Shown here: positions 1-64,000 of the stretch, piece by piece | Numbering within the stretch: the stretch's first letter is position 1 | Layout: every line of letters starts with the position of its first letter | Source: an uncultured delta proteobacterium | GTDB lineage: Bacteria > Desulfobacterota > Binatia > Binatales > Binataceae | Reading direction: 5' to 3' | Length of the DNA stretch: 64,000 bases | Assembly: GCA_963808235.1 (NCBI GenBank) | Contig: CAWEEQ010000004.1 | Coordinates: 352,001 to 416,000, forward strand | Notes under the pieces: generated by a model | What the model was told of the DNA's origin: nothing | The model's database searches: none | The model's input: only the letters and a program-made list of their open reading frames with translations | Position numbers and translations under genes: made by a program

Positions 1-169
1 ATACATCGGGGCACATCGTGTAATCGTCGAAGTGATGCTCGACGCACCATATCGAGTCGAATCCGAGCGGCTCCGCCATCTCGGCGAGCCTGAGTTCGTT
101 GCGATAAACGTCGGCGTCGGAAAGGGCGTTGTTCGGATTCTGTAATACTGCTCCATATCCCACATGCAT
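1..169 (-). CDS. LLM-class flavin-dependent oxidoreductase, N-terminal part (truncated by window edge)
   Basis: Manual translation MHVGYGAVLQNPNNALSDADVYRNELRLAEMAEPLGFDSIWCVEHHFDDYTMCPDV; the GFDSIW.EHHF motif is typical of luciferase-like monooxygenases; AAGGAG RBS upstream; absent from the ORF track. Confidence 0.85.
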   Translation of the reverse strand, partial: MHVGYGAVLQNPNNALSDADVYRNELRLAEMAEPLGFDSIWCVEHHFDDYTMCPDV

Positions 170-337
170 GATTTCGTCTCCTTCGGAGTCGTTGCGCCGA
201 GTCGCGGCGAATTCGGGTCCGCTATTTTCTAATAGATCGATGATGGTTGAAGGCGCAAGGCAGTTCGCAGTTCTCTTTTGCCAAAATCGCAAGCGCGTCA
301 TACAGTGGAGCGACTTTCAGTTTCGGAGGACCGCGCC

Positions 338-1567
338 GTGGAATTGAGCGAGATCGATCTTCTCGATCCAAAACGCTTCGAGGATAGCGTGCCGCACGAA
401 TGGTTCACTTATCTTCGTCACCACGCGCCGATCTTCAGGCACGCGGAGCCGGGCGGCCCCGGGTTCTGGGTAATCACCCGCTACGACGACGTGGTCGAAG
501 TTAATCGCGACGGCCAGACTTATTCATCGGAGCAAAGCCGCGGTGGAGTAGTCGCGCTCGAGGACGCGGACGCCGCCGCTGACATCTCGGCGCAGGGCCG
601 CATGATGCTCACGATGGACGCGCCCGATCACACCCGCTATCGCTCGCTGGTCAACCGCGGTTTCACCCCGCGCATGATCGGCGCGCTGGGAAGTCACATC
701 CGGGAGATGGTGATCAAGATTCTCGAACCCGCGATTGCGAAACGCGACTGCGATTTCGTGGTGGATGTCGCCTCCGAACTTCCGCTGCAGGTGATTGCCG
801 AGATGCTGGGCGTGCCATTCGAGGATCGGCACAAGCTCTTCGAATGGAGCAACCGCATGATCGGCAGCAAGGATCCCGAGTACGCAGTCAGCCAGCAGCT
901 GGTCCAGAACGCGGCGATCGAGATGTACATGTACTCGAACGAGCTCGCGAAGAAACGGCGCGAGCAGCCGCGCGACGATATCGTTACCGCGCTCCTCAAA
1001 GAAGACAGTCAACGGCGACCAGCTTTCCGAGATGGACTTCAACGTGTTTTTTCTGCTCCTGGCGGTGGCGGGAAATGAAACCACTCGCAACGCGCTGTCG
1101 CACGGCATGCACACTCTGATCGATCATCCCGAGCAGTATCGAATGCTGGTCGAAGATCCGTCGATTGTGCCGTCGGCGACCGAGGAGATCCTGCGCTGGG
1201 CGTCTCCGGTAATGTTCTTTCGCCGCAACGTGACCCGCGACACCGAGCTTCGCGGCCAGAAGCTCAAGCCGGCGACAAGGTCAGCATCTGGTATATCTCG
1301 GCCAATCGCGACGAGGATATTTTTCCGAATCCATTCGCCTTTGACATCAAGCGGTCGCCAAATGAGCACGTCGCATTCGGCGGCGGCGGTCCACACTTCT
1401 GCCTGGGCGCGAGCCTCGCGCGGATGGAAATCAACATCCTGCTCGAAGAGCTGGTGAAGCGAGTTTCGTCGGTTAAACGTACCGGCGAGGTGAAGCGGCT
1501 CAGATCCAACTTCATCAACGGGATCAAACATCTGCCGGTGCATCTGACACCAGCCGCGAAGAGCTAG
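338..1567 (+). CDS. Cytochrome P450 (CYP124/125/142-like), broken by two compensating frameshifts (~1008, ~1268)
   Basis: GGAGGA then GTG at 338; I-helix AGNETT, K-helix EEILR, heme motif FGGGGPHFCLGASLAR in the third segment; 338-1567 is 410 codons. Confidence 0.9.
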
Positions 1568-1591
1568 AAGCGAGCCGCTCAGGAAGTTTTC

Positions 1592-3070
1592 TCAGCTGGG
1601 CAGCAGTCGCTCGAACACCATTGGCGCCAGTTCCTTGATATGAACCGGCGGCGCTTCGGTGCCGTGCTCGAATCCCGGGCCCATCGTGATCAGGAAGCCG
1701 TCGGAACGATGGTTGCCGCGGCGGCCGGTGGCCAGCTTGCCACTCAGACTCCCGAGCAAAGGAGATTCGATTTGCGACGGAGGTGCGCTCGCGGCCCAGG
1801 TCACGATCGCGTCGGGCAGCAGCGCGCTTCGAGCGCCCGGCGATTGCTCATTCGTAAAATGGATTTCGTTGACCAGCGGTTCGCCGCTTGCTGCGTCGCG
1901 AAGACTCAGGAAGCATTGCCGCAGCCAATCCTCGTAACGGATGCGCGAATCGTCGTCGAGCATCCCCTCGCGCTCGCGGCCGCGAAGGTTGTAGCGAATG
2001 TAGGCGCTCCAGTCGGCCAGGACTCCAATCGCCGGCGTGTGCGCCCAATCGTGTCCCGCGGTATAGGAGCGATCGACCACGGCGTCTCTTACCTCGGGCG
2101 GCGCCCAACTCGCGATCAGATTTTGAACTGGCGAAGCTAAGACCTCGCGCAAGCCGCGAACCAGGCTCCTTTGTTTCGGCCGCGTCGAACCGAACAACCG
2201 AGGCTCGCGCTCCGCGAATCCCCGGTTTATGCGGTCCATCAGATCCTGAACGAAGTGGTTCTTGGTGTTGTTCACGCCCATCCCATGGAGCGAGAAGATC
2301 ATCGCCGTGGTCTCGGAAAGATCGATTGCGTCCACGATGAGACCGATCGATTCATCCACCGCCCGGTAAACGTCCAGCGCGGCGTGTGCGGGCGGGAGCG
2401 CCTGCGACCGCAAGCCCTCGGGCCACAGGATGTGTCCGCCGCGATGGCATTCGCCGAACACCGTGATGAAAAAATCGGAGCGGCGCGCAGTCAGCAGCCA
2501 GCGCGATACTTCGCCCTTGAGCTTCGCGCCGGCGATCAGGTCGTCGCGGATTCGGCGCAGCGCACCCGCGCTCTTGTCGACCGGTATTTCGCAGCCCATC
2601 GGATGTGTTCCGAAGCGCTGAATAATTTCGCGCGCCATATCCGGCCGGTTCGATTCCGGTTCGCCCAGGGAATCGTGACAGGCGAAGTTGGTTACTTCGA
2701 TCCCCTGGTCAAGGTACCTTCGCAAACTCACCGGTACGTCGAGCGCGCTAACGTTCAGACCGCTGCGCTCGAGCTTCACGTAAAACGGCTCGACGGGCAG
2801 CCAGTCCGCAGTGACGCGCCGCAACTTCATCAGTTGCGGATCCCACTGAAGGTGATGGTAGATGCCGTGATCTTGCGGATTGCTGGCGGTGTAAAACGTC
2901 GGCCATACCGAGCCGTTCAGCAACGCACTGGTCGATCTGAGCCGGCGCGCGACGCCGCGTCCAAGAGCACGGCTGAAACTAGGAAGTTCCGCGAGATTAG
3001 CTTTGATAAAACTGAACTCGGCGGCATCGACGCCGATCATCACAAGCTTTGCGTTCCTGGTCTTGTCCAT
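1592..3070 (-). CDS. Alkaline phosphatase superfamily / nucleotide pyrophosphatase-like protein
   Basis: IGVDAA N-terminal metal motif, SVWPTFYT, HRGGH, FSLHGMG, C-terminal GNHRSDG; paralog of 12855-14366. Confidence 0.8.
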   Translation of the reverse strand: MDKTRNAKLVMIGVDAAEFSFIKANLAELPSFSRALGRGVARRLRSTSALLNGSVWPTFYTASNPQDHGIYHHLQWDPQLMKLRRVTADWLPVEPFYVKLERSGLNVSALDVPVSLRRYLDQGIEVTNFACHDSLGEPESNRPDMAREIIQRFGTHPMGCEIPVDKSAGALRRIRDDLIAGAKLKGEVSRWLLTARRSDFFITVFGECHRGGHILWPEGLRSQALPPAHAALDVYRAVDESIGLIVDAIDLSETTAMIFSLHGMGVNNTKNHFVQDLMDRINRGFAEREPRLFGSTRPKQRSLVRGLREVLASPVQNLIASWAPPEVRDAVVDRSYTAGHDWAHTPAIGVLADWSAYIRYNLRGREREGMLDDDSRIRYEDWLRQCFLSLRDAASGEPLVNEIHFTNEQSPGARSALLPDAIVTWAASAPPSQIESPLLGSLSGKLATGRRGNHRSDGFLITMGPGFEHGTEAPPVHIKELAPMVFERLLPS

Positions 3071-3129
3071 CGGGCTCTCTGCGAAGGGAAACGCAGGCAC
3101 CCTGAACTAGTCGGATTTGCGGCGCATTG

Positions 3130-4311
3130 CTAGATCGCACTCCCGGCGCACCAGCCGCTCGACCACGCCCACTGGAAGTTGTAGCCGCCGAGCCAGCCGG
3201 TGACGTCGACGGCCTCTCCGATCGCATAGAGGCCGGGGACAGCGCGCGCTTCCATCGATTTCGACGAGAGCGCCGCGGTGTCGATACCGCCAACGGTCAC
3301 TTCCGCCTTGGCCCATCCTTCGGATTCCGTCGGATGAACATTCCAGTGGCTGAGACGTTCGGCGATCACTGTCAGGCTGCGGTCCGGCAAGTTCGCCATC
3401 GATTGTCCGATTGCGACGCCATCGGCAAGAGCAATCGCGAGGCGGGCCGGCACGATCTCCGCGAGAACGGTTTTGAGCTCGGCTTTGGGACGCGTGCGCC
3501 TTCGATCTCTGAGAAAGCTCTCAGGCCTAAGCTCAGGCGCAAGATTTATGGAGATCGGATCGCCTTGCCGCCAATACGATGAAATTTGAAGTATTGCCGG
3601 ACCCGAGAGTCCGCGATGAGTGAACAGAATATTTTCGCGGAAACTCTGCTTTCGGCACGAGACGATTGCATCTGCCGAAACGCCCGAGTGTGATTGGCAC
3701 AGCTCAAGTGTCTCACCTGCTACCTTGAGCGGAACCAGTCCCGGCGCGGTCTCAATCACCTTGAGGCCGAACCGGCGCGCGGTGTCATAGGCGAAATCGG
3801 TGGCGCCCAATTTTGGAATCGACAGGCCGCCCGTCGCGAGCACCAGCGCGGGTGCAACAAAGCTGCCCCGGTCAGTCTCGATACGAAAGCGCTGAACGGC
3901 GTCGCGCACGACTTCGGTGACGCTATGCGCAACCCGCAAATCGACTCTGGCCGCCGCGCATTCCTCGAGCAGCATCGCGAGGACTTCGCGAGACGACCGA
4001 TCGCAGAACAGCTGGCCAAGGGTTTTCTCGTGATACGGGATTCGATGACGCTCGACCAGCGCGATAAAGTCGCGCTCGGTATAGCGGCTGAGTGCCGACT
4101 TGCAGAAGTGAGGATTGGCGGAGATGAAGCGCTCCGGCGTCACCTCGAGATTGGTGAAGTTGCAGCGGCCGCCACCGGAGATCAGGATCTTTGCACCGGC
4201 GCGATCGTTGCGCTCGAGCAGCAGGACGCGTCTGCCGCGCTGCCCGGCGGTCATCGCGCACATCAATCCGGCGGCGCCGGCGCCAAGGATGACTACATCG
4301 AACGCTTGCAT
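3130..4311 (-). CDS. HI0933/YhiN/BaiN-family flavoprotein
   Basis: GAGAAG, KILISGGGRCNFTN, LFTHRGLSGP, GGYNFQWAWSSG. Confidence 0.92.
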   Translation of the reverse strand: MQAFDVVILGAGAAGLMCAMTAGQRGRRVLLLERNDRAGAKILISGGGRCNFTNLEVTPERFISANPHFCKSALSRYTERDFIALVERHRIPYHEKTLGQLFCDRSSREVLAMLLEECAAARVDLRVAHSVTEVVRDAVQRFRIETDRGSFVAPALVLATGGLSIPKLGATDFAYDTARRFGLKVIETAPGLVPLKVAGETLELCQSHSGVSADAIVSCRKQSFRENILFTHRGLSGPAILQISSYWRQGDPISINLAPELRPESFLRDRRRTRPKAELKTVLAEIVPARLAIALADGVAIGQSMANLPDRSLTVIAERLSHWNVHPTESEGWAKAEVTVGGIDTAALSSKSMEARAVPGLYAIGEAVDVTGWLGGYNFQWAWSSGWCAGSAI

Positions 4312-4372
4312 CGCCGCTGCAACCGGCCGTTATCGACTCGCCTCCACCCTTGCTATTGCGCTCCGCGCATCA

Positions 4373-5431
4373 TCAGTGGATGCAGCTCTGACTAGCCGAT
4401 CCCGTATTGTTGTACCAGATGTTGGTCGAGCAGTGAGGATTGAGATCGACCATGTCGTGCTGATCGGGATTTCCGTCGTTATGGGTAACCGTGACGATAT
4501 TGTCCTTGTCGTTTTTTTCGATCACGATTCCGTTATTGGTATTGCCGGGTGCGCCGGAATTTGTGATGCGGTTGTCGTCGCTCTTGGCGCCGCCGCATTT
4601 CACGGTTCCACAGCCGAGTAATATTCCGGTATCGCCGTTGCCCGAGGTGCCGTTGCAGTTGGAAATCAGGTTGCGCGAAGAGCCCAACAGCCAAAATCCG
4701 TACTTGCCGTTGGAGGAAGCTGACGCCGTGCCGATCGAGTTGTCGGTCGAGCCATCGAGCAAGACGCCCGCCGTGGTGTTGCTGATCGTGCTGAAATTGG
4801 ACATGCGGATTCCCGAACTGTTTTTGAGCATCACGCCGTCGGCACCGTTGTAGCTAGCAAGAAAATCCACCGCGACGCTTCCTTTCGCTCCGTTGAAGAA
4901 GATGCCCGCGGTCGTGTTGCCGAACGTCTGCTGGAAGATGTTGCCGCCGATGTTTTTGAACAGCGCGATGACCGCGTTGTCGCCGTCGTCCTCGATTCCG
5001 ACGTTCCATTGCGTCACGACCGCCTGCGCGTTCGGAAATTCCATACCGTCGATGCCCGCGTCGTCGGCCGGAGCGGTGCTGCCCTCGATTCCGCCTTCGA
5101 CCAGCACATGGGTCGCATTCTTGTCGATAAGGATGCCGATTCCGCTGCCGTTGCCGCTCCCGATGACCGCATTGCCTTGCAAGTTGAGGATCGAATCGCT
5201 GGCGGAGATCTCGATACAGATGGGCTGGCTCGTGTCGCTGGCGCTCAAGTCGTTCTGTACCAGGTAGGTATTCGGTTTCGTGACCACGCATCCGCATGCA
5301 GTGATCGAGGTTGGGCATGAGCCCGGCGGCGCAGCGTTGGCGGCATCAACCATGAGCAGAGAAATCGCCGCAATAGCAAAAGTGAGTTTGCAGGCCGATC
5401 GTAACAGAGCCGACTTGTAGGCTCGTCGCAT
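4373..5431 (-). CDS. Secreted right-handed beta-helix repeat protein (NosD/pectin-lyase-like)
   Basis: Signal peptide ending AANA; repeated N/G-rich turns such as SYNGADGVML and SSNGKYGFWL. Confidence 0.7.
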   Translation of the reverse strand: MRRAYKSALLRSACKLTFAIAAISLLMVDAANAAPPGSCPTSITACGCVVTKPNTYLVQNDLSASDTSQPICIEISASDSILNLQGNAVIGSGNGSGIGILIDKNATHVLVEGGIEGSTAPADDAGIDGMEFPNAQAVVTQWNVGIEDDGDNAVIALFKNIGGNIFQQTFGNTTAGIFFNGAKGSVAVDFLASYNGADGVMLKNSSGIRMSNFSTISNTTAGVLLDGSTDNSIGTASASSNGKYGFWLLGSSRNLISNCNGTSGNGDTGILLGCGTVKCGGAKSDDNRITNSGAPGNTNNGIVIEKNDKDNIVTVTHNDGNPDQHDMVDLNPHCSTNIWYNNTGSASQSCIH

Positions 5432-5602
5432 AGAAAGGTTCCCCCGTGATCACAGCGCGCGACGCGCAAATCAGAATGTCTCGTTGTCCACGACGCGGCC
5501 CGAACAGGCCGCGTTCCCCCTGGTCCCTGCCGAGAGACTATATGCGCTTGGCGCGCGAACCAAATGCGCGAAGCGCTCGGCAGAACATGCGGCGCGCGAT
5601 GT

Positions 5603-6160
5603 TTACGAAGCCTTCTTTGCTCCGGGCAGATAATCGTCGAGCGGCACGCCCAGGCTGTTGAGCGCCCACGAGACAAGGTTGTACTGACCGATCGTAAAGA
5701 CCGCATCCATCATCTGTTCAGTGTTGTAGCGCTCCGCCAGCGTCTTCCAGGTCTCATCCGAGACCACTGAATTCTCGAACAAGTCGTCGGCCGCCTGAAC
5801 CAGCGCCGCGTCGTGGCGGTCCCATCCTTGTTTCGGACCTTTTGAGATGCGGTCGATCTCATCGTCGCTCAAACCTGCGCTCTTACCAATCCGCACGTGC
5901 TGCGCCCATTCATATTCCGCCTGGTTCAGCCATCCGATCCGCAGTATCAGGATTTCCCGATCTCGCGCCGGTAGCGTCTGCTGCGACAGAATGTATCCGG
6001 CGAATCGCGACCAGCTCCGCGCCAGCTTCGGATGCTGCATCAGCACCCTGAAAATATTTACGACCGTGCCATTGACCTTGTTCCGTTCGCCCATCTCGCG
6101 GTCCTCGGCGCTCAGCGTCGAAAAATCGCGGAAGGGAACTCGCTGCTTCCTGGAAATCAT
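5603..6160 (-). CDS. Carboxymuconolactone decarboxylase/AhpD-family protein (no CxxC)
   Basis: LPARDREILILRIG...EYEWAQH motif; GGAGG RBS. Confidence 0.82.
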   Translation of the reverse strand: MISRKQRVPFRDFSTLSAEDREMGERNKVNGTVVNIFRVLMQHPKLARSWSRFAGYILSQQTLPARDREILILRIGWLNQAEYEWAQHVRIGKSAGLSDDEIDRISKGPKQGWDRHDAALVQAADDLFENSVVSDETWKTLAERYNTEQMMDAVFTIGQYNLVSWALNSLGVPLDDYLPGAKKAS

Positions 6161-6193
6161 CTGATCGCCTCCGTCATATTGCCTTCCGATTCT

Positions 6194-7072
6194 TTAGATC
6201 GTATCCGACACGCCTGGGATGAACAGCGGCGCCATTTCGTAACGCGCGACGTCGCGCTCCAGCTCGCTGCGCGCGGGCGCTTTGACGGCTTCGCTCGCCG
6301 CGTCGAGGATGCCGCGCAGCAGGCCGGCGTCGCTCGATGAATTAAGGAACAACCCGGGCCGGCTCAGAACGAAGTGCACCGCGCGGCGAATCGCATCCTT
6401 GTCGCGCAGCGGCTCGTACCAGCTGAATTTGCGCTCCGTGCCGTTTTGCCAGCGCCGCCGTGCGACTGACTTGATTGTCTGAGTTGCCACCGAGCGCTGA
6501 TTGCAAAGTTTGAGCAGCGCCTCCGCGTCCTCGGCATACTGACCGATCCCCAACATCGTGAAGTTGTACGGAAATAGCACCGAGTCGAAGGCGAAACGCC
6601 CCAGGCTCTTGAGATGCATCGCGGCAACGCGAGTGCCGTGACCGGTGACTCCGATAAACTTGACCAGCCCCTGCGAGCGCGCTTCGACCAGCGCTTCCAG
6701 CGCCCCATGCGCGCCCGTCGCGGTCTCCCACTCCTTCTCGTCGACCAGGTTGTGCATCTGGATCATGTCAACCTGATCGACGCGCAGCCGTTCGAGCGAT
6801 CGATGCAAACTCGCGCGCGCGCCCTCGTAGCTGCGCTCTCCGGTCTTGGTGGCGACGAAGAAACGTTTGCGATGCTCCCGCATCCACGGACCGATCCTCA
6901 ACTCCGAATCGCCGTACGACGCCGCAGTATCGATATGGTTGATGCCGTATTCGAGCAGCACCTCGAGCACCTGGTCGGCTTTCTCCTGCTTCATCCCGCC
7001 GAGCGCGGCGGCGCCGAAAATCACTCGCGTGCTCTGATGACCGGTTTTTCCAAACGGAGCTGATTCGATCAT
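6194..7072 (-). CDS. Aldo/keto reductase
   Basis: GINHIDTAASYG, ATKT, SLERLRVDQVD, FIGVTGH. Confidence 0.9.
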   Translation of the reverse strand: MIESAPFGKTGHQSTRVIFGAAALGGMKQEKADQVLEVLLEYGINHIDTAASYGDSELRIGPWMREHRKRFFVATKTGERSYEGARASLHRSLERLRVDQVDMIQMHNLVDEKEWETATGAHGALEALVEARSQGLVKFIGVTGHGTRVAAMHLKSLGRFAFDSVLFPYNFTMLGIGQYAEDAEALLKLCNQRSVATQTIKSVARRRWQNGTERKFSWYEPLRDKDAIRRAVHFVLSRPGLFLNSSSDAGLLRGILDAASEAVKAPARSELERDVARYEMAPLFIPGVSDTI

Positions 7073-7190
7073 GTTGTCACCTCGGGCGAGAATCACCGTC
7101 AGATCTAATTAGCGCAATTTTGATGGAACGAGAAAGTGCGCGTCGCGATCGGCGTGATCGGAAATCGCCTGGCGGAAGACTTCCGCGACG

Positions 7191-8360
7191 CTAGCTCTTG
7201 TCGTCGCGCTTCAGGGGCCGCGGTATTTGCACGATGAACTCCGAGCCCGTGCCCGCGCCTTCGCTATGCGCCTCGATCGTAGCGCCGTGCATCTCAACCA
7301 GATTTTTCACGACGGTCAGGCCGAGACCGAGCCCCGTACGGCGCGCCCCCGAAGGAACCTCGCCCTGGTAAAAGGTATCGAAGATTTGCGCGAGCTCCTC
7401 AGCTTTGATTCCTGATCCGGTGTCGCGAACGCTCATGACGATGCTGTCCGGCTCCTCAAAGATCCGCCAGACGATGTTGCCGCCTTCGGGCGTGAACTTG
7501 ACCGCGTTGGCCATGAGATTGGTTGCCACCTGGCAGAGTCTCTCCCGATCGACGCGGACGTTAACCGGGTCCGGCGGAAAATTCATTTCCACATTCAACG
7601 CCTTCGCGTTCAGCTCCGGCAGGTTCGACTCGACCCCATGCCGCACGCAGTCTCGCAGATCGACCGTCGAAGGTTTAAGCGTGACCTTGCCAAATCGGAT
7701 CGAATTCAGGTCGAGCAGCTCTTCGATAAGAAAACTCTGCTGGCGGGTCTGACGCTCGATCATCTGCAGTGCCCGCAGTTGCTGATCGTTGGGATTGGTC
7801 GCGTGCAGGCGTTGCAGGCCGAACAGGATCGGCTGGATCTGATTGCGAAGCTCATGCGACAGCATCCCCAGGAATCGCTCGCGCTGAACTTCCATGCTTG
7901 CTACTTTGACGGCCGACTCGTCCCGCTCCTTCTCGGTTTCCTGAACAAGTTGTTCGACCGAACATCTGGCGCAAAGATCCAGAACGTCCATAATAATTTT
8001 CTGTCCCTCGGCCTGCACGGCTTCTTCGACGCCCTTGGACGCGTCGCGCAACACCCCCAGGAATACGCGCCGGAAGATCGTCAACTCCCACATCACGTCC
8101 ATCACGGTGTAGCCGTCAATTCGCCGCTGATGGCCATGGCGGCGGCATGCCTCTGAGATTCGCGATGAATCTTCGCCCCGCAAAACCGCGATCATTGCCT
8201 CGGTAATGGCGGGTATATGATCGGTCAGCTCCCGGTCATTGAGCGCGGCCAGACGTTTTGCTTGTTCGGATTCCCGCTTGGCGGCAGTGCGCCATCGTTT
8301 CAGGATTTGGTTTTCGTGCTTTTCGAGATAATCAGCGACATACGCAGTTTTTGAGGGCAT
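7191..8360 (-). CDS. Cytoplasmic histidine kinase with RsbRD_N-like N-terminal domain
   Basis: H-box LSHELRN, N-box NLMANAVKF, DTGSGI, GLGLGL; N-terminal HGHQRRIDGY; no TM helix. Confidence 0.88.
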   Translation of the reverse strand: MPSKTAYVADYLEKHENQILKRWRTAAKRESEQAKRLAALNDRELTDHIPAITEAMIAVLRGEDSSRISEACRRHGHQRRIDGYTVMDVMWELTIFRRVFLGVLRDASKGVEEAVQAEGQKIIMDVLDLCARCSVEQLVQETEKERDESAVKVASMEVQRERFLGMLSHELRNQIQPILFGLQRLHATNPNDQQLRALQMIERQTRQQSFLIEELLDLNSIRFGKVTLKPSTVDLRDCVRHGVESNLPELNAKALNVEMNFPPDPVNVRVDRERLCQVATNLMANAVKFTPEGGNIVWRIFEEPDSIVMSVRDTGSGIKAEELAQIFDTFYQGEVPSGARRTGLGLGLTVVKNLVEMHGATIEAHSEGAGTGSEFIVQIPRPLKRDDKS

Positions 8361-8458
8361 TATGCACGTTCTGAGTCATGGGACTTCGCGGTATGAAAAA
8401 AACCCTCCCCGGGCGAAATTCGACTGGCAGCTCCCTGTTTTTCCACCAGCGGTAATCG

Positions 8459-8830
8459 CTAGCGGTAGTGGTCGATGATCTCCATCAATCGGTCAATTTT
8501 CACCGGCTTGCGCAGATATTCGTCGATTCCTTCCAGCGGCTCGGCCGGTTGATTGCTCCCCGATACCACCACGACTGGAATGTCGCGAAGGATCGGATCC
8601 GAGGCACGACGTCTCAAAAACTCCCGACCGTCCAGCACCGGCATAGACAGATCCAGCACCACCACGCACGGGAATCGCGGCGTCTTCTTCAAAACGTCAA
8701 GCGCGATCTGGCCGTTCTCGGCCTCCAGCACTTGATAGCCGTTCGCATCGAGCAACTCGGACAATGTCTCGCGGATATCCTCGTCGTCGTCGACGAGGAG
8801 CACCGCTTCTTGCTCGATTGCGTGCTCCAT
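8459..8830 (-). CDS. Single-domain response regulator (CheY-like)
   Basis: LLVDDD, LDLSMP, KP motif. Confidence 0.92.
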   Translation of the reverse strand: MEHAIEQEAVLLVDDDEDIRETLSELLDANGYQVLEAENGQIALDVLKKTPRFPCVVVLDLSMPVLDGREFLRRRASDPILRDIPVVVVSGSNQPAEPLEGIDEYLRKPVKIDRLMEIIDHYR

Positions 8831-9196
8831 TTCGCAAAGCCTCCAAGGTGATGATTAAGCAATTATCAAGCCGGAAAATTCGCGTGCCTTTTACTAGGTG
8901 TTCGCTGATTTTCACACGGATAATTACCCTCTCCGATACAGACCAGCGCAGGTGGGCGAGGAAAAATCGAATTGAGTCGAACCGTCCTCATTTACGCGAA
9001 GTTCTTGTTAATCAGTGACCCGAACGCGCGATTTGATTTGCAATATCAATCTCAACCGCGCTATTCGTTCTACCTCAAGAATTCGTCATCAATTCAATAG
9101 AGGGGTCATAGTTCCATGCGACGTTATTTAGCTAGTCGACGGCGCCTCATGCAGTGCGGTTCGTCTCGAGTTCGTTAAACGAGACTGTTTAAGCTT

Positions 9197-10729
9197 TTGG
9201 ACACAGAATCTCAATTTGATGCGGTCATTGTCGGGGCGGGACCTGCTGGTCTTACCGCCGGCTACGAACTCGCACGCAACGGGCATCGTGTGGTCGTCCT
9301 GGAGCAGGACGCTCAATACGTCGGCGGGCTCGCGCGCACGATCCAATATCAAGGCTTCCGATTCGACATCGGCGGTCATCGCTTCTTCTCCAAGAATCAG
9401 GAGATCGATTCCTTGTGGACCGAGTGGATGGGCGAGCGGATGCGCCTTCGCTCGCGGCTTTCGCGAATCCACTATCGAAACAAATTTTTCAAATATCCGC
9501 TCGAGCCGTTCAACGCATTTCGAAAGCTCGGTCCGCTCGAAGCGATCTCTTGCATGGTCAGCTATCTCCGCGCGAATCGCAGCGGGGCGGAGCCGCGAAG
9601 CTTCGAAGACTGGGTGGTTCGCGCATTCGGGCGCCGCCTATACGAAACCTTCTTCCGCAGCTACACGGAAAAAGTCTGGGGAGTTCCCTGTTCCGAGATT
9701 AGCGCTGATTGGGCTGCGCAGCGGATCAGAGGATTATCGCTCCTCTCGCTGATGCGAACTCTGCTGCCCGCCAGGGCGCGCGGCAAAGCGGTGGTGAAGA
9801 CTCTGACCGAGCATTTCCGCTATCCGCCCCACGGCCCAGGCGAAGTATGGGAAAGGGTCGCCGGCATCATCAAGGGCAAACGCGGCGAAGTGCGCATGGG
9901 CGAGCGGGTGATCTCTATAGCCTGCAATGCGGGGCGCACAACTTCGATCACCACCGAGAGCCTTTGCGGCCGTCGCACTTACGTGGCGGATCATTTCATC
10001 TCCACGATGCCACTCGCGCAATTGGTATCCGCGCTCGATCCTGCTCCGCCCGATAGCATTGTCGCGAGCGCGTCGGGTCTCCGTTATCGGGCTTTCATAA
10101 CTGTCGCGTTGATCCTCGACCAGGCGGACGTCTTCCCCGACAACTGGATCTACATTCACGATCCTGACGTGAAGGTCGCGCGTATCCAGAACTTCAAGAA
10201 CTGGAGCGCCGAGATGGTTCCCGATCCGCGCTTGACGATGCTTGGTCTCGAATATTTCTGCTCGGAGCGTGACGCGCTGTGGTCGGCCTCTGATGAACAG
10301 CTAATCGCAATCGCCCGCAAGGAAGTCGCGTCGCTTGGGCTTGCAGAGAGTTCCAAAGTGATCGATGGGACGGTTGTTCGCCAGGGCAAGGCGTATCCGA
10401 TGTACGATCACGAGTATCGCGCCAACGTGGCCCGAGTGCGTGCCTTCCTCAAGCCGGCCGCCGGCAACCTGCACGTCGCGGGCCGGAACGGGATGCATAA
10501 GTACAACAATCAGGATCATGCGATGCTCACCGGGCTCATGGCGGCGCGAAATATAATGGGCGGCTGCTTCGATCCATGGCGGGTCAATTCGGACGCAGAG
10601 TACCTCGAAGAAGAAGAGGGGAATGAGGAGTCGAACGGCCGCATGCTGCCGACTCCAATCGACGCGACGCCGCTGGAGGCTCCCGATCTTTCAGCGCTCG
10701 ATCTGACGCCTTCCGCGCGCGACTCCTGA
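9197..10729 (+). CDS. FAD-dependent oxidoreductase (protoporphyrinogen-oxidase/UDP-galactopyranose-mutase-like family)
   Basis: GAGPAG, FDIGGHRFFSK, YTEKVWG, GRNGMHKYNNQDH. Confidence 0.85.
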   Translation: MDTESQFDAVIVGAGPAGLTAGYELARNGHRVVVLEQDAQYVGGLARTIQYQGFRFDIGGHRFFSKNQEIDSLWTEWMGERMRLRSRLSRIHYRNKFFKYPLEPFNAFRKLGPLEAISCMVSYLRANRSGAEPRSFEDWVVRAFGRRLYETFFRSYTEKVWGVPCSEISADWAAQRIRGLSLLSLMRTLLPARARGKAVVKTLTEHFRYPPHGPGEVWERVAGIIKGKRGEVRMGERVISIACNAGRTTSITTESLCGRRTYVADHFISTMPLAQLVSALDPAPPDSIVASASGLRYRAFITVALILDQADVFPDNWIYIHDPDVKVARIQNFKNWSAEMVPDPRLTMLGLEYFCSERDALWSASDEQLIAIARKEVASLGLAESSKVIDGTVVRQGKAYPMYDHEYRANVARVRAFLKPAAGNLHVAGRNGMHKYNNQDHAMLTGLMAARNIMGGCFDPWRVNSDAEYLEEEEGNEESNGRMLPTPIDATPLEAPDLSALDLTPSARDS

Positions 10730-10749
10730 GCGAGTAGCGCTCCTATTCG

Positions 10750-11802
10750 ATGTCCTTGGCTAGCAGCATGGCTGAACCCCGCGCCACGCCGGATGAACTG
10801 AGCGTCGCTATCGTCATTCCAGCTCGTAACGCCGGGGCGACGCTTCCTCGGAGCCTGGAAGCCTTGCTGGCGCAGATTTCCGGCGATGACGAAGTTATCG
10901 TCGTGGATGATTATTCCACCGACGATACCAGCGAAGTCGCCGCCCGATTCAACGTGAAGGTGCTCAAGCTGCCTCGGCACATGGGAACCTCGGCCGCGCG
11001 CAACCGCGGCGCCGAAGAGACCCGCGCTCCGCTGCTGTTCTTCTACGACGCCGATGTTGTACTTGCGCCCGGAGCGCTCGCCTACGCGAAGGCGACCATG
11101 GGGCGGCGTCCGGAAGTGGGTGCGATGTTCGGTTCCTATGACGACGATCCGGACGCGCTGACCACGGTTAGCCGTTTCAAAAATCTCGCCCATCATCACT
11201 TTCACCAGCGTTCGAACGTGGAAGCGAGCACGTTCTGGGGTGGATGCGGCCTCGTCCGGCGCGATCTGTTCGTAGCGGCAGGCGGCTTTGACGATGAACG
11301 GCGCGAGATGGAAGACGTCGAACTCGGCTATCGATTGATCGGGCGTGGGGTCCGAATCGTCCTCGATCCGGAGCTCCAGGTAAAACATTTGAAGAAATGG
11401 ACGCTGAGATCTCTCGTCACGACGGACGTATTCATCCGCGCAATCCCGTGGACGTTGCTATGGTTGGAGCGCGGGACGATGCCCAACGATCTGAACCTCG
11501 CAACCGATCAGCGACTGGCCGCGATGATCGCATGTGCACTGGCTATAGCCATTCCCACCGCCATATTTTTGCACCAGGTCTTGTTAGTAGTCGCGCTATT
11601 ACTCATCGCAGCCTTCTGGCTCAATCGGGATCTGTATGGTTTATTTTTCAGAAGGGCAGGGCTCTGGTTCGCCGTCAAGGGATTCTTACTACAGCAGCTA
11701 TACTACTTGTATTCTACTTTCAGCCTCGCCACCGGCATCGCCATATACTACTCACGGTCGTTCAGGCGGCGTCTTGAAGCTGCACCAAAGCGAACCGAGT
11801 GA
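10750..11802 (+). CDS. Glycosyltransferase family 2 with C-terminal TM helices
   Basis: VIPARN, VVDDYSTD, DAD, GGFD, EDVELGYRL. Confidence 0.9.
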   Translation: MSLASSMAEPRATPDELSVAIVIPARNAGATLPRSLEALLAQISGDDEVIVVDDYSTDDTSEVAARFNVKVLKLPRHMGTSAARNRGAEETRAPLLFFYDADVVLAPGALAYAKATMGRRPEVGAMFGSYDDDPDALTTVSRFKNLAHHHFHQRSNVEASTFWGGCGLVRRDLFVAAGGFDDERREMEDVELGYRLIGRGVRIVLDPELQVKHLKKWTLRSLVTTDVFIRAIPWTLLWLERGTMPNDLNLATDQRLAAMIACALAIAIPTAIFLHQVLLVVALLLIAAFWLNRDLYGLFFRRAGLWFAVKGFLLQQLYYLYSTFSLATGIAIYYSRSFRRRLEAAPKRTE

Positions 11803-11803
11803 C

Positions 11804-12877
11804 TTGGCGCCTGCCGCGCACAAAATAGCGATCATAGGATTCGGCCGGCTCGCGCAAGGTTACTACGCGTTCGCACTTCGGAGCCTTTCCACCGCCGAGG
11901 TAGTCGCGGTCGCCGATTCGTTGCCTGCCTCCAGCGCCGCCGCTGCGGCCGCCTTTCCAGACGCGCGCACCTATCCCGATTATCATGACCTCTTCGAACG
12001 GGAGCGCGATCGCCTCGATGCGATACTGGTGGCCTCGCCGCCGTCGACTCATCTCGCCATCTGGAACGAAGCCGCACGGCGCCGATTGCCGGTCTTCATG
12101 GAAAAACCGTTCATCGTGCCCGGCGAATTGGAGCGAGTCGAAACTTCACCCGCGTCGCGTTCGCTATTGATGCTGAACTTGAACCGGCGATTTTGGCCCG
12201 CCTATCGAAGCTTGCGCGAGCTCTGCTCGAGCGGACGAATCGGAATCGTGGAGCGAGCCGACTTCACCCTCCAGACTAATATCCAACCGTGGATCTCGGT
12301 CACCCGGCATCGGCTCTCTCCCGGTGAGGGCGGAGCGCTTTACGATCTCGGCAGCTCGGAGCTCGATCTCATCGAGTACGTGTTTGCGCAGAAAATCGCG
12401 GGTGTGCGCGCGCAATCCGAAACCATCGTATGGCCCGGCGATCGCCTTCGCCTCAGCGTCGAGCTCGAGCGCGGGCTTCGCGTGAGTTGCGAACTCGGCT
12501 ATGCTCGCGGCAATCGCGAAAGAATCGAGATCGTCGGGAGCAAAGCCACTGCGCGAATCGAGAATCCGAACGCAGCGGTGCATATCGAATCGCGCGGCTC
12601 GCGTAAGAGACCGGTCTCCGACTGGTTCAGCGATACGCTCGCATTTGGCTTGAAAGCGTTGAGCCCCGGACGCACAGTGCTTCGTTATACGATTCGAGCT
12701 TCGCTCGCTGCATTTTTCGACGCGCTCTCCGGCCGACAACCGTTTTCACCCGGCTTTGACGATGCGATCGCGAATGCAAACTGCCTCGAAGCCGCGGTCC
12801 GATCGATCCGCGAAGACAAATTCGTTGAGGTGAGCGCGCCTGGAAACTCAAAGTATGTCCGCCAACAACCAGCCTAA
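11804..12877 (+). CDS. Gfo/Idh/MocA-family oxidoreductase
   Basis: IAIIGFG Rossmann, VFMEKP, NRRF, GGALYDLG; start (TTG at 11804) uncertain. Confidence 0.82.
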   Translation: MAPAAHKIAIIGFGRLAQGYYAFALRSLSTAEVVAVADSLPASSAAAAAAFPDARTYPDYHDLFERERDRLDAILVASPPSTHLAIWNEAARRRLPVFMEKPFIVPGELERVETSPASRSLLMLNLNRRFWPAYRSLRELCSSGRIGIVERADFTLQTNIQPWISVTRHRLSPGEGGALYDLGSSELDLIEYVFAQKIAGVRAQSETIVWPGDRLRLSVELERGLRVSCELGYARGNRERIEIVGSKATARIENPNAAVHIESRGSRKRPVSDWFSDTLAFGLKALSPGRTVLRYTIRASLAAFFDALSGRQPFSPGFDDAIANANCLEAAVRSIREDKFVEVSAPGNSKYVRQQPA

Positions 12878-14366
12878 AGTCGCGATGATCGGCTTCGATG
12901 CCGCCGAGTTCAGCTACATCCAGCAGTTCCTGCCGATGCTGCCGAACTTCAAACGCGCAATCAGTTGTGGACGGACGCGCAGACTCTCCTCTACCGCCGG
13001 CATGTTCCCCGGTTCCGTATGGCCGACATTTTACACCGCAAGTCTTCCCGGTGAGCACGGCATCCACCACTTGATGCAGTGGGATGCCGATGCGATGCGG
13101 CTGCGCAGAGTTTCAGACGCATGGCTCTACTGCGAACCGTTCTGGCGCGAACTCGAACGGCGCGGACTTCGCGTGATCGCTCTCAACGTCCCGATGACCT
13201 TCCCGCCGAGTGAGTGCGCCGGCGTCGAAGTCAGCAGTTGGGGCGCGCACGACCAGCTGAGTCTTTTTACCGCTTACCCCCGCGAACTTGGCCCCGAGAT
13301 CATGCGTCGATTCGGCGCGCATCCGATGGGAATCGAAGTCCCGGTCGAAAAGTCGCTAGGCGAACGAATGCGCGTCCGTGCCAATCTCGTCAACGGGGTG
13401 CGAATCAAGAGCGAGCTCACGCGCTGGTTGCTCACCTCTCGCCCATGGGATTTCTTCATCGCCGCCTTCGGCGAGTCTCATCGCGGGGGACACATACTCT
13501 GGCCCGACGGTCCCGATGGCGAGTCGAGCATTCCCGCAAGCGCCCTGCTCGACGTGTACCGCGCCCTCGACAACGCTCTCGGCGAAGTACTTGCCGCGCT
13601 CAACCTTGAGGAAACTACGGTGATCATCTTTGCATTGCACGGAATGGGCGCCAATCTTTCGCAGGAACATTTCGTGACTCCGTTGATGGACCGGGTGAAT
13701 GCGAAGTTCAGCCAACTGGAACCGGGCCTCTATCCGTCGGGCCGCTCGCCGCGCCAACTGAGCGTGATGCGTCTCCTGCGCGAGAACGTTCCGCCGTGGG
13801 TTCAAAGCAGAATCGCCAACCTGGTTCCCCAGCACGTCAGAGACGCCGTCGTCGACCGCTCATTCACCTCCGGCCGCGACTGGTCGCATACTCCCGGGCT
13901 GGCTCTCAGAGCGGACAACAACGGCTACCTCAGGTTTAATCTTGCCGGCCGCGAGCGGCTGGGGATGCTTGAGCCCGGCAGCGCGATCTTTGCGCGATAC
14001 TCCGATTTGGTGCGCGAGTCTTTCACCAGCCTGCGCACTCCCGACGGCAGACCGATGGTCAGGGACGTGTGCGTTTCGTCCGAGCATTTTCCAGGCCGGC
14101 GGGCGCCTCGCCTGCCCGACCTGATCGTGACCTGGACCGGTCTCGAGCCGGCATCGCGGGTCGATTCCGTGCTCGGCCCCATCGTCGCTGAACTCGACAC
14201 CGGGCGCGGCGGAAACCATCGTTCCGATGGATTTCAGATCGTGCTGAAGCCTGGAGTCGAACAGGCGGGCGAGGACCGGCCGCTCGCGATCGGGGAATTG
14301 GCGCCGATGATTCTCCGCAGCTTCAGCGAATCTCGATCAGGAGCCGGCAGCGTCGTTAGCGACTGA
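12855..14366 (+). CDS. Alkaline phosphatase superfamily / nucleotide pyrophosphatase-like protein
   Basis: IGFDAA, GSVWPTFYT, HRGGHILWP, LHGMG, GNHRSDG; paralog of 1592-3070. Confidence 0.8.
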   Translation: MSANNQPKVAMIGFDAAEFSYIQQFLPMLPNFKRAISCGRTRRLSSTAGMFPGSVWPTFYTASLPGEHGIHHLMQWDADAMRLRRVSDAWLYCEPFWRELERRGLRVIALNVPMTFPPSECAGVEVSSWGAHDQLSLFTAYPRELGPEIMRRFGAHPMGIEVPVEKSLGERMRVRANLVNGVRIKSELTRWLLTSRPWDFFIAAFGESHRGGHILWPDGPDGESSIPASALLDVYRALDNALGEVLAALNLEETTVIIFALHGMGANLSQEHFVTPLMDRVNAKFSQLEPGLYPSGRSPRQLSVMRLLRENVPPWVQSRIANLVPQHVRDAVVDRSFTSGRDWSHTPGLALRADNNGYLRFNLAGRERLGMLEPGSAIFARYSDLVRESFTSLRTPDGRPMVRDVCVSSEHFPGRRAPRLPDLIVTWTGLEPASRVDSVLGPIVAELDTGRGGNHRSDGFQIVLKPGVEQAGEDRPLAIGELAPMILRSFSESRSGAGSVVSD

Positions 14367-14984
14367 CCGCTCTGGCGGAGGCGGAAAACATGGCAGCGTG
14401 CGAGTTACCGCATAATGATAATCGCGCCCGCTCCAGTTGAAGGTTCCCGTGGTCTTTCCGAAATTGGTGGTCAGGTTGGCGAGTTTGTCGGCTTCCGCTT
14501 CAGAAATGGATTGCGCGGGCGCATACGCCAGGAAGTTGCTGTCCGACTCGGGGATCGCGCCGGCCAGCGGCGGCGAAAAATTCATCTGCAGAAAATTGAC
14601 CGCTGGATGCCATCCACTGGCGGCATTGTTGTCGGTGGTTACCGGCGCCCACTGCGCATCATCGCTCGAATCGACCAGCGCCAGTTCGCGATACTCCGGC
14701 GCGCCTGAGGTGTCCTTGCGAAGCTCGATCACCCCAGGTGCATCGGCCGCGAGTTGATCGCAGCTGTCTCCGCTCTCCATTAAACTTTCTCTCTCACGAG
14801 CCTCGGCGCGCGCGAGGTCCTCGTCTTTGTGGGTCTCCATCGCCACGGCTTCCGCCGCCCCAACCGTGACCTGGGCGACACCCGAGCCGACATCCTCCGC
14901 GGCGCTGATCGCATACGGCGCCAACTGCGCCGCCAGCATCCAGCATCCGGTAGTGAAAGTCGCAACCGCACCCGCAAACAGCAC
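14337..14984 (-). CDS. Hypothetical protein, possible lipoprotein
   Basis: 215-aa ORF; hydrophobic N-terminus with TTGC lipobox-like motif; start uncertain. Confidence 0.55.
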   Translation of the reverse strand: MLFAGAVATFTTGCWMLAAQLAPYAISAAEDVGSGVAQVTVGAAEAVAMETHKDEDLARAEARERESLMESGDSCDQLAADAPGVIELRKDTSGAPEYRELALVDSSDDAQWAPVTTDNNAASGWHPAVNFLQMNFSPPLAGAIPESDSNFLAYAPAQSISEAEADKLANLTTNFGKTTGTFNWSGRDYHYAVTRTLPCFPPPPERSVANDAAGS

Positions 14985-15175
14985 GAGCAGCGCCGACGCG
15001 AAATTTAACCTGCGGTAATGGATATAGCCCCCACAACGATCCTCGCAACTTCCGATATTGTTCGGCTGCGCGGTAACGCGTTCCCTCGGCCATCAATAGC
15101 CTACCAGAAAGTCCGAAAGATAACTGCAAGGAGACGAGCCCGCTTTGGCCTTGTCTGACATGGCAGCGTCGGGAC

Positions 15176-15239
15176 AAAAAATGGCCGGGCTACGAGTGGG
15201 GACCGCGGGTGGGGGACCAACGGTTCATGTAGCCCGGCC
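15176..15239 (-). terminator. Intrinsic terminator
   Basis: Perfect 11-bp inverted repeat 15183-15193/15229-15239, then T6 on the minus strand. Confidence 0.7.
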
Positions 15240-15291
15240 TGGCTTGGGGACAGGCGCTGTTGGTCTCGGGGGAGGAGATTGTCAGCGCTGA
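15176..15291 (-). ncRNA. Candidate sigma54-dependent small RNA with C-rich loops
   Basis: Starts at the predicted +1 of a sigma54 promoter; 5' hairpin with CUCCCCC loop; ends in an 11-bp stem GGCCGGGCUAC/GUAGCCCGGCC followed by AUUUUUU. Confidence 0.65.
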
Positions 15292-15301
15292 GACTAAGAT
15301 G

Positions 15302-15318
15302 AGCAAACAATGTGCCGA
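15302..15318 (-). promoter_or_regulatory. sigma54 (-24/-12) promoter
   Basis: TCGGCAC-ATTGT-TTGCT with exact GG-N10-GC spacing. Confidence 0.7.
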
Positions 15319-15762
15319 CAAAAATGGCCACCAAAGCAAGCATTTGTCGATCCGGTATTTTTCTCGTTTTGCAATCAGAGCAGTCCGCACGCCTCCGAAC
15401 TGTGCTTCTTTCCACGAGAACATGATGATTTTGCAAGTTGCGAGACAAGTCGCACTCGCGCCTCATTCGTGAGACGCATGCCCCCGGATGCATCCAACCG
15501 ACTGCGGCCAACGGCAGCTCTCGTGATGCGTCGTCATATAATGTCCGCGAGGCACATCTCACTGACTCGCGATCGCACCGCGTCTTCAACCCGACCACCC
15601 GCGCGAAACGAATCGCAAATCATTCGTCGTCGCGAAATTCGACTCGACCGATTCAGTTCATCTGATGCGGTTCGTCGCGAATCGTCTGACGACGCGAGAC
15701 TTTCACGCCGATTTTTCGCTTCGGTTGAGAGCCCAGCGTCCCTGTGTTAATTCCTATGGGCT

Positions 15763-15836
15763 CGGGGCGTAGCGCAGCTTGGTAGCGCACCTGCCTTGGG
15801 AGCAGGGGGTCGGCCGTTCAAATCGGCTCGCCCCGA
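15763..15836 (+). tRNA. tRNA-Pro(TGG), CCA not encoded
   Basis: Acceptor CGGGGCG/CGCCCCG, anticodon arm CCTGC-CTTGGGA-GCAGG, T-loop GTTCAAATC. Confidence 0.96.
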
Positions 15837-15838
15837 TC

Positions 15839-15915
<77 letters not shown>

Positions 15916-15976
15916 CGGTACCGACGGCTTTAAGATTGAAGACTGGCCGATCCCGAATTGGAATAGAGCGATGGGT

Positions 15977-16053
15977 GGTGAGTGTAGCTCAGTTGGCAGA
16001 GCATCGGATTGTGGCTCCGGCGGTCGAGGGTTCAAATCCCTTCACTCACCCCA
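15977..16053 (+). tRNA. tRNA-His(GTG)
   Basis: G-1 plus GTGAGTG/CACTCAC, C73 discriminator, anticodon loop TTGTGGC, CCA. Confidence 0.96.
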
Positions 16054-16089
16054 AAACATCCTGCTACGTAAGGTTGGCATTGACACGGT

Positions 16090-16165
<76 letters not shown>

Positions 16166-16214
16166 AATCCCCGATCGGCGCGCGCTTCACTAGCACCTGG
16201 CGAATCGAAAAGGT

Positions 16215-16640
16215 TCAAGCGCTCCAGCGCCATTGTGCGAGGAGAGCCCCGATCGCGACGGCGCACCCAATGGAGCCGGCCGAAATCAACGTCCGAGCAG
16301 TATTCTCCTGCCATTGCTTCGCGACCACACCGGCGCCGGCGATCGGCAATGATTTGCCCGTCCCATAAACCGCGCCGAACACCAGGCCGAGCCACAGTAC
16401 GTACAGCGAAATCCACATCGTATGCGCTATTACCGTCGCCCATCCGATGGAAATCTTCAGATGTAGCAACAACAGGCCAAACGCGATAAGCCCAAGGCCG
16501 CTCTCGATCGCCGCAAGATGCGCGGACAGGCCGATTCGGGGGCTGCGGAATCCGGGAATGCCAAATCCGGTCAGCAGGCCGAGCAGGAACAGCAGCGCGC
16601 CCATGAAACTCAGAGTCGATGAGACCTCTTCCATTTGCAT
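16215..16640 (-). CDS. Small 4-TM membrane protein, styrene-oxide-isomerase (StyC)-like
   Basis: Four hydrophobic helices; PRIGLSAH motif with His at the start of TM2; GGAGG RBS. Confidence 0.6.
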   Translation of the reverse strand: MQMEEVSSTLSFMGALLFLLGLLTGFGIPGFRSPRIGLSAHLAAIESGLGLIAFGLLLLHLKISIGWATVIAHTMWISLYVLWLGLVFGAVYGTGKSLPIAGAGVVAKQWQENTARTLISAGSIGCAVAIGALLAQWRWSA

Positions 16641-16650
16641 CCTCCGATGT

Positions 16651-16699
16651 TACAGACTTACGGTCGGTATATGTCATACTTATCGACCAAGAGTCGGTT
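16651..16699. promoter_or_regulatory. Two tandem imperfect palindromes, putative TetR operators
   Basis: TACAGAC-N5-GTCGGTA (16651-16669) and TATCGAC-N5-GTCGGTT (16681-16699), 30 bp apart; minus-strand TTGACA at 16705-16700. Confidence 0.65.
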
Positions 16700-16722
16700 T
16701 GTCAAGCGCAGAATGAAAAACG

Positions 16723-17313
16723 ATGGCTACCCAGGCTGAACGACGTTCCACAACCATTCGCGCCATCCTCGATGCCGCCAGGAAGTTGTTCGTTTCGCGC
16801 GGTTTCGAGCAGACCAGCGTCGACGAGATTGCCGCTCTGGCACAGGTCGCCAAGGGCGCGGTTTACCATCATTTCGCTTCCAAGGAATTAATTTTTGCGA
16901 AGATCTTCGAGGATATGACGGCTGAGCTCGCCACACTCGTGCCACCGGCTGCCCGGGCGGGCAAGGACGTACTCGATAGTATCCGGCGCGGCACGCTCAA
17001 GTATCTCACCTCGATCGCGGGCGATGAATTTCGCCAGGTGCTCCTGATCGACGGCCCGAAAGTACTTGGATGGGAACATTGGCGCGCGATCGATGCGCGT
17101 TACTTCGGCGGAACGATGAACACGCCGCTTGGTGCGACGCTGAAGCGGCGCGCCTCAGCTCGCGAGATCGAAGCGCTGAGCCATCTGATCGCCGGCGCGA
17201 TCAGCGAGGCAGCCCTGGTTTGCGCAGCCTCCGACCATCGCGTCCGGGCCGCGAAAGACCTGAGCGCCGCTTTGCAAAAAATGCTCGCGCCGTTCTTCAG
17301 TCGACAGTCCTAA
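16723..17313 (+). CDS. TetR/AcrR-family regulator
   Basis: ILDAARKLFVSRGFEQTSVDEIA...KGAVYHHFASKE HTH. Confidence 0.93.
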   Translation: MATQAERRSTTIRAILDAARKLFVSRGFEQTSVDEIAALAQVAKGAVYHHFASKELIFAKIFEDMTAELATLVPPAARAGKDVLDSIRRGTLKYLTSIAGDEFRQVLLIDGPKVLGWEHWRAIDARYFGGTMNTPLGATLKRRASAREIEALSHLIAGAISEAALVCAASDHRVRAAKDLSAALQKMLAPFFSRQS

Positions 17314-17326
17314 GGAGCCATCGCCT

Positions 17327-17926
17327 TTGTTCCGTTTGACTCAGCCACCAGACGACGAGGTTCGTCGCTTCATCGCGAAGCAGGAGCACGCTGAACTTAC
17401 CTATCCGGAAGTGGGCGCGTCGGCGGACTCTGTGCCGGGCGGATATACCGTTGATCGCAATCGCATTGAACTCGGCCTCGGCGAGCGCGTATGGGAGCGC
17501 GCGGTCGCTGCAGTTCGCGCGTGGCAAATGTTCAATATTCCGTGGCTACGTCTCTACTGGCCTGACACTCCGATCCAGGTAGGAGCTGTTGTCGCCGTTT
17601 CTGTCCGCCATTTCGGTTTCTATTCATTAAACGCATGCCGGATCGTGTATGTCGTCGACGAAGATTGCGCTGTGACAAACCCGCCGGTGAGCCGCTTCGG
17701 GTTCGCCTATGGCACGCTTGGGGAGCACGCCGAGAGCGGCGAAGAGCGCTTCACAGTCGAATGGGACCGCGCGAGCGATAAAGTCTTCTACGACATCCTC
17801 GCTTTCTCGCGTCCACGGCACCCGCTGTCGAAACTCGCGTACCCCCTATCACGTTCGCTGCAGAAGGCATTCGCCGACTGTTCAAAAGTGGCAATGTCTA
17901 CCGCCGTAACCGAACGCGTCCGATGA
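17327..17926 (+). CDS. DUF1990-family protein
   Basis: LTYPEVGA, CRIVYV, RFGFAYGTLGEHAESGEERF. Confidence 0.85.
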   Translation: MFRLTQPPDDEVRRFIAKQEHAELTYPEVGASADSVPGGYTVDRNRIELGLGERVWERAVAAVRAWQMFNIPWLRLYWPDTPIQVGAVVAVSVRHFGFYSLNACRIVYVVDEDCAVTNPPVSRFGFAYGTLGEHAESGEERFTVEWDRASDKVFYDILAFSRPRHPLSKLAYPLSRSLQKAFADCSKVAMSTAVTERVR

Positions 17927-17936
17927 AACTTCATGA

Positions 17937-19325
17937 CTACGGCGCTGGCTTGATGTTCTGGTTCACGCGGAAGAAGTTATCCGGATCGTACTTCCGCTTG
18001 ATCTGAGTCAGCCGCTCGTACTTGTCTCCGTAGGCTGCCCTGACTCGAGCGTCTCCCTCATCTTCGAGATCGTTCACGTAGACCGCGCCGGTCGAGAGCG
18101 GGCGCATCGCGGCGTAGAAATCCTCGACCCACGCGGATGCTTTTTTGCGCTCGCCGGATTTTTTCCAATACGAATGCACCCAGTACTCGTATCCGACACG
18201 TCGAAAGCCGAAAGCGTCGTCGCGAGGCGTCGAGCACCACGGCCCGTGCCAATACATCATTGTGATCCCGCTCGCTTCCGTGGGCGCGCTGGAAGCGTAT
18301 TCGGCGATCGCCTCGATCGTCTCGTCAGTAAGGCGCTCAAAATGCCCACCCCTCCGATGACTCGAGCGGTCGCCCTTCGCAGGCTTATCTGAATCCCGCC
18401 GCTGCTCGTCCAGGTAATCTCTGGTTTTGACGGTGTCCTCGAACGGTTTAAGAAATCTGCGCAGCGGCCTGAGCACGCGCTCGCCCTCTCGTTCCTCGCC
18501 CGGCCAGAGTACCGCAAGGTCGATCATGCGGTCCCGCCGATGCGGCAGCACCGCTACGAGTATGAACAGGTCATTCGGGATCGATAGCGCGTAGTCGTCG
18601 ATAAAGCGCAAAACTTTTTTTGCCTGGCGAATCGGGTATCTCAGATGTCCGGAAAGAACCGTCTCCACAGGATGCAGCCGAAGCTCGAGCGAAGTTGCAA
18701 CGCCGAAGTTGGCGCCCGCACCGCGCATCGCCCAGAACAGGTCGTCGTTCTCGCCCTCGCGCGCAGTAAGGACCCGTCCATCCGCAGTAACCACTTCGAT
18801 CCGCCGGATGCTGTCGCATCCATATCCGAACTTCGGGGTAAGCGAACCTTCGCCGCCGCCCAGCGCATAACCCGAGACACCGACCGCCGCGCACATACCG
18901 AGCGGTGTCGCGAGCTTGAACGCCTGCGCGATGCAATCCAGCTCCCCGCTCACCACGCCGCCTTCGATCGTGACGAGCTGGCGGTGCGGGTCGATTGCCG
19001 CATGCTTCATCGCCGATAGATCGATCACCATCCCACCATCGCACACGCCGTGGCCGGCGAAGCTGTGACCGCCCGCCCGCACCGCGGTCAGCATCTGATT
19101 GTGGCGAGCAAATTCGATCGCACGCCGCACATCGTCGACGTTTGCACATCGCGCAATTATCGCGGGATGCTTATCGACCGCCCGATTACAGACACGTCGC
19201 GCGTTTCGGTAGCGCCTGTCGCCGGGCAGGATAATTTCACCGGCGATGGAATCGGCGAATTTGCGAATTGATTCCGGACTCAGGTCTGCGATGGATTCAT
19301 CGGCTGTCAATCGAGGTATCATCAA
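17937..19325 (-). CDS. FAD-binding oxidoreductase, VAO/berberine-bridge family
   Basis: VRAGGHS covalent-FAD His, LFWAMRGAGANFG, YVN, KRKYDPDNFF. Confidence 0.92.
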   Translation of the reverse strand: MMIPRLTADESIADLSPESIRKFADSIAGEIILPGDRRYRNARRVCNRAVDKHPAIIARCANVDDVRRAIEFARHNQMLTAVRAGGHSFAGHGVCDGGMVIDLSAMKHAAIDPHRQLVTIEGGVVSGELDCIAQAFKLATPLGMCAAVGVSGYALGGGEGSLTPKFGYGCDSIRRIEVVTADGRVLTAREGENDDLFWAMRGAGANFGVATSLELRLHPVETVLSGHLRYPIRQAKKVLRFIDDYALSIPNDLFILVAVLPHRRDRMIDLAVLWPGEEREGERVLRPLRRFLKPFEDTVKTRDYLDEQRRDSDKPAKGDRSSHRRGGHFERLTDETIEAIAEYASSAPTEASGITMMYWHGPWCSTPRDDAFGFRRVGYEYWVHSYWKKSGERKKASAWVEDFYAAMRPLSTGAVYVNDLEDEGDARVRAAYGDKYERLTQIKRKYDPDNFFRVNQNIKPAP

Positions 19326-19345
19326 GATGGCCCGCGAATGCTCGC

Positions 19346-19361
19346 AGCAAGCCGGGTGCCA
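19346..19361 (-). promoter_or_regulatory. sigma54 promoter for the FAD oxidoreductase
   Basis: Consensus TGGCAC-CCGGC-TTGCT; predicted +1 near 19335. Confidence 0.7.
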
Positions 19362-19539
19362 GTTCAGGTAAAGTTCAAGGCGAGGGAAAATTCAACGCCG
19401 CAGGAGCAGTCCGAATTTGATTTCCATGAACCAGGAACTAGTTTCCGCCGATTTCGCCGGTCGGCTGAAGTTTTGCTTCGCTTCCAAAACTGTCTGATCA
19501 TCAAATCAGCTTCGACGTTCCGACAGATGGGGTAGTCAC

Positions 19540-20781
19540 ATGGCCAAGATCTCCTACCGCGTAAGGCCGGAAACCGCTGTCCTGACGCGCGGATTCGATC
19601 CCGCATTGTCGGTCGGGTCCGCCCGTCCGCCGGTATATCGCAGTTCCACTTTTGTGTTTCCCAGTCCCGAAGCCGCGGAACGCGCGTTCGGTATCGTGCT
19701 CGGGAAAGTCAATCCGCTCGGCGACGATCGCCCCGATTTGATTTACGCTCGGCTGAATCATCCCAATGCCGAGATCCTCGAAGAGCAATTGGTGCCGCTT
19801 GAGAAAGGCGCCGCGTCTGCCGCGGTTTTCAATTCCGGGATGGCCGCGATCTTCACGACCCTGCTCACCTTCCTGGAACGGGGCAGCGCGCTCGTCTATA
19901 CGCAGCCTCTCTACGGCGGAAGTCAGCATCTGATTCATCAGATCATCGAGCCGCTCGGTTTCGAGGCGATCGCGGTCGAGGCCGGCAATACCGAAATGCT
20001 CACCCGGACGATCGAGCAGACAAAAAATCTGAAACTCGTTCTGATCGAAACTCCCGCCAATCCAACCCTCATGATGACTGATATCGAGCGAGCCGCCGCC
20101 TCGGTCCATGCGCATCCTGCGCATCCGCGGCTCGCGGTCGACAACACCTTGCTCGGACCGACGTTTCAGCATCCGCTGGTTCATGGCGCGGACCTCTCCA
20201 TATATTCCGCAACCAAGTTCCTCGGCGGGTTCAGCGATCTGCTCGCAGGAGCGGTGCTGGCCGCCGATCCCGAGCTCATCCAGAACCTGACCGGGATACG
20301 TGCATTGCTCGGCAATATTCTGCAAGCGGACGAATGCTGGATTCTCGATTCGCGGCTCTCGACCGTTGGCTTGCGGATGAATCGTCAAAGCAAAAACGCG
20401 CAGCGGATCGCCGAGGAGCTCGCGAAGCATCCTCGCGTCAAGCTGGTTTACTATCCTTCGCTGTTCCGCGATCCCGAACAGGTAAGGATTCGCGACGCCC
20501 AGACCGACTATCCAGGTTCTCTGCTCTCCTTAAATGTGGAAGGCGGAAAAACCGGCGCTTTCGAATTTCTGCGCCGGCTCAGAATCGCGAAAAACGCGGT
20601 AAGTCTTGGCGGAGTGGAGACCCTCGTCTGTCATCCGATGACCACGACCCACAGCGAGCTCTCGCCCGAAGAACTCGCGGCGGCCGGCATCGGCGACGCG
20701 CTGGTCCGCATCTCAATCGGCACCGAACACTGGCGCGATCTCCTCGACGAATTCACCCGCGCCCTGAGCGGCATCAGCTAG
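19540..20781 (+). CDS. PLP-dependent trans-sulfuration enzyme (methionine gamma-lyase/cystathionine gamma-synthase family)
   Basis: YARLNHPN, FNSGMAAI, ETPANP, VDNT, YSATKFLGG, VSLGGVETL. Confidence 0.92.
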   Translation: MAKISYRVRPETAVLTRGFDPALSVGSARPPVYRSSTFVFPSPEAAERAFGIVLGKVNPLGDDRPDLIYARLNHPNAEILEEQLVPLEKGAASAAVFNSGMAAIFTTLLTFLERGSALVYTQPLYGGSQHLIHQIIEPLGFEAIAVEAGNTEMLTRTIEQTKNLKLVLIETPANPTLMMTDIERAAASVHAHPAHPRLAVDNTLLGPTFQHPLVHGADLSIYSATKFLGGFSDLLAGAVLAADPELIQNLTGIRALLGNILQADECWILDSRLSTVGLRMNRQSKNAQRIAEELAKHPRVKLVYYPSLFRDPEQVRIRDAQTDYPGSLLSLNVEGGKTGAFEFLRRLRIAKNAVSLGGVETLVCHPMTTTHSELSPEELAAAGIGDALVRISIGTEHWRDLLDEFTRALSGIS

Positions 20782-20886
20782 GAGATACTCGATGAAGGCG
20801 TGCCGATGAGTCCGCGCAGTGCTACTCTCAATCGGCGCTCCGGAGTTCGAGTCTCCAACGGCTCGAGAAGCGAAGCCAAGACTGAC

Positions 20887-21267
20887 ATGGGGATTCCACT
20901 CATCAAGGTGAGAATTTCGAATCCGCGCAATCCACGCCGAGGCGTCGAGCTTGAATTTCTGATCGACACCGGCGCGATCTTCAGCGTCGTCTCCGGATCG
21001 ACAGCGCGCAAGCTCGCACTCGCGAAACTCGAACGCAAAGAGTTCACCCTGGCCGACGGAACTCACCGCGCTTATGACGTCGGCGAAGCATTCTTCGAAC
21101 TTGGCGACTTGCGCGGCACCTCAAAGGTCGTCTTCGGCCCCCCGAACGTAACTCCTCTGCTCGGAGCCCTGACCCTGGAAAGCCTCGGCTTGATGGTGAA
21201 TCCCGTCACCCGCGAAGTCTCCCCGATGCGCCTATTCCTGGCCTCGTCCCGCCGCCGCGGCCGCTGA
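20887..21267 (+). CDS. Retropepsin-like (clan AA) aspartyl protease
   Basis: FLIDTGA catalytic motif, LADG flap, LLGALTLE. Confidence 0.85.
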   Translation: MGIPLIKVRISNPRNPRRGVELEFLIDTGAIFSVVSGSTARKLALAKLERKEFTLADGTHRAYDVGEAFFELGDLRGTSKVVFGPPNVTPLLGALTLESLGLMVNPVTREVSPMRLFLASSRRRGR

Positions 21268-21438
21268 ATGCTTTGGAGGGGGTTGCAATGCAGACTTGAT
21301 GTTTCCCCCTCAAGTCTAGGACCCCTTTGCTGGCTTCTTGGCCCTTACAATAGTTCTCAAGTCCGCGGTTTGACAGGAAACACTGGCCTTGTGATCTTGC
21401 AAAGGCGTCAATACATGCGCGTGCGAGGACTATAAGCA

Positions 21439-22224
21439 ATGGATCTTCGACTCCAGGAAAAAACGGCACTCATTCTTGGCGGTAGCAAAGGCCTCGGACG
21501 CGGCGTCGCCAACGCGCTCGCGGCCGAAGGCGTCGCGGTCGCACTGCTCGCGCGAACTCAGGCTGCGCTCGACAATGCGGTATCTGAAATCAAAGCGCGT
21601 GGCGGACGAGCCATCGGCCTCGCCGCCGATCTCGCCGATTGGCCGAGCGTCGAGGATGCTGTCGAAGCCGCCCGAAAGGATCTCGGCGCGATCGACATCC
21701 TGCTCAACAACAGTGGCGGCCCGCCGCCGTCGGGCGTCGCCGGCGTATCTCCCGCGGTTTGGGAGGCGCAGTTCAATGCGATGGTGATGCCGCTGTTTCG
21801 AATCACCGATCTTCTGCTCCCCGATATGCGCTCACGCAAATTTGGCCGAATCCTCAACGTCGCATCGACCAGCGTTGTCGAGCCGATCGCCGCAATCGGG
21901 GTGTCGAACACACTGCGCAGTGCGATCGTCGGATGGGCCAAGACCCTCGCGGGCGAAACCGCTCGCGACGGAATCACCGTCAACACTCTCCTGCCCGGCG
22001 CGATTGCGACCGACCGCTCGATCGGACTGAGCCGCGCCGCCGCGGAACGTCAGAAAATTTCCGTCGAAGAAGCGATGAAACGAACTGCGCAGGCGATCCC
22101 CATCGGCCGGATGGGCACCCCGGAGGAGTTCGGCGCGGTCGCCGCATTTCTCGCAAGCCCGCTGGCCGCGTATGTGACCGGCTCCCTGATCCGGATCGAC
22201 GGAGGGTTGATACGATCAGTCTGA
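21439..22224 (+). CDS. Short-chain dehydrogenase/reductase
   Basis: GGSKGLG, NNSGGP, GITVNTLLPG, IDGG. Confidence 0.92.
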   Translation: MDLRLQEKTALILGGSKGLGRGVANALAAEGVAVALLARTQAALDNAVSEIKARGGRAIGLAADLADWPSVEDAVEAARKDLGAIDILLNNSGGPPPSGVAGVSPAVWEAQFNAMVMPLFRITDLLLPDMRSRKFGRILNVASTSVVEPIAAIGVSNTLRSAIVGWAKTLAGETARDGITVNTLLPGAIATDRSIGLSRAAAERQKISVEEAMKRTAQAIPIGRMGTPEEFGAVAAFLASPLAAYVTGSLIRIDGGLIRSV

Positions 22225-22296
22225 TACGCGATTTGAAGTGTCGAATGAATATGCTTCACGTAACGACAACCGATCAGCGCAAGGAAGGTGAATCCT

Positions 22297-22686
22297 ATGG
22301 GCGCGAATGAGAACAAGGAATTGATACGCACGATCTTTGCCTCGAGCAACCCCGCGGCGTTTCTCGATGCCATGTCGGACGACGTTAAATTCAACCTCAC
22401 CGGTACCACCAGGTTTTCGGGTGCCTTCAACGGCAAGCAGGAACTGATGGCCAAACTGCTCGGACCGCTTTTCGCCGCACTTGAGAACGGCATCACGCTC
22501 ACGCCGAATAATCTGATGGCTGATGGCGAGTTCGTCGTGATGCAATCGCGCGGTAGGGCATCCGCCAAGAATGGTCTGCCCTACAACAACAACTATTGCC
22601 ACGTCTTCCGCATCACAAACGGAAAGATTCGCGAGATAACCGAGTACCTCGATACCGAACTGGTTACCAGCGTCTTCGGCAAGTAG
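22297..22686 (+). CDS. SnoaL/NTF2-like protein
   Basis: NKELIR, YNNNYCHVFRITNGKIREITEYLDT. Confidence 0.85.
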   Translation: MGANENKELIRTIFASSNPAAFLDAMSDDVKFNLTGTTRFSGAFNGKQELMAKLLGPLFAALENGITLTPNNLMADGEFVVMQSRGRASAKNGLPYNNNYCHVFRITNGKIREITEYLDTELVTSVFGK

Positions 22687-22721
22687 GCGCGAACGCCCCC
22701 ATCGCGGCCGAGCGCGATTGC

Positions 22722-23978
22722 TCAGGCCGAGAGAAGTTGATGCGCCGGCCCGAGCAGCACGTCCGTCGCGATACCATGCGGACACGCACCCGCGCACGGT
22801 TTCGCGTCGCAACTTAGACACGCCTGTGCGCTCCCCGCGAGCATCGCGTATTCTGCGCGCGCCATCCGCAGGTCGCCGTAGTCGTGCGCATACATGCGCG
22901 TGCGCATCACTTCGGAAATCGGCACGCCGTAAGGGCACGCATCCGCGCATTCGTTGCATCCGTGCCGGCAATACGACTTGCCGTTAAGAGTGGCGTAGCG
23001 ATTCAGAATCTGGAGATCTCTCGCCGCAGTCACCCGCGCGCCCGACGCTCCCAGGTACTCGTCGATTATCTCGCGGCTGGTCATCGAGACTATCAGCGCG
23101 TCAACGTTCGAATTGGACAGCACCCATCTGAACGCCGCCTGCGAAAATGTCGCGCCCCCGGATTCGTACGGACGCATGTCGTTCAAACGCGCGCCCATCA
23201 GGGTCTTCATCACCACCACTCCGACTCCATGCTGCTTCGCTTTCTCCATGATGCGCGGGAGGTCGGGCTGCACCGCGACGAAATCGAATTGCCGCAGGAA
23301 GCGCTGGTAGAAGCGCGGATCCTGGCCGAAGTTGTGCGCGCACAGGATTACATCGAAGTGCCCGCTGTCGATCGCGTAGTCGAGGCACTCGGCCAGATTC
23401 CCCGCATGTCCCGACATTCCCGTGAAGCGAATCTTGCCCGCAGTGCGCGCCCGCTCGACGAACTGGTACCACTCTGGATTTTTCAGCCGCTCGACATTGT
23501 TGACCGCGTGATTGAAGTAGACGTCAACGTGATCGGTCTGCAGACGCCGCAGGCTCCCTTCCAGCGCGCGCATCATCGCATCGCTCTTGTCGTCCGGCTG
23601 CGCGATTATCTTCGAGGTCAGGAATACCTTGTCGCGCTTGCCCTTCAGCGCATTGCCGATGGTCGTTTCGGATTCACCGTCGGTATAGGTTTCCGCCGTG
23701 TCGAAATAGTTGATTCCCAAATCGAAAGCGTGCCGGACCAGGTCTTCCTCTCCCGACGTCAGCCGGCTCGCGCCAAATGAGATGTCGGAAATCTTGAGCC
23801 CCGTGCGACCGAGCTTCGAGTAGCGCCGCACTTGCGGAGTCGTATCGATCGAGGCGCTCGCGCTGGCTCCGAGCGGCATCAGCGATACCCCGACGCCCGC
23901 CATCACTCCGCGCTTGAGGAATTCGCGTCGACCCATCTCCGACGCCGTCGAGTTCGAGCCATCGCGTGATCTTTTCAT
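22722..23978 (-). CDS. Tat-exported aldo/keto reductase with C-terminal 4Fe-4S dicluster
   Basis: GRREFLK twin-arginine signal; GINYFDTAETY; CRHGCNECADACP and CLSCDAKPCAGACP. Confidence 0.85.
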   Translation of the reverse strand: MKRSRDGSNSTASEMGRREFLKRGVMAGVGVSLMPLGASASASIDTTPQVRRYSKLGRTGLKISDISFGASRLTSGEEDLVRHAFDLGINYFDTAETYTDGESETTIGNALKGKRDKVFLTSKIIAQPDDKSDAMMRALEGSLRRLQTDHVDVYFNHAVNNVERLKNPEWYQFVERARTAGKIRFTGMSGHAGNLAECLDYAIDSGHFDVILCAHNFGQDPRFYQRFLRQFDFVAVQPDLPRIMEKAKQHGVGVVVMKTLMGARLNDMRPYESGGATFSQAAFRWVLSNSNVDALIVSMTSREIIDEYLGASGARVTAARDLQILNRYATLNGKSYCRHGCNECADACPYGVPISEVMRTRMYAHDYGDLRMARAEYAMLAGSAQACLSCDAKPCAGACPHGIATDVLLGPAHQLLSA

Positions 23979-24072
23979 CGAGCACCTCACCGACTTGGGC
24001 GCGCGTACCGATCGTAACCGGGTCACCGCAATTCTAACCCGATCGAGTGCCGACGCGCGAGATCGAGAAAGC

Positions 24073-24483
24073 TCAGCGCAGGTCGGCTTTGCGCCGCGTC
24101 AGCAGCAGCGCCGCTCCCGACGAAACGCCGATCGCGACGAAAGGGTAGGGGAGCAGGTACGCCCACGAATGCTCCTGCATAACCGCAGTGCCGCGGTACT
24201 TTGCGACGAACAGGATCATGTTGATGATCACGTACGCGGCGTAGAAGAGTCCGATCGGCAGCGCAAACTTGCGCATCGCAAGTATTCCGTACGCGTATAG
24301 CGCGAGCATGATTCCGAAGATCGGCGCGACGATCGTATTCGCCGTGCCCGAAAGCCGCGTCCCAAAAAACACGAAGCCGACGCCGGAATGATGTGAGAAC
24401 GGTTTGCCGAAATCCGAAATCGCCATCAGCGCGAATAGTATCGCGAAGATCGTCAACGTCACGCCGCGTGATTTATCAGGCAT
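24073..24483 (-). CDS. Hypothetical 4-TM membrane protein (paralog A)
   Basis: RGVTLTIFAILFALMAISDFGKP...FVFFGTRLSGTAN. Confidence 0.75.
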   Translation of the reverse strand: MPDKSRGVTLTIFAILFALMAISDFGKPFSHHSGVGFVFFGTRLSGTANTIVAPIFGIMLALYAYGILAMRKFALPIGLFYAAYVIINMILFVAKYRGTAVMQEHSWAYLLPYPFVAIGVSSGAALLLTRRKADLR

Positions 24484-24501
24484 TGCGGATTCTCCCGTCC
24501 G

Positions 24502-24909
24502 TCAATCTAGTTCAGCGCGGCGTCCGTGCAGAATCATGATCGTCGCCAACGGAACGCCAATTCCAACTACGACGGAAGCAACCGAAACCAGGAGAGCCGG
24601 TGGCGGAGCGTCGGGGTTTTTCGCGGTGTATAGAATCATGTTGACCACCACCCACGGGAAGTAAAGGTACGCGATCACCAGCGCAATTTTGCGCATCGTC
24701 CAGATGCCGTAGCCATAGACCGCGAGCAGAATTCCAAACAGGATCGACAGCGTCGTGTTCGCAGTGCCGGTCATCTTGGTGCCCAGAAACACGAAGGCGG
24801 CATCGGGATCGAGATGAAGTGGTTTGAGGAAATTCGATATCGCGAGCAGACCAAACAAAATCGCGAAGATCGAGAGAGTCACACCGCGCTGCGCTTGCTC
24901 TTCCGCCAA
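24502..24909 (-). CDS. Hypothetical 4-TM membrane protein (paralog B)
   Basis: RGVTLSIFAILFGLLAISNFLKP...FVFLGTKMTGTAN. Confidence 0.75.
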   Translation of the reverse strand: MAEEQAQRGVTLSIFAILFGLLAISNFLKPLHLDPDAAFVFLGTKMTGTANTTLSILFGILLAVYGYGIWTMRKIALVIAYLYFPWVVVNMILYTAKNPDAPPPALLVSVASVVVGIGVPLATIMILHGRRAELD

Positions 24910-25094
24910 GCCTGCATTTCCCCCTGCCGGCTAATTGGTGGAAACACTAGTCAACGAACACGTGTAACGCATCACCCCTTTTTGCATCTTTCCACCGCCC
25001 ACCTGGCGAGCCGGATGCTCACTTGGATGCACTCCCTTTGCTTCCCAGGCACTTGCATCCGCGCGATGAGACTTGATTGGATGCGCATGCATCT

Positions 25095-27055
25095 ATGCGT
25101 CGGCTAGTCGAAGCCATCATTCTGTTGATCTGCGTAGCGTGGCTCTGCGGGCCAACGTGCGCGTCCGCGCAGACCAACCTCGCCAGGAACGGTGACCTCG
25201 CGAGCGGCATCGCCAATGCTCCCGACGATTGGTACGCACTCTCTTCAGACAAAAAGCTGGGCACCTTCTCATGGACCAAAACTCCCGGCGACGGCGGCGT
25301 CCTCGGAATCAATAACCTGAATCAGAATCTCGCGAGCTGGCATCAGGCGCTGATGCTCCCGCCCGGCACCTACGAAGTAAGTGCCGAGGTCCGCGTCGAA
25401 GGCGCCCAGCTAAGCGGTGGCGGCGCAAATATATGTGTGGAGACCTACGATGGTATCCCTCTCATATCGGATCGTCTCCACGGCACCACCGACTGGAAAA
25501 AAATTTCGTTCCTGTTGAAGGAAGATCGATGGGGCGATACCACCGAGCTACTCTGCCAACTCGGAGTCGCCGGTCATCCCGACAATGGCCGCGCGTCGTT
25601 TCGAAATATCAAAGTGATCGCGCTTGCGAGTCCGCCGCATACCCACGCGCTCACCTACGACCTTCGCGCGATTCGCGAGCAGTACCAGTCGCCGGCTAGT
25701 GCCCGTCGGACGGCGATGGGTACCTTCGTGCGCTCGGCATCCTGTCCGGGCTCGCGCTGATAGCTATCCTTGGATGCGCCCTGTTCGCAATCTGGCAGCC
25801 GGCTCTCGCGGCCGGACGTTCCGCATGGATGCTCGCCGCGGCTGCGATGCTCGCGATCACGGTCATCAAATTCGCCGCCCTGTTTCATTTCACCGGCTTC
25901 TACTGGGACATCTGGGCCAAGACCAACCGCGCGCTGCTCGCCGTCGCGCTCGGCCCCGGGCGAATTTACGATCCCGGCCTGCCCGTCGACGCTTATCCGC
26001 CCGGCTCGCTCTACCTTCTCTGGTTATCAGGATGGATCGGCCGCGTGCTCGAGCCGAGCGCCAACGGCTTCCGCGTGATCGTCGAGACCCCACCGCTCGT
26101 CGCCGACTTACTGATCGGTCTCACTCTATACTTCGCTGCATGGCGCGACGGCCGCACGATACGCGCGATCGTCGTGATGCTTCTGTTCGCAGCCAACCCG
26201 GCATTGATTTTCGACACCGTGATCTGGGGCCAGAGCGATTCGGTAGTCGCACTCCCGATGCTGGCGGCAGCCCTGTTGATACTGGCAGGCCGCAATCGCC
26301 TGGGATGGTCCGCGGCCGCGATCGCGATTCTCGCCAAGCCGCAAGCGCTAACCATCGCGGTGCCGCTCGGACTGTGGACTCTATTGGATGCGGGAATAGT
26401 GGAATGCGGATGGAGCGCGGCGGCATTCGCTGGCACCCTTACACTTGGAATCCTCCCATATCAGGTCGGCCACTCATGGGACTGGATAATCAACGTCTAC
26501 AAGGATCTGGGCACCCGCTTCAGCGAAGCTTCGGTAGGCGCGTTCAACTTCATGGGACTGATCGGCGGGATGAACACGCCCGACACCGACAAAATCTTTG
26601 GCGTGTCGTATCGAGCACTCGGATTCTCTCTGACCGCCGTGGTCTACCTGATCTCCTCCTACCTGGTATGGCGCGCGAAATCCGCCGGCTCTGCGATGCT
26701 CGCGACGTTCATCGCGCTATTCGGCTTCTTCCTGTTCGCCCCGCGCATCCACGAGCGCTACTTGTACTACCCGGTAGTCCTACTGATCCCCATCGCACTA
26801 GAAAGCCCCTTCCTAACCACAATCTTCGCCGGATTAAGTGCCACGTTCCTATTCAACCTGATCTACATAAAACACCTGACCGACACGTCGACATATTTCC
26901 CCACTCACCCAAACCCAGCTCTTATAACAGCCGCGATGATCAACTTGACTATATTCATCGCCACAACCACCTACGCCCTACTAGGCAACCCACCGGTCTT
27001 TTCTTCACGCCTCTCCCTTCGGGAGAGGTCGTCGCGCGTAGAGCGCGACGGGTGA
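25095..27055 (+). CDS. Exported carbohydrate-binding-like domain fused to a GT-C membrane glycosyltransferase; frameshift at ~25731
   Basis: Signal peptide plus NLARNGD jelly-roll domain; one missing base links to a TM helix and the GT-C motifs DAYPPG, WGQSDS, KPQA, HERY. Confidence 0.75.
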
Positions 27056-27142
27056 GGGCGCCCGCCCGTTCTCACCGCTCGCCACAAATCATGACGCCCC
27101 GGCCGCGCGTCCGCGCGCCGGCCCCACCTCCTGAAAAGACTA

Positions 27143-27166
27143 GTGGCACGGGCGTCCCTGCCCGTG
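27143..27166 (+). repeat. GTAG/GTGG-type REP palindrome
   Basis: GTGG-CACGGGC-GTCCCT-GCCCGTG. Confidence 0.6.
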
Positions 27167-27628
27167 GATGAAGGCGACTCAGTCGCCCTCCGCCTCCAGG
27201 ACGTAGCGTTCTTCCGATGAAGCGCGTTCTTTTTTTGTGTCATTCTGAGCGCAGCGAAGAAACCCGAATCTTTCTCGGCGCAAACGACTTCGACTTCACT
27301 TGGGGCACGCGAAGCCGAACTGCTCCGAATTCACATCTCCTGGTCGCAGAGAACTGTGCGCAACCAGACCGACCCGACGCCCCTAATAGCCTCTCCCTAA
27401 CAGGGAGAGGCCGACGCTCGTCTTCGAGCGGCGGGTGAGGGTCCGCATCCCAAATTCCGCACACAACCCAAGCCGAGACTCCATGTTCAAGGAGCGGGAA
27501 TCGGCGCCCGCCGCGCTCATGCCTCTCCCTTCGGGAGAGGTCGCGCGCGACACGCTTGTCGCGCGCGGGTGAGGGCGCCTGCGTCGAGCGGAATGTGCGC
27601 GTAGGCTAAGTCTGACTCACTCAAAAAA

Positions 27629-28507
27629 TCACCCCTTCAAAAACTTCAAGATCATCTCATTCACCAACTCCGCCCGCTCCCGATGCACAAAATGCCCGGC
27701 CCCCTTCACCACCTCGATCCTCAACCCCTTAGGAAACAACTTCTCCATCCCCTCGAGCGTCTCCGCCCCGATACATCCGTCATCGCGCCCATGAATCATC
27801 ATCGCAGGCACATTGATCGGCGGCGACGCCATCGATGCCATCTGCTTCGCATCAACCGGCATCTTGAATGCGGCTCCGAGCGTCGCCCGATAATATCCGA
27901 GCGCCGCTTCGAGCGTGCCCTTGGCGCGAAAACATTTCTTCAACTCTTCCATATCCTCGGATGCCCACTTCCACCCGGGCGACCAGTCGGCCCACAACTT
28001 CTCGAGAAACGCGAAGTCGTTGGATGCGACCGCGGCGTCGGCGATCGCAGTCTGAAAAAAGAACATGTACCAGGAGCGCCGCTGCTGCGCGTAGTTGATT
28101 ACCAGCGCCTCGAAAAATTTCGCCCCATACGGAACCGCAGCGGTGACCAGCTTGATGACCCGATCCGGCGCCGCCGCCGCGCCGTAAGCCGCGACCGCCC
28201 CCCAATCATGTCCAAACAAGATCGCGTCCTTGTATCCGAGTGCCGCAATCAGCCCGAGCGCATCCTCGGACAACACTGCGGAATCATACCGCCCGTCCGG
28301 CGCCCCCTCAGTCGGCGCGTACCCCCGCATGAACGGCGCCACCACATGATATCCCGCCCCTGCAAGCGCCGGCATCTGATACCGAAACGAATGCGCCGTA
28401 TCCGGAAACCCATGCAGGCACAAAACCAACGGCCCCTCCCCCATCTCCAGCACCGTGAAGTTGAGATTAGATGCCCGCACCACCCGACTAGTCACTTGTG
28501 ATCCCAT
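27629..28507 (-). CDS. Alpha/beta hydrolase (epoxide hydrolase-like)
   Basis: LHGFPD, GHDWGA nucleophile, HGRDDG, GAGHF; the longer track start runs through REP DNA. Confidence 0.9.
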   Translation of the reverse strand: MGSQVTSRVVRASNLNFTVLEMGEGPLVLCLHGFPDTAHSFRYQMPALAGAGYHVVAPFMRGYAPTEGAPDGRYDSAVLSEDALGLIAALGYKDAILFGHDWGAVAAYGAAAAPDRVIKLVTAAVPYGAKFFEALVINYAQQRRSWYMFFFQTAIADAAVASNDFAFLEKLWADWSPGWKWASEDMEELKKCFRAKGTLEAALGYYRATLGAAFKMPVDAKQMASMASPPINVPAMMIHGRDDGCIGAETLEGMEKLFPKGLRIEVVKGAGHFVHRERAELVNEMILKFLKG

Positions 28508-28996
28508 AATGCCCAACGCATACCCCACCCCCCGCCCAATCACAAAGCCCGAATTCCGAATTTGCCTCGCCCTGACAGGGAGAGGCCGACGCGCAGCGTC
28601 GGGTGAGGGTCCAACTTCCAAATTCCGCGCAGCTCCATTCTTTGTGTCGTCCCGAGCGCAGTAAAATGCTCGGAGCCTGCCCTGAGTATTCCCGAAGGGC
28701 GAAGCGATGTTCCTTTGGTTTCTATCTGTCATCCCGACCGAAGTGGAGCGACCCGGAACCGTCCCCTCTGAACCTCGAACTCTTAATCTTTTAAGGGAGC
28801 GAAACCCACCATGGATTTCGCGCTTCCCCGGTGAATGCGATGCGGGCGGCCTCTACCATGAACTTGCGCTTCGAACGATTCAGCGCGCGCGCCTTTTTTT
28901 CGTGTCTCCCTGAGCGAAGCCAGGAATCCCGGATTCGCCTCTACCGCTTTGTTGCGGGAGAGGCGCCGCGCCACCGGTGAGGGTGTTCTTCCATGG

Positions 28997-29051
28997 GAGA
29001 GGATGCCGGCCGCTTGGCGTCCGTAGCTGAAGGTGCAGCCGGCATTCTCTC
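28997..29051 (-). terminator. Strong hairpin right after the island's last gene
   Basis: GAGAGGATGCCGGC...GCCGGCATTCTCTC inverted repeat; no clear U-tract. Confidence 0.45.
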
Positions 29052-29054
29052 AGG

Positions 29055-29525
29055 TTAGGCCTTCGGTCGACTTAGGTCCTCTGTCCAGACCTGACACATA
29101 GAATCCACCGCAGGTCGAAAGAAAAGCTTAACGATTAGGACCGCGACTACCGCAGCGATTGCAGGTGCAAGTCCGAGGTAGGCGACCAATAAAGCAGCAA
29201 TCGCGGAACCTACGTCTTCCTTACCGAGTTTGAACGCGGCGACTACTTTCTGCCGTTCAGCGGTATTTTTAGTGTCGTCGCCGCAGACAAGATCGTGGCA
29301 TTGCTTGTTGATGCGGCCGAAGAAGAGCTTACCAAAGCGGCGTAAATCGTCCATAGGACCCATCAATGGTGCGTCGTAGAGAAGGTCCGGGGCAAATGAA
29401 CCCGCAATCATCGGGTCCGCAGAGATTCCTCTGCTCCTAATCCCCAACTGCTCGTAAAGCTGATCAGCGTCCGATTGAAAAAGAGAAGTGACGGCAGGTC
29501 TGGCCAATTCGTGTAGTTCCGCCAT
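29055..29525 (-). CDS. Hypothetical 156-aa protein with C-terminal hydrophobic hairpin
   Basis: GAGGAA RBS, 13 nt after the CHAT gene stop; VGSAIAALLVAYLGLAPAIAAVVAVLIVKLFF; three Cys. Confidence 0.8.
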   Translation of the reverse strand: MAELHELARPAVTSLFQSDADQLYEQLGIRSRGISADPMIAGSFAPDLLYDAPLMGPMDDLRRFGKLFFGRINKQCHDLVCGDDTKNTAERQKVVAAFKLGKEDVGSAIAALLVAYLGLAPAIAAVVAVLIVKLFFRPAVDSMCQVWTEDLSRPKA

Positions 29526-29538
29526 GGTGAATTTCCTC

Positions 29539-32151
29539 CTAGAGATCAGTATCGGATCGCATCTTTTCCAAAATCTCTTCTGATTTAATCGGAGCTGGAT
29601 TCAACCGAGTGGTAGACGAACCAAATAGAGTATACGCTAGGCCCAGCGCATTGCCCTTTTTCATGAAATCCAGCCTGGTCTCCAGAATCGCTTCGCCGGC
29701 TTCCGCCCCGAGAGTCCACTTCCAGAGAAACTCTTTCGCGAAATGATGACCAAACAGAGAACGGGTGGAACATTCTGTTCCAACTACAGTGGACGCGCCG
29801 CGATTGATAAAAAAATGAATAAAGCTCTCGGCGAGAGATGGCGTTACCTGAGCTGATTCACACATGTTCAGGAACACCAACGGCTTATTGTGCAACTCGA
29901 TACTGTCGCCTAAGCGATAGAGCTCCCCTAGCAGCAGCATTCCGTTGGTCAGTTTGATCCATGAGTCATCGGAAACGTACTGCTTCTTGGAAATTTCCTC
30001 GACAGTATCGCTCCAACTTTTCTTCAGAAGCGAATCTGCTGGCAGATCTTGGAAAAGCTTGACAAAGTCTTCCTCAGTGACACCGAAGCGCGCAGCATTT
30101 GGTACCTTTGTGTGGCCGTGCGCGAAAAAATGAATCAAATGCCCGTTTCCTGACTGCAGGTATTTGAACGCGTCGGTTTTGTCATTGATCACGTTAGGCT
30201 GTGCTATCGAATCCGGACATAACTCAGCCAGACGTTGCAGTAGGTGCCTTTGCTTTCCGGACTCAGAAAACTGCCATAGTAGCAGCGTGGCTTGAAAGGG
30301 TTCGTCCTTATTCAGCGGCTCATCGACGGCGGTCGCTCTATTGCCCGGAATGCGCTGCTCAACGACATATCGTAGTCCCCAAAGTCGGCTGTAGTCAGGC
30401 TCAGAAGGATCTCCGTCATAGAGGAAATTCCAGGGAAGTACAAATTCAGGAGCGGATCCATGCGTGAGAGACTTGAATAATCGCACCGTGTGCGAGCGGA
30501 TGTTTTTTGAGCCATTCGCCAATTTTGTACAAGGATCCGGTAACGTCGTAATTGAAAATTTTGGTCCACAGATCGCTGCCTAGTTTGATAAGTTCTTGCG
30601 TACCTTGTGTAAATTTGTAGAAATCCGAACATTCCACACCGCTGTCGTAGCAAGGCCACAACGTAATCTCGAGCAACGTCTTACGTACCGCCAGGAGTCT
30701 GTCTTCCAAGTCATCTTTAGGAATCTGGACAAAACCAGTCAACGCCAGAAGGCGACCCTCTTCATTCGCATCACCGCTTTTGTCTTTCCGCAGAGTGAAG
30801 GTCAGTCTGTAACCTTGGTCGGTATGCGTTATGTCAACGTGCATGCTCGTGGCTTCACAACTTCGAGATCCTCAAAGGACTGTTCGACGCGCCCCTGCGA
30901 AAGATGCACGGCATCTGGCAGGTTGAGGTGTGAACGCTCGTCGGATTCATAAGGTCCTACGGCTTCAGCCCTGATCTCCATCACTTCGAGCAGGTTGAAC
31001 TCGTAGTAGAGCCGTACTCGCATTGACAGAAGATCTTGTGCCGCGAAAGTCGACCTCATTGGCTCAATATCAGCGAAGACGGCGTTTTGCTTCGGACTTG
31101 TACCTCCAGAAACCGGCAGGACCAGCTTCTGCACAGGATTGAGGATTTTGAAATCGCCAGGGTGTGCTTCTATTGTAACCAGGATGTCAACAGGGCCGGC
31201 TTGCTTCGGTTCGCGGATGGGTCTGTGCTTCTCTTCCGTCTTCAAGCCTTCGGGCCTGTGGCCTACAGAAACCTCCAGTTGGTACTTCTTGCTGACACGT
31301 AAAGGATTCTTTTGGTTGAGTTCCTTTCCGCGAACCCCCATGTCGCTCTGCAAGTAAAAGATAAAGTTTGCGTAGCGCGAAGGAGGAGGCTCTTTAGGTG
31401 GTTGAAAATCGGTCGCCGCCTGGTCGTCGGCATCCGACTGACTGCGCGTTTCTGACGAGGTGGCCCCAGGTGCCGCTTCCGCGGCTTCGTCGCCGAACTT
31501 AGCCGCCACTTCCGAGCCGCCTTCCTCGCCAATCTCAGCTGCCCTCACGCCGCCCACGCCGGCAACCGATACGTATTCCAGTTTGTCCTTCATTTGGCGG
31601 AAGCGAGTGTACAACTTCGAAGCGGAAGCTTTGTCGTTTTCAAGTAGCGGCGATTCCGCGCGAGCACCCTCTATCCCAATTTCTGGGAAGAGGCGCTGAT
31701 GCCATTGAAAAGTGTTCCCAAGTATTCGTTCCGTGTGCTCTGGAGCAAAGTCGTGGAACTCCACGAAAATCTCATTCCCCAAGGAAATGAAGTCGAACGT
31801 ATTCCTTGCGGTCTCAAGCCTATTGAGCAAATTGAGAGTCTCGACGAATTGCTCCCAATTCCGCCGGGTCGTGGACCGCTGAATCTGCTCAATGTTCTCG
31901 GAAAGTTTATCTAGTCCGGAATAAACAGTCTGAATGATCAGGCGATCGCGCAAGCGTCGAGAAGGACGCCGAGATAGCCAATCAATCGCTGTGTAACCAA
32001 CGGAGGAAGAGTCGGCCCAGAGTAACCCCTTTTCCAAGAGGCTGTCCCAAAGCGTTGCCTCCAGGGCGCCGTCGATGACCGTATCGCGAAGCCGCTTACG
32101 TGGCGGGCGCTCATGCCGTGAACCACGAATACGGAACTGAAATGCCCCCAT
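29539..32151 (-). CDS. CHAT (caspase-HetF) domain protease, ~870 aa, split by frameshifts at ~30845 and ~30470
   Basis: Three overlapping ORFs join with single-base insertions (KPR|MHVDIT and IIQVS|THGSAPEFVLPWNFLY); LPW motif, HFFAHG catalytic His, VFLNMCES catalytic Cys, GASTVVGT, LGLAYTLFG. Confidence 0.82.
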
Positions 32152-32951
32152 CGTCTCGTCTCCAGTCCGGGATCCTCTCGTCGTTTGGCAGCCGTGAAAG
32201 TAGCTCTATGGCGCTCGAAAGACAACGCGCGCTCATTGACTTCCGGTTGACACACCCCACGCCTCTCCTTGGCCTCGTTCTGGATCCGCTTGGATCAGGA
32301 AGCTCGCTCGCCCCACCGTACCCTGCTATCCGGCCCCTGCCCAAGGAAGTGTGAAACCCATGGGGGGTTTCACTACAATCAAGTTCTTCTCTCTCACGGC
32401 TGATCTCTGGACAGCTGAAGGCGCCGGCATCGAGCTGACTTACGCGCAGGGCAGGGTGGACACCGGGGTGGTCCTTCGACTCCGCAGACTTCGCTCAGGA
32501 TGACTCAATAATCGGAACACAAACTAACAAGAAATCACCGGCACAAAGCAGAACCCGCAAACAGCAACTTTCCTCCTCTAAACCCCTTCGAACAGGCGCT
32601 CCGCGCCGCATCTTCATTCCTCACTCAGGTGCAGGGGCTGGCCCCTGCCGAAGGAAGCCACCGTGGGTTTCACTACAATGAGTTCCGATCTCTCCGACCC
32701 CGTCTCACGCTCTTTGTTCTCTGTGGAACATCGCTGAAATTTAAATCGCGATCCCTTGTAGCGCACGGCACCGGTATCCTGTAGTGTCGAAGTTCGCGAC
32801 GGCAGCACATTGCGCTCCCCGCCTCCGACTCTGACGGAATCCCAGTAAAAAAAGGGAAAAGTGAAAATGTGCTGATGCTGGCGGTTGCCTGACGACGCTT
32901 GCGGGTCCTTAGGCGAGCTGAAGCATCATCCCCCCGTGCAGCCAATCAGGC

Positions 32952-33932
32952 ATGGCAGCGGCGGTGTGCCACGAAAACGAATATGACCGGTGGGAGAGGC
33001 GAATGGCAGCAGCTTTCAGGACGTCGAGCACGATTGAAAACACAAAGACCGCGCCGTGGGAGATGCCGTGGTGGCATGCCTTTCCCGCCCGCGATGCGTC
33101 CATACTGTTCTGGGTCTTACTGATACACATCACGGCCGCCGTCGGGCTCGTCCTCTATCCGCTCCCCGGATGGCGCGTGCTTCTCGGCGCGATTGCGCTG
33201 GTCTTCATCGGCGGACTCGGCACCACGGTCGGTTATCATCGCGCGATTGCGCATCGCTCGGTCACGCTCAATCCATGGGCGCGCGGAGTGCTGATTTTCT
33301 TCGCGATGTTCAACGGCTCGGGCGCGCCGACTACGTGGGCCGCCGGCCATCGCCTGCATCACGCCAAGGCTGATACTCCGGACGACATCTCGAGCCCCAT
33401 TTGGGGCGGTTTCTGGTGGGCGCATCTGCGATGGCTATGGCAGGCAGGCGAGCCGCCGGTCGATCGCTACTGCCCCGATCTCAACGGTCTTTCGTATCGC
33501 GCCTGGCGATGGTTCCAGGTTCCGATTCTGACGCTTTCATATCTGGGCGGTTTGTATTTCAGCCCGGTCGCGTTTTTCTGGCTCGGCGCGATCCGCCTAT
33601 GCTTCGGGCTGCACGCGCAATGTTTCGTCAATAGTGTGTGCCACACCGAACCGGGAATCGCGATCGGCCAGGATTCCAGCCGCAACGTAAAATGGCTCGC
33701 GCTGATGCATTTGTTCCAGGGCGAAAACTGGCATCGCAACCATCACGCGCGGCCCGGCTCAGCGCGTCTCGGATGGACCTGGCGCCAGCCCGACGCCGGC
33801 TACCTGCTGATCCTGGCGTTGGAGAAATTCGGACTTGCGACCGACGTCCGCCACGGCACTCCGCACGGCAAGAGTCGGCAAGGCTCGATGGAACCGGTAG
33901 ATCCCGCAGAAATCCTCGATCCCGCTGCCTGA
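32952..33932 (+). CDS. Membrane fatty acid (delta-9-like) desaturase
   Basis: His boxes HRAIAH, HRLHH, GENWHRNHH; VNSVCH. Confidence 0.9.
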   Translation: MAAAVCHENEYDRWERRMAAAFRTSSTIENTKTAPWEMPWWHAFPARDASILFWVLLIHITAAVGLVLYPLPGWRVLLGAIALVFIGGLGTTVGYHRAIAHRSVTLNPWARGVLIFFAMFNGSGAPTTWAAGHRLHHAKADTPDDISSPIWGGFWWAHLRWLWQAGEPPVDRYCPDLNGLSYRAWRWFQVPILTLSYLGGLYFSPVAFFWLGAIRLCFGLHAQCFVNSVCHTEPGIAIGQDSSRNVKWLALMHLFQGENWHRNHHARPGSARLGWTWRQPDAGYLLILALEKFGLATDVRHGTPHGKSRQGSMEPVDPAEILDPAA

Positions 33933-34022
33933 TCGCGAACCTTTCCGGACGTTCACTTTCTGCTCAAGAAAAGAGCGTAACCCGCTCCGCCTGCCTGCGT
34001 ATTCCATGATTAGGGGAACACA

Positions 34023-34139
34023 ATGAACACTGTGGGCTTTGCATTCGCGGCGATCATCTCAACGATCATAATGTTCGGGACCGTGATGGCGGCGCATGCG
34101 AATGCCGTCTCGTCGGTCCTGGGCGTGTGGATCTTTTGA
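34023..34139 (+). CDS. Small hydrophobic 38-aa protein
   Basis: MNTVGFAFAAIISTIIMFGTVMAAHANAVSSVLGVWIF; AGGGGA RBS; fills the intergenic gap. Confidence 0.5.
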   Translation: MNTVGFAFAAIISTIIMFGTVMAAHANAVSSVLGVWIF

Positions 34140-34154
34140 TCTGTTCGCGACGCT

Positions 34155-34595
34155 TTAGTCAGGGACTTTCGCGGCGAGGTTCAGCAGTTCCTGCAAAGTC
34201 TGATTGAAGCGGTAGAACTTGTCCTCGCGCAATTGATCGGTCGATTCGAGCCACAACTCCTCGCCCACCAGAGCAAGCGAACTCAACGTATGCCGCAGTT
34301 GCGGGCGGCCGTTCGCGGTGATCTCGCCGAGCATTCGATCCCAGATCTCGCGCTTGCCGCAAATGACGAAGTCAGGGTCGTACTCGTTCAGATCTTCGAC
34401 CGGTTTCGCCTCGGTTAGTTGATAGCCGTCGATCACCAGGCCAACGATTTGATCGCCGCCGTTCGACATGTTGTTGGGAACGACTCGCACCGCAAATCGC
34501 GTCTCGGCGTAACCGAGCCGTCGGAAGAGTTCACCCTCGGCCTGCATCAGTTGGCCGAGGGTGATGAACCAGCGTGAATCAGGAAATGAGGGCAT
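34155..34595 (-). CDS. SCP2-like (sterol carrier) domain protein
   Basis: FPDSRWF N-terminus and DPDFVICG..IW, typical of SCP2-like folds; overlaps the upstream gene. Confidence 0.55.
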   Translation of the reverse strand: MPSFPDSRWFITLGQLMQAEGELFRRLGYAETRFAVRVVPNNMSNGGDQIVGLVIDGYQLTEAKPVEDLNEYDPDFVICGKREIWDRMLGEITANGRPQLRHTLSSLALVGEELWLESTDQLREDKFYRFNQTLQELLNLAAKVPD

Positions 34596-35712
34596 CGGGT
34601 GCTTCGAAGAGTTTGTTGAAGTCAGTCGGCAGGATGCATCGCGGACGCCGGTCGAGTCCGGCCGAGTCGCATCGCTGCAGATATTCGTGGACGATTCGGC
34701 GCCACAACTGTCCCTGCAATTCCATCCCCTTGTCGAAGTTTTTGATTCCGCCGCCCATCAGGATCGCCATCGGCTCGACCGCCTCGGGCACGCTGAAGGT
34801 CTCGAGCAAAATCCGCTCGGCGTCGTCGAGCTGTTCGTGGAGTTCTTCGGCGACAGCGGGATTTGCCTTGAGCTGCGCGCGCAGATGCATCGTGCCGAAT
34901 CCGACGTGGCGCGATTCGTCCTGCATGCATCGCCGGAAGATTTCCTGATCGACACGGCTCGGCGCGATGAACTCGCCCTGGCGGAACATCGTGAGCACGA
35001 ATCCTTCGCCGAGCAATTGGAGGCGGCCGGTCTGCGCGGAGAAGCTCGGGCAATCGAAGATTCGTTTCAGCGAGAGCTCGCTCAGCACGCTGGCTTTGCC
35101 GAGACCGCCGCCGTTGGCGAGTGCGCGCTTGCGGAACACGTCCATGTGCCGCGCCTCGTCCATCGCCTGCGTGGCGAGAAACATTTTCACTTCGAAGTAG
35201 TCGTGATTCATCTGACCCATCCATCGCGTCGGCGCGTCGGCCGCGATGAACTCGACCTCGGTCAGAAAAGTGCATAGCTGGCACATCGCGCGCTCGAGGT
35301 CGTCGGGCAACGGCTTCAGCTCCGTCCACGGGATGTCGCGCGCCGAGCTCCATTGCCGCGCGACCGCCTCTTCGTACAACTCGGAAACGTTGTCGGCCCA
35401 GCACTCGGCCTTTTCGTTGATCGTAAATCCGAGCGAGGGCAGGCCGTCGGGAATCATCGCGCCGCGCGGCGCCATCGAGCGATGCGCTCCGCCGTGCTCG
35501 GGCACGATTCCGTAGCTGCCGATCTCGATGTCCTTCAGTCGGAGTCCGAGGTTGCCGGGCTTGGCGCGCACGCCCCATTCGCCCATCTGGTCCATCCAGC
35601 CGAGGTCAGGAGTGCCTGACTGGTAGAGCTTTTGCAGATAGACCGAAGGTTCAAGCTTTACTTTAGCTTCCGAACCGACCCGTTCTTCATCCTTGATGTG
35701 CACCGCACCCAT
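34579..35712 (-). CDS. Ferritin-like diiron carboxylate protein
   Basis: LTEVE, DEARH, GEG, DESRH paired ExxH motifs. Confidence 0.85.
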   Translation of the reverse strand: MGAVHIKDEERVGSEAKVKLEPSVYLQKLYQSGTPDLGWMDQMGEWGVRAKPGNLGLRLKDIEIGSYGIVPEHGGAHRSMAPRGAMIPDGLPSLGFTINEKAECWADNVSELYEEAVARQWSSARDIPWTELKPLPDDLERAMCQLCTFLTEVEFIAADAPTRWMGQMNHDYFEVKMFLATQAMDEARHMDVFRKRALANGGGLGKASVLSELSLKRIFDCPSFSAQTGRLQLLGEGFVLTMFRQGEFIAPSRVDQEIFRRCMQDESRHVGFGTMHLRAQLKANPAVAEELHEQLDDAERILLETFSVPEAVEPMAILMGGGIKNFDKGMELQGQLWRRIVHEYLQRCDSAGLDRRPRCILPTDFNKLFEAPDALIS

Positions 35713-35915
35713 CGAGTGGCCTCCTGACTCGCGATCGCGCCGCGAGCCGATATCAAACGGGCTATCAGAAGCATTTCCAGATTGTCAATCCGTGCCGGTT
35801 GCGGGCAGCGAAAATCGCTGGAGTTTTACTTAGTCGCGCCGCGATGCTTTTGTAAAACCGTCAAACCAACTCGCGCACGGGGGGAGCGCCTCACCGCTCG
35901 GATGGAGGACGCATC

Positions 35916-36359
35916 GTGTCGATACTTTCGGAGTTCAAGCAGTTCGCAATCAAGGGGAACGTGATCGATCTCGCGGTTGGATTCGTCGTCGGCGCGGCGT
36001 TTGGGAAAATCGTGACGTCGTTCACCACCGACATCCTGATGCCGCCGATTGGGCTCGCGCTGGGCGCGGTTGATTTCTCAAACCTGTTCATTAATCTTTC
36101 GTCGAAGAGTTATCCGACCATTGCGGCGGCGAAGGCGGCTGGCGCGCCGACGCTGAACGTCGGATTGTTCATCAATACGATCATCGACTTTGTGATAATC
36201 GCATTCGCGGTTTTTTTACTCGTGAAGTGGGTAAATCATTTGACCGGCGCCGACAAGCCCGCACCGGTCAGGACCAAGGACTGCCCGTATTGTCTGAGCG
36301 CGATTCCGCTCGGCGCGACGCGCTGCCCGCATTGCACTTCTGAGCTGCAGGCGGCGTAG
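35916..36359 (+). CDS. mscL: Large-conductance mechanosensitive channel with C-terminal Zn ribbon
   Basis: [17 protein letters not shown]...AFGKIV; CPYC...CPHC tail. Confidence 0.95.
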
Positions 36360-36391
36360 TCCCGGCCAGAGTTCATCGCGGACGAAAGGAA

Positions 36392-36418
36392 GCGGGCGCG
36401 TGCATCGCACGCGCCCGC
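36392..36418. terminator. Hairpin between convergent genes
   Basis: GCGGGCGCGTGC-ATC-GCACGCGCCCGC. Confidence 0.7.
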
Positions 36419-36443
36419 CTTCGATCCGTATCTAACGATCGCT

Positions 36444-38081
36444 TTACTTGTGGCTGCCGGTCACCAATCCAGTATCTGGATCCAGGAATACCTGGTGGCG
36501 ATGGCCCGGGTTTACCTTCTGTGTAAAGTCGAACATGTTCTCGATCGATCCCGAAATTGCGTCAAAGGAACCGTTGCCGATCCCACCGAGCGCCCAATTT
36601 TCCTCGATGAAGTGAATGATCGAGCTCTGGTCGGTCAGAGTGTTATCGACGAAGTTCGTCTTCGCGTACGGCGAGATCACCAGCATCGGGATTCGCGGAC
36701 CATAGCCGCAGCGGCCGTTGATGCCACCCAGGGGAGTGCCGTTGCCGCACTTGCCGACTCCGTTGAGCTCATCGCTGTCGGCGGCGGTGGTCTGTGAGAC
36801 CGCGGACGAATTGATAATCGGACCGATCTGATGGTCGTACCATCCGTCGGAATCATCCCAGGTGATCACGACCGCCGTGCTGTCCCAGAACTCGGAGCTC
36901 TGGACCGCGTTGATGACGCTGACCACGAATTGCTGCTCCATCAGCGGATCGGAGTAGCCCGCGTGACCGTCCATATTGGCCGGGGCCTTGAGGAAACTGA
37001 CCGCAGGCAAGTTGTTTGCATTGAGCGCGTCGAAGAAGTCGTGGGTGTCGTAATTGTGGTTGGCGGTATCAGTGGGTGAACCGAACATGCCGTACTGGCT
37101 GGGCGAAACGCTCGGACGGGTATGATTCGGGTTCGCGGTGCTGGGCCAATAATTGAAGAAAGAATGATGCGGGATGTAGTCGGCGGTAAAATTGTCCGGA
37201 CCTGGAGGAATCGTGAGGCTGTTCGCAGCAGTTGCGAGACTCGAGCGCGCGCATCCGGATGTTCCATTGGGATTGGTGACGGTCAAATCGAAACCGCCCA
37301 TGAACGAAGCCCAACTCAACCCCGCCGCGGTCAACAGGTCGCCGATGTTCTGCCCGCCCATCTGAACCGTGAGAGTCTTGCTCGAGCACACGTCGCCCGC
37401 AGGATCGATGTCGCCGACTAGTGTACCGTCCACTACCTTTTGCGATGACCCGATGACGAGCGTCGCGGGATGGGTGTTGCCGGAGATCAGGTTCATCACG
37501 CCGGGCGTTGACGGCCCGAAAGTGGTGCCGTAGAAATTGTCGTTCAGCGCGTAGTTCTGCGCGTAGTTCCACATCGCGGTGACGGTGTTGCCGTCGAAGT
37601 ATCCCATCACGAGGCCATTGCCCTTGCCGTACGAGTAGTTGTCGAGGCAGAACGGGCCGTCGCCGTCTCCGACTTTCAGCGGGAACAGATCCATCAGCCC
37701 CATGTCGAAGGCCGCCTGCTCGTCGCCGTAGTTGTGATCCTGGTCGCAGGTCGACGCCTGGTTACGGCCGAGAAGAAATGGATTGATGGCGTTGGTGCCG
37801 TTGGCGGCGTTGAGAAAGTTCGGATTGTTGGTCAGGAGCGAGCTGGTCAGTCCGTTGACGGTCGGGGTTCCGGGTTGCGCGACGAACTGCGGGTCGCCCG
37901 GCGGCGGTTAGTCGCGTTTGGATAGCTCCCGAAGTAATGATCGAACGAGACGTTTTCCTGAAAGATCACCACGACGTGCTGGATGGGTGTGGCCGGCCCC
38001 GCCGCCAGTCACCGTACCACAGCAGATCGCGATGATCGCGAGCGCACCGGTGGCGCGCGCGAGCAACTTTCTTCCTCGCAT
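36444..38081 (-). CDS. Secreted phospholipase C / acid phosphatase (phosphoesterase family), two compensating frameshifts (~38010, ~37905)
   Basis: Signal peptide; TPIQHVVVIFQENVSFDHYFG, FGPSTPG, DGHAGYSD, DDSDGWYDH, GYGPRIP. Confidence 0.88.
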
Positions 38082-38255
38082 ATTGAGTGTTCCTCCGTTT
38101 AGTGATGTTTGCGCGCGGACGAAATTGATCCGCGAGGTGCGCACACTAACCGGGGTATGTGACGGTGCGATGAATGAGATTTTTCGACACGATCAATTTC
38201 GTGTGAAGCGTGCGCTTCTTTTTGACGTTCGTCTCAACACGAACGCGCAGCGATG

Positions 38256-39515
38256 CTAGAAGCCGGCGTGCGCGACGTCGGCGATCGCTTTCGCGGCTCG
38301 CTCGCATATCTCGCTCAACATCTCGTCGGTGATCACGGTGGACAGAGCGATCATCCCGCGCGGCGCGAGGAAGAGACCGTTGTTGAGCGCGGCTAGGTGG
38401 AAGCTCGAGATTGTGCGCGAGTCTTCGCGCGCGACGGTCGGGGGCGGCGGCTCCTTCAGAAAAAATACATTCAGCAACGATCCGTAAGCGCGCACTGAGA
38501 ACGGCAGCTCGGCATGACGCGCCGCTCGTGAGAGCTCGGCGCCGAGGCGCTCGGCCTGCGCAGCCATCTTGTCGATGCGCGCCTGGGTCAGTTCGCGCAC
38601 CGATACGATTCCGGCGGCGCAGGTGATCGGATTGCCGTTGAAGGTGCCCGCATGGAACATCGAGCCGCGGTTGCGCGGATCGAAAGATGACATCACTTCC
38701 TCGGAGCCGCCGAGCGCACCAACGGGAAAACCGCCGCCGACGATCTTGCCAAGCATCGTGAGGTCGGGCTTGACGTCGAAGATCCGTTGCGCGCCGCCTT
38801 CGTTCAGGCGCAGCGTGATCACTTCATCGAGGATGAACAGTGCGCCCGCGCGGTGCGCCGCTTCGGCGACCCGGGAGAGAAATCCTTCCTGCGGCTCGAC
38901 GATGCCCGCGGAACCCAGGATCGGCTCGAGGAAGACTGCGGCAATTTCCGAGCCGCGTTCCGAGAGCAGCGCCTCGAACGCAGTCGCCTCGCCAAAGTCG
39001 GCGAGCATCGTGCGCTCGCCGTCCTGGCCGCCGAGGCCGACTTCCAGATCATCGTAAGAGCCGTGATATCCGTAGCGCGCCATCAAGATGAGCTTGCGGC
39101 CGGTGAGCCGTCGCGCGACTTGCACCGCGAGCATCCCGGCTTCGGTTCCCGAATTGCAGAATCGTACCCGATCGATCGACTCGACCCGTTCGCAAATGAG
39201 CGACGCGAGTTCGACCTGCGCCTGCGAACGCGCCGGCCATGCACTGCCGTCGCGCACGGCCCTGGTGACCGCCTCGACGATCGGCGGATACGCGTTGCCG
39301 TGAACGAGGCTCGTGTAGTTGCCGAGCAGATCGATGTACTGATTGCCGTCAACGTCCCAGACGAACGCGCCTTCGCCGCGCGCAATGGTCAGCGGATAAG
39401 GCCGATAGTAAGTAGTGGTGCGGGTGTCGCCGCCGGGCATGACGCGCTCGGCGCGCTTGCAGAGCTCCGCCGACTTCGCTGTCGCCGCGCGGTAGCGTTC
39501 CTCAACAGCATTCAT
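38256..39515 (-). CDS. Class III aminotransferase (glutamate-1-semialdehyde aminomutase-like)
   Basis: FCNSGTEA, YHG, ILDEVIT, LGKIVGGGFPVG, HAGTFNGNP. Confidence 0.9.
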   Translation of the reverse strand: MNAVEERYRAATAKSAELCKRAERVMPGGDTRTTTYYRPYPLTIARGEGAFVWDVDGNQYIDLLGNYTSLVHGNAYPPIVEAVTRAVRDGSAWPARSQAQVELASLICERVESIDRVRFCNSGTEAGMLAVQVARRLTGRKLILMARYGYHGSYDDLEVGLGGQDGERTMLADFGEATAFEALLSERGSEIAAVFLEPILGSAGIVEPQEGFLSRVAEAAHRAGALFILDEVITLRLNEGGAQRIFDVKPDLTMLGKIVGGGFPVGALGGSEEVMSSFDPRNRGSMFHAGTFNGNPITCAAGIVSVRELTQARIDKMAAQAERLGAELSRAARHAELPFSVRAYGSLLNVFFLKEPPPPTVAREDSRTISSFHLAALNNGLFLAPRGMIALSTVITDEMLSEICERAAKAIADVAHAGF

Positions 39516-39604
39516 CGTCTTATCCCCCCGAATCTCACCGGCTCCAACACGCCCGTGGTAATTATTACCCGGCCCATCATTTCCGCCCATCCGGCGGACA
39601 CGAG

Positions 39605-40405
39605 TCAAGCACCCCTACGTTTGGTTGATTTTCCCTTCGATTTGTCAGGCAAAGAGTTCACGGGAATCAACTCGTAGAGCGAAACGTGAAGCCCGCTCGC
39701 CGCGTCGAACAGTTCACGATTCCATCCCGAATATCGCGCGCGCAAGCGCATTCCGGCAAGGCGCGCCATCAGGTCGAGCTCGGCGGGAAACGCGTAGCGA
39801 ATCTTCAGCGGATATATGTCGATGCCGTTTTTGCCAATCAGGACATGAGCGGCGCGCGTGGTCTGCGTCGCGCGATCATGCATCGCGGTGTCGAGCTTGA
39901 CGCGATCGTTCTCGATTGACGAGACCGATACGCGCTGGCCGCGGTCGAAGAGCGCCTGGTCGGGGACGAACGCCTCGATGACAAAAACGCCGTCGTCGGT
40001 GAGATGACGCGCGACCCGCGAGAAGCATCGGAGCTGCTCATCCTGACTGTTCAGCATGAACAAGGTGTTGAAGATTACGTAAATGAGAGAGAATTTCCCG
40101 CCGATTTTCACATCGGCGAAGTCGCCGATCTCGACTGCGATCGCTTCGCCACCGGGCTTGGCGCGCATCTTTTTGGCCATCTTTGGCGACGCTTCGATTC
40201 CGAAAACCTTGAATCCGCGCGCCGCCAGCGGTATCGCGACACGTCCGGTACCTACTCCGAGCTCGAGGACTCGGCGCTTGCCCGCGACCGAGGCGAGAAA
40301 TTGGACAGCCTGCGCGGCTGACGTGGTCGGAGCCGTGATCTCGTCGTAAACGTCGGCGATTCGATCGCCGTAAGTGGACGAGTCGTACTCGGGCACGCGG
40401 GTCAC
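39605..40405 (-). CDS. Class I SAM-dependent methyltransferase
   Basis: VLELGVGTGRVA. Confidence 0.9.
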   Translation of the reverse strand: MTRVPEYDSSTYGDRIADVYDEITAPTTSAAQAVQFLASVAGKRRVLELGVGTGRVAIPLAARGFKVFGIEASPKMAKKMRAKPGGEAIAVEIGDFADVKIGGKFSLIYVIFNTLFMLNSQDEQLRCFSRVARHLTDDGVFVIEAFVPDQALFDRGQRVSVSSIENDRVKLDTAMHDRATQTTRAAHVLIGKNGIDIYPLKIRYAFPAELDLMARLAGMRLRARYSGWNRELFDAASGLHVSLYELIPVNSLPDKSKGKSTKRRGA

Positions 40406-40803
40406 TTCACGGCCGCGATCGCTTCCATCTCGACCATCAGGCCGTCGACCGCAAGCGAGGTCACGCCGACCAGCGTCGAGGCGGGCGGCTCTCCGTCGGG
40501 AAACAGCTCGCCGCGCGCCTCGCGCATCGCGGAATAGTCAGACTGCTTGTAGTTAACGATGTAGGTATTCGTTTTGACTATGTCGGCGGGAGTGGCGCCG
40601 GCGGACGCGAGCGCGAGTTTCAAATTCGACGCGGCCTGCCGAATCTGGGCTTTGAGATCGCCCGGGCCGACCAGCTTGCCCTCTTTGTCGATCGAGACCT
40701 GTCCCGAGATGAAAATCAGTTTAGCCGGGCCGGCGATCGTCACGATATGCGTATAGCCGCGCGGGGTGAGCAGGGTGTCGGGGTTGATGTATTTTTTATC
40801 CAT
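40402..40803 (-). CDS. RidA/YjgF-family protein
   Basis: FISGQV, PASTLVGV, VEMEAIA. Confidence 0.9.
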   Translation of the reverse strand: MDKKYINPDTLLTPRGYTHIVTIAGPAKLIFISGQVSIDKEGKLVGPGDLKAQIRQAASNLKLALASAGATPADIVKTNTYIVNYKQSDYSAMREARGELFPDGEPPASTLVGVTSLAVDGLMVEMEAIAAVK

Positions 40804-40852
40804 TGTATTTTCCCTCGCTGGAATTTTTCCTGTCGAAAGTCGTAAACAGAAA

Positions 40853-41191
40853 TCAAGGTTTCGCGGCGCCGTATTGAAGCACCTGGACCTTCTCGACCGT
40901 GATTAGCCCCGAGCCCATCATCTTGTCGAGGATCGGGATGAACGCGTCGATCTTTTCCTGGCTGTCGACTATTTCGATCACCATCGGCAGATCTTCCGAC
41001 AGGCGCAGGATCTTTGCGGAGTGGAGATGACTCGATTTGCCGAAGCCCATCGGGCCGCGCAGCACGGTTGCGCCGCCCATATTGAGCTCGCGGGCCTTGA
41101 GAACGATCGCTTCGTAGAGAGGCTTGTGATCGAATCGTTCACTTTCGCCGATGAAAATTCGGAGCAACACCGCATCGCGTGGAATTTGCAT
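40853..41191 (-). CDS. DUF190 (PII-like) protein
   Basis: LRIFIGESE...GGATVLRGPMGFG...LSEDLP; usual neighbour of crcB. Confidence 0.88.
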   Translation of the reverse strand: MQIPRDAVLLRIFIGESERFDHKPLYEAIVLKARELNMGGATVLRGPMGFGKSSHLHSAKILRLSEDLPMVIEIVDSQEKIDAFIPILDKMMGSGLITVEKVQVLQYGAAKP

Positions 41192-41193
41192 AA

Positions 41194-41586
41194 CTAAACT
41201 CCCCGATTGAGTATCGTCGCGACCACGAATCCGAGCCACACTGAGAGAAGGCAAAGCAGAACCGAGCCGCCGGCGTTGGCGGCGGCGGGGACCCATTCAC
41301 CGGCACGCATCAGGTATAGCGTCTCGAGGGAGAAACTGGAGAACGTCGTGTACCCGCCGCAAATGCCGACCATGACGAACTGGCGGGCGGGAGTTCCGAC
41401 CAGCAGGCGTCCGTCGGGGCCGGTCAGGGTCGCGAAGAATCCGATCACCAGGCATCCGCTGATGTTCACGAGCATCGTGCCGTAGGGAAAGGTGCCGCCG
41501 GTGAGAGTGGTGATAACGCCGGAAACAAAGTAGCGGCCCATGCCGCCGAGCGCGCTGCCAATCGCAATCAGGAAATACGCAAGCAA
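41194..41586 (-). CDS. crcB: Fluoride efflux channel Fluc/CrcB
   Basis: GSALGGMGRY, FPYGT..VN, GICGGYTTFSSF. Confidence 0.93.
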   Translation of the reverse strand: MLAYFLIAIGSALGGMGRYFVSGVITTLTGGTFPYGTMLVNISGCLVIGFFATLTGPDGRLLVGTPARQFVMVGICGGYTTFSSFSLETLYLMRAGEWVPAAANAGGSVLLCLLSVWLGFVVATILNRGV

Positions 41587-41629
41587 CCGGGACCTCCGAT
41601 CAGTTCAACGGCGCGACGCCGACGCGCGA

Positions 41630-42550
41630 TCACGCGATGCCCAAGTCGACGAGTCCGTTGACCAGCAAATGAAGATAGATGAGACCGCCGTAAGGATGCC
41701 ACCGGTCGGTGAGTCGGCGGACGCCTTGGTAGTCGGGCGCGCTGGTCTCGCCGAGGAATTCGTAGAGCTTGTTGCGGCCGCCAACGTCGTCGCCGGGGAA
41801 GACGTTGATGCGGCCGAAGCCACGCAGGAGCACATACTCGGCGGTCCATCGTCCGACCCCGCGAATCTCGGAAAGACGCGCGATCGCGGCCTCGTCGTCG
41901 AGCGCATCGATAGAACTGAAGTCGCGATCTTTCGGACTGGATGCGAGACGCGCGAGTGCGATCAAATATTCGCCTTTCTGGCGGCTGAGCCCGAGCGCCC
42001 GGAGAGCGTCGGGGTCTGCGTGCGCTATCGCGGCGGCGGGCGCGAACGATCGCATCGTGACGCCAGTTGAAGACATCTTTTTTCCGAATGCCTCCGTGAG
42101 CCGGTTCAGCACGTGCATCCCCGCGCTCAGCGAGACGAGCTGGCACGCGACCGCATTCGCGAACGCCTCGAAAGCGGTCGGGTAGCGCACCGGTTTCATC
42201 CCGCGCAAACGCTCGGCGAGCGGACGTAGCGCAACGTCCTCACGCGCGAGGCGATAGAAGCCCGAGAGATCGCGCTCGAGCCCCAGTATGCGCGTGACGG
42301 AAGCGGCGGCCTCGTCTTTGACATCGCGCGGCCGCGCCGCTGACATCCGCACTTCGATCTCGGGACGGACGCCGCTACGAGTTTGTGTGATCGCCAATCC
42401 GACCGGCGAGCGGCCGATCATCAGCACTCGACGCCAGACTCCGTCGTCAAAGAGGTCGACTTTGTTGTGCGGGCGGCGTCGGAGCGCCCACACCGTCAAG
42501 TCGAGTCTGAATGGCGGACGCGGCCGAAGGGTGAACGTGATCTCTGGCAC
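41630..42550 (-). CDS. alkA: DNA-3-methyladenine glycosylase II (AlkA-like)
   Basis: QLVSL, GLSRQKG, HhH RGVGRWTAEY, FPGDDVG. Confidence 0.85.
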   Translation of the reverse strand: MPEITFTLRPRPPFRLDLTVWALRRRPHNKVDLFDDGVWRRVLMIGRSPVGLAITQTRSGVRPEIEVRMSAARPRDVKDEAAASVTRILGLERDLSGFYRLAREDVALRPLAERLRGMKPVRYPTAFEAFANAVACQLVSLSAGMHVLNRLTEAFGKKMSSTGVTMRSFAPAAAIAHADPDALRALGLSRQKGEYLIALARLASSPKDRDFSSIDALDDEAAIARLSEIRGVGRWTAEYVLLRGFGRINVFPGDDVGGRNKLYEFLGETSAPDYQGVRRLTDRWHPYGGLIYLHLLVNGLVDLGIA

Positions 42551-42571
42551 TGAACGACGGCGGGCGTCTTG

Positions 42572-42841
42572 CTACTCGATATCGCTGTCGGGAATCTTCT
42601 TCTGCGACGAGGCCGTAGACTTGGTGCTCTGCGTGCTCGATGCGGTGGCAGTGGTCTTTTTGGTCTGCCCGCTCGATGCGGTTGCCGTCGGCTGATCCTT
42701 TTTGTGCTCGTATTTGTAGCCTTCGTAGGCGGCACTCCCGGCGCTACTTGCAATCATCAAGGGGCATCCGGTGGATACCAGCGCGGCGACAATCAGCGCG
42801 ACTGTTCGAACTGATCGGAAAATCAGGGTACATCTCGGCAT
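42572..42841 (-). CDS. Small lipoprotein
   Basis: Hydrophobic signal with STGC lipobox; S/T/K-rich tail. Confidence 0.6.
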   Translation of the reverse strand: MPRCTLIFRSVRTVALIVAALVSTGCPLMIASSAGSAAYEGYKYEHKKDQPTATASSGQTKKTTATASSTQSTKSTASSQKKIPDSDIE

Positions 42842-42856
42842 ACCTTCTATTGTACA

Positions 42857-43873
42857 TCAATCGCCGTCATCGACGCCGACGTGACGCTCGAGCGCGCGCA
42901 TCCGCCGTATCAGTTCGGGCAGTCGCGTAATCACCGCCGAGTAGCGGCGCCACTGGCGAATTTCCACGGCGGGGCTGCCGCCGACCACAACGTCGTCTTT
43001 CAAATCGTTGTGGATGCCGGACTTTGCCGCGACCATCACGCGGTCGCCGATCTTCGCATGATCGGCGCATCCGGATTGTCCGCCGAACTGGCACCATTTG
43101 CCGATTTTCACTGAGCCGGCGATTCCGACCTGCGCCGCAAATCGCGAGAACTCGCCGATCTCGCATCCGTGGCCGATATGGACATGGTCATCGAGCTTGA
43201 CGCCTCGATGCAAGATGGTTGCGCCCATCATCGCGCGATCGACGGTCGAGTTCGCGCCGATTTCGACGTCGTCTTCGAGCGTTACTCCTCCAACTTGCGG
43301 AATCTTGACCAGGCCGCCGTTTTGCTCGACGAAGCCAAAGCCGTCGGCGCCAATCACTGCGCCGTTGAGCACCGTCACGCGGTTGCCGATGCTCGAGCCT
43401 TCGCGAATCGAAGCATGGCTGTGTGCGGTGAAGCGATCGCCGATGGTAACGTTCGGATAAATGGTGACGTGCGGATGAACGACCGCGTCCCGGCCGATCC
43501 TAACACCGGCGCCGATCACTGCGTACGCGCCGATCGACGCGTTCTCCCCGATTTGTGCATCGGGCGCGACGAGGGCGGTCCGATCCGTTCCGGGGGCGGG
43601 ACGATAGGGTGGAAAAAAGATTTCCAGCGCGCGCGCGAAGTCGGCGTATGGGTTGGCGCTGATAAGCGTCGGACACTTTGCGCGCCCGGCGAGCTCACGG
43701 GTGGTGATCGCGGCCGACACGCTCGAAGCCAGGGCGGCTGCGTACTTTTCGCCGGCGACAAAGATGATCATTCCGGGACCGGCGGCCTCGACGGGCGCGG
43801 GCGCAAAAATTTCGACGCCGCCATCGCCGCGCAATTCCAGACCGAGCTTCGACGCAAGTTCGTTTAGTTTCAT
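42857..43873 (-). CDS. lpxD: UDP-3-O-acyl-glucosamine N-acyltransferase
   Basis: NPYADFA, IGADGFG, KIPQVGGV, IGANSTVDR, hexapeptide repeats. Confidence 0.95.
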   Translation of the reverse strand: MKLNELASKLGLELRGDGGVEIFAPAPVEAAGPGMIIFVAGEKYAAALASSVSAAITTRELAGRAKCPTLISANPYADFARALEIFFPPYRPAPGTDRTALVAPDAQIGENASIGAYAVIGAGVRIGRDAVVHPHVTIYPNVTIGDRFTAHSHASIREGSSIGNRVTVLNGAVIGADGFGFVEQNGGLVKIPQVGGVTLEDDVEIGANSTVDRAMMGATILHRGVKLDDHVHIGHGCEIGEFSRFAAQVGIAGSVKIGKWCQFGGQSGCADHAKIGDRVMVAAKSGIHNDLKDDVVVGGSPAVEIRQWRRYSAVITRLPELIRRMRALERHVGVDDGD

Positions 43874-43912
43874 TCGCGTGCCTTTGGGTTGCGGCGTGAC
43901 GTGCTTCAGTCC

Positions 43913-45037
43913 TTATGTTGCGCTGCGCGAGAGCATGAGCGCGTCGAGCAGTTCCGGGGGATTCACCTGGTTGAGGCAATTGTAATGTCCGAAGCGGCAG
44001 GTGCGCGCCAGACATGGGCTGCATTCGAGTTTGTGGTAGATGACGCGTGTCTTCGAGCCGAGCGGGCGGGTTCGATCGGGATTGGTCGATCCGAAAATCA
44101 CTACTGTTGGAAGCTCCAATGCTCCCGCAATATGCGCGCATCCCGAATCGTTCCCGATGAATCCGTCGCACAACGACAGCAGTGCGATCAGCTCGCCGAT
44201 ATTGGTGGCGCCGGCGGCGACGATCGCGCCGGATTTGCTCATGGCAACTACTTCGTCGCACTTTGCGCGCTCGGACGGCGCGCCGACCAGGCAGACCTCA
44301 GCATCGTCGCGTTGTGCGATCAGATCGATGAGCGCGGCGTAGCGCGCGGCGGGCCATTCCTTGGCCGGGCCGTAAGCGGCAGCCGGAGCGATCGCGAAGA
44401 TTGGCGACTCGACCCGTCTGCGATTTGCGGCCAGCCACTTGAGCATCCGTTCGCGATTCGGTACGTGCACGTCTAGCTTGATCGCGAAATCGCCATCTTC
44501 AGTCCCGCTGGTGACACCCGTCTCGCGAAGCATCGATAGCCAATAATTTACCTGGTGACGCTCCAACGACTCGGGTGGCGGCGATGCTTTGAGCGTCAGC
44601 AATGCGCCGCGCGCGTCAGCGACAAATCCGGCGCGTCGCTTGATCCCCGCCATCGCAATCCATAGCGCGGATTCGAAACTGTTCGGAAAGAGCACCCCCA
44701 AGTCGAATTTTCGCCGACGGATTTCGGCGACGATTCTGCGCCGGTCCATGAAGCCGGAGAGTCCCCGTCCGACCGAGTAGGGGATCACTTCATCGAGCCA
44801 GGACGCACCGTCGAAGAAGCTGGCAAGCTCTTTTTTGATCAGCACCGCAAGATGCGCGTCGGGCCACGACCGGCGGATTGCGCGAAGCGCGGGGAGACTC
44901 ATCACGAGGTCGCCGAGCCAGTTGACCTCTTTGACCAGGATGCGATCCGGCGGCGGATCGAGTGCGAGCGCAGTCCGGTGCGCGTCGGGCGCGTCCGAAT
45001 CCAGCGGACTAAACTGCCGCGTATTTCCCGATTCCAC
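43913..45037 (-). CDS. waaF: LPS heptosyltransferase II (GT9)
   Basis: NWLGDLVM, FPNSFESA, AYGPAKEWP, NDSG.AHIA. Confidence 0.9.
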   Translation of the reverse strand: MESGNTRQFSPLDSDAPDAHRTALALDPPPDRILVKEVNWLGDLVMSLPALRAIRRSWPDAHLAVLIKKELASFFDGASWLDEVIPYSVGRGLSGFMDRRRIVAEIRRRKFDLGVLFPNSFESALWIAMAGIKRRAGFVADARGALLTLKASPPPESLERHQVNYWLSMLRETGVTSGTEDGDFAIKLDVHVPNRERMLKWLAANRRRVESPIFAIAPAAAYGPAKEWPAARYAALIDLIAQRDDAEVCLVGAPSERAKCDEVVAMSKSGAIVAAGATNIGELIALLSLCDGFIGNDSGCAHIAGALELPTVVIFGSTNPDRTRPLGSKTRVIYHKLECSPCLARTCRFGHYNCLNQVNPPELLDALMLSRSAT

Positions 45038-45194
45038 CTTGCGATTCTCCCGGCGCGTCTCGACTTACCGCTCGAAGATTTCATCACGCGCGCGTTGCCA
45101 AATAAACACACCTAATCGCGAAGACGTTTTCCTTTCTCATCAGCAACATTCGTACTAGTATGGGCAAAGGGCCGGGGGAGACCTCGAGGTAAGC

Positions 45195-46874
45195 TTGGTG
45201 CATGGAGAGAAAGACCGGCCTCTGACAAGTATTGCGCTGTTCGCGAGTGCGGCAGTCGCCACAGTGTTCGCAGTCGGGCTGTTCGCGGTAGATAAGAGAC
45301 CGCGCGCGCATCCTTATAGGGTGGGCAGCTTCGTCACGGCACATGCCGTCGCCGAGCGATGGAAGTCGGCGCCGCCGCCGCCCGAGCGCAGTCACGAACA
45401 GCGCGCGGTCGCGATCGCCAAGCTCGCGTCTCAACCCACCGCCGCTGCCTCGCCGCATCCCAGGAACAGGAAAGCAGATGACGCGACGCCGGTTGTCACG
45501 GTTCCGGATCCTCCGGACGAAATTGCGACGACCACCGAGTCAGCCGGCATCTGGAGTGACCAGGGAAGTCCGGCCGGTACCGGCAACGGCAACACGAACG
45601 GCAACGCTTTTATTACGATGGCATCAACCGGAGGGGTTTCACTTCCATTGACGTCGCCAACCGGGACGTCGCCAACCGGCGCGTCTTCGCAAGCTTCGAG
45701 TACAACCCCGGAATCGACGGGCACGGGCGTCAACGCTGCTGCGAGTCCAGGCCCGGCCGCCATTTCGGGGAAGATAGAACACCGCGATGCGACACAGTCG
45801 CATTTCGGATTTGTGCTGCTGGCTGGTGGGCAGGGCGGCGGGAAATTAGCGCTCCCGAGTGCGCAACTCTTTGACCCGATGACGACCGCGTTTGCACCAT
45901 CGACGCCGATGAAAGTGCCGCGCACAGATCACACGGCGACGGTTTTGCAGAGCGGAAAAATATTTGTTGCGGGCGGCGACGACGCTTTGGGCCGCGCGCT
46001 GTCGTCCGCTGAACTTTTCGATCCCGTGAGCGGAGCGTTCTCGCTGGTGGGATCGAAGATGAGCACGGCCCGCGCCGAACATTCGGCGACGCTCATTTCC
46101 GGATGCAATTGCCCTGCGGACGGACAAGTGCTGATCGCAGGCGGTATCGCGAAGAAGCAGGGAGCGTCGACCGCAAGCGCGGAGCTGTACGATCCGGTAA
46201 CCAGCAAGTTTACGCCGACCGGTTCGATGAAGGCTGCTCGTGCGATGCATACGGCGACGCTCATCTCGAGCGGTCCGCTGGCAGGAGAAATACTGATCGC
46301 CGGCGGTATCGACCAGAGTGGCGGTAATCTGTCGTCGGCGGAACTCTACGATCCGGCGTCCGGGCAGTTCACATCCACGGGTGCGATGAGCATTCCGCGC
46401 CAGGGTCATTCTGCGACGTGGCTCGATCCGGGCAATGTAACCGGCGCGCTCGCGGGCCAAGTGCTGATCGCCGGCGGTGGAGATATCCACGCGCCGAGCA
46501 ATGGCGCCGAGGTTTTCAATCCGCAGAATGGAACCTTTGCGCGGGTCGGAGCTATGTCCGATGCGCGGATTTTTCAAGCGGCTGTGCTGCTCTGCAACGG
46601 CCAGGTGCTGGTCGCGGGCGGACAGAGCAGCGAAACAAAATTTCTGACCAGTGCGGAGTTGTTCAATCCGGCGACGGCTTCTTTTTCTCCTACCGGCAGC
46701 ATGACCAACGTCCACGTTGGCGCGAGCGCGACGCTGCTCGAAAGCGGCAGTGTGCTGGTCGCGGGCGGCAAATCGCAGCTCGCCGATCTTTACGATCCTG
46801 CAGTTGGAACTTTTTCAGCGACGGGCAAGATGGTTACCGATCTTGCCGAATCGACGGCGACGTTAATCCGTTAG
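45195..46874 (+). CDS. Membrane-anchored kelch/galactose-oxidase-repeat beta-propeller
   Basis: N-terminal TM, Pro/Thr/Gly-rich linker, repeats of HTAT.L..G.VLIAGG...SAELYDP; start uncertain. Confidence 0.85.
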   Translation: MVHGEKDRPLTSIALFASAAVATVFAVGLFAVDKRPRAHPYRVGSFVTAHAVAERWKSAPPPPERSHEQRAVAIAKLASQPTAAASPHPRNRKADDATPVVTVPDPPDEIATTTESAGIWSDQGSPAGTGNGNTNGNAFITMASTGGVSLPLTSPTGTSPTGASSQASSTTPESTGTGVNAAASPGPAAISGKIEHRDATQSHFGFVLLAGGQGGGKLALPSAQLFDPMTTAFAPSTPMKVPRTDHTATVLQSGKIFVAGGDDALGRALSSAELFDPVSGAFSLVGSKMSTARAEHSATLISGCNCPADGQVLIAGGIAKKQGASTASAELYDPVTSKFTPTGSMKAARAMHTATLISSGPLAGEILIAGGIDQSGGNLSSAELYDPASGQFTSTGAMSIPRQGHSATWLDPGNVTGALAGQVLIAGGGDIHAPSNGAEVFNPQNGTFARVGAMSDARIFQAAVLLCNGQVLVAGGQSSETKFLTSAELFNPATASFSPTGSMTNVHVGASATLLESGSVLVAGGKSQLADLYDPAVGTFSATGKMVTDLAESTATLIR

Positions 46875-46904
46875 AGCAGATCGATCGCGAAGTAACGCGC
46901 GGCG

Positions 46905-47426
46905 CTAATTCTTGAGCGCGGCGATCACGTCATTGACGATCGCGTCGGCCTTTGCGCGCATCTCGGCGTCGGTCGCGTCCTGAATCGGATGGGGCACGAA
47001 AACTCGCCGGACCTCCGGCAATCCCAACGCGTCGGCTTGGCTCTGCGCAGCGTCCACGAAAACGTCGGACGCGATCATCACCGCGGGCTTCTTATTGGTC
47101 TCGAACCAGATTGAGTCGTGCACACTGCACGTTGTGCACGACCCTCAATCGGCCAGCGCTTCGATAACGAAGTCGCTTTCCTCCGCGATGCGGCGGCGCA
47201 GATCGTCGGGCGCCGGTTTGGTGAAAGTTGGTTTACGATAACGCTTGATTTCGACGCCGGGCAGGCGGTCCTGCAGATGTTCGGCGAGCCGATCGATCAG
47301 GACGTTGCCGCGCGGCTTGGCAATATCAAGAAGCGCGATGCGGCCGACGATTGTGTCAGAGCGTGCGGCAAGCGTTCGCCTGATCGGCACGCGCTCGTCG
47401 GTAGGATCGATGATCACCTGTTTCAT
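46905..47426 (-). CDS. UGSC-family selenoprotein (in-frame TGA at 47147-47145)
   Basis: ...EALAD-TGA-GSCTTCSVHD... continues in frame to 46905; ATGA overlap with the upstream gene; 12-bp hairpin right after the TGA. Confidence 0.88.
47113..47144 (-). promoter_or_regulatory. SECIS-like hairpin (UGSC gene)
   Basis: GGGTCGTGCACA-ACGTGCAG-TGTGCACGACTC directly 3' of the TGA. Confidence 0.65.
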
Positions 47427-49027
47427 ATTGCCTCCTCGATTCGCCGGCTGACGCTGGACGAGCCCATCGGTCCCGATACCCATCCTGCGAACACGGCCGA
47501 GAATTTCCCGGCGTCGCCGCCTGCGACAATGATATTGATATTTTCCGGTTTGCGAAACTTCGGAATTTTCTGCGCGAGCTGCTCGGCCGTCGGATTGATC
47601 AGGCCGAGCGTTTTGAGCGTCAAGCCTTCGCCGCTGTCGTCGTCTTGAAGGAGGTCGCGAATCGGCCGCGCCGTCACGTGCTGGATTCGCGCGCGCACAT
47701 CCGCCTTGCTCCATTTGTCGCGCGCAACCGTGTCGGCATGCTCGGGCGAAATGATCAACAAAATCTCGCCGGAGCCGTGCTGCTTGGGATGCCAGCAAGC
47801 CTCCAGTCCCAGCCCGAGACTGCCGACCAGCGCCCGCGCCGTGCGTGAAGTCTGATCGGCAATCTGGCGCGAGCCCGCCTCGAGCCCGAACACGGTCACG
47901 ACGCTCTCCTCTTTCTTGAAGCCGCGCTCGACGTGCAGCGGTTCCCACGGACTGCGTTCCTCCCATTCGGCGAAGCAGGTCGTGAACTTGCCGATCGCGC
48001 CGAGCGTGGACCGCTCTATCTCGCCGGGCCGCGCGCCGCCGATGTTACGCAAGACGAGTTTCACTGCGCGGCCGATGGTCGCGTTGGATCGAGTGCCGTA
48101 ACCGAGCGCCATCATGCCCATGTTCATCGCGAGCCGATGACGAATCGGGCCGTTCACGACAATTACCGGAGTCGCGCCCCAAGTCGTTGCCATGATGCCG
48201 TGAATATTGAACTGATCGGTGCAGACCGCTTCCAGAGCCGCGATCACGACCGGCAGATACTCGGGCCTGCATCCGGCCATCACCGCGTTGACGGCGACTT
48301 TCTCCACCGTCACCGGTGCGAGATTTGGCGGCGCGATCGCAACCAACTCGCGAGGATCGCGCCGGGTGCCGGTCAACATCCACATGACGCGCTCGGGCGT
48401 TGGGGGAACGACGGGCAGTCCATCGGTCAGACCTCGCTCGAACATGAATTCGAAAACGTCTTCCGCGTCGCCAAGCTCGATTCGCCGCGCGGTGAGCTTG
48501 TCGCCGCGCGACTCCGCTTCGAGCCGCTCCGCAATCCCCGGCTCGACCGACTTGGAACCGCATCCGGGCCGCGACTCTGGATACGATTTCCAGTCGATTG
48601 ATGGCGAATCGACGCCGGACAAGCGCGCCAGTTCAGCGAACATCTCGCGCCAATCGTCGCGTCCGAAACCGACAAAGCGGCGCAGCTCAGCGCCGCGCGA
48701 ATCCGCGAGGATTATCGTCGGCACGGTATCGAGTTCGAATGCGAACGAAACCTTGAGCGCCGAGTCGTCGAGCATCGGCACCGTCAAACTGTGACGCTGG
48801 ACCAGCTTTGCGTTGCCTTCGGCGTCCTGGCCGATCGCCAGGACCCCCACCGACAAGCCGAAACTGCTATGCGCCGCTTCGATAAGCGGCATCGTGAGCC
48901 CGCAAGTCGGACAGTCTTCCTTGACGAAGCAGAGCAGCATCGGTCGCGCGGACGGAAACGCATGCGCAATTCCGCTCGAGTCGTGCAGCTCAAACGTCGG
49001 CAGAGAATTTGTGGACACGTCGGCCAT
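47423..49027 (-). CDS. Thioredoxin-like (CPTC) domain fused to a UGSC-associated domain
   Basis: N-terminal KEDCPTC, RPGCGS linker, then TDGLPVVPPT...NAVMAGC.PEY...NATIGRA. Confidence 0.8.
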   Translation of the reverse strand: MADVSTNSLPTFELHDSSGIAHAFPSARPMLLCFVKEDCPTCGLTMPLIEAAHSSFGLSVGVLAIGQDAEGNAKLVQRHSLTVPMLDDSALKVSFAFELDTVPTIILADSRGAELRRFVGFGRDDWREMFAELARLSGVDSPSIDWKSYPESRPGCGSKSVEPGIAERLEAESRGDKLTARRIELGDAEDVFEFMFERGLTDGLPVVPPTPERVMWMLTGTRRDPRELVAIAPPNLAPVTVEKVAVNAVMAGCRPEYLPVVIAALEAVCTDQFNIHGIMATTWGATPVIVVNGPIRHRLAMNMGMMALGYGTRSNATIGRAVKLVLRNIGGARPGEIERSTLGAIGKFTTCFAEWEERSPWEPLHVERGFKKEESVVTVFGLEAGSRQIADQTSRTARALVGSLGLGLEACWHPKQHGSGEILLIISPEHADTVARDKWSKADVRARIQHVTARPIRDLLQDDDSGEGLTLKTLGLINPTAEQLAQKIPKFRKPENINIIVAGGDAGKFSAVFAGWVSGPMGSSSVSRRIEEAI

Positions 49028-49051
49028 CGGTCATGTTACTCAGTCCTCCCG

Positions 49052-50302
49052 CTACTCAGTACCCGCGACAGGTTCAGGAAGCATCAGGAACCTATGCTGC
49101 TTTGGCGAATAGAATTCCACCGAAGCGCTGACGTTCGATTTCTCATCGATTCCGCCGGCGATCAACACTTGACCATCGGCGAGCAGGGTCGCGGTATTTT
49201 CGAGTCGCGCGATGGCGGTGCGTCCGGGGCTGAAAAACCGATTCGCTTCGGGTTGATAAAGGTCCGCATCGCGCATCCCGACCACGACGAAACCCTGCAT
49301 CTTCCATCCTCCCACTACCAGGACCTGCCCGTTGATGAGCATGGTCGCAGTCGGCAGGTAATGCGGGGCGCTCATGTCGCCGGTTCTGATGAAAGTGCCG
49401 GATTCAGGATCGTAAATTTCCGCGGTGTTAAGCGGCGTCAGTGAAGACAGGCTCGGATGCGCCCGCCCCATCAAGATTCTGCCGCTCTTGCCGCCAACGA
49501 TCAGCACGCGTCCATCGAGCAGCCGCACCGCAGCGCCGCCGACCCGGTCTAAATTCATGTGGGCGCGCATCGTTGCGAACTTTCCAGTGGCCGGATCAAA
49601 TAATTCAGCGGTGTCGTAGGAGATGTAACCGCCGGGCCTTCCGCCGCGGCCGCCGCCTGCGATCAACACTTTGCCGCTCAGCAGCGCCGTCGCGGTGTGC
49701 GCTATCCGAGGCTGATTTAAGTGCCCGACGCGTCGGAATGTGCCGGTGGCCGGATCGTAAATTTCAGCGGAGTCGAGCGTATGGGTTCCGTTGTCGCTGC
49801 CACCGACGACCAGCACGCGTCCGTCGCGAAGTAAGGTAGCGGTGTGACCTTCGCGCGGCACCGACATTGAGCCGGTGGCGGTGAAGGTGCCGGTGGAAGG
49901 ATTGTAAATCTCGGCGCTGGCGAGTTCCGAGCGAAAACCGATGTTGCGCGCGCCGCCGGTCAGTAGCACGCGTCCGTCTCGCAGCATGGTGATCGTGTGT
50001 CCCTGGCGCGGGACGGTCATGGGCCCGGTAGGCGTGAATTGATGCGAGACGGGATCGTACAGCTCTGCGCTCGAGAGGACGCCGCCGACCTTAGCCGTCG
50101 CGGTGCCTCCGCAGATCAGCACCCGTCCGTCAGCAAGCCGGATCGATGCGGCGTCGGCGCGCGGCGAAGTCATCGCGAGAGATTCGGCGCGCTGCGCTTC
50201 CGGATTCGCGTGGTAAACCGGGGCTTCGGCCACTGGAGCAGCCGAGCAGCCACATAGAGCGGCCGCGAGAATCAACAAAAAGACAATACCCCGGCGAAAC
50301 AT
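49052..50302 (-). CDS. Kelch-repeat lipoprotein
   Basis: LCGC lipobox; six repeats of R.GHTAT.L.DGRVL..GG...AEIYDP. Confidence 0.85.
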   Translation of the reverse strand: MFRRGIVFLLILAAALCGCSAAPVAEAPVYHANPEAQRAESLAMTSPRADAASIRLADGRVLICGGTATAKVGGVLSSAELYDPVSHQFTPTGPMTVPRQGHTITMLRDGRVLLTGGARNIGFRSELASAEIYNPSTGTFTATGSMSVPREGHTATLLRDGRVLVVGGSDNGTHTLDSAEIYDPATGTFRRVGHLNQPRIAHTATALLSGKVLIAGGGRGGRPGGYISYDTAELFDPATGKFATMRAHMNLDRVGGAAVRLLDGRVLIVGGKSGRILMGRAHPSLSSLTPLNTAEIYDPESGTFIRTGDMSAPHYLPTATMLINGQVLVVGGWKMQGFVVVGMRDADLYQPEANRFFSPGRTAIARLENTATLLADGQVLIAGGIDEKSNVSASVEFYSPKQHRFLMLPEPVAGTE

Positions 50303-50305
50303 AGA

Positions 50306-50890
50306 TCACTCTGCGGGGACGCGAACGCCGCGCAGTATCGCATTCATCGTTGCGCGAATGAACATCGCGCCGGGCCACACGCCGCGGCGTCGCGGCGCGA
50401 CTGGCGATTCGCCGCCCCGGGTAAGAGCGCGCACGAAACCAAGCAACTCGTCCACACCGACTCGGGATGCGACCTCCTCGAGCGCGCGGAAACGGACGAT
50501 TCGATTGCGATCGATCACGAACGCGGCCGGAAAAGAGATCCCGCCATTTTCCCGCGCGTTGAGCAGTCCATACGATTTCACGACCTCGCGTCGAGTGTCG
50601 CCGAGCAGCGGGAACTTAATTCCCAGCTCACTACGCAGAGGTTCGGCGCGCGCGGCGTCGTCGACCGAGATGGCGGCCATGCTGGCTCCGGCAGCGCGGA
50701 AGTCGTCGAGTCGTGCCGAGTAATCCGCCAACTGGCGGAGGCAGAACGGTCACCAATGCCCGCGATAAAAAACGATGACGCCGAGACCGGTCGAGACCAG
50801 CTCGGAGAGCCGGCGAACCGCGCCGGTCGAGTCGGCAAGCTCAAACTCGGGAGCGGATTCGCCAACCGCTGGAATATGGCGTTCATCCAT
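50306..50890 (-). CDS. Peroxiredoxin-like (AhpC/TSA) selenoprotein, UxxC motif (in-frame TGA at 50752-50750)
   Basis: APEFEL...VFYRGHW-TGA-PFCLRQLADY...AISVD...FPAAFVID; the two track ORFs are in the same frame. Confidence 0.88.
50724..50739 (-). promoter_or_regulatory. SECIS-like hairpin (peroxiredoxin gene)
   Basis: TCCGCCA-GT-TGGCGGA starting 10 nt after the TGA, GU at the apex. Confidence 0.7.
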
Positions 50891-51003
50891 GAGCATCACA
50901 ATAGCGTCCGCGCCCGCATTGCGAAAAGGCCATTTCGCTTGCACCGCAAGCGCCGGGCAGCCTAATCATTTCCGAACGCAAGACAATTCATCTGGAGGAA
51001 ACG

Positions 51004-51370
51004 ATGAAACCATTCGTCGTCAATCGCGGGATTCGTTGCACTGATAGCACTATGCGCGCCGGCTGCTCGCGCACAGGATCCGGCGAAGACTGATCCCGCG
51101 CACTTCAAGGTCGAGCTCGACAACGACCGCGTCCGCGTCCTTCATGTCACGGTTGCCCCGAACAGCAAAGTCGATCTGCACGACCTCGACGATGCGGTCG
51201 TAGTACCGCTCGCCGACTACGAATCGACCCTGAAGAAGGATGGCCAAGCCACCAAGGTGGAGCGCGTCACCGGGAAAGCGGCGTGGGTTCCCGCGGGTGG
51301 CCGCGAAATCGAGGTCGGCGCGAAGGGCGTCGATGCGCTATTGATCGAGATCAAGCACGCGCCGAAGTAG
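51004..51370 (+). CDS. Secreted cupin-like protein, frameshift near 51020 (absent from ORF track)
   Basis: GGAGGA RBS, ATG at 51004; shifted frame gives the signal IAGFVALIALCAPAARA then QDPAKTDPAHFKVELDNDRVRVLHV...IEIK to TAG at 51370. Confidence 0.75.
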
Positions 51371-52295
51371 CGGCACTGTCGAGGAATATCGCACCTTCGC
51401 CGACGATCACGCATCGTCCGCCGATGCGGATTCCGAATGCGCCGCCGTCTTTGCGCACAACCTCGACGTGAATTTCGCTCGGCCGTCCCATCTCGACGCC
51501 CTGGTTGATCAGGAACGAAGCCTCGGGCGCGGGGTTGATTAACCCATACGTGGCGGCGTACGCGCCGAACGGAGCTGCAGCGCTTCCGGTGGCGGGGTCT
51601 TCGGCGATGCCGTCGTGCGGCGCGAACATCCGCGAGCGAACCGAGAACTCGCCCGACTGGTTCGCGACAAACATGTATATGAGAGGCGCCCACGCGCCCG
51701 GCTCGAACAGAGCCGCGATTGGAGCCGCGCTGGGAGTGCATTTCGCGAGCGCGTCCAAATTGCGCAGCGGGACAAAAACGAACGGAAAACCCGTCGAGAC
51801 AATTTGGATCGGAAGATCGTCGCGAATGTCCGCGGCAGTGATTCCCAGCGCCTTCGCGATGCGCCCACGATCGCGCCGCTTCGCGCCGAACTCCGCCTCG
51901 CGATGCGCCATCCACACGAACTCCGGCTTCGCGTCGGCGCCTTCGATCGACATCGTTACAGGTCCGATTCCGAGCTCCAGAGTCGCCTCGGCCACGACGC
52001 GCTCCGACCTGAGCGGTATCTGTCCGTGACTCGCGAGCACCCAGGTGGTGCCGACTGTCGGATGCCCGGCCATCGGAACTTCGCGGGCGGGCGTGAAAAT
52101 CCTCACCCGGCGCACGACGCCCGGCACCTCGGACGCGGTCACGAATGTCGACTCGCTGAAATTCATCTCATGCGCGAGCGATTGCATCTCGGCGTCGCTG
52201 AGTCCGGCCGCGTCGCTGAAGACCGCGAGCTGGTTGCCGCCGAACGGCCGCGAGGTGAAGACATCGACGAGTGTGAATTTTGCCTGGCGTTGCAT
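51351..52295 (-). CDS. PhzF-family isomerase
   Basis: VDVFT..FGGNQLAV, EMNFSESTFV, AGHPTVG, EDPATGSA. Confidence 0.92.
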   Translation of the reverse strand: MQRQAKFTLVDVFTSRPFGGNQLAVFSDAAGLSDAEMQSLAHEMNFSESTFVTASEVPGVVRRVRIFTPAREVPMAGHPTVGTTWVLASHGQIPLRSERVVAEATLELGIGPVTMSIEGADAKPEFVWMAHREAEFGAKRRDRGRIAKALGITAADIRDDLPIQIVSTGFPFVFVPLRNLDALAKCTPSAAPIAALFEPGAWAPLIYMFVANQSGEFSVRSRMFAPHDGIAEDPATGSAAAPFGAYAATYGLINPAPEASFLINQGVEMGRPSEIHVEVVRKDGGAFGIRIGGRCVIVGEGAIFLDSAATSARA

Positions 52296-52402
52296 CGCGC
52301 AAATTTATCTTCGCTCGACAGTCGAGCCAAGCCATTAGCGCGACAAATGAAAGCGGCGATCCGGAATCCGGACCGCCGCTCGATGCGTCAAGAAGTGTCC
52401 GC

Positions 52403-53638
52403 CTACTTGCCGACGATAAACACGCAGCTCGTGGTGCCGCTGCCGCCGATGTTCAGCATCGCAAACTTTTTCGCGTCGTCGACCTGGTAGTCGCCGGCGC
52501 TATTGGTTACCTGGCGATGGCAATCGAGCATCTGGCGCACTCCGGTCGCGCCGACCGGATGTCCGGCGCCGATCAGCCCGCCGCTCGGATTGATCGGCAG
52601 CTTGCCGCCGAGCTCGATTACGCCTTCCTCGACCGCCTTCCACGATTCGCCGGGCTTGGTGATTCCGAAGTGATCGATCGCCATGTATTCCGAAGTCGTG
52701 AAGCAGTCGTGCGTCTCGATTCCGGATAGCTCGGACGCCGACCCGATCTCGGCGCGCTTGAACGCGTCGACAATCGCCTGGCGCGTATGCGGGAGTACGT
52801 AAGTATTGTCCTTGCTCTCGGCAACCTTGGTCGCGAACTCGAGCGGCGCCGTATGATGCCCCCATCCGAGGATTCGTGGAATGTCGGCGAGCTTCTTGCC
52901 GTTGCGCTTGGCCCATGCGCTCGCAAATTTTTCCGAGGCGAGAAAGATCGCGACCGAGCCGTCGGTTACCTGCGAGCAATCGCTGACCTTGATCCGTCCG
53001 CCGATTATTCCATTGAACTTGCTCTCGCGCAGCGCGTGGCTCTCGCTCATGAACCAGTTGCGGGTCTGCGCGTTCGGATTGCGTTTCGCGTTCGAGTAGT
53101 TCACCGCCGAGATATGCGCGAGATGCTCATCCTTCAAGCCGTAGCGCTTGTCGTACTCGTCGCCGAGCCGGCCGAAAAGTTTCGGGAAGGGGAACTCGAT
53201 TCCCTTGGCCTCGCGCTCGTACCATGCCGCGGTGCCCAGATAATCGCCGCCGGTCGTTGAGTCCACGGTCTTCATCTGCTCGACGCCGACCACGCATGCG
53301 AGGTCGTAGCGAGCGGCTTCGATTTCCGCCGACGCCGCAATCAGCGCGATCGAGCCCGAGGCGCATGCGGCCTCATGCCGGCTGGTCGGAAGTCCCGAGA
53401 ACTCGGGATCGATCTCGATGAAGAACGCGCCGATATGGCCTTGCTTCGCGTAGAGCTCGGCGGCGAAGTTGCCGACGTGCGCGGTTTCGACTTCCTTCGG
53501 CTCGATACGCGTCGCTTCGAGCGCGCCCAGGGTCGCCTCGCGCATCATCGCGACGAAATGTTTGCCTTCTTTGGACCAGTTGCGGGCAAAGTCGGTCTGC
53601 GCTCCGCCCAGAATGTACACCGGCGCTGGCTTAGTCAT
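52403..53638 (-). CDS. Thiolase (SCP2-type)
   Basis: EAACASG, HDCF, GHPVGATG. Confidence 0.92.
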   Translation of the reverse strand: MTKPAPVYILGGAQTDFARNWSKEGKHFVAMMREATLGALEATRIEPKEVETAHVGNFAAELYAKQGHIGAFFIEIDPEFSGLPTSRHEAACASGSIALIAASAEIEAARYDLACVVGVEQMKTVDSTTGGDYLGTAAWYEREAKGIEFPFPKLFGRLGDEYDKRYGLKDEHLAHISAVNYSNAKRNPNAQTRNWFMSESHALRESKFNGIIGGRIKVSDCSQVTDGSVAIFLASEKFASAWAKRNGKKLADIPRILGWGHHTAPLEFATKVAESKDNTYVLPHTRQAIVDAFKRAEIGSASELSGIETHDCFTTSEYMAIDHFGITKPGESWKAVEEGVIELGGKLPINPSGGLIGAGHPVGATGVRQMLDCHRQVTNSAGDYQVDDAKKFAMLNIGGSGTTSCVFIVGK

Positions 53639-53707
53639 CGTGCGTTCCTCATGTCGATCATAACCATTGATTTCATTTGATCAGAATATATTTTGCGATT
53701 CCAGCGC

Positions 53708-54995
53708 CTATCCTACAAAAGTTCGGCCGTATTTCAGTACGCCGCCCGAAAACATTTTAGCATTGCCCGACGCGGCTTGCTCGACGGTCGCGGGGACCGG
53801 CAATTTGAGTTTTTCCAGCATCGCCACCGTGTTTTTCGCGCCGAGCAGATCGACAATCGCGGTCGGCGGCGCCCAGTTGAAGCCATACGACATGATACTA
53901 GTCAACGTCGGCCGCACTCGCGGCGACCTCGCCGACCCGATTCAGCCCGTAGCTTACGTAACCGAGCACGACGCGCCGGCACAACTCTGCCTCGGCGCCC
54001 TTGGCATCGGCGAGAACTTTCAGAGCGTCGGCGTAACGGCCCACGTGATGCAGAAATTTCATTTTTTCGACAAACTCGATCGGCGCGGGTTTCTGGAACG
54101 CCTGGTGGCGTCCGGTCTTTGGATCGAGGACGGAAACCTCCGCGCCGTTGCGCAGGTAGAAACCGCCGCGCTCCGGAGTCTTGTCTCCGAGGCATCCATC
54201 TCTGAGCGCCTTCTCCATAAACGACGGCATTTTGAAGCAGTCGTGCGCCTCGTCTTCGCAGTTCGCATAGACATTGTCGACGATCGCCTTGTGCACGTCC
54301 CATCCGACCAGGTCGACGGTCTGCAGCGGCGGCATCGCGCGACCGGTATGAGGTCCGATCAGGTAGTCGATAAACGCGACTCCATGCTCGGCCGCGAGCT
54401 GCGCGGTTTCGTTAAGGACCTTGAAGCCGACTCGATTGCCGACGAACGCCGGCATGTCTTTAGTCACGATCACCTTGCGCCCGAGCCGCTTCGTGAGCAT
54501 CGTGACGACGCGGTCAAGCACGGCAGGATCGGTGTCAGGCCCCGGAATAACTTCGGTGCCGACGATCACATGAGGCGGATTGAAAAGATGGATGCCGAGA
54601 AAGTTGCGCCGGAACGATTCGCTTCGTCCGCGCGCCATCTCCGCGATCGAAAGGCCCGACGAGCCGGTCGCGACGATCGAATCGGGGCGCCGGCTCTTGT
54701 CAACCATCTCGAAGAACTGTTTCTTGAGCGGCAGATCTTCCGCCAGCGCCTCGAAGGTAAGCGCCGCCTCGCCGACCGTCCTGGCGAGATCGCCGTCGTA
54801 GCTGCCGAGCGCGATTCGCTCTCCGATTGCCTCCGCGCGCGCGTCGTTCTGCACGTCGACGAGGCCCGCCGCCGCCTTGTCGCGCGATCGTGCCAGCATC
54901 GTGACGCGATATCCCGCGCCGGCGAGAACGCATCCCGCACCTGAGCCCATCGTGCCATTGGCGCCGATAATTACGACCTTGTTATTCTCGCCCAA
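53708..54995 (-). CDS. 3-hydroxyacyl-CoA dehydrogenase family protein, frameshift at ~53900
   Basis: GANGTMG, GIHLFNPP, FVGNRVG; one extra T breaks ADVD|SIMSYGFNW. Confidence 0.85.
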
Positions 54996-55280
54996 CTAGT
55001 TCTCCGGTCTCCTTCAGAATTACGATTCAGTCAGCGGCTTCCGACGCGCGATTTTTAACCCGCGATTTATCCAGATGAAGCGCGGGCCATCAAGCAAAGA
55101 ATCTAATCATCAAGGCTGCTTTCGGCCACGCGACTGGCGGGCCGCAGGCCGCGGGAAATGTTAGCCGAGAGCCTTAAGGTATGCCACCGCCGCGAAGTAT
55201 CTTCCGCGCTAACACATTTGCTTATTCTGGCGCCTGCGAATCAGCTAGCGTTGAGCCCTACCGTGCGAGCGAGCTGACTT

Positions 55281-56186
55281 ATGAAACGTGATGTGAATCG
55301 CCGTTACTATGCGGGTCCTGCCGATCTGCGCGCGATGCAGGCGTTGGCGCAGTCGATTTGGAGCAAGCGGAGCCGCTTTCATGTGGGTGATCTGGCGTGG
55401 GGCCGCTTTCAGCATCAAGGACGCGAACCTGAATGGCCGACGACGCTCTGGGAAACCGACGGCTCGGTGCTCGCTTGGGGATGGGTGCAATTGCCGGACG
55501 CTCTCGATTTCATGGTCCATCCAACGCGTTCACAGCTTGCCGATGAGGTCCTGGATTGGTTTGGTAGAGTCGCCACTGGTGACCAGTTGAGTGTTACGGT
55601 GCTCGACGTGGAGACTCATCTGATCGACGCGCTGATTCGAAACGGTTATGCGGAGTCAGCCGGCGCTCCTTTTGATCTGTATATGGAACGCAACCTCGAC
55701 GGACTTCCGGAACCGCAGCTACCGGCAGGATTTACCGCTCGTCACGTTCGCGGAGATGCAGATCTGGCCCGCCGTGCCGAGGTTCACCGCGCGGCATGGA
55801 GCGCGACGCTGGTGCCTTCGCCGCGCCCGTCGCGAGTGACCGCAGCGAGCTATCGCAACGTGATGGTCGCATGGCCGTACGCGCCGGAACTGGACTGGAT
55901 AGTCGAAGCGCCAGGCGGCCAGTTCGCGGCCTGCTGTATAGCGTGGCTCGACGAAGCTAATCGCGTAGGCGAACTGGAACCGGTCGGCACTCATCCTGAG
56001 TATCGGCGTCTCGGCCTTGCCCGTGCCATCTGTCTATACGGGCTGCATGCACTCAGACGGCACGGCGCGAAAAACGCAGTCGTCTATCCGCGCGGTGACG
56101 ACGCTTATCCCGTTCCGGCGAAGGTATATGGGAGCCTGGGTTTTCGGCCGTACGCTCGAACGCTCAACTACAGTCGCTCACGCTAA
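55281..56186 (+). CDS. GNAT-family acetyltransferase
   Basis: EPVGTHPEYRRLGLA, YGSLGF. Confidence 0.88.
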   Translation: MKRDVNRRYYAGPADLRAMQALAQSIWSKRSRFHVGDLAWGRFQHQGREPEWPTTLWETDGSVLAWGWVQLPDALDFMVHPTRSQLADEVLDWFGRVATGDQLSVTVLDVETHLIDALIRNGYAESAGAPFDLYMERNLDGLPEPQLPAGFTARHVRGDADLARRAEVHRAAWSATLVPSPRPSRVTAASYRNVMVAWPYAPELDWIVEAPGGQFAACCIAWLDEANRVGELEPVGTHPEYRRLGLARAICLYGLHALRRHGAKNAVVYPRGDDAYPVPAKVYGSLGFRPYARTLNYSRSR

Positions 56187-56515
56187 CGCGCAAAAGCTGC
56201 GGCGAGGAATTCCTTGACGCCGGCGCGTCCGGTCATGCTGAGCCATACCGGGCCTGATCCCGGCGCGAGGTCGATTCTGAACTCGAAGAAGGGGCAACAC
56301 TTGCGCTCGAAGGAGATCCATTCGGCCAGTTGCGACAGCGCAATTCGACCAGTGTCGATTTGCGCCGCGAGGCCATTGGGCAGATCGCGCTTGCCGACGA
56401 TCGCGGCTCCTACCATGCGGCGAAGTTCGTTGTAGCGCGGGCGATCGTTCGCAGAGATCGCGGTAAGGTCGCAGGCCAGCGCCGATTCGGAAGTGCAGCA
56501 TTCATCGCTCGTCAT
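56183..56515 (-). CDS. Small Cys-rich hypothetical protein
   Basis: ECC...LACDL...ERKCCPFFEF; follows zwf by 9 nt. Confidence 0.7.
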   Translation of the reverse strand: MTSDECCTSESALACDLTAISANDRPRYNELRRMVGAAIVGKRDLPNGLAAQIDTGRIALSQLAEWISFERKCCPFFEFRIDLAPGSGPVWLSMTGRAGVKEFLAAAFAR

Positions 56516-56524
56516 GAAAAATCC

Positions 56525-58048
56525 TCAAGGTTCATGCCATACTCGTCCCGCCGAACGAATCAACTGCTCGGCCGCCGGAGGACCCCAGCTTCCCGCGGGA
56601 TACTCGTCGAGCGGCACTCGCGCGCCATCGCTCCACGAATCCAGAATGCTCTGTACGAACTCCCACGACTTCTCGACGAACGGTGCGCTGATGAACAGCG
56701 TATGGTCGCCGTCAATCACGTCGAGCAGCAGCCGCTCGTAGCCATCGGGTGAGACGCCTCCGCCGAACGCGGCGTCATAGCTTAGATTCATCCGCACCGG
56801 CTGCAGCACCAGGTCCAGCCCCGGCCGCTTGGTCATCACGTCGAATGAAAATCCCTCGTCGGGCTGAATTCGAATCATAAGCGCGTTGGCGGGAACGGAC
56901 TGATTGCGGTTGAACAGGATCTGCGGCACGTCCTTGAACTGGACGTAAATCGCGCTCGCTCGCCGCGGCATCCGCTTGCCGGTGCGGATATAAAACGGCA
57001 CCCCCGACCATCGCCAGTTGTCGATGTAAGTCTTCAGCGCGACGAAAGTCTCGGTCCGCGAGTTGTCGGCGATACCCTGCTCGTCCATATAGCCGACGAC
57101 TTGCTTGCCGTCCGAGTCGGTTCCCGCCGCATACCTGGCGCGCACCGTATTCGCCCGCGCCTGGTCGGGCGTGATTGGCCGCAGCGCGCGCAGCACGTTG
57201 AGCTTGGATTCCCTGATTGCAGCCGCGTCGAGCGACACCGGCGGTTCCATCGCGAGCAGCGCGAGCACCTGCAGAACGTGATTCTGCACGATGTCGCGCA
57301 GCGCGCCGGCATGGTCGTAGAACAGCGCGCGCGTGCCGAGCCCTTCGGCCTCCGCCACCGTGATCTGCACGTGATCGACATTGCGGCTGCCCCACAGGCG
57401 CTCGAAGATGTTGTTCGAGAAGCGCAGCACCAGCAAATTCTGCACGGTCTCTTTGCCGAGATAATGGTCAATTCGAAAAATCTGCGATTCGGCCAGATAC
57501 TTGACCAGCTCGCGATTGATCTCGAGCGCGCTCGCCAGATCGTGGCCGATGGGCTTCTCGACGACGACCCGGGTGAAGTTCGCTGCGTCGGGCCGCGCGA
57601 TCAATCCCGCTTCGTGAAGGCGCTTGACGGAGTCGGTGATAGCTTCGGGCGGTATCGCGAGGTAGTAAACCCGATTGGGCGGAATGCCGCGCGCTTTTTC
57701 GATCGCTTCGAGTTTCGTCTTGAGCTTCTTGAATCCGTCGGGGTGATCGAGTCCCGACAAATAGTCGAGGCCTTCTGCAAACTTCGACCAGCACGCCTCC
57801 TCGACCTTCAAGCGCGAGTACTTCGCGGTCCAGTCGTGCGCACTCTTGCGGAACTCGTCGAGCGACATTTCGCGCCGCGCGAATCCCAGCACCGCGCTCT
57901 TCGCGGGCATCATGCCCTGTCCGCATGCGTTCAGGTTGTACAGCGCCGGGATCAGCTTGCGCTTGGCCAAGTCGCCGGACGCGCCGAATATCACGACGGT
58001 GCAAGGTGGGGCGGTTTGTGTATGCTGGATGGTGATCAGATTGTCCAT
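56525..58048 (-). CDS. zwf: Glucose-6-phosphate 1-dehydrogenase
   Basis: GASGDLAKRKL, EKPIG, RIDHYLGKE, RWSGVPFYIRTGK. Confidence 0.97.
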   Translation of the reverse strand: MDNLITIQHTQTAPPCTVVIFGASGDLAKRKLIPALYNLNACGQGMMPAKSAVLGFARREMSLDEFRKSAHDWTAKYSRLKVEEACWSKFAEGLDYLSGLDHPDGFKKLKTKLEAIEKARGIPPNRVYYLAIPPEAITDSVKRLHEAGLIARPDAANFTRVVVEKPIGHDLASALEINRELVKYLAESQIFRIDHYLGKETVQNLLVLRFSNNIFERLWGSRNVDHVQITVAEAEGLGTRALFYDHAGALRDIVQNHVLQVLALLAMEPPVSLDAAAIRESKLNVLRALRPITPDQARANTVRARYAAGTDSDGKQVVGYMDEQGIADNSRTETFVALKTYIDNWRWSGVPFYIRTGKRMPRRASAIYVQFKDVPQILFNRNQSVPANALMIRIQPDEGFSFDVMTKRPGLDLVLQPVRMNLSYDAAFGGGVSPDGYERLLLDVIDGDHTLFISAPFVEKSWEFVQSILDSWSDGARVPLDEYPAGSWGPPAAEQLIRSAGRVWHEP

Positions 58049-58186
58049 GACGCGGCCTTCCTGTGGCTTGGCGGCTGCGAGCGATGCCGCTGGAATAGCG
58101 ATGCAATCATTGATAAGTGTGACACGTTCCCATCGCCATGAAAAAGCTCGTCTTGTCTCGATGATAAAAGCATTGGCCCGCGCATC

Positions 58187-58642
58187 ATGACGGCCGCAGT
58201 TCCTCGAATTCCGGCCGACGGCGACAGCGCTTCTCAGCAGGTGACGCTTCGCCAATGGATCCCCGTAATCGCATGGGGCGTGCTGATATTCTGTCTTTCG
58301 ACCTCCGCGTTTTCAGCCTCGAATACCGGGAAAATTATCGATCCCTTGCTTCGATGGTTGATTCCGGGAATTACCGCAGCGGCGATTGACGTCGGCCACA
58401 TGCTGATCCGCAAGAGCGCGCATTTTACCGAATACGGCGTGCTCTTCTGGCTGCTAATCCGCGGTCCGATGGCCGAGCGGCCATACATGGCGTTGATGCT
58501 ATGCGTTGCGTACGCGCTCACCGACGAGGGCCACCAGGTCTTTGTGCCCGGGCGCAGTGCTTCGCTATACGACGTCGCACTCGACTCGAGTGGCGCACTT
58601 TTCAGCCACTTCCTGATCTCGGCAATCACCGAAATCGTCTAA
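58187..58642 (+). CDS. VanZ-family membrane protein
   Basis: RKSAHFTEY, DEGHQVFVPGR...DVALD. Confidence 0.9.
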   Translation: MTAAVPRIPADGDSASQQVTLRQWIPVIAWGVLIFCLSTSAFSASNTGKIIDPLLRWLIPGITAAAIDVGHMLIRKSAHFTEYGVLFWLLIRGPMAERPYMALMLCVAYALTDEGHQVFVPGRSASLYDVALDSSGALFSHFLISAITEIV

Positions 58643-59307
58643 GTCGGTTCCTCAATCGTCGAAGTGATCCGATCGACTCGATCGAAAAACGCGCGCAGAT
58701 TTTTCATCTCCGCGGGAATTTTCTGCTCGCCGGTGAATGCAAAGTAGAACAGCTGACCATAGAGCGCGAAATCCGCGAGCCCGATCCTGCCGGTCAGAAA
58801 CGGAAGATTCGCGAGCTGCTCCTCGAACGGCGCGAGCGCAGTCCGCGCGCGTTCCCAGTTGGCAGCGTGGTTGGCAATCGTGCGCTCGACGAAGCCCGCA
58901 CCGTACTTGCGCTCGCGGATAAGACGCCATAGCGCGGAGCGATCCGCACCTTGTTTTGCGTAGTGCGCGAGTTCGTCAGCGAGTGCAACTGCGTACACGG
59001 CGTCCTCGAGCTGGTTGTCTATATAGTCGGCCAGCGCGATGTGAACCCCGCGCCATCCAGCCGGAAATATAGTCGGCTCGGGAAAAAGTTCCTCGAGACG
59101 CATCGCGATCCGCGCCGAATCGACGATCGTCTCGCCGCTCTCGAGCGTAAGCGCCGGCACCATCATCTGCCCGGAGGCGAGCACCAGTTCCCTGCGCTCG
59201 AGGTAGTCGAGCTCCACGACTTCGAACTCGACGCCCTTGAACGCGAGCAGCTTGCGCACCTTCGCGCAGAACGGACTGCCGATAAACTGGTAGAGCTTCG
59301 CTGGCAT
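58639..59307 (-). CDS. Glutathione S-transferase family protein
   Basis: SPFCAKVR, VPAL, DSARI, LADFALYG. Confidence 0.88.
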   Translation of the reverse strand: MPAKLYQFIGSPFCAKVRKLLAFKGVEFEVVELDYLERRELVLASGQMMVPALTLESGETIVDSARIAMRLEELFPEPTIFPAGWRGVHIALADYIDNQLEDAVYAVALADELAHYAKQGADRSALWRLIRERKYGAGFVERTIANHAANWERARTALAPFEEQLANLPFLTGRIGLADFALYGQLFYFAFTGEQKIPAEMKNLRAFFDRVDRITSTIEEPT

Positions 59308-59996
59308 CAATGTCCTCGCAGGGCGTGAATTACGTCGTCAAGGTCCAGGTCGAGAATCGACGCGCGCACAACGTCGGCGGCCGCGAGATCGGAGGCTGAC
59401 GCGCTATGGCATAGCGCCAGCACCTTCATGCCTGCGCGATGCGCGCCCTCGATTCCTGCCGGCGTGTCCTCGATCACCAGGCATTCTTCGGCCAGGACCG
59501 GATCTCGTTGCCGCAGGATGAATCCGATTCGGCCCAGCGCCGCGATAAAGCCGTCGGGCCAAGGCTTCCCGCGCTCGACGTCTTCCGCCGCGATTATATC
59601 GAGAAACAGATCGCGCAATTTCGCGCCGCGAAGAATCGTTTCGGCCTCGGCGCGCAACGTGCCGGTCACGATCATCAAGGGGAATCGCTTCGCGCAATCG
59701 CGTGCAAACTTCTCCGCGCCCGGGTAAAGGACCTCGCGCTCCGCAACAATCGCTTGATAGACGGAGGTTTTGCGCTCGATCAAGTCGGCGATCAGCGCTT
59801 CGTCCGCGTCTTTGCGATTCTCCCATAGCACGGCCGCGAAACAATCGTGATCGTTGAATCCAATCAGGCGCGCATAGTAGTCGGCGCTCGCGATCTCGAT
59901 TCCTGAAGCGCCCAGGACCTTGTTGAAGGCCGCAAAATGAATCGGCTCCGTATCGACGAGCGTCCCGTCGAGATCGAATATGATGGCGCGAATCAT
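59307..59996 (-). CDS. HAD-family phosphatase
   Basis: FDLDGTLVDT, KPWPD, IEDTPAG. Confidence 0.92.
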   Translation of the reverse strand: MIRAIIFDLDGTLVDTEPIHFAAFNKVLGASGIEIASADYYARLIGFNDHDCFAAVLWENRKDADEALIADLIERKTSVYQAIVAEREVLYPGAEKFARDCAKRFPLMIVTGTLRAEAETILRGAKLRDLFLDIIAAEDVERGKPWPDGFIAALGRIGFILRQRDPVLAEECLVIEDTPAGIEGAHRAGMKVLALCHSASASDLAAADVVRASILDLDLDDVIHALRGH

Positions 59997-60035
59997 GTTC
60001 GGGCAAAATTTACGGTTAAGACTTACCGGCTCGGC

Positions 60036-61238
60036 TCAAGCTTTGGAAGCAGACGCGGCGAGGATCGCGAAAATCTCGCGCTGGCGCGGCTCGCCACTCA
60101 CCATCGCGCGTCCGTTTTCGATAGTCATGTCGAGTTCGCTGCGTACCCCGAATTTGTTGGGCTGATAAATTCCCGGCTCGACCGAGAAACAGGTGTTGTC
60201 GATAAGCCGCCTGTCGTCGAGCGTTTCCAGCGAGTCGAGATTGGCGCCTGCGCCATGCACTTCGCGGCCGATCGAGTGTCCTGTGCGATGCACAAACGCC
60301 TCGCCGAAGCCGGCCGCCTCGATTACGGCGCGCGCTGCGCGATCGGCCTCGCGGCCGCTGACCGGTTCGCGGGCTGCTACTCGCGACTCCACGAGATCCA
60401 CCGCGGCATCGCGCGCCTGCATCACAATTTTGAACACCTGCGCGTGCTCGTCGGGAATCTTGTCGCCAACGTACGCGACCCAGGTGAAGTCGGCATAGAT
60501 ACTGTCGGGGCCAGCTTCCTTGGCCCACAGATCGAGCAGGATAAAGTCGCCTCGACGAATCGCGCGGTCACGTTCGCGCGACGGCGCAAAGTGCGGATCG
60601 GCGCTGTGCTCATTGACCGCGACGATTGGCGGCGCGTAGGTGGTGAGTCCTTGCGCCGCAAATCTCGACATGACGAATTCCTGAACCGACACTTCGCTGA
60701 CCGGCCGCCCGCCCGATATCGATCGTCCGATTTCAGCAAATGTCGCGTCCACGATCGCGCGTAGCGCCTGCGCCGCGCGATGATGACTGGCCAGTTGCTC
60801 GCGCGTCAGCGCCGCCTCAAAGCGCTGAATCAGGTCGGCCGCCGAGACGATCTCGACGCCGGTCGCGCGCACCATCTCAATCGTGCCCGCATCGACGCGC
60901 GAAACGTACGGAATCGCGCACCCGGGCGAATAGTCCATCGCGATTCGCCGCGTTCCTTTGAGCGTGGTGCCGAGCGCGGCAAGCATCTCATCATGCGACC
61001 GATAGACGATCTTGTCTGCGCAGAGCGCGTCGAGCCGATGCGCCTCGACGGCCGAGACGATCGCAGTCGGCTTTCCTGTCGCCGGCACCAGGCAGAACCA
61101 TCGCCGCGTCGCGATACCGTTTTCGGGAAGCTCAAGGATTCTATACGCTAGCGGGTCGCTCATCCGGAAATCGTAGAAGAGCCATCCATCGAGACTCGCG
61201 CTGCGAAGCGCGCCTGAAATTTCCTCGAGTCGCGTCAC
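60036..61238 (-). CDS. M24 (Xaa-Pro) metallopeptidase
   Basis: DLWAK, YADFTW, HRTGHSIG, SVEPGIY, GVRSE. Confidence 0.9.
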   Translation of the reverse strand: MTRLEEISGALRSASLDGWLFYDFRMSDPLAYRILELPENGIATRRWFCLVPATGKPTAIVSAVEAHRLDALCADKIVYRSHDEMLAALGTTLKGTRRIAMDYSPGCAIPYVSRVDAGTIEMVRATGVEIVSAADLIQRFEAALTREQLASHHRAAQALRAIVDATFAEIGRSISGGRPVSEVSVQEFVMSRFAAQGLTTYAPPIVAVNEHSADPHFAPSRERDRAIRRGDFILLDLWAKEAGPDSIYADFTWVAYVGDKIPDEHAQVFKIVMQARDAAVDLVESRVAAREPVSGREADRAARAVIEAAGFGEAFVHRTGHSIGREVHGAGANLDSLETLDDRRLIDNTCFSVEPGIYQPNKFGVRSELDMTIENGRAMVSGEPRQREIFAILAASASKA

Positions 61239-61735
61239 GCCGGCTTGAAGCGGTCGCCCCACACGTGAACATGATGCGGTTCGATTTTCACAATCGGATT
61301 CTGCTCCGGAGTGAACGTCATCCCGCGGTATTGCAGGTACTTTTCGCGGAGCGCGCGCAGCGCCACCATGTACTCCTGCGGGTCTTCGACCACTCGCGCG
61401 GTTCCACGAATTAGCACGTATGCGAGTTGCGCCCAGTCTTCTTCGTAGTGATCGATCACCACCGCCACGCGTGGATTCTCGGCGATATTGCGCATCCGCT
61501 TGAGCCGCATCCCGGTCTCGCGCTTGGGCTTCTCGTCAATCGCGAAATAGACGCGCTCGCCGTCGAACCAGTAACAGAGCGGAACGTTGTGCGGCGCGCC
61601 CGAGGCGTCGGCGGTTGCGAGCCGCGCAACTCGTTTGCCTGCGATAAACTCGCGCACGTGCGGATCGCTCAAGAGCGCGAGTTGCTTGTTCGACGCGGTG
61701 CCCTGTTCTTTCGAAGCGGATTCCTTGATGGACAT
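61235..61735 (-). CDS. PPOX-class F420-dependent oxidoreductase (TIGR03668-like)
   Basis: RVARLATAD, AIDEKPK, RMRNIAENPRV, DHYEEDW. Confidence 0.85.
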   Translation of the reverse strand: MSIKESASKEQGTASNKQLALLSDPHVREFIAGKRVARLATADASGAPHNVPLCYWFDGERVYFAIDEKPKRETGMRLKRMRNIAENPRVAVVIDHYEEDWAQLAYVLIRGTARVVEDPQEYMVALRALREKYLQYRGMTFTPEQNPIVKIEPHHVHVWGDRFKPA

Positions 61736-62559
61736 TATCGTTTCTCCAGACGCTCCAGCGCGCCACGCGCCGCGCGCGAAAGCGATTCGTCTGACTCGTC
61801 TGCTGCTGCGGTTCTGAGTGCCGCCGCCGCGAGCGGCGAACTGTTTTGAAAATTTCCGAGCGCGACCGCCGCCGCGCGGCGCACGCCCGGATCGGGATCC
61901 GATTCGAGGAATCTTAGCGCGAGCTCCGCGGCCGCATCGCTCGCGTCGGTAAGGCCCGTCAGCACCGCGAGCGACGCGAGCCGAACATGAACGTCGGGGT
62001 CTCTGACTGCGCGTTGCAAGACTGCGAGCAGTTCTGCGCCGCGGATACCCAGGTCGCGGATACAATAGAGCGCCATCTTCCGCGCGTTTCGATCGCTATC
62101 GGCGCCGAGCGCAATCAACCGCCCGCGAATTTCATCGGGAAAGTCCCGGCCGAGGCGAACGATCAAATTCGCCGCCGCCCACCGGATATCGCCGTCGTCA
62201 TCGGAGAGCGCCTCGCAGAGCGCGTCTGCGAGGTGCATCGTAAACGCCGCCCCGCCGATTTGCGCGAGAGCGTACGCCGCGCCCCACCGGATACGACGAT
62301 CGTCGCCACCCATCGAGCTGCGCAGTCGTTCGACAATACGCACGTCGCCCGATTCCGCCACCGCCGCGAGCGCATCGATTGCGCGCCGCTGTATCGTCTT
62401 TTGCGGCGCGCCGACGCATCTGAGAAGCCCGTCGAGCACGTTATCGGAGAGCGGCTCGGCTGGCGCCGACAAGATCAGATCGATCGCGCGCAGCCGGCGC
62501 CCGGGATCACTGTCGTTGAGCTCGTCCGCAACTCGCCCATCTTTCAACGCGATGCTCAA
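61735..62559 (-). CDS. HEAT-repeat protein
   Basis: Repeated D.D..IR/VR.AA..AL units. Confidence 0.85.
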   Translation of the reverse strand: MSIALKDGRVADELNDSDPGRRLRAIDLILSAPAEPLSDNVLDGLLRCVGAPQKTIQRRAIDALAAVAESGDVRIVERLRSSMGGDDRRIRWGAAYALAQIGGAAFTMHLADALCEALSDDDGDIRWAAANLIVRLGRDFPDEIRGRLIALGADSDRNARKMALYCIRDLGIRGAELLAVLQRAVRDPDVHVRLASLAVLTGLTDASDAAAELALRFLESDPDPGVRRAAAVALGNFQNSSPLAAAALRTAAADESDESLSRAARGALERLEKR

Positions 62560-63614
62560 TCCACACCCGCGATGAGATTCACCAGGTTCGAGAGCTCACC
62601 AGCACCGAGAAAAAAATTGTCGCTGCGTCCAAAAATCTTCGTGACCGCATGCGCCACCGATCCGAGGTCAAGCCGTTTGCCGCGGAGTTCAGTTTCGAGT
62701 TCCGCGATCGCCGACGAATTCGCGATGAAATCTCCACTCAAAGTGGCGGCCGCAATAGTGCCGCCGGGTTCAAACCCAACTTCAGCTTCGATCGTACCGA
62801 GCTGCGCCGCAATGCGATTTTTCTTGATTGCTTTCGACCGAAGGGCGAGTGAGATCCGGCAATTGAGCCATCCCGAGGCGACCAGCTCGCGCCCGCTACG
62901 TTCCGCCTGCGCCATCTCGCCGGGATTCAACTCTCGCGTCCGAGTCTCGCCGAGCAGGCCCTGGTAACCGGTCGCGATCGCGTCGGCGAGCTTATCGAAT
63001 ACAATCTCCCGGCCGAGCTCGCGCGCCAGTTTCGTCGCCGACTCGGGCGTATACATCCGGCACGGCACCGCGCCGTCGGGATCGATCTGCTCTAAATCAT
63101 GAACCACGTCTTCCATCCCGCGATTCACCGCGAGCATCGATTCGAAAAGCATCGCACCAGACGCGTCGGTTTCGAAGCTGCACATGGCGACCTCGCGATG
63201 CTCAAATGTTATCGCGTCGCGCCCGGGGTAGAAACAATCGAGTCCGAGCGAGCGCAGGCCGCCGAGTAGCCCGCGCGCGTAACGGTTCAGGATTTGGTCG
63301 GGCTTCAGGGGTGCATTGTCAACCTTCAGCAAAGCGGTGCGATTCGGGAGGATCAGCGCGAGCCCGAGCCATCCATCGCCGGCGCCGACGACGCGGCCTC
63401 CGGTTAACCTCCGAAACGCGCCGATTCCCGCCCGTTCCGCGCCGCCGGCATATAGATGATAGCGGCCGATCGAGATGTAGCGCCCCGGCGACGAATAGAT
63501 GAGCAGGGCCGGCGGCGTCTGCCGGGTGACGACTTGTTCGAGAAGATACAGCTCCAGGCCGACAAGTGAGATCGGTGCAAGCGCGGGCGCAAGGATCACA
63601 TCGAGGGCGGCCAT
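62556..63614 (-). CDS. Lipoate-protein ligase A-like protein (divergent)
   Basis: ISIGRY, RRLTGG, C-terminal LSGDFIA domain. Confidence 0.7.
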   Translation of the reverse strand: MAALDVILAPALAPISLVGLELYLLEQVVTRQTPPALLIYSSPGRYISIGRYHLYAGGAERAGIGAFRRLTGGRVVGAGDGWLGLALILPNRTALLKVDNAPLKPDQILNRYARGLLGGLRSLGLDCFYPGRDAITFEHREVAMCSFETDASGAMLFESMLAVNRGMEDVVHDLEQIDPDGAVPCRMYTPESATKLARELGREIVFDKLADAIATGYQGLLGETRTRELNPGEMAQAERSGRELVASGWLNCRISLALRSKAIKKNRIAAQLGTIEAEVGFEPGGTIAAATLSGDFIANSSAIAELETELRGKRLDLGSVAHAVTKIFGRSDNFFLGAGELSNLVNLIAGVD

Positions 63615-63658
63615 CCTTCGATGCTATCCGCGCGAATTGCGGATCGGAAGGCGCGCCC

Positions 63659-64000
63659 TCAGCGCTCTTCGCCGAACAGAAAAATCGAAAACGCGATCAT
63701 GGTAAACATGAAGTTGGGCAGCCATGCCGCGATCATCGCGGGTAGCAGCCCCGATCGGCCGAGCGACGACGTGATTCCGAGCGACAGCCAGTAGCCGAAA
63801 CCGATCACGATCGCCAGGCCGAAGCTGCGCCCGAGACTCAAGTTGCGCGGCAAAGGATCGAGGCTGAGCGCCATCCCGAGAGCGACCATTATCAGGCACG
63901 CCAGCGGCATCGCGTATTTCAAATCGCGATCGACTACGTAGCCGCCCGGGTCGAGTCCCATGCTGCGCAAATCCGCTATATATCGATCGAGTTCCCAGAG
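63659..64000 (-). CDS. lptG: LptF/LptG LPS export permease, C-terminal part
   Basis: KYAMPLACLIM...GFGYW...LPAMIAAWLPN; truncated by window edge. Confidence 0.8.
   Translation of the reverse strand, partial: LWELDRYIADLRSMGLDPGGYVVDRDLKYAMPLACLIMVALGMALSLDPLPRNLSLGRSFGLAIVIGFGYWLSLGITSSLGRSGLLPAMIAAWLPNFMFTMIAFSIFLFGEER

Follow-up and report, generated by a model that had tools for sequence, protein, structure and literature searches.

The 64,000-nucleotide stretch of DNA analyzed here (the window) comes from a metagenome-assembled genome of Candidatus Binatus, in the uncultured phylum Binatota, and very probably carries a real, previously undescribed regulatory small RNA (sRNA) gene of the uncultured soil family Candidatus Binataceae. 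On comparative evidence, the locus is a conserved structured RNA gene with a sigma-54-type promoter, two activator-type boxes, and a predicted intrinsic terminator. The reading that we favor, and consider probable, is that of a free-standing sRNA of ~116 nt that is driven by sigma-54, controlled by an activator, and acts as an anti-Shine–Dalgarno (anti-SD) regulator. The original prediction had proposed an unannotated trans-acting sRNA of this length under the control of an enhancer-binding protein, and it now draws support from conservation, covariation, the -24/-12 elements, and upstream boxes at fixed distances. The unit has its own sigma-54-type promoter and its own intrinsic terminator, independent of the flanking genes. 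Its features are collected in Table 1; the coordinates of the sRNA and promoter features were checked by script; the position of the -12 element gives the predicted +1, and the U tract the predicted 3' end.

Table 1. Predicted features of the sRNA locus, with positions in the 64,000-nt window
Feature	Position	Strand	Remarks
tRNA-Pro/Arg/His/Lys cluster	15762..16165	plus	Conserved divergent neighbor, outside the RNA
Distal activator (UAS) box TCGCAACTTGCAAA	15443-15430	minus	5-3-5 inverted repeat TYGCA-N3-YGMRA; PWM 18.9 bits
Proximal activator (UAS) box TTGCAAAACGAGAA	15374-15361	minus	PWM 18.1 bits
Sigma-54 promoter, -24 CGGCAC and -12 TTGCT	15317-15302	minus	GG-N10-GC spacing; T tract upstream
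Predicted sRNA, 116 nt	15291..15176	minus	Fold; BLAST and covariance-model matches in relatives covering 15288-15176
Stem-loop 1	15290-15251	minus	Inner stem UCUC/GAGA, apical loop CUCCCCC
C/U-rich tract UCUCCUCCCCC in stem-loop 1	15278-15268	minus	Holds the CUCCCCC loop
Single-stranded linker UGUCCCCAAGC	15252-15242	minus	Nearly invariant across Binataceae
Stem-loop 2/intrinsic terminator hairpin	15239-15183	minus	11-bp basal stem, inner helix, two C-rich motifs
11-bp basal stem GGCCGGGCUAC/GUAGCCCGGCC	15239-15229 and 15193-15183	minus	Terminator hairpin
C-rich motif GGUCCCCCACC within terminator hairpin	15218-15208	minus	
C-rich motif GGUCCCCACUC within terminator hairpin	15204-15194	minus	
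U tail AUUUUUU	15182-15176	minus	T-rich tail also 3' of the stem in homologues

The architecture of the RNA agrees in every element with what had been read from the window: the hairpin UCUC-CUCCCCC-GAGA near the +1, the UCCCC linker, the 11-bp terminator stem enclosing two more UCCCC motifs, and the AUUUUUU tail were all found in their predicted places, as was the -24/-12 site on the minus strand, which proved to be conserved. A 126-nt stretch folds at -48.2 kcal/mol, compared with -29.3 +/- 2.9 for 200 dinucleotide shuffles, none of which is as stable (z = -6.49). Four C-rich single-stranded motifs are displayed, all of them conserved: CUCCUCCCCC in loop 1, UCCCCAAGC in the linker, and UCCCCC and UCCCC in the terminator hairpin; CUCCUCCCCC is borne by loop 1 alone, the remaining motifs being of the form UCCCC(C). 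The unannotated status holds as well: at the gathering score, Rfam finds tRNAs and nothing else, and relaxing the threshold to E up to 10 brings in chance matches only (flg-Rhizobiales on the opposite strand and eukaryotic lncRNA and miRNA models).

The similarity between the locus and its relatives is limited to the transcript and its promoter. When positions 15480-15160 were compared by BLAST with 40 relatives, matches were found in 23 of the 24 genomes of the same genus and in none of the 16 genomes from ten other families of the class; the alignments always correspond to the predicted transcript (15288-15176), often reaching into the promoter up to 15324. When 24 loci were aligned with MAFFT (two of them from unpublished genomes, L005 of G023 and L023 of G018), the RNA, GGCA, TTGCT, and the upstream T[CT]GCA..GAGAA are invariant and the flanks diverge immediately past the U tract. 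An exact-pattern scan, limited to one genome per species, gave 48 loci, 46 of which are true homologues, mostly from metagenome-assembled genomes labeled Candidatus Binatus, Binataceae, Binatia, or 'delta proteobacterium'; pattern loci in Thermoanaerobaculia and Streptomyces were rejected, both promoter and structure being absent there.

A covariance model of 48 distinct RNAs from public genomes (R1) finds the sRNA in 110 of 151 Binataceae genomes, in 77 of the 95 of high quality, and in 20 of 30 genera (the BLAST, R1, and order-level tallies include the unpublished genomes G018, G023, G082, G084, and G111, all of which match). There is one copy per genome, the exception being a tandem array in G068. 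A second model, R2, made from 44 diverse copies and run on 24 previously negative genomes, added genera g21 and g22, whose copies come with promoter and boxes alike. Five further negative genera, each represented by one genome, showed no sigma-54-like promoter within 1.5 kb at the syntenic tRNA-cluster site. Both models and the alignments A1, A3, and A4 were built without the unpublished genomes. The order-level search repeats the family result because the order contains only this family, and among 16 genomes of 10 other families in the class, covariance-model searches did not find the sRNA, the only match at that level (L126) being rejected as lying inside a coding sequence without a promoter. 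The matches L164, L121:1969-2082, L062, and L064 were likewise judged to be due to chance.

The paired regions change in concert. Across 44 copies aligned with the covariance model, 98.5% of cells pair, albeit in an alignment that leans towards its own model, and double changes are seen in 13 of the 25 pairs. None of 500 column shuffles reaches any of five covariation measures, and sliding the partners by one to three columns lowers pairing to 30-46% (maximum 45.9%). Both hairpins contribute: in stem-loop 1, helices 1 and 2 are paired in 99.5% and 96.3% of cells, with 5 double-change pairs, and in stem-loop 2, helices 3-5 are paired in 100%, 97.1%, and 95.5%, with 8 such pairs. An independent MAFFT/RNAalifold analysis of 29 diverse copies gives a similar fold, with compensatory changes in 9 of 22 pairs; the terminator hairpin appears with both of its helices, and hairpin 1 with its outer helix but without the inner UCUC/GAGA stem. 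Within the genus, covariation is present in just 3 of 25 pairs, because the RNA is too conserved there. Conservation is among the highest in the unpaired C-rich motifs of the sRNA, and across genera, loop 1 consistently keeps its C/U-rich character and 4-6 consecutive C, reading CUCCCCC or similar. The original prediction had named covariation as a check and had staked itself on the promoter and stems being kept in related genomes; the structure does covary, and promoter and stems are both conserved.

The promoter assignment gains its weight from the same comparisons. CGGCAC-N5-TTGCT has one mismatch to TGGCAC-N5-TTGCW, and with up to one mismatch allowed, the pattern occurs twice in the window against 1.25 expected; taken alone, it is not beyond chance, and it is conservation that makes it significant. 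In an alignment that is not anchored on them, GGCA and TTGCT never vary, with the spacer positions only 44-77% conserved. At all 69 of 69 true pattern-bearing loci, GGCA[CT]-N5-TTGC ends 22-27 nt ahead of the loop motif, and ~20 genera have GG[CT][AG][CT]-N5-TTGC at the same site. The promoter accompanies 29 of the 31 covariance-model matches listed, the exceptions being the weak middle copy of the G068 tandem array and one chance match. No sigma-70-like site was found on the sRNA strand. The source genome (G000) encodes one rpoN and 19 strong sigma-54 activator (AAA+) genes, and from the conserved elements, we infer that the sRNA promoter would depend on sigma-54 and on an activator.

Upstream of the promoter, a motif search across 30 diverse loci settled on the 5-3-5 inverted repeat TCGCAAATTGCGAA. 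Its two occurrences lie ~50 and ~120 bp upstream of the -24 element, with centers ~75 and ~145 bp upstream of the +1. Their placement is nearly fixed: counted from the GG of the -24 element, the proximal box starts at -56 to -60 in 27 of 30 loci and the distal box at -124 to -129 in 24 of 30, and loci with shifted boxes still keep ~70 bp between them. All 24 sequences of the MAFFT alignment share the core of the proximal box, T[CT]GCA..GAGAA. The best matches average 18.5 bits, compared with 1.4 +/- 3.4 in shuffles, and the boxes are retained together with the sRNA at loci that lack the tRNA cluster. Among 563 loose sigma-54-like matches in the source genome, only the sRNA promoter has two boxes of at least 18 bits; a genome-wide PWM scan for a regulon found other sigma-54-like sites with only weaker boxes (13-15 bits). 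An identity as PEP-CTERM boxes was rejected, as PEP-CTERM motif 1 contains TTTACA. Here, the original prediction needs amending. It had placed activator sites at enhancer distance, and two conserved boxes do exist, but the palindromes that it named were mostly wrong, the boxes lying beside or under them. What it took for an AT-rich tract (15356-15375) is the proximal box plus an A run; its palindrome TGCGA-N6-TCGCA (15454-15439) overlaps the left half of the distal box, although the palindrome's own left arm is not conserved; and its second palindrome (15477-15458), also proposed as an enhancer, is not conserved in relatives.

The activator that would read these boxes was sought among the AAA+ genes. 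No AAA+ activator gene lies near the sRNA in any of 123 loci. At least 9 of the 19 activators of the source genome have a response-regulator-type architecture; none of the 19 scores above an NCBIfam equivalog cut-off, the best match to the LuxO equivalog reaching 364 bits against a cut-off of 800. An activator tree was made from 132 pieces running from the AAA+ domain to the C terminus (one piece of <200 aa was dropped), taken from G000 and three other genomes with the sRNA and from four without it. No orthogroup is present in 4/4 genomes with the sRNA and 0/4 without. Three are present in 4/4 with the sRNA and 1/4 without, represented in G000 by C3:20332-21786, C4:3550098-3551486, and C4:3050446-3051348; with eight related genomes compared, these are leads only.

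[quoted passage not shown] Transcription would stop at the long GC-rich hairpin and its U tract. By analogy with characterized C-rich sRNAs, the exposed motifs would then pair with G-rich SD regions of several mRNAs and block the initiation of translation. A gene for Hfq (PF17209) was found in none of six high-quality genomes, that is, the source genome and five more, in searches whose controls matched; with no Hfq gene detectable in the lineage, the pairing would proceed without this protein.

Target prediction, which had been proposed as a further check, gave no significant target in the form in which we ran it: RNAduplex-type energies for three segments of the RNA against 4669 start regions from rough gene calls in one genome. 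The best match of loop 1 is the start region of a BBP2 porin at -34.8 kcal/mol, an energy equalled by 3 of 35 shuffled seeds, and the number of strong sites (26 at or below -25) is reached by 5 of 35 shuffles. For the segment inside stem-loop 2, the signal is only GC-driven noise, and the complement of the linker, GCTTGGGG, is not enriched at start sites, ranking 51 of 256 NNNNGGGG words. In the porin start region, UCUCGGAGGGAGGAGAU is kept in two further Binatus genomes, two other genera have only GGGAGGAG or GGAGGAG, and in a fifth genome no orthologue was detected. The BBP2 porin is thus the best candidate target, with the extended pairing confined to the genus and statistically unsupported. 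Big_7 proteins with GCUUGGGGG were dropped, there being no full-length orthologue in the five genomes searched; the sole match, in one of the five, is partial (residues 387-691, 42% identity). The two non-porin candidates are not conserved. As a separate observation, 8 of the 14 top candidates start with what looks by eye, without a formal test, like a signal peptide.

Traces of the element were also sought in public sequencing runs. Five were found, each with 0.22 of 9 words, and in the four examined, contigs of relatives, 90-99% alike, cover 15173-15290 and leave the flanks uncovered. The sole contig from an RNA library (X1, 262 nt, from a relative) begins at 15280 and runs 155 nt past the terminator into unlike sequence; it may be DNA, and no discrete transcript or transcript end is visible in these runs.

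The same negative target result bears on a different function, in which the sRNA would be real and driven by sigma-54 but would use its C-rich motifs to titrate out an RNA-binding protein or to sponge G-rich RNAs. Four repeated C-rich motifs on one short RNA would suit such a role, as would the lack of a significant or conserved mRNA partner in the prediction and the failure to find Hfq. We nevertheless consider it distinctly unlikely: we are not aware of a bacterial protein with such binding to CCCC loops, and the negative target result stems from a crude, single-genome method. Furthermore, as described in the available text of PMC10746234 and PMC10117139, the characterized C-rich sRNAs compared all pair with SD regions.

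The genomic surroundings speak to whether the element stands on its own. In 36 of 43 loci, the sRNA and the tRNA cluster point away from each other, and the other neighbors, downstream genes included, are not conserved across genera. Within this genus, a homologous ORF of 215 aa lies on the same strand ~190-240 nt downstream, and one might take the element for a cis-acting leader or attenuator of this co-oriented hypothetical ORF (14984..14337 in the window). The next long downstream ORF is, however, convergent in 14 of 24 loci, in some of which it ends 7-28 nt past the sRNA, and the sRNA is therefore not its leader; with the lack of a conserved downstream gene in other genera and the divergence right after the U tract, this makes the leader reading highly improbable. 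That the element is instead a divergent housekeeping RNA (6S-like or SRP-like) or a small protein gene and no regulator is scarcely credible: a search of the genome with Rfam RF00013 found no 6S RNA and a 77-aa ORF (15423..15190) overlaps the element, but the genome has its SRP RNA at another place, a 116-nt RNA with two hairpins and no Rfam match at E up to 10 is unlike 6S, indels of 1 and 2 nt and a conservation that tracks helices and loops rather than codons do not fit coding, and an essential RNA does not fit the failure to find the sRNA in several genera of the family.

The free-standing, probably anti-SD sRNA that we favor resembles known systems in two separate parts: its promoter is organized like that of a Qrr-type circuit, and its seeds are like those of the C-rich anti-SD sRNAs of the cuckoo and RoxS types. 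With the Vibrio Qrr RNAs, it shares a short free-standing gene, a sigma-54 promoter, and upstream 5-3-5 inverted repeats of the TTGCA-N3-TGCAA type. The LuxO box consensus is given as TTGCA-N3-TGCAA in the available text of PMC3352281; Table 1 of PMC10328515 lists the Vibrio cholerae ChIP-seq sites ttgcaaaatgcaa, ttgcaaatcgcga, ttgcaatttgcaa, and ttgcattttgcaa, and in the accessible portion of that study, LuxO binds almost only sRNA promoters, with 5 ChIP peaks. Set against these published sites, the consensus TCGCAAATTGCGAA and the distal box TCGCAACTTGCAAA match the LuxO box in layout. The differences are no less clear: the Binataceae sRNA has no Rfam Qrr match in sequence or structure, Qrr RNAs are Hfq-dependent whereas no Hfq gene was found in six Binataceae genomes, no activator gene adjoins the sRNA and there is no LuxO equivalog, and the seeds are C-rich anti-SD motifs in an organism of a different phylum.

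In the seeds, the likeness is to other families. RoxS/RsaE-type sRNAs of Firmicutes have several CCCC loop motifs that pair with SD regions without Hfq. The Binataceae sRNA has in common with them several C-rich motifs and, as predicted, pairing with SD regions without Hfq, and differs in lineage, promoter type, structure, and the absence of an Rfam match. According to the available text of PMC10746234, the alpha-r14/NfeR1 sRNAs use CCUCCUCCC loop motifs as redundant, Hfq-independent anti-SD seeds, and NfeR1, with three hairpins bearing an identical motif, has LsrB as its activator and NtrC as its repressor and so is not sigma-54-driven. These cuckoo sRNAs, as that text describes them, likewise hold C-rich anti-SD motifs unpaired in several hairpins, and loop 1 of the Binataceae RNA, CUCCUCCCCC, shares CUCCUCCC with their CCUCCUCCC; compared with NfeR1 so described, ours has two domains, nonidentical motifs, and no Rfam match. 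In NcS25 of Burkholderia, the partner of the single-stranded seed is the SD of the mRNA for an outer-membrane porin (available text of PMC10117139). The best Binataceae candidate target is also a porin, albeit with the pairing qualified above, and the same portion of PMC10117139 does not term NcS25 sigma-54-dependent. On the analogy with such RNAs, the C-rich motifs may exert an anti-SD action. The RNA matches no Rfam covariance model and is laid out differently in its hairpins, and neither Hfq nor a LuxO equivalog was found; it therefore represents a new sRNA family, neither Qrr nor cuckoo/RoxS.

A bolder extension, unlikely though not negligible in our judgment, is that a dedicated NtrC-family response regulator, LuxO-like in its specificity, would have the sRNA as its one high-affinity output, a Qrr-like circuit in a phylum without Hfq, in which the four anti-SD motifs would reset the translation of many, possibly envelope, mRNAs when a signal is received. 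If true, a Qrr-like signal-to-sRNA circuit arose, or persisted, in an uncultured Hfq-less phylum.

The Binatota have no cultured member according to the available portion of PMC8262859. Our literature search found no paper linking Binatota with small RNAs, and in the main genomic study of the phylum, the terms sRNA, sigma, and non-coding do not occur. The RNA described here would be the first well-supported regulatory RNA of the lineage, with a defined promoter and two activator boxes, and it would combine sigma-54 control, LuxO-type boxes, and C-rich anti-SD seeds outside the Proteobacteria and without Hfq. The covariance model detects the sRNA in most of the Binataceae. The RNA offers a handle on regulation in abundant bacteria of peat and forest soils, whose metatranscriptomes can be read for it; its induction would report an environmental signal, and the boxes permit a search for the activator. 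The chief value of the finding would lie here, in giving an uncultured and widespread soil lineage its first regulatory RNA and a practical means of access to its regulation.

In the promoter region of the predicted small RNA, a T tract lies just before the -24 element; over 49 distinct promoter windows its conservation is 83-95%. The RNA and its promoter are also present on four contigs titled as Acidiferrales, Thermodesulfobacteriota, 'uncultured proteobacterium' or Proteobacteria MAGs (L053, L056, L060 and L073); as these carry the Binataceae sRNA, and as L053 and a Binatus genome have identical copies of the RNA, the titles suggest differences in binning or labelling. In a genome of another genus, G068, copies of the sRNA form a tandem array (locus L119), with a sigma-54 promoter at each of two clear copies; the third, in the middle, is weak and has no promoter, and the loop CUCCCUCCUCC is present in it. 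Hfq (PF17209) was not found in any of six Binataceae genomes searched (G000, to which the window belongs, G006, G017, G132, G060 and G104; completeness 92.95-100%), nor was 6S RNA (RF00013) in the whole genome of G000.

Features at and beyond the sRNA promoter (C2, C3 and C4, contigs of G000; L numbers, loci of relatives)
Feature	Location	Strand	Context
T tract	window 15318-15326 and homologues	-	immediately 5' of -24 element
Perfect sigma-54 consensus, TGGCAC-N5-TTGCT	window 19346-19361	-	21 nt upstream of ORF 19325..17937
GGTA[TC]GAA[TA]CTTG	C3:9455-9575 region; L139-L142		~100 nt upstream of BBP2/OmpL-like porin gene
sRNA array copies (G068)	L119: 4001-4115, 4220-4340, 4440-4554
Sigma-54-like promoters with palindromic TYGCR-N3-YGCRA boxes	C4:211312; C2:60421	+	boxes 13-15 bits

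The second sigma-54 consensus in the window lies before an ORF whose product is a FAD_binding_4 and BBE oxidase, and activator boxes like those of the sRNA were not observed there. Upstream of the porin gene, the best single-genome target candidate of loop 1, though one whose pairing has no statistical support, a motif kept in five of five genomes examined resembles a -24/-12 element but lacks the GC. Palindromic boxes accompany two sigma-54-like promoters elsewhere in G000. The small proteins downstream of these promoters are paralogues, 57-62 aa long, in which a segment towards the C-terminus is hydrophobic; these promoters may respond to the same activator as the sRNA, or to a related one.

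Follow-up and report, generated by a model that had tools for sequence, protein, structure and literature searches.

The DNA analysed here, a stretch of 64,000 nt that we call the window, carries a pair of adjacent genes on its reverse strand: a long upstream gene for a CHAT protease (gene 1) and a short downstream gene for a small helical protein (gene 2; Table 1). The stop codon of gene 1 (29539-29541) is separated from the ATG of gene 2 (29525) by a 13-nt gap that contains AGGAGG, and the GC content of positions 29000-32000 is 0.49-0.55, compared with 0.58-0.65 in the flanks. In the two same-genus genomes that were compared (G317 and G204), the matches to both flanking genes lie only 66 and 59 bp apart, and positions 28512-32757 gave no match at that site in either of them. 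Because of the short spacing with its AGGAGG, the GC dip, the absence from both same-genus genomes and the sporadic spread described below, we conclude that the two genes form one operon, acquired horizontally as a self-contained unit. A preliminary description, made from the letters alone, had recognised an AT-richer two-gene island with a second gene of 156 aa starting 13 nt after the first, and both the genome comparison and the ORF coordinates (29525-29055 for gene 2) agree with it.

Table 1. Coordinates of the genes, domains and other features of the locus, numbered from the first letter of the window.
Feature	Position	Strand	Remarks
Inserted island, about 4.2 kb	28512..32757	.	same-genus genome comparison and GC dip
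Left flank of island, alpha/beta-hydrolase gene	27629-28732		
Right flank of island, fatty-acid desaturase gene	32952-33932		
Gene 1, CHAT (separase/Csx29-like) cysteine protease, about 870 aa read through	29539..32151	-	ORFs, Pfam CHAT, tblastn frames
Gene 1, ORF piece 1	32151-30829	-	440 aa
Gene 1, ORF piece 2	30844-30446	-	132 aa, different frame
Gene 1, ORF piece 3	30522-29539	-	327 aa, same frame as piece 1
Gene 1, helical N-terminal part (residues about 1-170)	31640..32151	-	candidate sensor/recruitment part
Acidic, low-complexity linker of gene 1	about 31420-31640	-	
Conserved beta-rich middle domain and helical connector (P0028 residues about 229-520)	30460..31420	-	starts at RYAN motif
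CHAT catalytic domain	29539..30460	-	FFAHGH at read-through 675-680, LNMCES at 761-766
Frameshift site 1	30847..30848	.	window one base short relative to X1 contig (A inserted after 30847)
Frameshift site 2	30462..30462	.	window one base extra relative to X1 contig (30462 omitted)
Gene 2, 156-aa all-helical protein, candidate membrane effector	29055..29525	-	PADLOC PDC-M35B, AF2, hydropathy

The surrounding genes are housekeeping genes rather than a defence island, and none of the 18 neighbouring ORFs of the window matched any PADLOC model, Cas models included. No tRNA was found between 20000 and 42000, promoter and terminator scans of the locus gave no signal beyond shuffle level, and a repeat search over 27000-34500 returned scattered repeats of two or three copies only. 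A 23-nt imperfect inverted repeat around the island (28897-28919 / 32489-32511, 78% complementary) was judged to be due to chance. The small protein is rare within the phylum, being present in 1 of 400 other genomes and, in two other samples that each count the centre genome, in 3 and 2 of 351. Its wider spread is sporadic, with members in Acidobacteriota and in genomes labelled Omnitrophota, Methanoperedens and Bathyarchaeota. Searches of plasmid and phage collections with the small protein (tblastn) gave no match, and a scan of viral contigs with the alignment of its family (A1) found no relative.

In the assembled sequence gene 1 is broken into three ORF pieces, which the preliminary description had repaired by assuming two single-base shifts. 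The ORF list bears this out, as does a tblastn search with the closest intact homologue (P0028, 836 aa, 55% identical, our stand-in for structure work), in which the frame switches at about 30844-46 and 30459-64; with intact homologues in general, tblastn gives the frame pattern 2-1-2 along the gene. That description had also warned that the shifts might prove real and the gene decayed. An independent contig of 927 nt (run X1), which covers 30187-31113, is free of both shifts, and when its two differences are applied to the window a single 870-aa ORF results, whose alignment to P0028 forms a single HSP. It is an idea only that the two indels might share a GCATG context, as a systematic error would suggest.

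Read through the two shifts, gene 1 encodes, as judged from its sequence, a CHAT protease of several domains whose His/Cys dyad is intact and which is predicted to be active. Pfam CHAT (PF12770) matches the third ORF piece with an E-value of 2e-6 (27.9 bits, cut-off 24) as well as P0028 and the proteins of loci L003, L004 and L023. The catalytic His and Cys that had been read from the letters do not vary in an alignment of homologues (58 of 58); in P0028 numbering the invariant positions are H651/G652 and L734-N735-M736-C737. A Foldseek search with the AF2 model of P0028 retrieved 52 PDB chains at E<=0.001, with separase (5fby_A, 3.6e-10, 549 columns) and Csx29 (8eex_B, 4.1e-10) on top and with DdvA (8rw5, 2.9e-8) and SAVED-CHAT (8tl0_I, 9.6e-6) among the others. 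The middle domain is conserved over the 58 homologues, including an invariant arginine (R229 of P0028), and is modelled as strands at 229-447 followed by helices at 449-520, mostly with pLDDT above 90; for this part Foldseek gives only weak rows, from complement macroglobulin-type chains. No Pfam or NCBIfam family covers the middle piece of gene 1, and the name TCAD7, which had been suggested for this domain, has no match in Pfam and does not occur in the literature searched. The N-terminal region is 47% identical to that of P0028, which is modelled as helical at low confidence and is followed by disorder at residues 159-222, so that the anatomy originally proposed for gene 1 (helical N-terminus, acidic linker, beta-rich domain) fits the model. 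Pfam, NCBIfam and PADLOC contain no match to this N-terminal region, and an Atlas search with the N-terminal 190 residues returned nothing. The N-termini of the protease homologues vary and comprise HEAT, TPR, EAD7, TIR_2, Peptidase_S8 (subtilase) and EF-Tu GTPase domains; we regard this region as the variable part of the protease family and as a candidate sensor or recruitment part.

The product of gene 2 begins with 57 residues of which 8 are acidic and 3 basic, continues with an amphipathic helix at 58-81 and contains a hydrophobic helix-turn-helix at about 102-135 (APAIAA motif) with a mean Kyte-Doolittle value of 2.0-2.5. C81 and C144 are invariant in all 27 sequences of A1. The acidic segment, amphipathic helix, cysteines and hydrophobic hairpin of the preliminary description are thus confirmed by composition, hydropathy and conservation. 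The AF2 model (pLDDT 91.2, pTM 0.88) consists of nine helices without any strand; at just 15-16 residues each, its hydrophobic helices are short for crossing a membrane, and burial of the 102-135 hairpin within the bundle is an assumption on our part. The family comprises 27 close clusters and 632 representative clusters at E<=0.001. It has no Pfam or NCBIfam model, and the Atlas holds only unnamed "hypothetical" clusters for gene 2. Three PADLOC models of PDC-M35B match the protein (5.7e-11, 4.7e-8 and 4.3e-4; residues 66-149 only), and 27 of 27 family members match PDC-M35B. Against the PDB, Foldseek found nothing above noise (best E-value 0.26, globins), and a sequence-profile search ended at a best E-value of 0.19. 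The resemblance to saposin-like or circular-bacteriocin helices that had been proposed was not confirmed, with a best VIA-align Z of 4.3, EntV136 at 3.9, saposin-like folds at 3.1 and no known pore-former among the matches.

The co-occurrence of the small protein with proteases was assessed at 12 bacterial and archaeal loci with readable flanks. In 9 of the 12 (the window, L002-L006, L009, L010 and L023), a module of about 620 aa with a beta-rich and a CHAT part lies directly upstream of the small gene on the same strand, at a distance of 10-83 nt in the eight loci other than the window. The upstream proteins of these eight all match P0028 at E<=1e-60, and the flanking genes differ at every locus, with no conserved third gene. 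At L015 a papain C1 peptidase is encoded 245 nt downstream of the small gene. An adjacent protease is absent at two of the 12 loci: at L012 a CHAT-AAA_35 protein is found 2.4 kb from the small gene, which adjoins a VanY peptidase and a phage-type lysozyme, and at L024 the only protease is a subtilase 1.9 kb off on the opposite strand, whose presence may be due to chance. The gene 2 domain also occurs at the C-terminus of Phage_lysozyme proteins (P0037, P0132) and Amidase_2 proteins (P0134, P0139), sometimes in two or three tandem copies, and there is also a weak match to a pesticin-type lysozyme. Gene neighbourhood supports a link between protease and small protein, as had been claimed, through the CHAT-paired loci, the papain-like case and the distant PADLOC relative PDC-M35B, whose partner is trypsin-like. 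In several relatives the small-protein domain is fused to peptidoglycan hydrolases, which shows that it is not dependent on a protease and can work without one. Such fusions fit a role at the membrane or in lysis.

Several known systems share part of this arrangement. PDC-M35, a PADLOC phage defence candidate, likewise consists of two genes, for a protease and for a small hydrophobic-hairpin protein. However, the PDC-M35A model (about 216 positions) is trypsin-like whereas the partner in the window is an 870-aa CHAT protein, and the alignment to the PDC-M35B model takes in no more of the window small protein than its C-terminal 85 residues. PDC-M35A had no match in the three gene 1 pieces (E<=1) or in five intact upstream proteins (E<=0.1). 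In this genome it is found in two places only, both elsewhere on the contig; the one that was checked is an HtrA-type protease, whose trypsin domain it matches at 2.9e-9 beside other trypsin-protease models. The BovA models of Borvo likewise gave no match to the gene 1 pieces at E<=1; against gene 1 homologues they were marginal (0.018-0.031), apart from P0250 with 1.8e-5 over about 100 residues. The PADLOC check proposed in the preliminary description thus yielded a candidate system for gene 2 and neither PDC-M35A nor BovA for the pieces of gene 1. PDC systems were proposed because they are found inside loci of BREX, DISARM and type I RM systems (Payne et al., bioRxiv 10.1101/2024.01.29.577857). 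The name PDC-M35 was not found in the literature searched, nor did the accessible parts of the literature on CHAT or caspase-like proteases with pore-forming or membrane effectors, HEAT or EF-Tu contain a description of this pair that we could find.

Bacterial gasdermin operons reportedly also combine a caspase-like or other protease with an adjoining membrane-active effector, and show interchangeable proteases around one effector family as well as a sporadic, island-like spread (Johnson et al., bioRxiv 10.1101/2021.06.07.447441). They differ in that the effector in the window is a 156-aa, all-alpha protein whose activation by cleavage is a proposal only. Gene 2 has no match to gasdermins in Pfam, NCBIfam, PADLOC or by fold, and the early statement that its product is not a gasdermin agrees with its strandless model. 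In Craspase of type III-E CRISPR systems, Cas7-11 acts with the TPR-CHAT protein Csx29, which cleaves Csx30. Here, too, an N-terminal repeat or sensor region precedes the CHAT domain and the neighbouring gene encodes the presumed substrate, and Csx29 ranks near the top of the fold matches to P0028, but Cas genes are missing from the scanned neighbourhood, the N-terminus of the window protease is not TPR, and the small protein is presumably unrelated to Csx30 in size. Separase, the eukaryotic cohesin protease, is the best Foldseek match and has the same dyad at about 13% identity; it differs from the window protease in the beta-rich middle domain and the N-terminus. As a working analogy for gene 2, pore-forming colicin domains and holins are likewise small helical proteins with a central hydrophobic hairpin, and relatives of gene 2 are likewise linked to muralytic enzymes. 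However, gene 2 has no sequence or fold match to solved pore-formers, its product is, we assume, shorter than a colicin pore domain, and no endolysin adjoins the copy in the window.

Our best reading of the pair, to which we give a probability of about 0.45, is that of a protease-gated membrane or lysis effector. The gene 1 product would be a cytoplasmic protease whose lineage-specific, variable N-terminus would detect an infection cue or be recruited by it, and the gene 2 product would be a soluble-looking helical bundle before cleavage. Once activated, the CHAT protease would cut the small protein, with the exposed coil of residues 43-57 as the most plausible site, and the freed hydrophobic hairpin could then enter the cytoplasmic membrane and lead to cell death. 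This would follow the abortive-infection logic of protease and gasdermin with a different, all-alpha effector. We counted the defence-type N-termini of the protease homologues (TIR_2, EAD7, HEAT, TPR, Peptidase_S8 and EF-Tu GTPase) for the defence part of this proposal, and the hydrolase fusions together with the neighbours of the L012 copy for its link to envelope lysis. Weighing against the proposal are the housekeeping surroundings of the pair in the window, the two loci that have no protease next to the small gene, the protease-independent fusions, the shortness of the hydrophobic helices, the lack of a fold match to a known pore-former and the frameshifts of the assembled copy. A prediction of the complex between P0028 215-836 (A3) and the small protein (A4) scored 0.00 and gives no verdict either way. 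A homotypic adaptor, that is a domain common to both proteins, was considered and rejected, as BLASTP of gene 1 against gene 2 found no similarity.

The small protein could instead be a membrane tether, a regulator or a securin-like pseudo-substrate inhibitor. The protease would then kill or signal by cutting different targets in the cell or the phage, a mode of action described for SAVED-CHAT cascades and for the caspase-like proteases of type IV Thoeris. The nearest folds to the CHAT domain are those of separase, a protease kept in check by a small inhibitor, and of DdvA, in which a membrane anti-sigma factor carries a CHAT domain; the compact, well-folded model of the small protein (pLDDT 91) does not look like an obvious pro-toxin, and its hairpin helices are short for spanning a membrane. 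An inhibitor of one protease is, however, hard to square with the recurrence of the domain beside three unrelated protease folds and with its protease-free fusions to lysozymes and amidases, and the two proteins share no sequence similarity; we consider this alternative unlikely. Somewhat less credit still goes to a programmed-lysis or envelope-remodelling device outside phage defence, in which a holin-like small protein is timed by the CHAT protease for some other end, for instance to release cell contents, in development or in kin conflict. Such a device would agree with the Phage_lysozyme and Amidase_2 fusions, the weak pesticin-type match, the VanY and lysozyme genes at L012 and the position of the window locus outside any defence island. 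However, no muralytic gene was seen beside the pair, be it in the window or in the other eight loci with a CHAT partner, phage and viral collections yielded no relative, and TIR, EAD7, HEAT and TPR N-termini as well as the status of PADLOC candidate point to conflict systems.

A different objection concerns only the copy in the window, which could be a decaying pseudogene with real indels, a protease truncated at 440 aa and a cassette that no longer works here. Both shifts are present in the assembled sequence, and the X1 contig that lacks them has a depth of only 3.74 and differs from the window by two further substitutions over its 927 nt, so that it could stem from a sister strain. Against decay stand the intact small gene and a frame of 2.6 kb that is free of stops apart from the two single-base indels and aligns to P0028 at 55% identity over a single HSP. 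Furthermore, the fit of contigs from a second study (X2) breaks off precisely at the two sites, which would be expected if they too lacked the indels: one ends its fit at 30848 and one has a loose end at 30461. Decay thus appears distinctly improbable. The shifts most likely reflect either errors in the assembly's consensus or variation between strains, and for this reason gene 1 is probably functional in the population.

To our knowledge, protease-triggered membrane death has so far been tied to gasdermins. If the protease-gated reading is true, the small protein would represent a second, structurally unrelated family of protease-controlled effectors in bacteria and archaea, and the logic of protease plus executioner would reach beyond gasdermin. 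It would also give the candidate system PDC-M35 a mechanistic hypothesis, and the swapped-in N-terminal domains, including the EF-Tu-like one, would help to establish what CHAT sensors respond to. A broader and more tentative version, which we would put forward as a possibility rather than as an expectation, is that the 156-aa protein founds a widespread, gasdermin-independent, all-alpha executioner family (more than 600 clusters at 50% identity) in bacteria and archaea. Its members would be soluble bundles released by a CHAT, trypsin-like or papain-like protease and would be reused in tandem on lysozymes and amidases to reach the cell wall, and their CHAT partners would act as modular immune sensors with exchangeable HEAT, TPR, TIR, EAD7, subtilase and EF-Tu-like bait N-termini. 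The fusions to cell-wall hydrolases themselves suggest a new holin-like module. For the annotation of this genome, what appears in the assembly as a pseudogene is probably an intact gene.

The two genes form an operon, in the AT-richer island that the preliminary description had noted. The GC content is 0.49–0.55 across window positions 29000–32000 compared with 0.58–0.65 on both flanks, and only 13 nt, containing AGGAGG, separate the stop of the third ORF of gene 1, the CHAT protease gene, from the ATG of gene 2, which encodes the small protein. Among the four ORFs of the cassette, the one Pfam match was CHAT on the third (E 2e-6, which passes the curated cut-off); the first, the second and the gene 2 product had none. 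NCBIfam matched none of the four. The cassette is an inserted island: matches to the flanking alpha/beta-hydrolase and desaturase genes are separated by 66 bp in G317 and 59 bp in G204, two genomes of the same genus, and by 4.2 kb in the window. In a sample of 400 other genomes of the phylum, the small protein was present in one and absent from both same-genus and both other same-family genomes; a full-length relative of gene 1 occurred in none, and the CHAT core alone (residues ~726–830) was matched in three. No tRNA lies near the island.

Features of the cassette and its surroundings (window positions; gene 1 pieces from the ORF listing)
Feature	Positions	Strand	Remarks
Gene 1, first ORF	32151-30829	minus	440 aa
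Gene 1, second ORF	30844-30446	minus	132 aa; frame differs from first ORF
Gene 1, third ORF	30522-29539	minus	327 aa; frame of first ORF
Gene 2	29525-29055	minus	156 aa
Alpha/beta-hydrolase match	27675-28511		
Desaturase match	32758-33939		
Short intergenic element	32334-32384		
Short intergenic element	32582-32658		
Short intergenic element	27229-27274		
Short intergenic element	28561-28621		
Overlapping ORF	34155-34595	minus	146 aa
Overlapping ORF	34579-35712	minus	377 aa
ORF among metabolic genes	20800-21267	plus	155 aa

The two single-base shifts previously described in gene 1 were confirmed in the assembled window. Alignments of intact homologues of 796–911 aa run through frames 2, 1 and 2 of the window in turn; the closest homologue, P0028 (836 aa), shares 47%, 56% and 65% identity with the three pieces and switches frame at about 30844–46 and 30459–64. 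When contigs of four public sequencing runs were aligned to window 29000–32300, a 927-nt contig of run X1 spanned 30187–31113 at an identity of at least 99%, with exactly two indels (letter 30462 omitted, an A inserted behind 30847) and two substitutions, and contigs of run X2, from a separate study, ceased to fit at 30461 and 30848. Applying the two X1 indel differences to the window yields a single ORF of 870 aa, which aligns with P0028 in one HSP (residues 16–857, 54.8% identity). The shifts are genuine in the assembled sequence but missing from independent contigs. In our reading they reflect consensus errors or a difference between strains, not decay. True decay of this copy in the source organism, which the preliminary description had regarded as fatal to its proposal, is very unlikely. 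The 927-nt contig that lacks both indels is, however, shallow (depth 3.74), and run X1 possibly derives from the window's own sample. Besides the indels, all X1 contigs taken together show three substitutions against the window, at 29252 (inside gene 2), 30427 and 30542, reflecting either a sister strain in this run or further consensus errors in the assembly.

Modelling of P0028 shows a CHAT fold, and the catalytic dyad is intact throughout the gene 1 family members aligned, which are predicted proteases. The AF2 model of P0028 (mean pLDDT 79, most of residues 225–836 above 90) comprises strands (229–447), helices (449–520) and an alpha/beta domain (528–817), behind 222 N-terminal residues of low confidence, with 159–222 disordered. 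Foldseek matched it to separase (5fby_A, 3.6e-10) and Csx29/TPR-CHAT (8eex_B, 4.1e-10); DdvA, an anti-sigma factor with a CHAT domain, and SAVED-CHAT also matched. In a 58-member alignment, both the His and the Cys first described as intact are invariant, and so are the other letters of the His-Gly (motif FFAHGH) and Leu-Asn-Met-Cys (motif LNMCES) to which they belong. When residues 215–836 of P0028 served as query, the search returned 96 clusters sharing a module of ~620 aa behind widely differing N-termini, many of them HEAT or ARM repeats, others TPR, EAD7 (P0030), TIR_2 (P0196) or Peptidase_S8 (P0191, P0230); in P0250, P0253 and P0255, EF-Tu GTPase domains (PF00009, PF03143, PF03144) replace HEAT or TPR. 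These exchanges may represent swaps of bait or sensor. The N-terminal ~170 residues encoded by the window's gene 1 gave no family match.

Sequence comparison shows that protease and small protein occur as a conserved pair in more than one domain of life. In a set of 5.8 billion proteins, 27 clusters are close to the small protein, and searching 1.84 billion representatives with a profile returned 632 matches at E<=0.001 (446 at E<=1e-10, 92 at E<=1e-30). Loci were drawn from five genome contigs (labelled Solibacteraceae, Omnitrophota, Methanoperedens BLZ2, Bathyarchaeota and Acidobacteriota), four metagenome contigs, one without upstream flank, and scans of the phylum (G239, G539, G608). Twelve loci, the window included, have readable flanks; in nine of these a CHAT-module gene lies directly upstream on the same strand, in line with the co-occurrence expected from the preliminary description. 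The gap is 10–83 nt in the other eight, and the upstream products match P0028 residues ~211–826 (E 1e-60 to 3e-129; that of L009 is truncated by the contig end). The three loci without the module have the most divergent small proteins, 30–37% identical to the window's. A papain-family C1 peptidase lies 245 nt downstream of the small gene in L015; the small gene of L012 adjoins convergent VanY and phage-lysozyme genes, with a CHAT-AAA_35 protein 2.4 kb off; and the small gene of L024 follows a VIT-VWA protein, the sole nearby protease being a subtilase 1.9 kb off on the opposite strand. No third gene is conserved, since the other neighbours change from locus to locus.

Several loci have settings of their own. 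In the archaeal genome G539 (L023), a HEAT-CHAT and small-protein pair lies between genes (L023:1893-3914 and L023:7366-10422) for a NERD+UvrD helicase (PADLOC C3a187, 3.9e-59) and a UvrD-PD-(D/E)XK protein matching GajB models (8.2e-93). Unlike the window, this setting resembles a defence island. Extra CHAT genes surround the pair in the Bathyarchaeota genome G404 (L005:3540-4229 and L005:8251-11328), namely an ORF of 229 aa with CHAT alone upstream (6.3e-47) and one for a TPR-CHAT protein of 1025 aa downstream; two further ORFs have TPR alone. L012, the contig with the most distant relative, also holds a YhaV-type toxin, two DUF488 genes, a DuOB-domain gene and a DNA methylase besides its CHAT-AAA_35 protein (L012:2733-5732 and L012:9877-11586), and looks like a conflict-gene neighbourhood.

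The anatomy first described for the small protein is reproduced by its AF2 model (pLDDT 91.2, pTM 0.88), in which nine helices include an amphipathic one at 58–81, behind coil at 43–57, and a hydrophobic hairpin (102–117 and 121–135, mean hydropathy up to 2.5). Among close relatives (alignment A1), C81 and C144 are invariant and an APAIAA motif nearly so; in a wider set of 116 sequences, C81 alone is invariant, with C144, W147, G65 and A124 at least 90% conserved. No solved structure resembles the model, and the Atlas neighbours are unnamed clusters without a common Pfam family. As first stated, this effector candidate is not a gasdermin: its model is all-helical and Pfam has no match for it.

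In the PADLOC check that the preliminary description proposed, one gene only was assigned, to an untested defence candidate: the gene 2 product matches three PADLOC PDC-M35B models (best 5.7e-11, residues 66–149), whereas none of the gene 1 pieces has a PADLOC match. The cassette lacks the A component and so, by PADLOC components, falls outside PDC-M35. With a length of 216 positions, the PDC-M35A model hits the trypsin domain in the source genome's HtrA-type protease (2.9e-9), so the catalogued candidate PDC-M35 combines a trypsin-like protease with a distant relative of the small protein; the same HtrA-type protease also matches the trypsin-protease models RT-Protease_XI, LmuA and Avs1b. The PDC systems are described as 145 untested candidates, chosen for their location inside BREX, DISARM or type I RM loci (bioRxiv 10.1101/2024.01.29.577857). 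Fused forms occur among the 150 profile-search matches listed. A Phage_lysozyme domain accompanies three tandem C-terminal small-domain copies in P0037 (1247 aa) and three matched stretches, about two copies, in P0132 (1069 aa); Amidase_2 precedes one copy in P0134 (390 aa) and P0139 (397 aa); P0162 joins a weak pesticin-type match to two copies; and in P0169 the domain is C-terminal, behind a region without Pfam match. Over all relatives and loci, the associations of the small domain take in proteases of three unrelated folds as well as cell-wall hydrolases.

We propose that the variable N-terminus of the gene 1 product would sense a trigger and the CHAT domain would cleave the small protein, whose hairpin would then insert into the membrane and kill the cell, in the service of anti-phage defence; we give this whole chain a probability of roughly 0.45. 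In its working the module would resemble protease-gasdermin operons, and also Craspase, whose substrate is encoded next door, but it belongs to neither; Craspase is set aside because there are no Cas genes (none of 18 neighbouring window ORFs matched PADLOC). Alternatively, the small protein could be a regulator, tether or inhibitor. Because its links span three protease folds and hydrolases, a membrane-breaching effector module fits better than a partner of one enzyme, and we hold the role of regulator, tether or inhibitor to be unlikely. That the pair is a lysis device outside defence appears somewhat less probable again; the small domain is fused to lysozyme and amidase domains, and it also matches a phage-defence candidate. 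Our literature search found no publication on the pair or the small-protein family; there may be more in subscription journals and in supplements that are closed.

Short intergenic elements of ~40–75 nt, of which some are palindromic (GCCTCTCCCT...AGGGAGAGGC), lie on either side of the hydrolase gene, and also between island and desaturase gene. Dozens of copies of the first one tabulated, 85–96% identical, are dispersed over G317 and G204, so these elements look REP- or MITE-like. The two overlapping ORFs beyond the desaturase gene have no Pfam or PADLOC match; relatives of their DNA occur at other places in genomes of the same family (G263:C6, G174:C61), but none at the corresponding position of G317 or G204. 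The plus-strand ORF among metabolic genes gave weak matches to retropepsin-like aspartyl proteases (gag-asp_proteas 4e-7, Asp_protease_2 4.4e-7).
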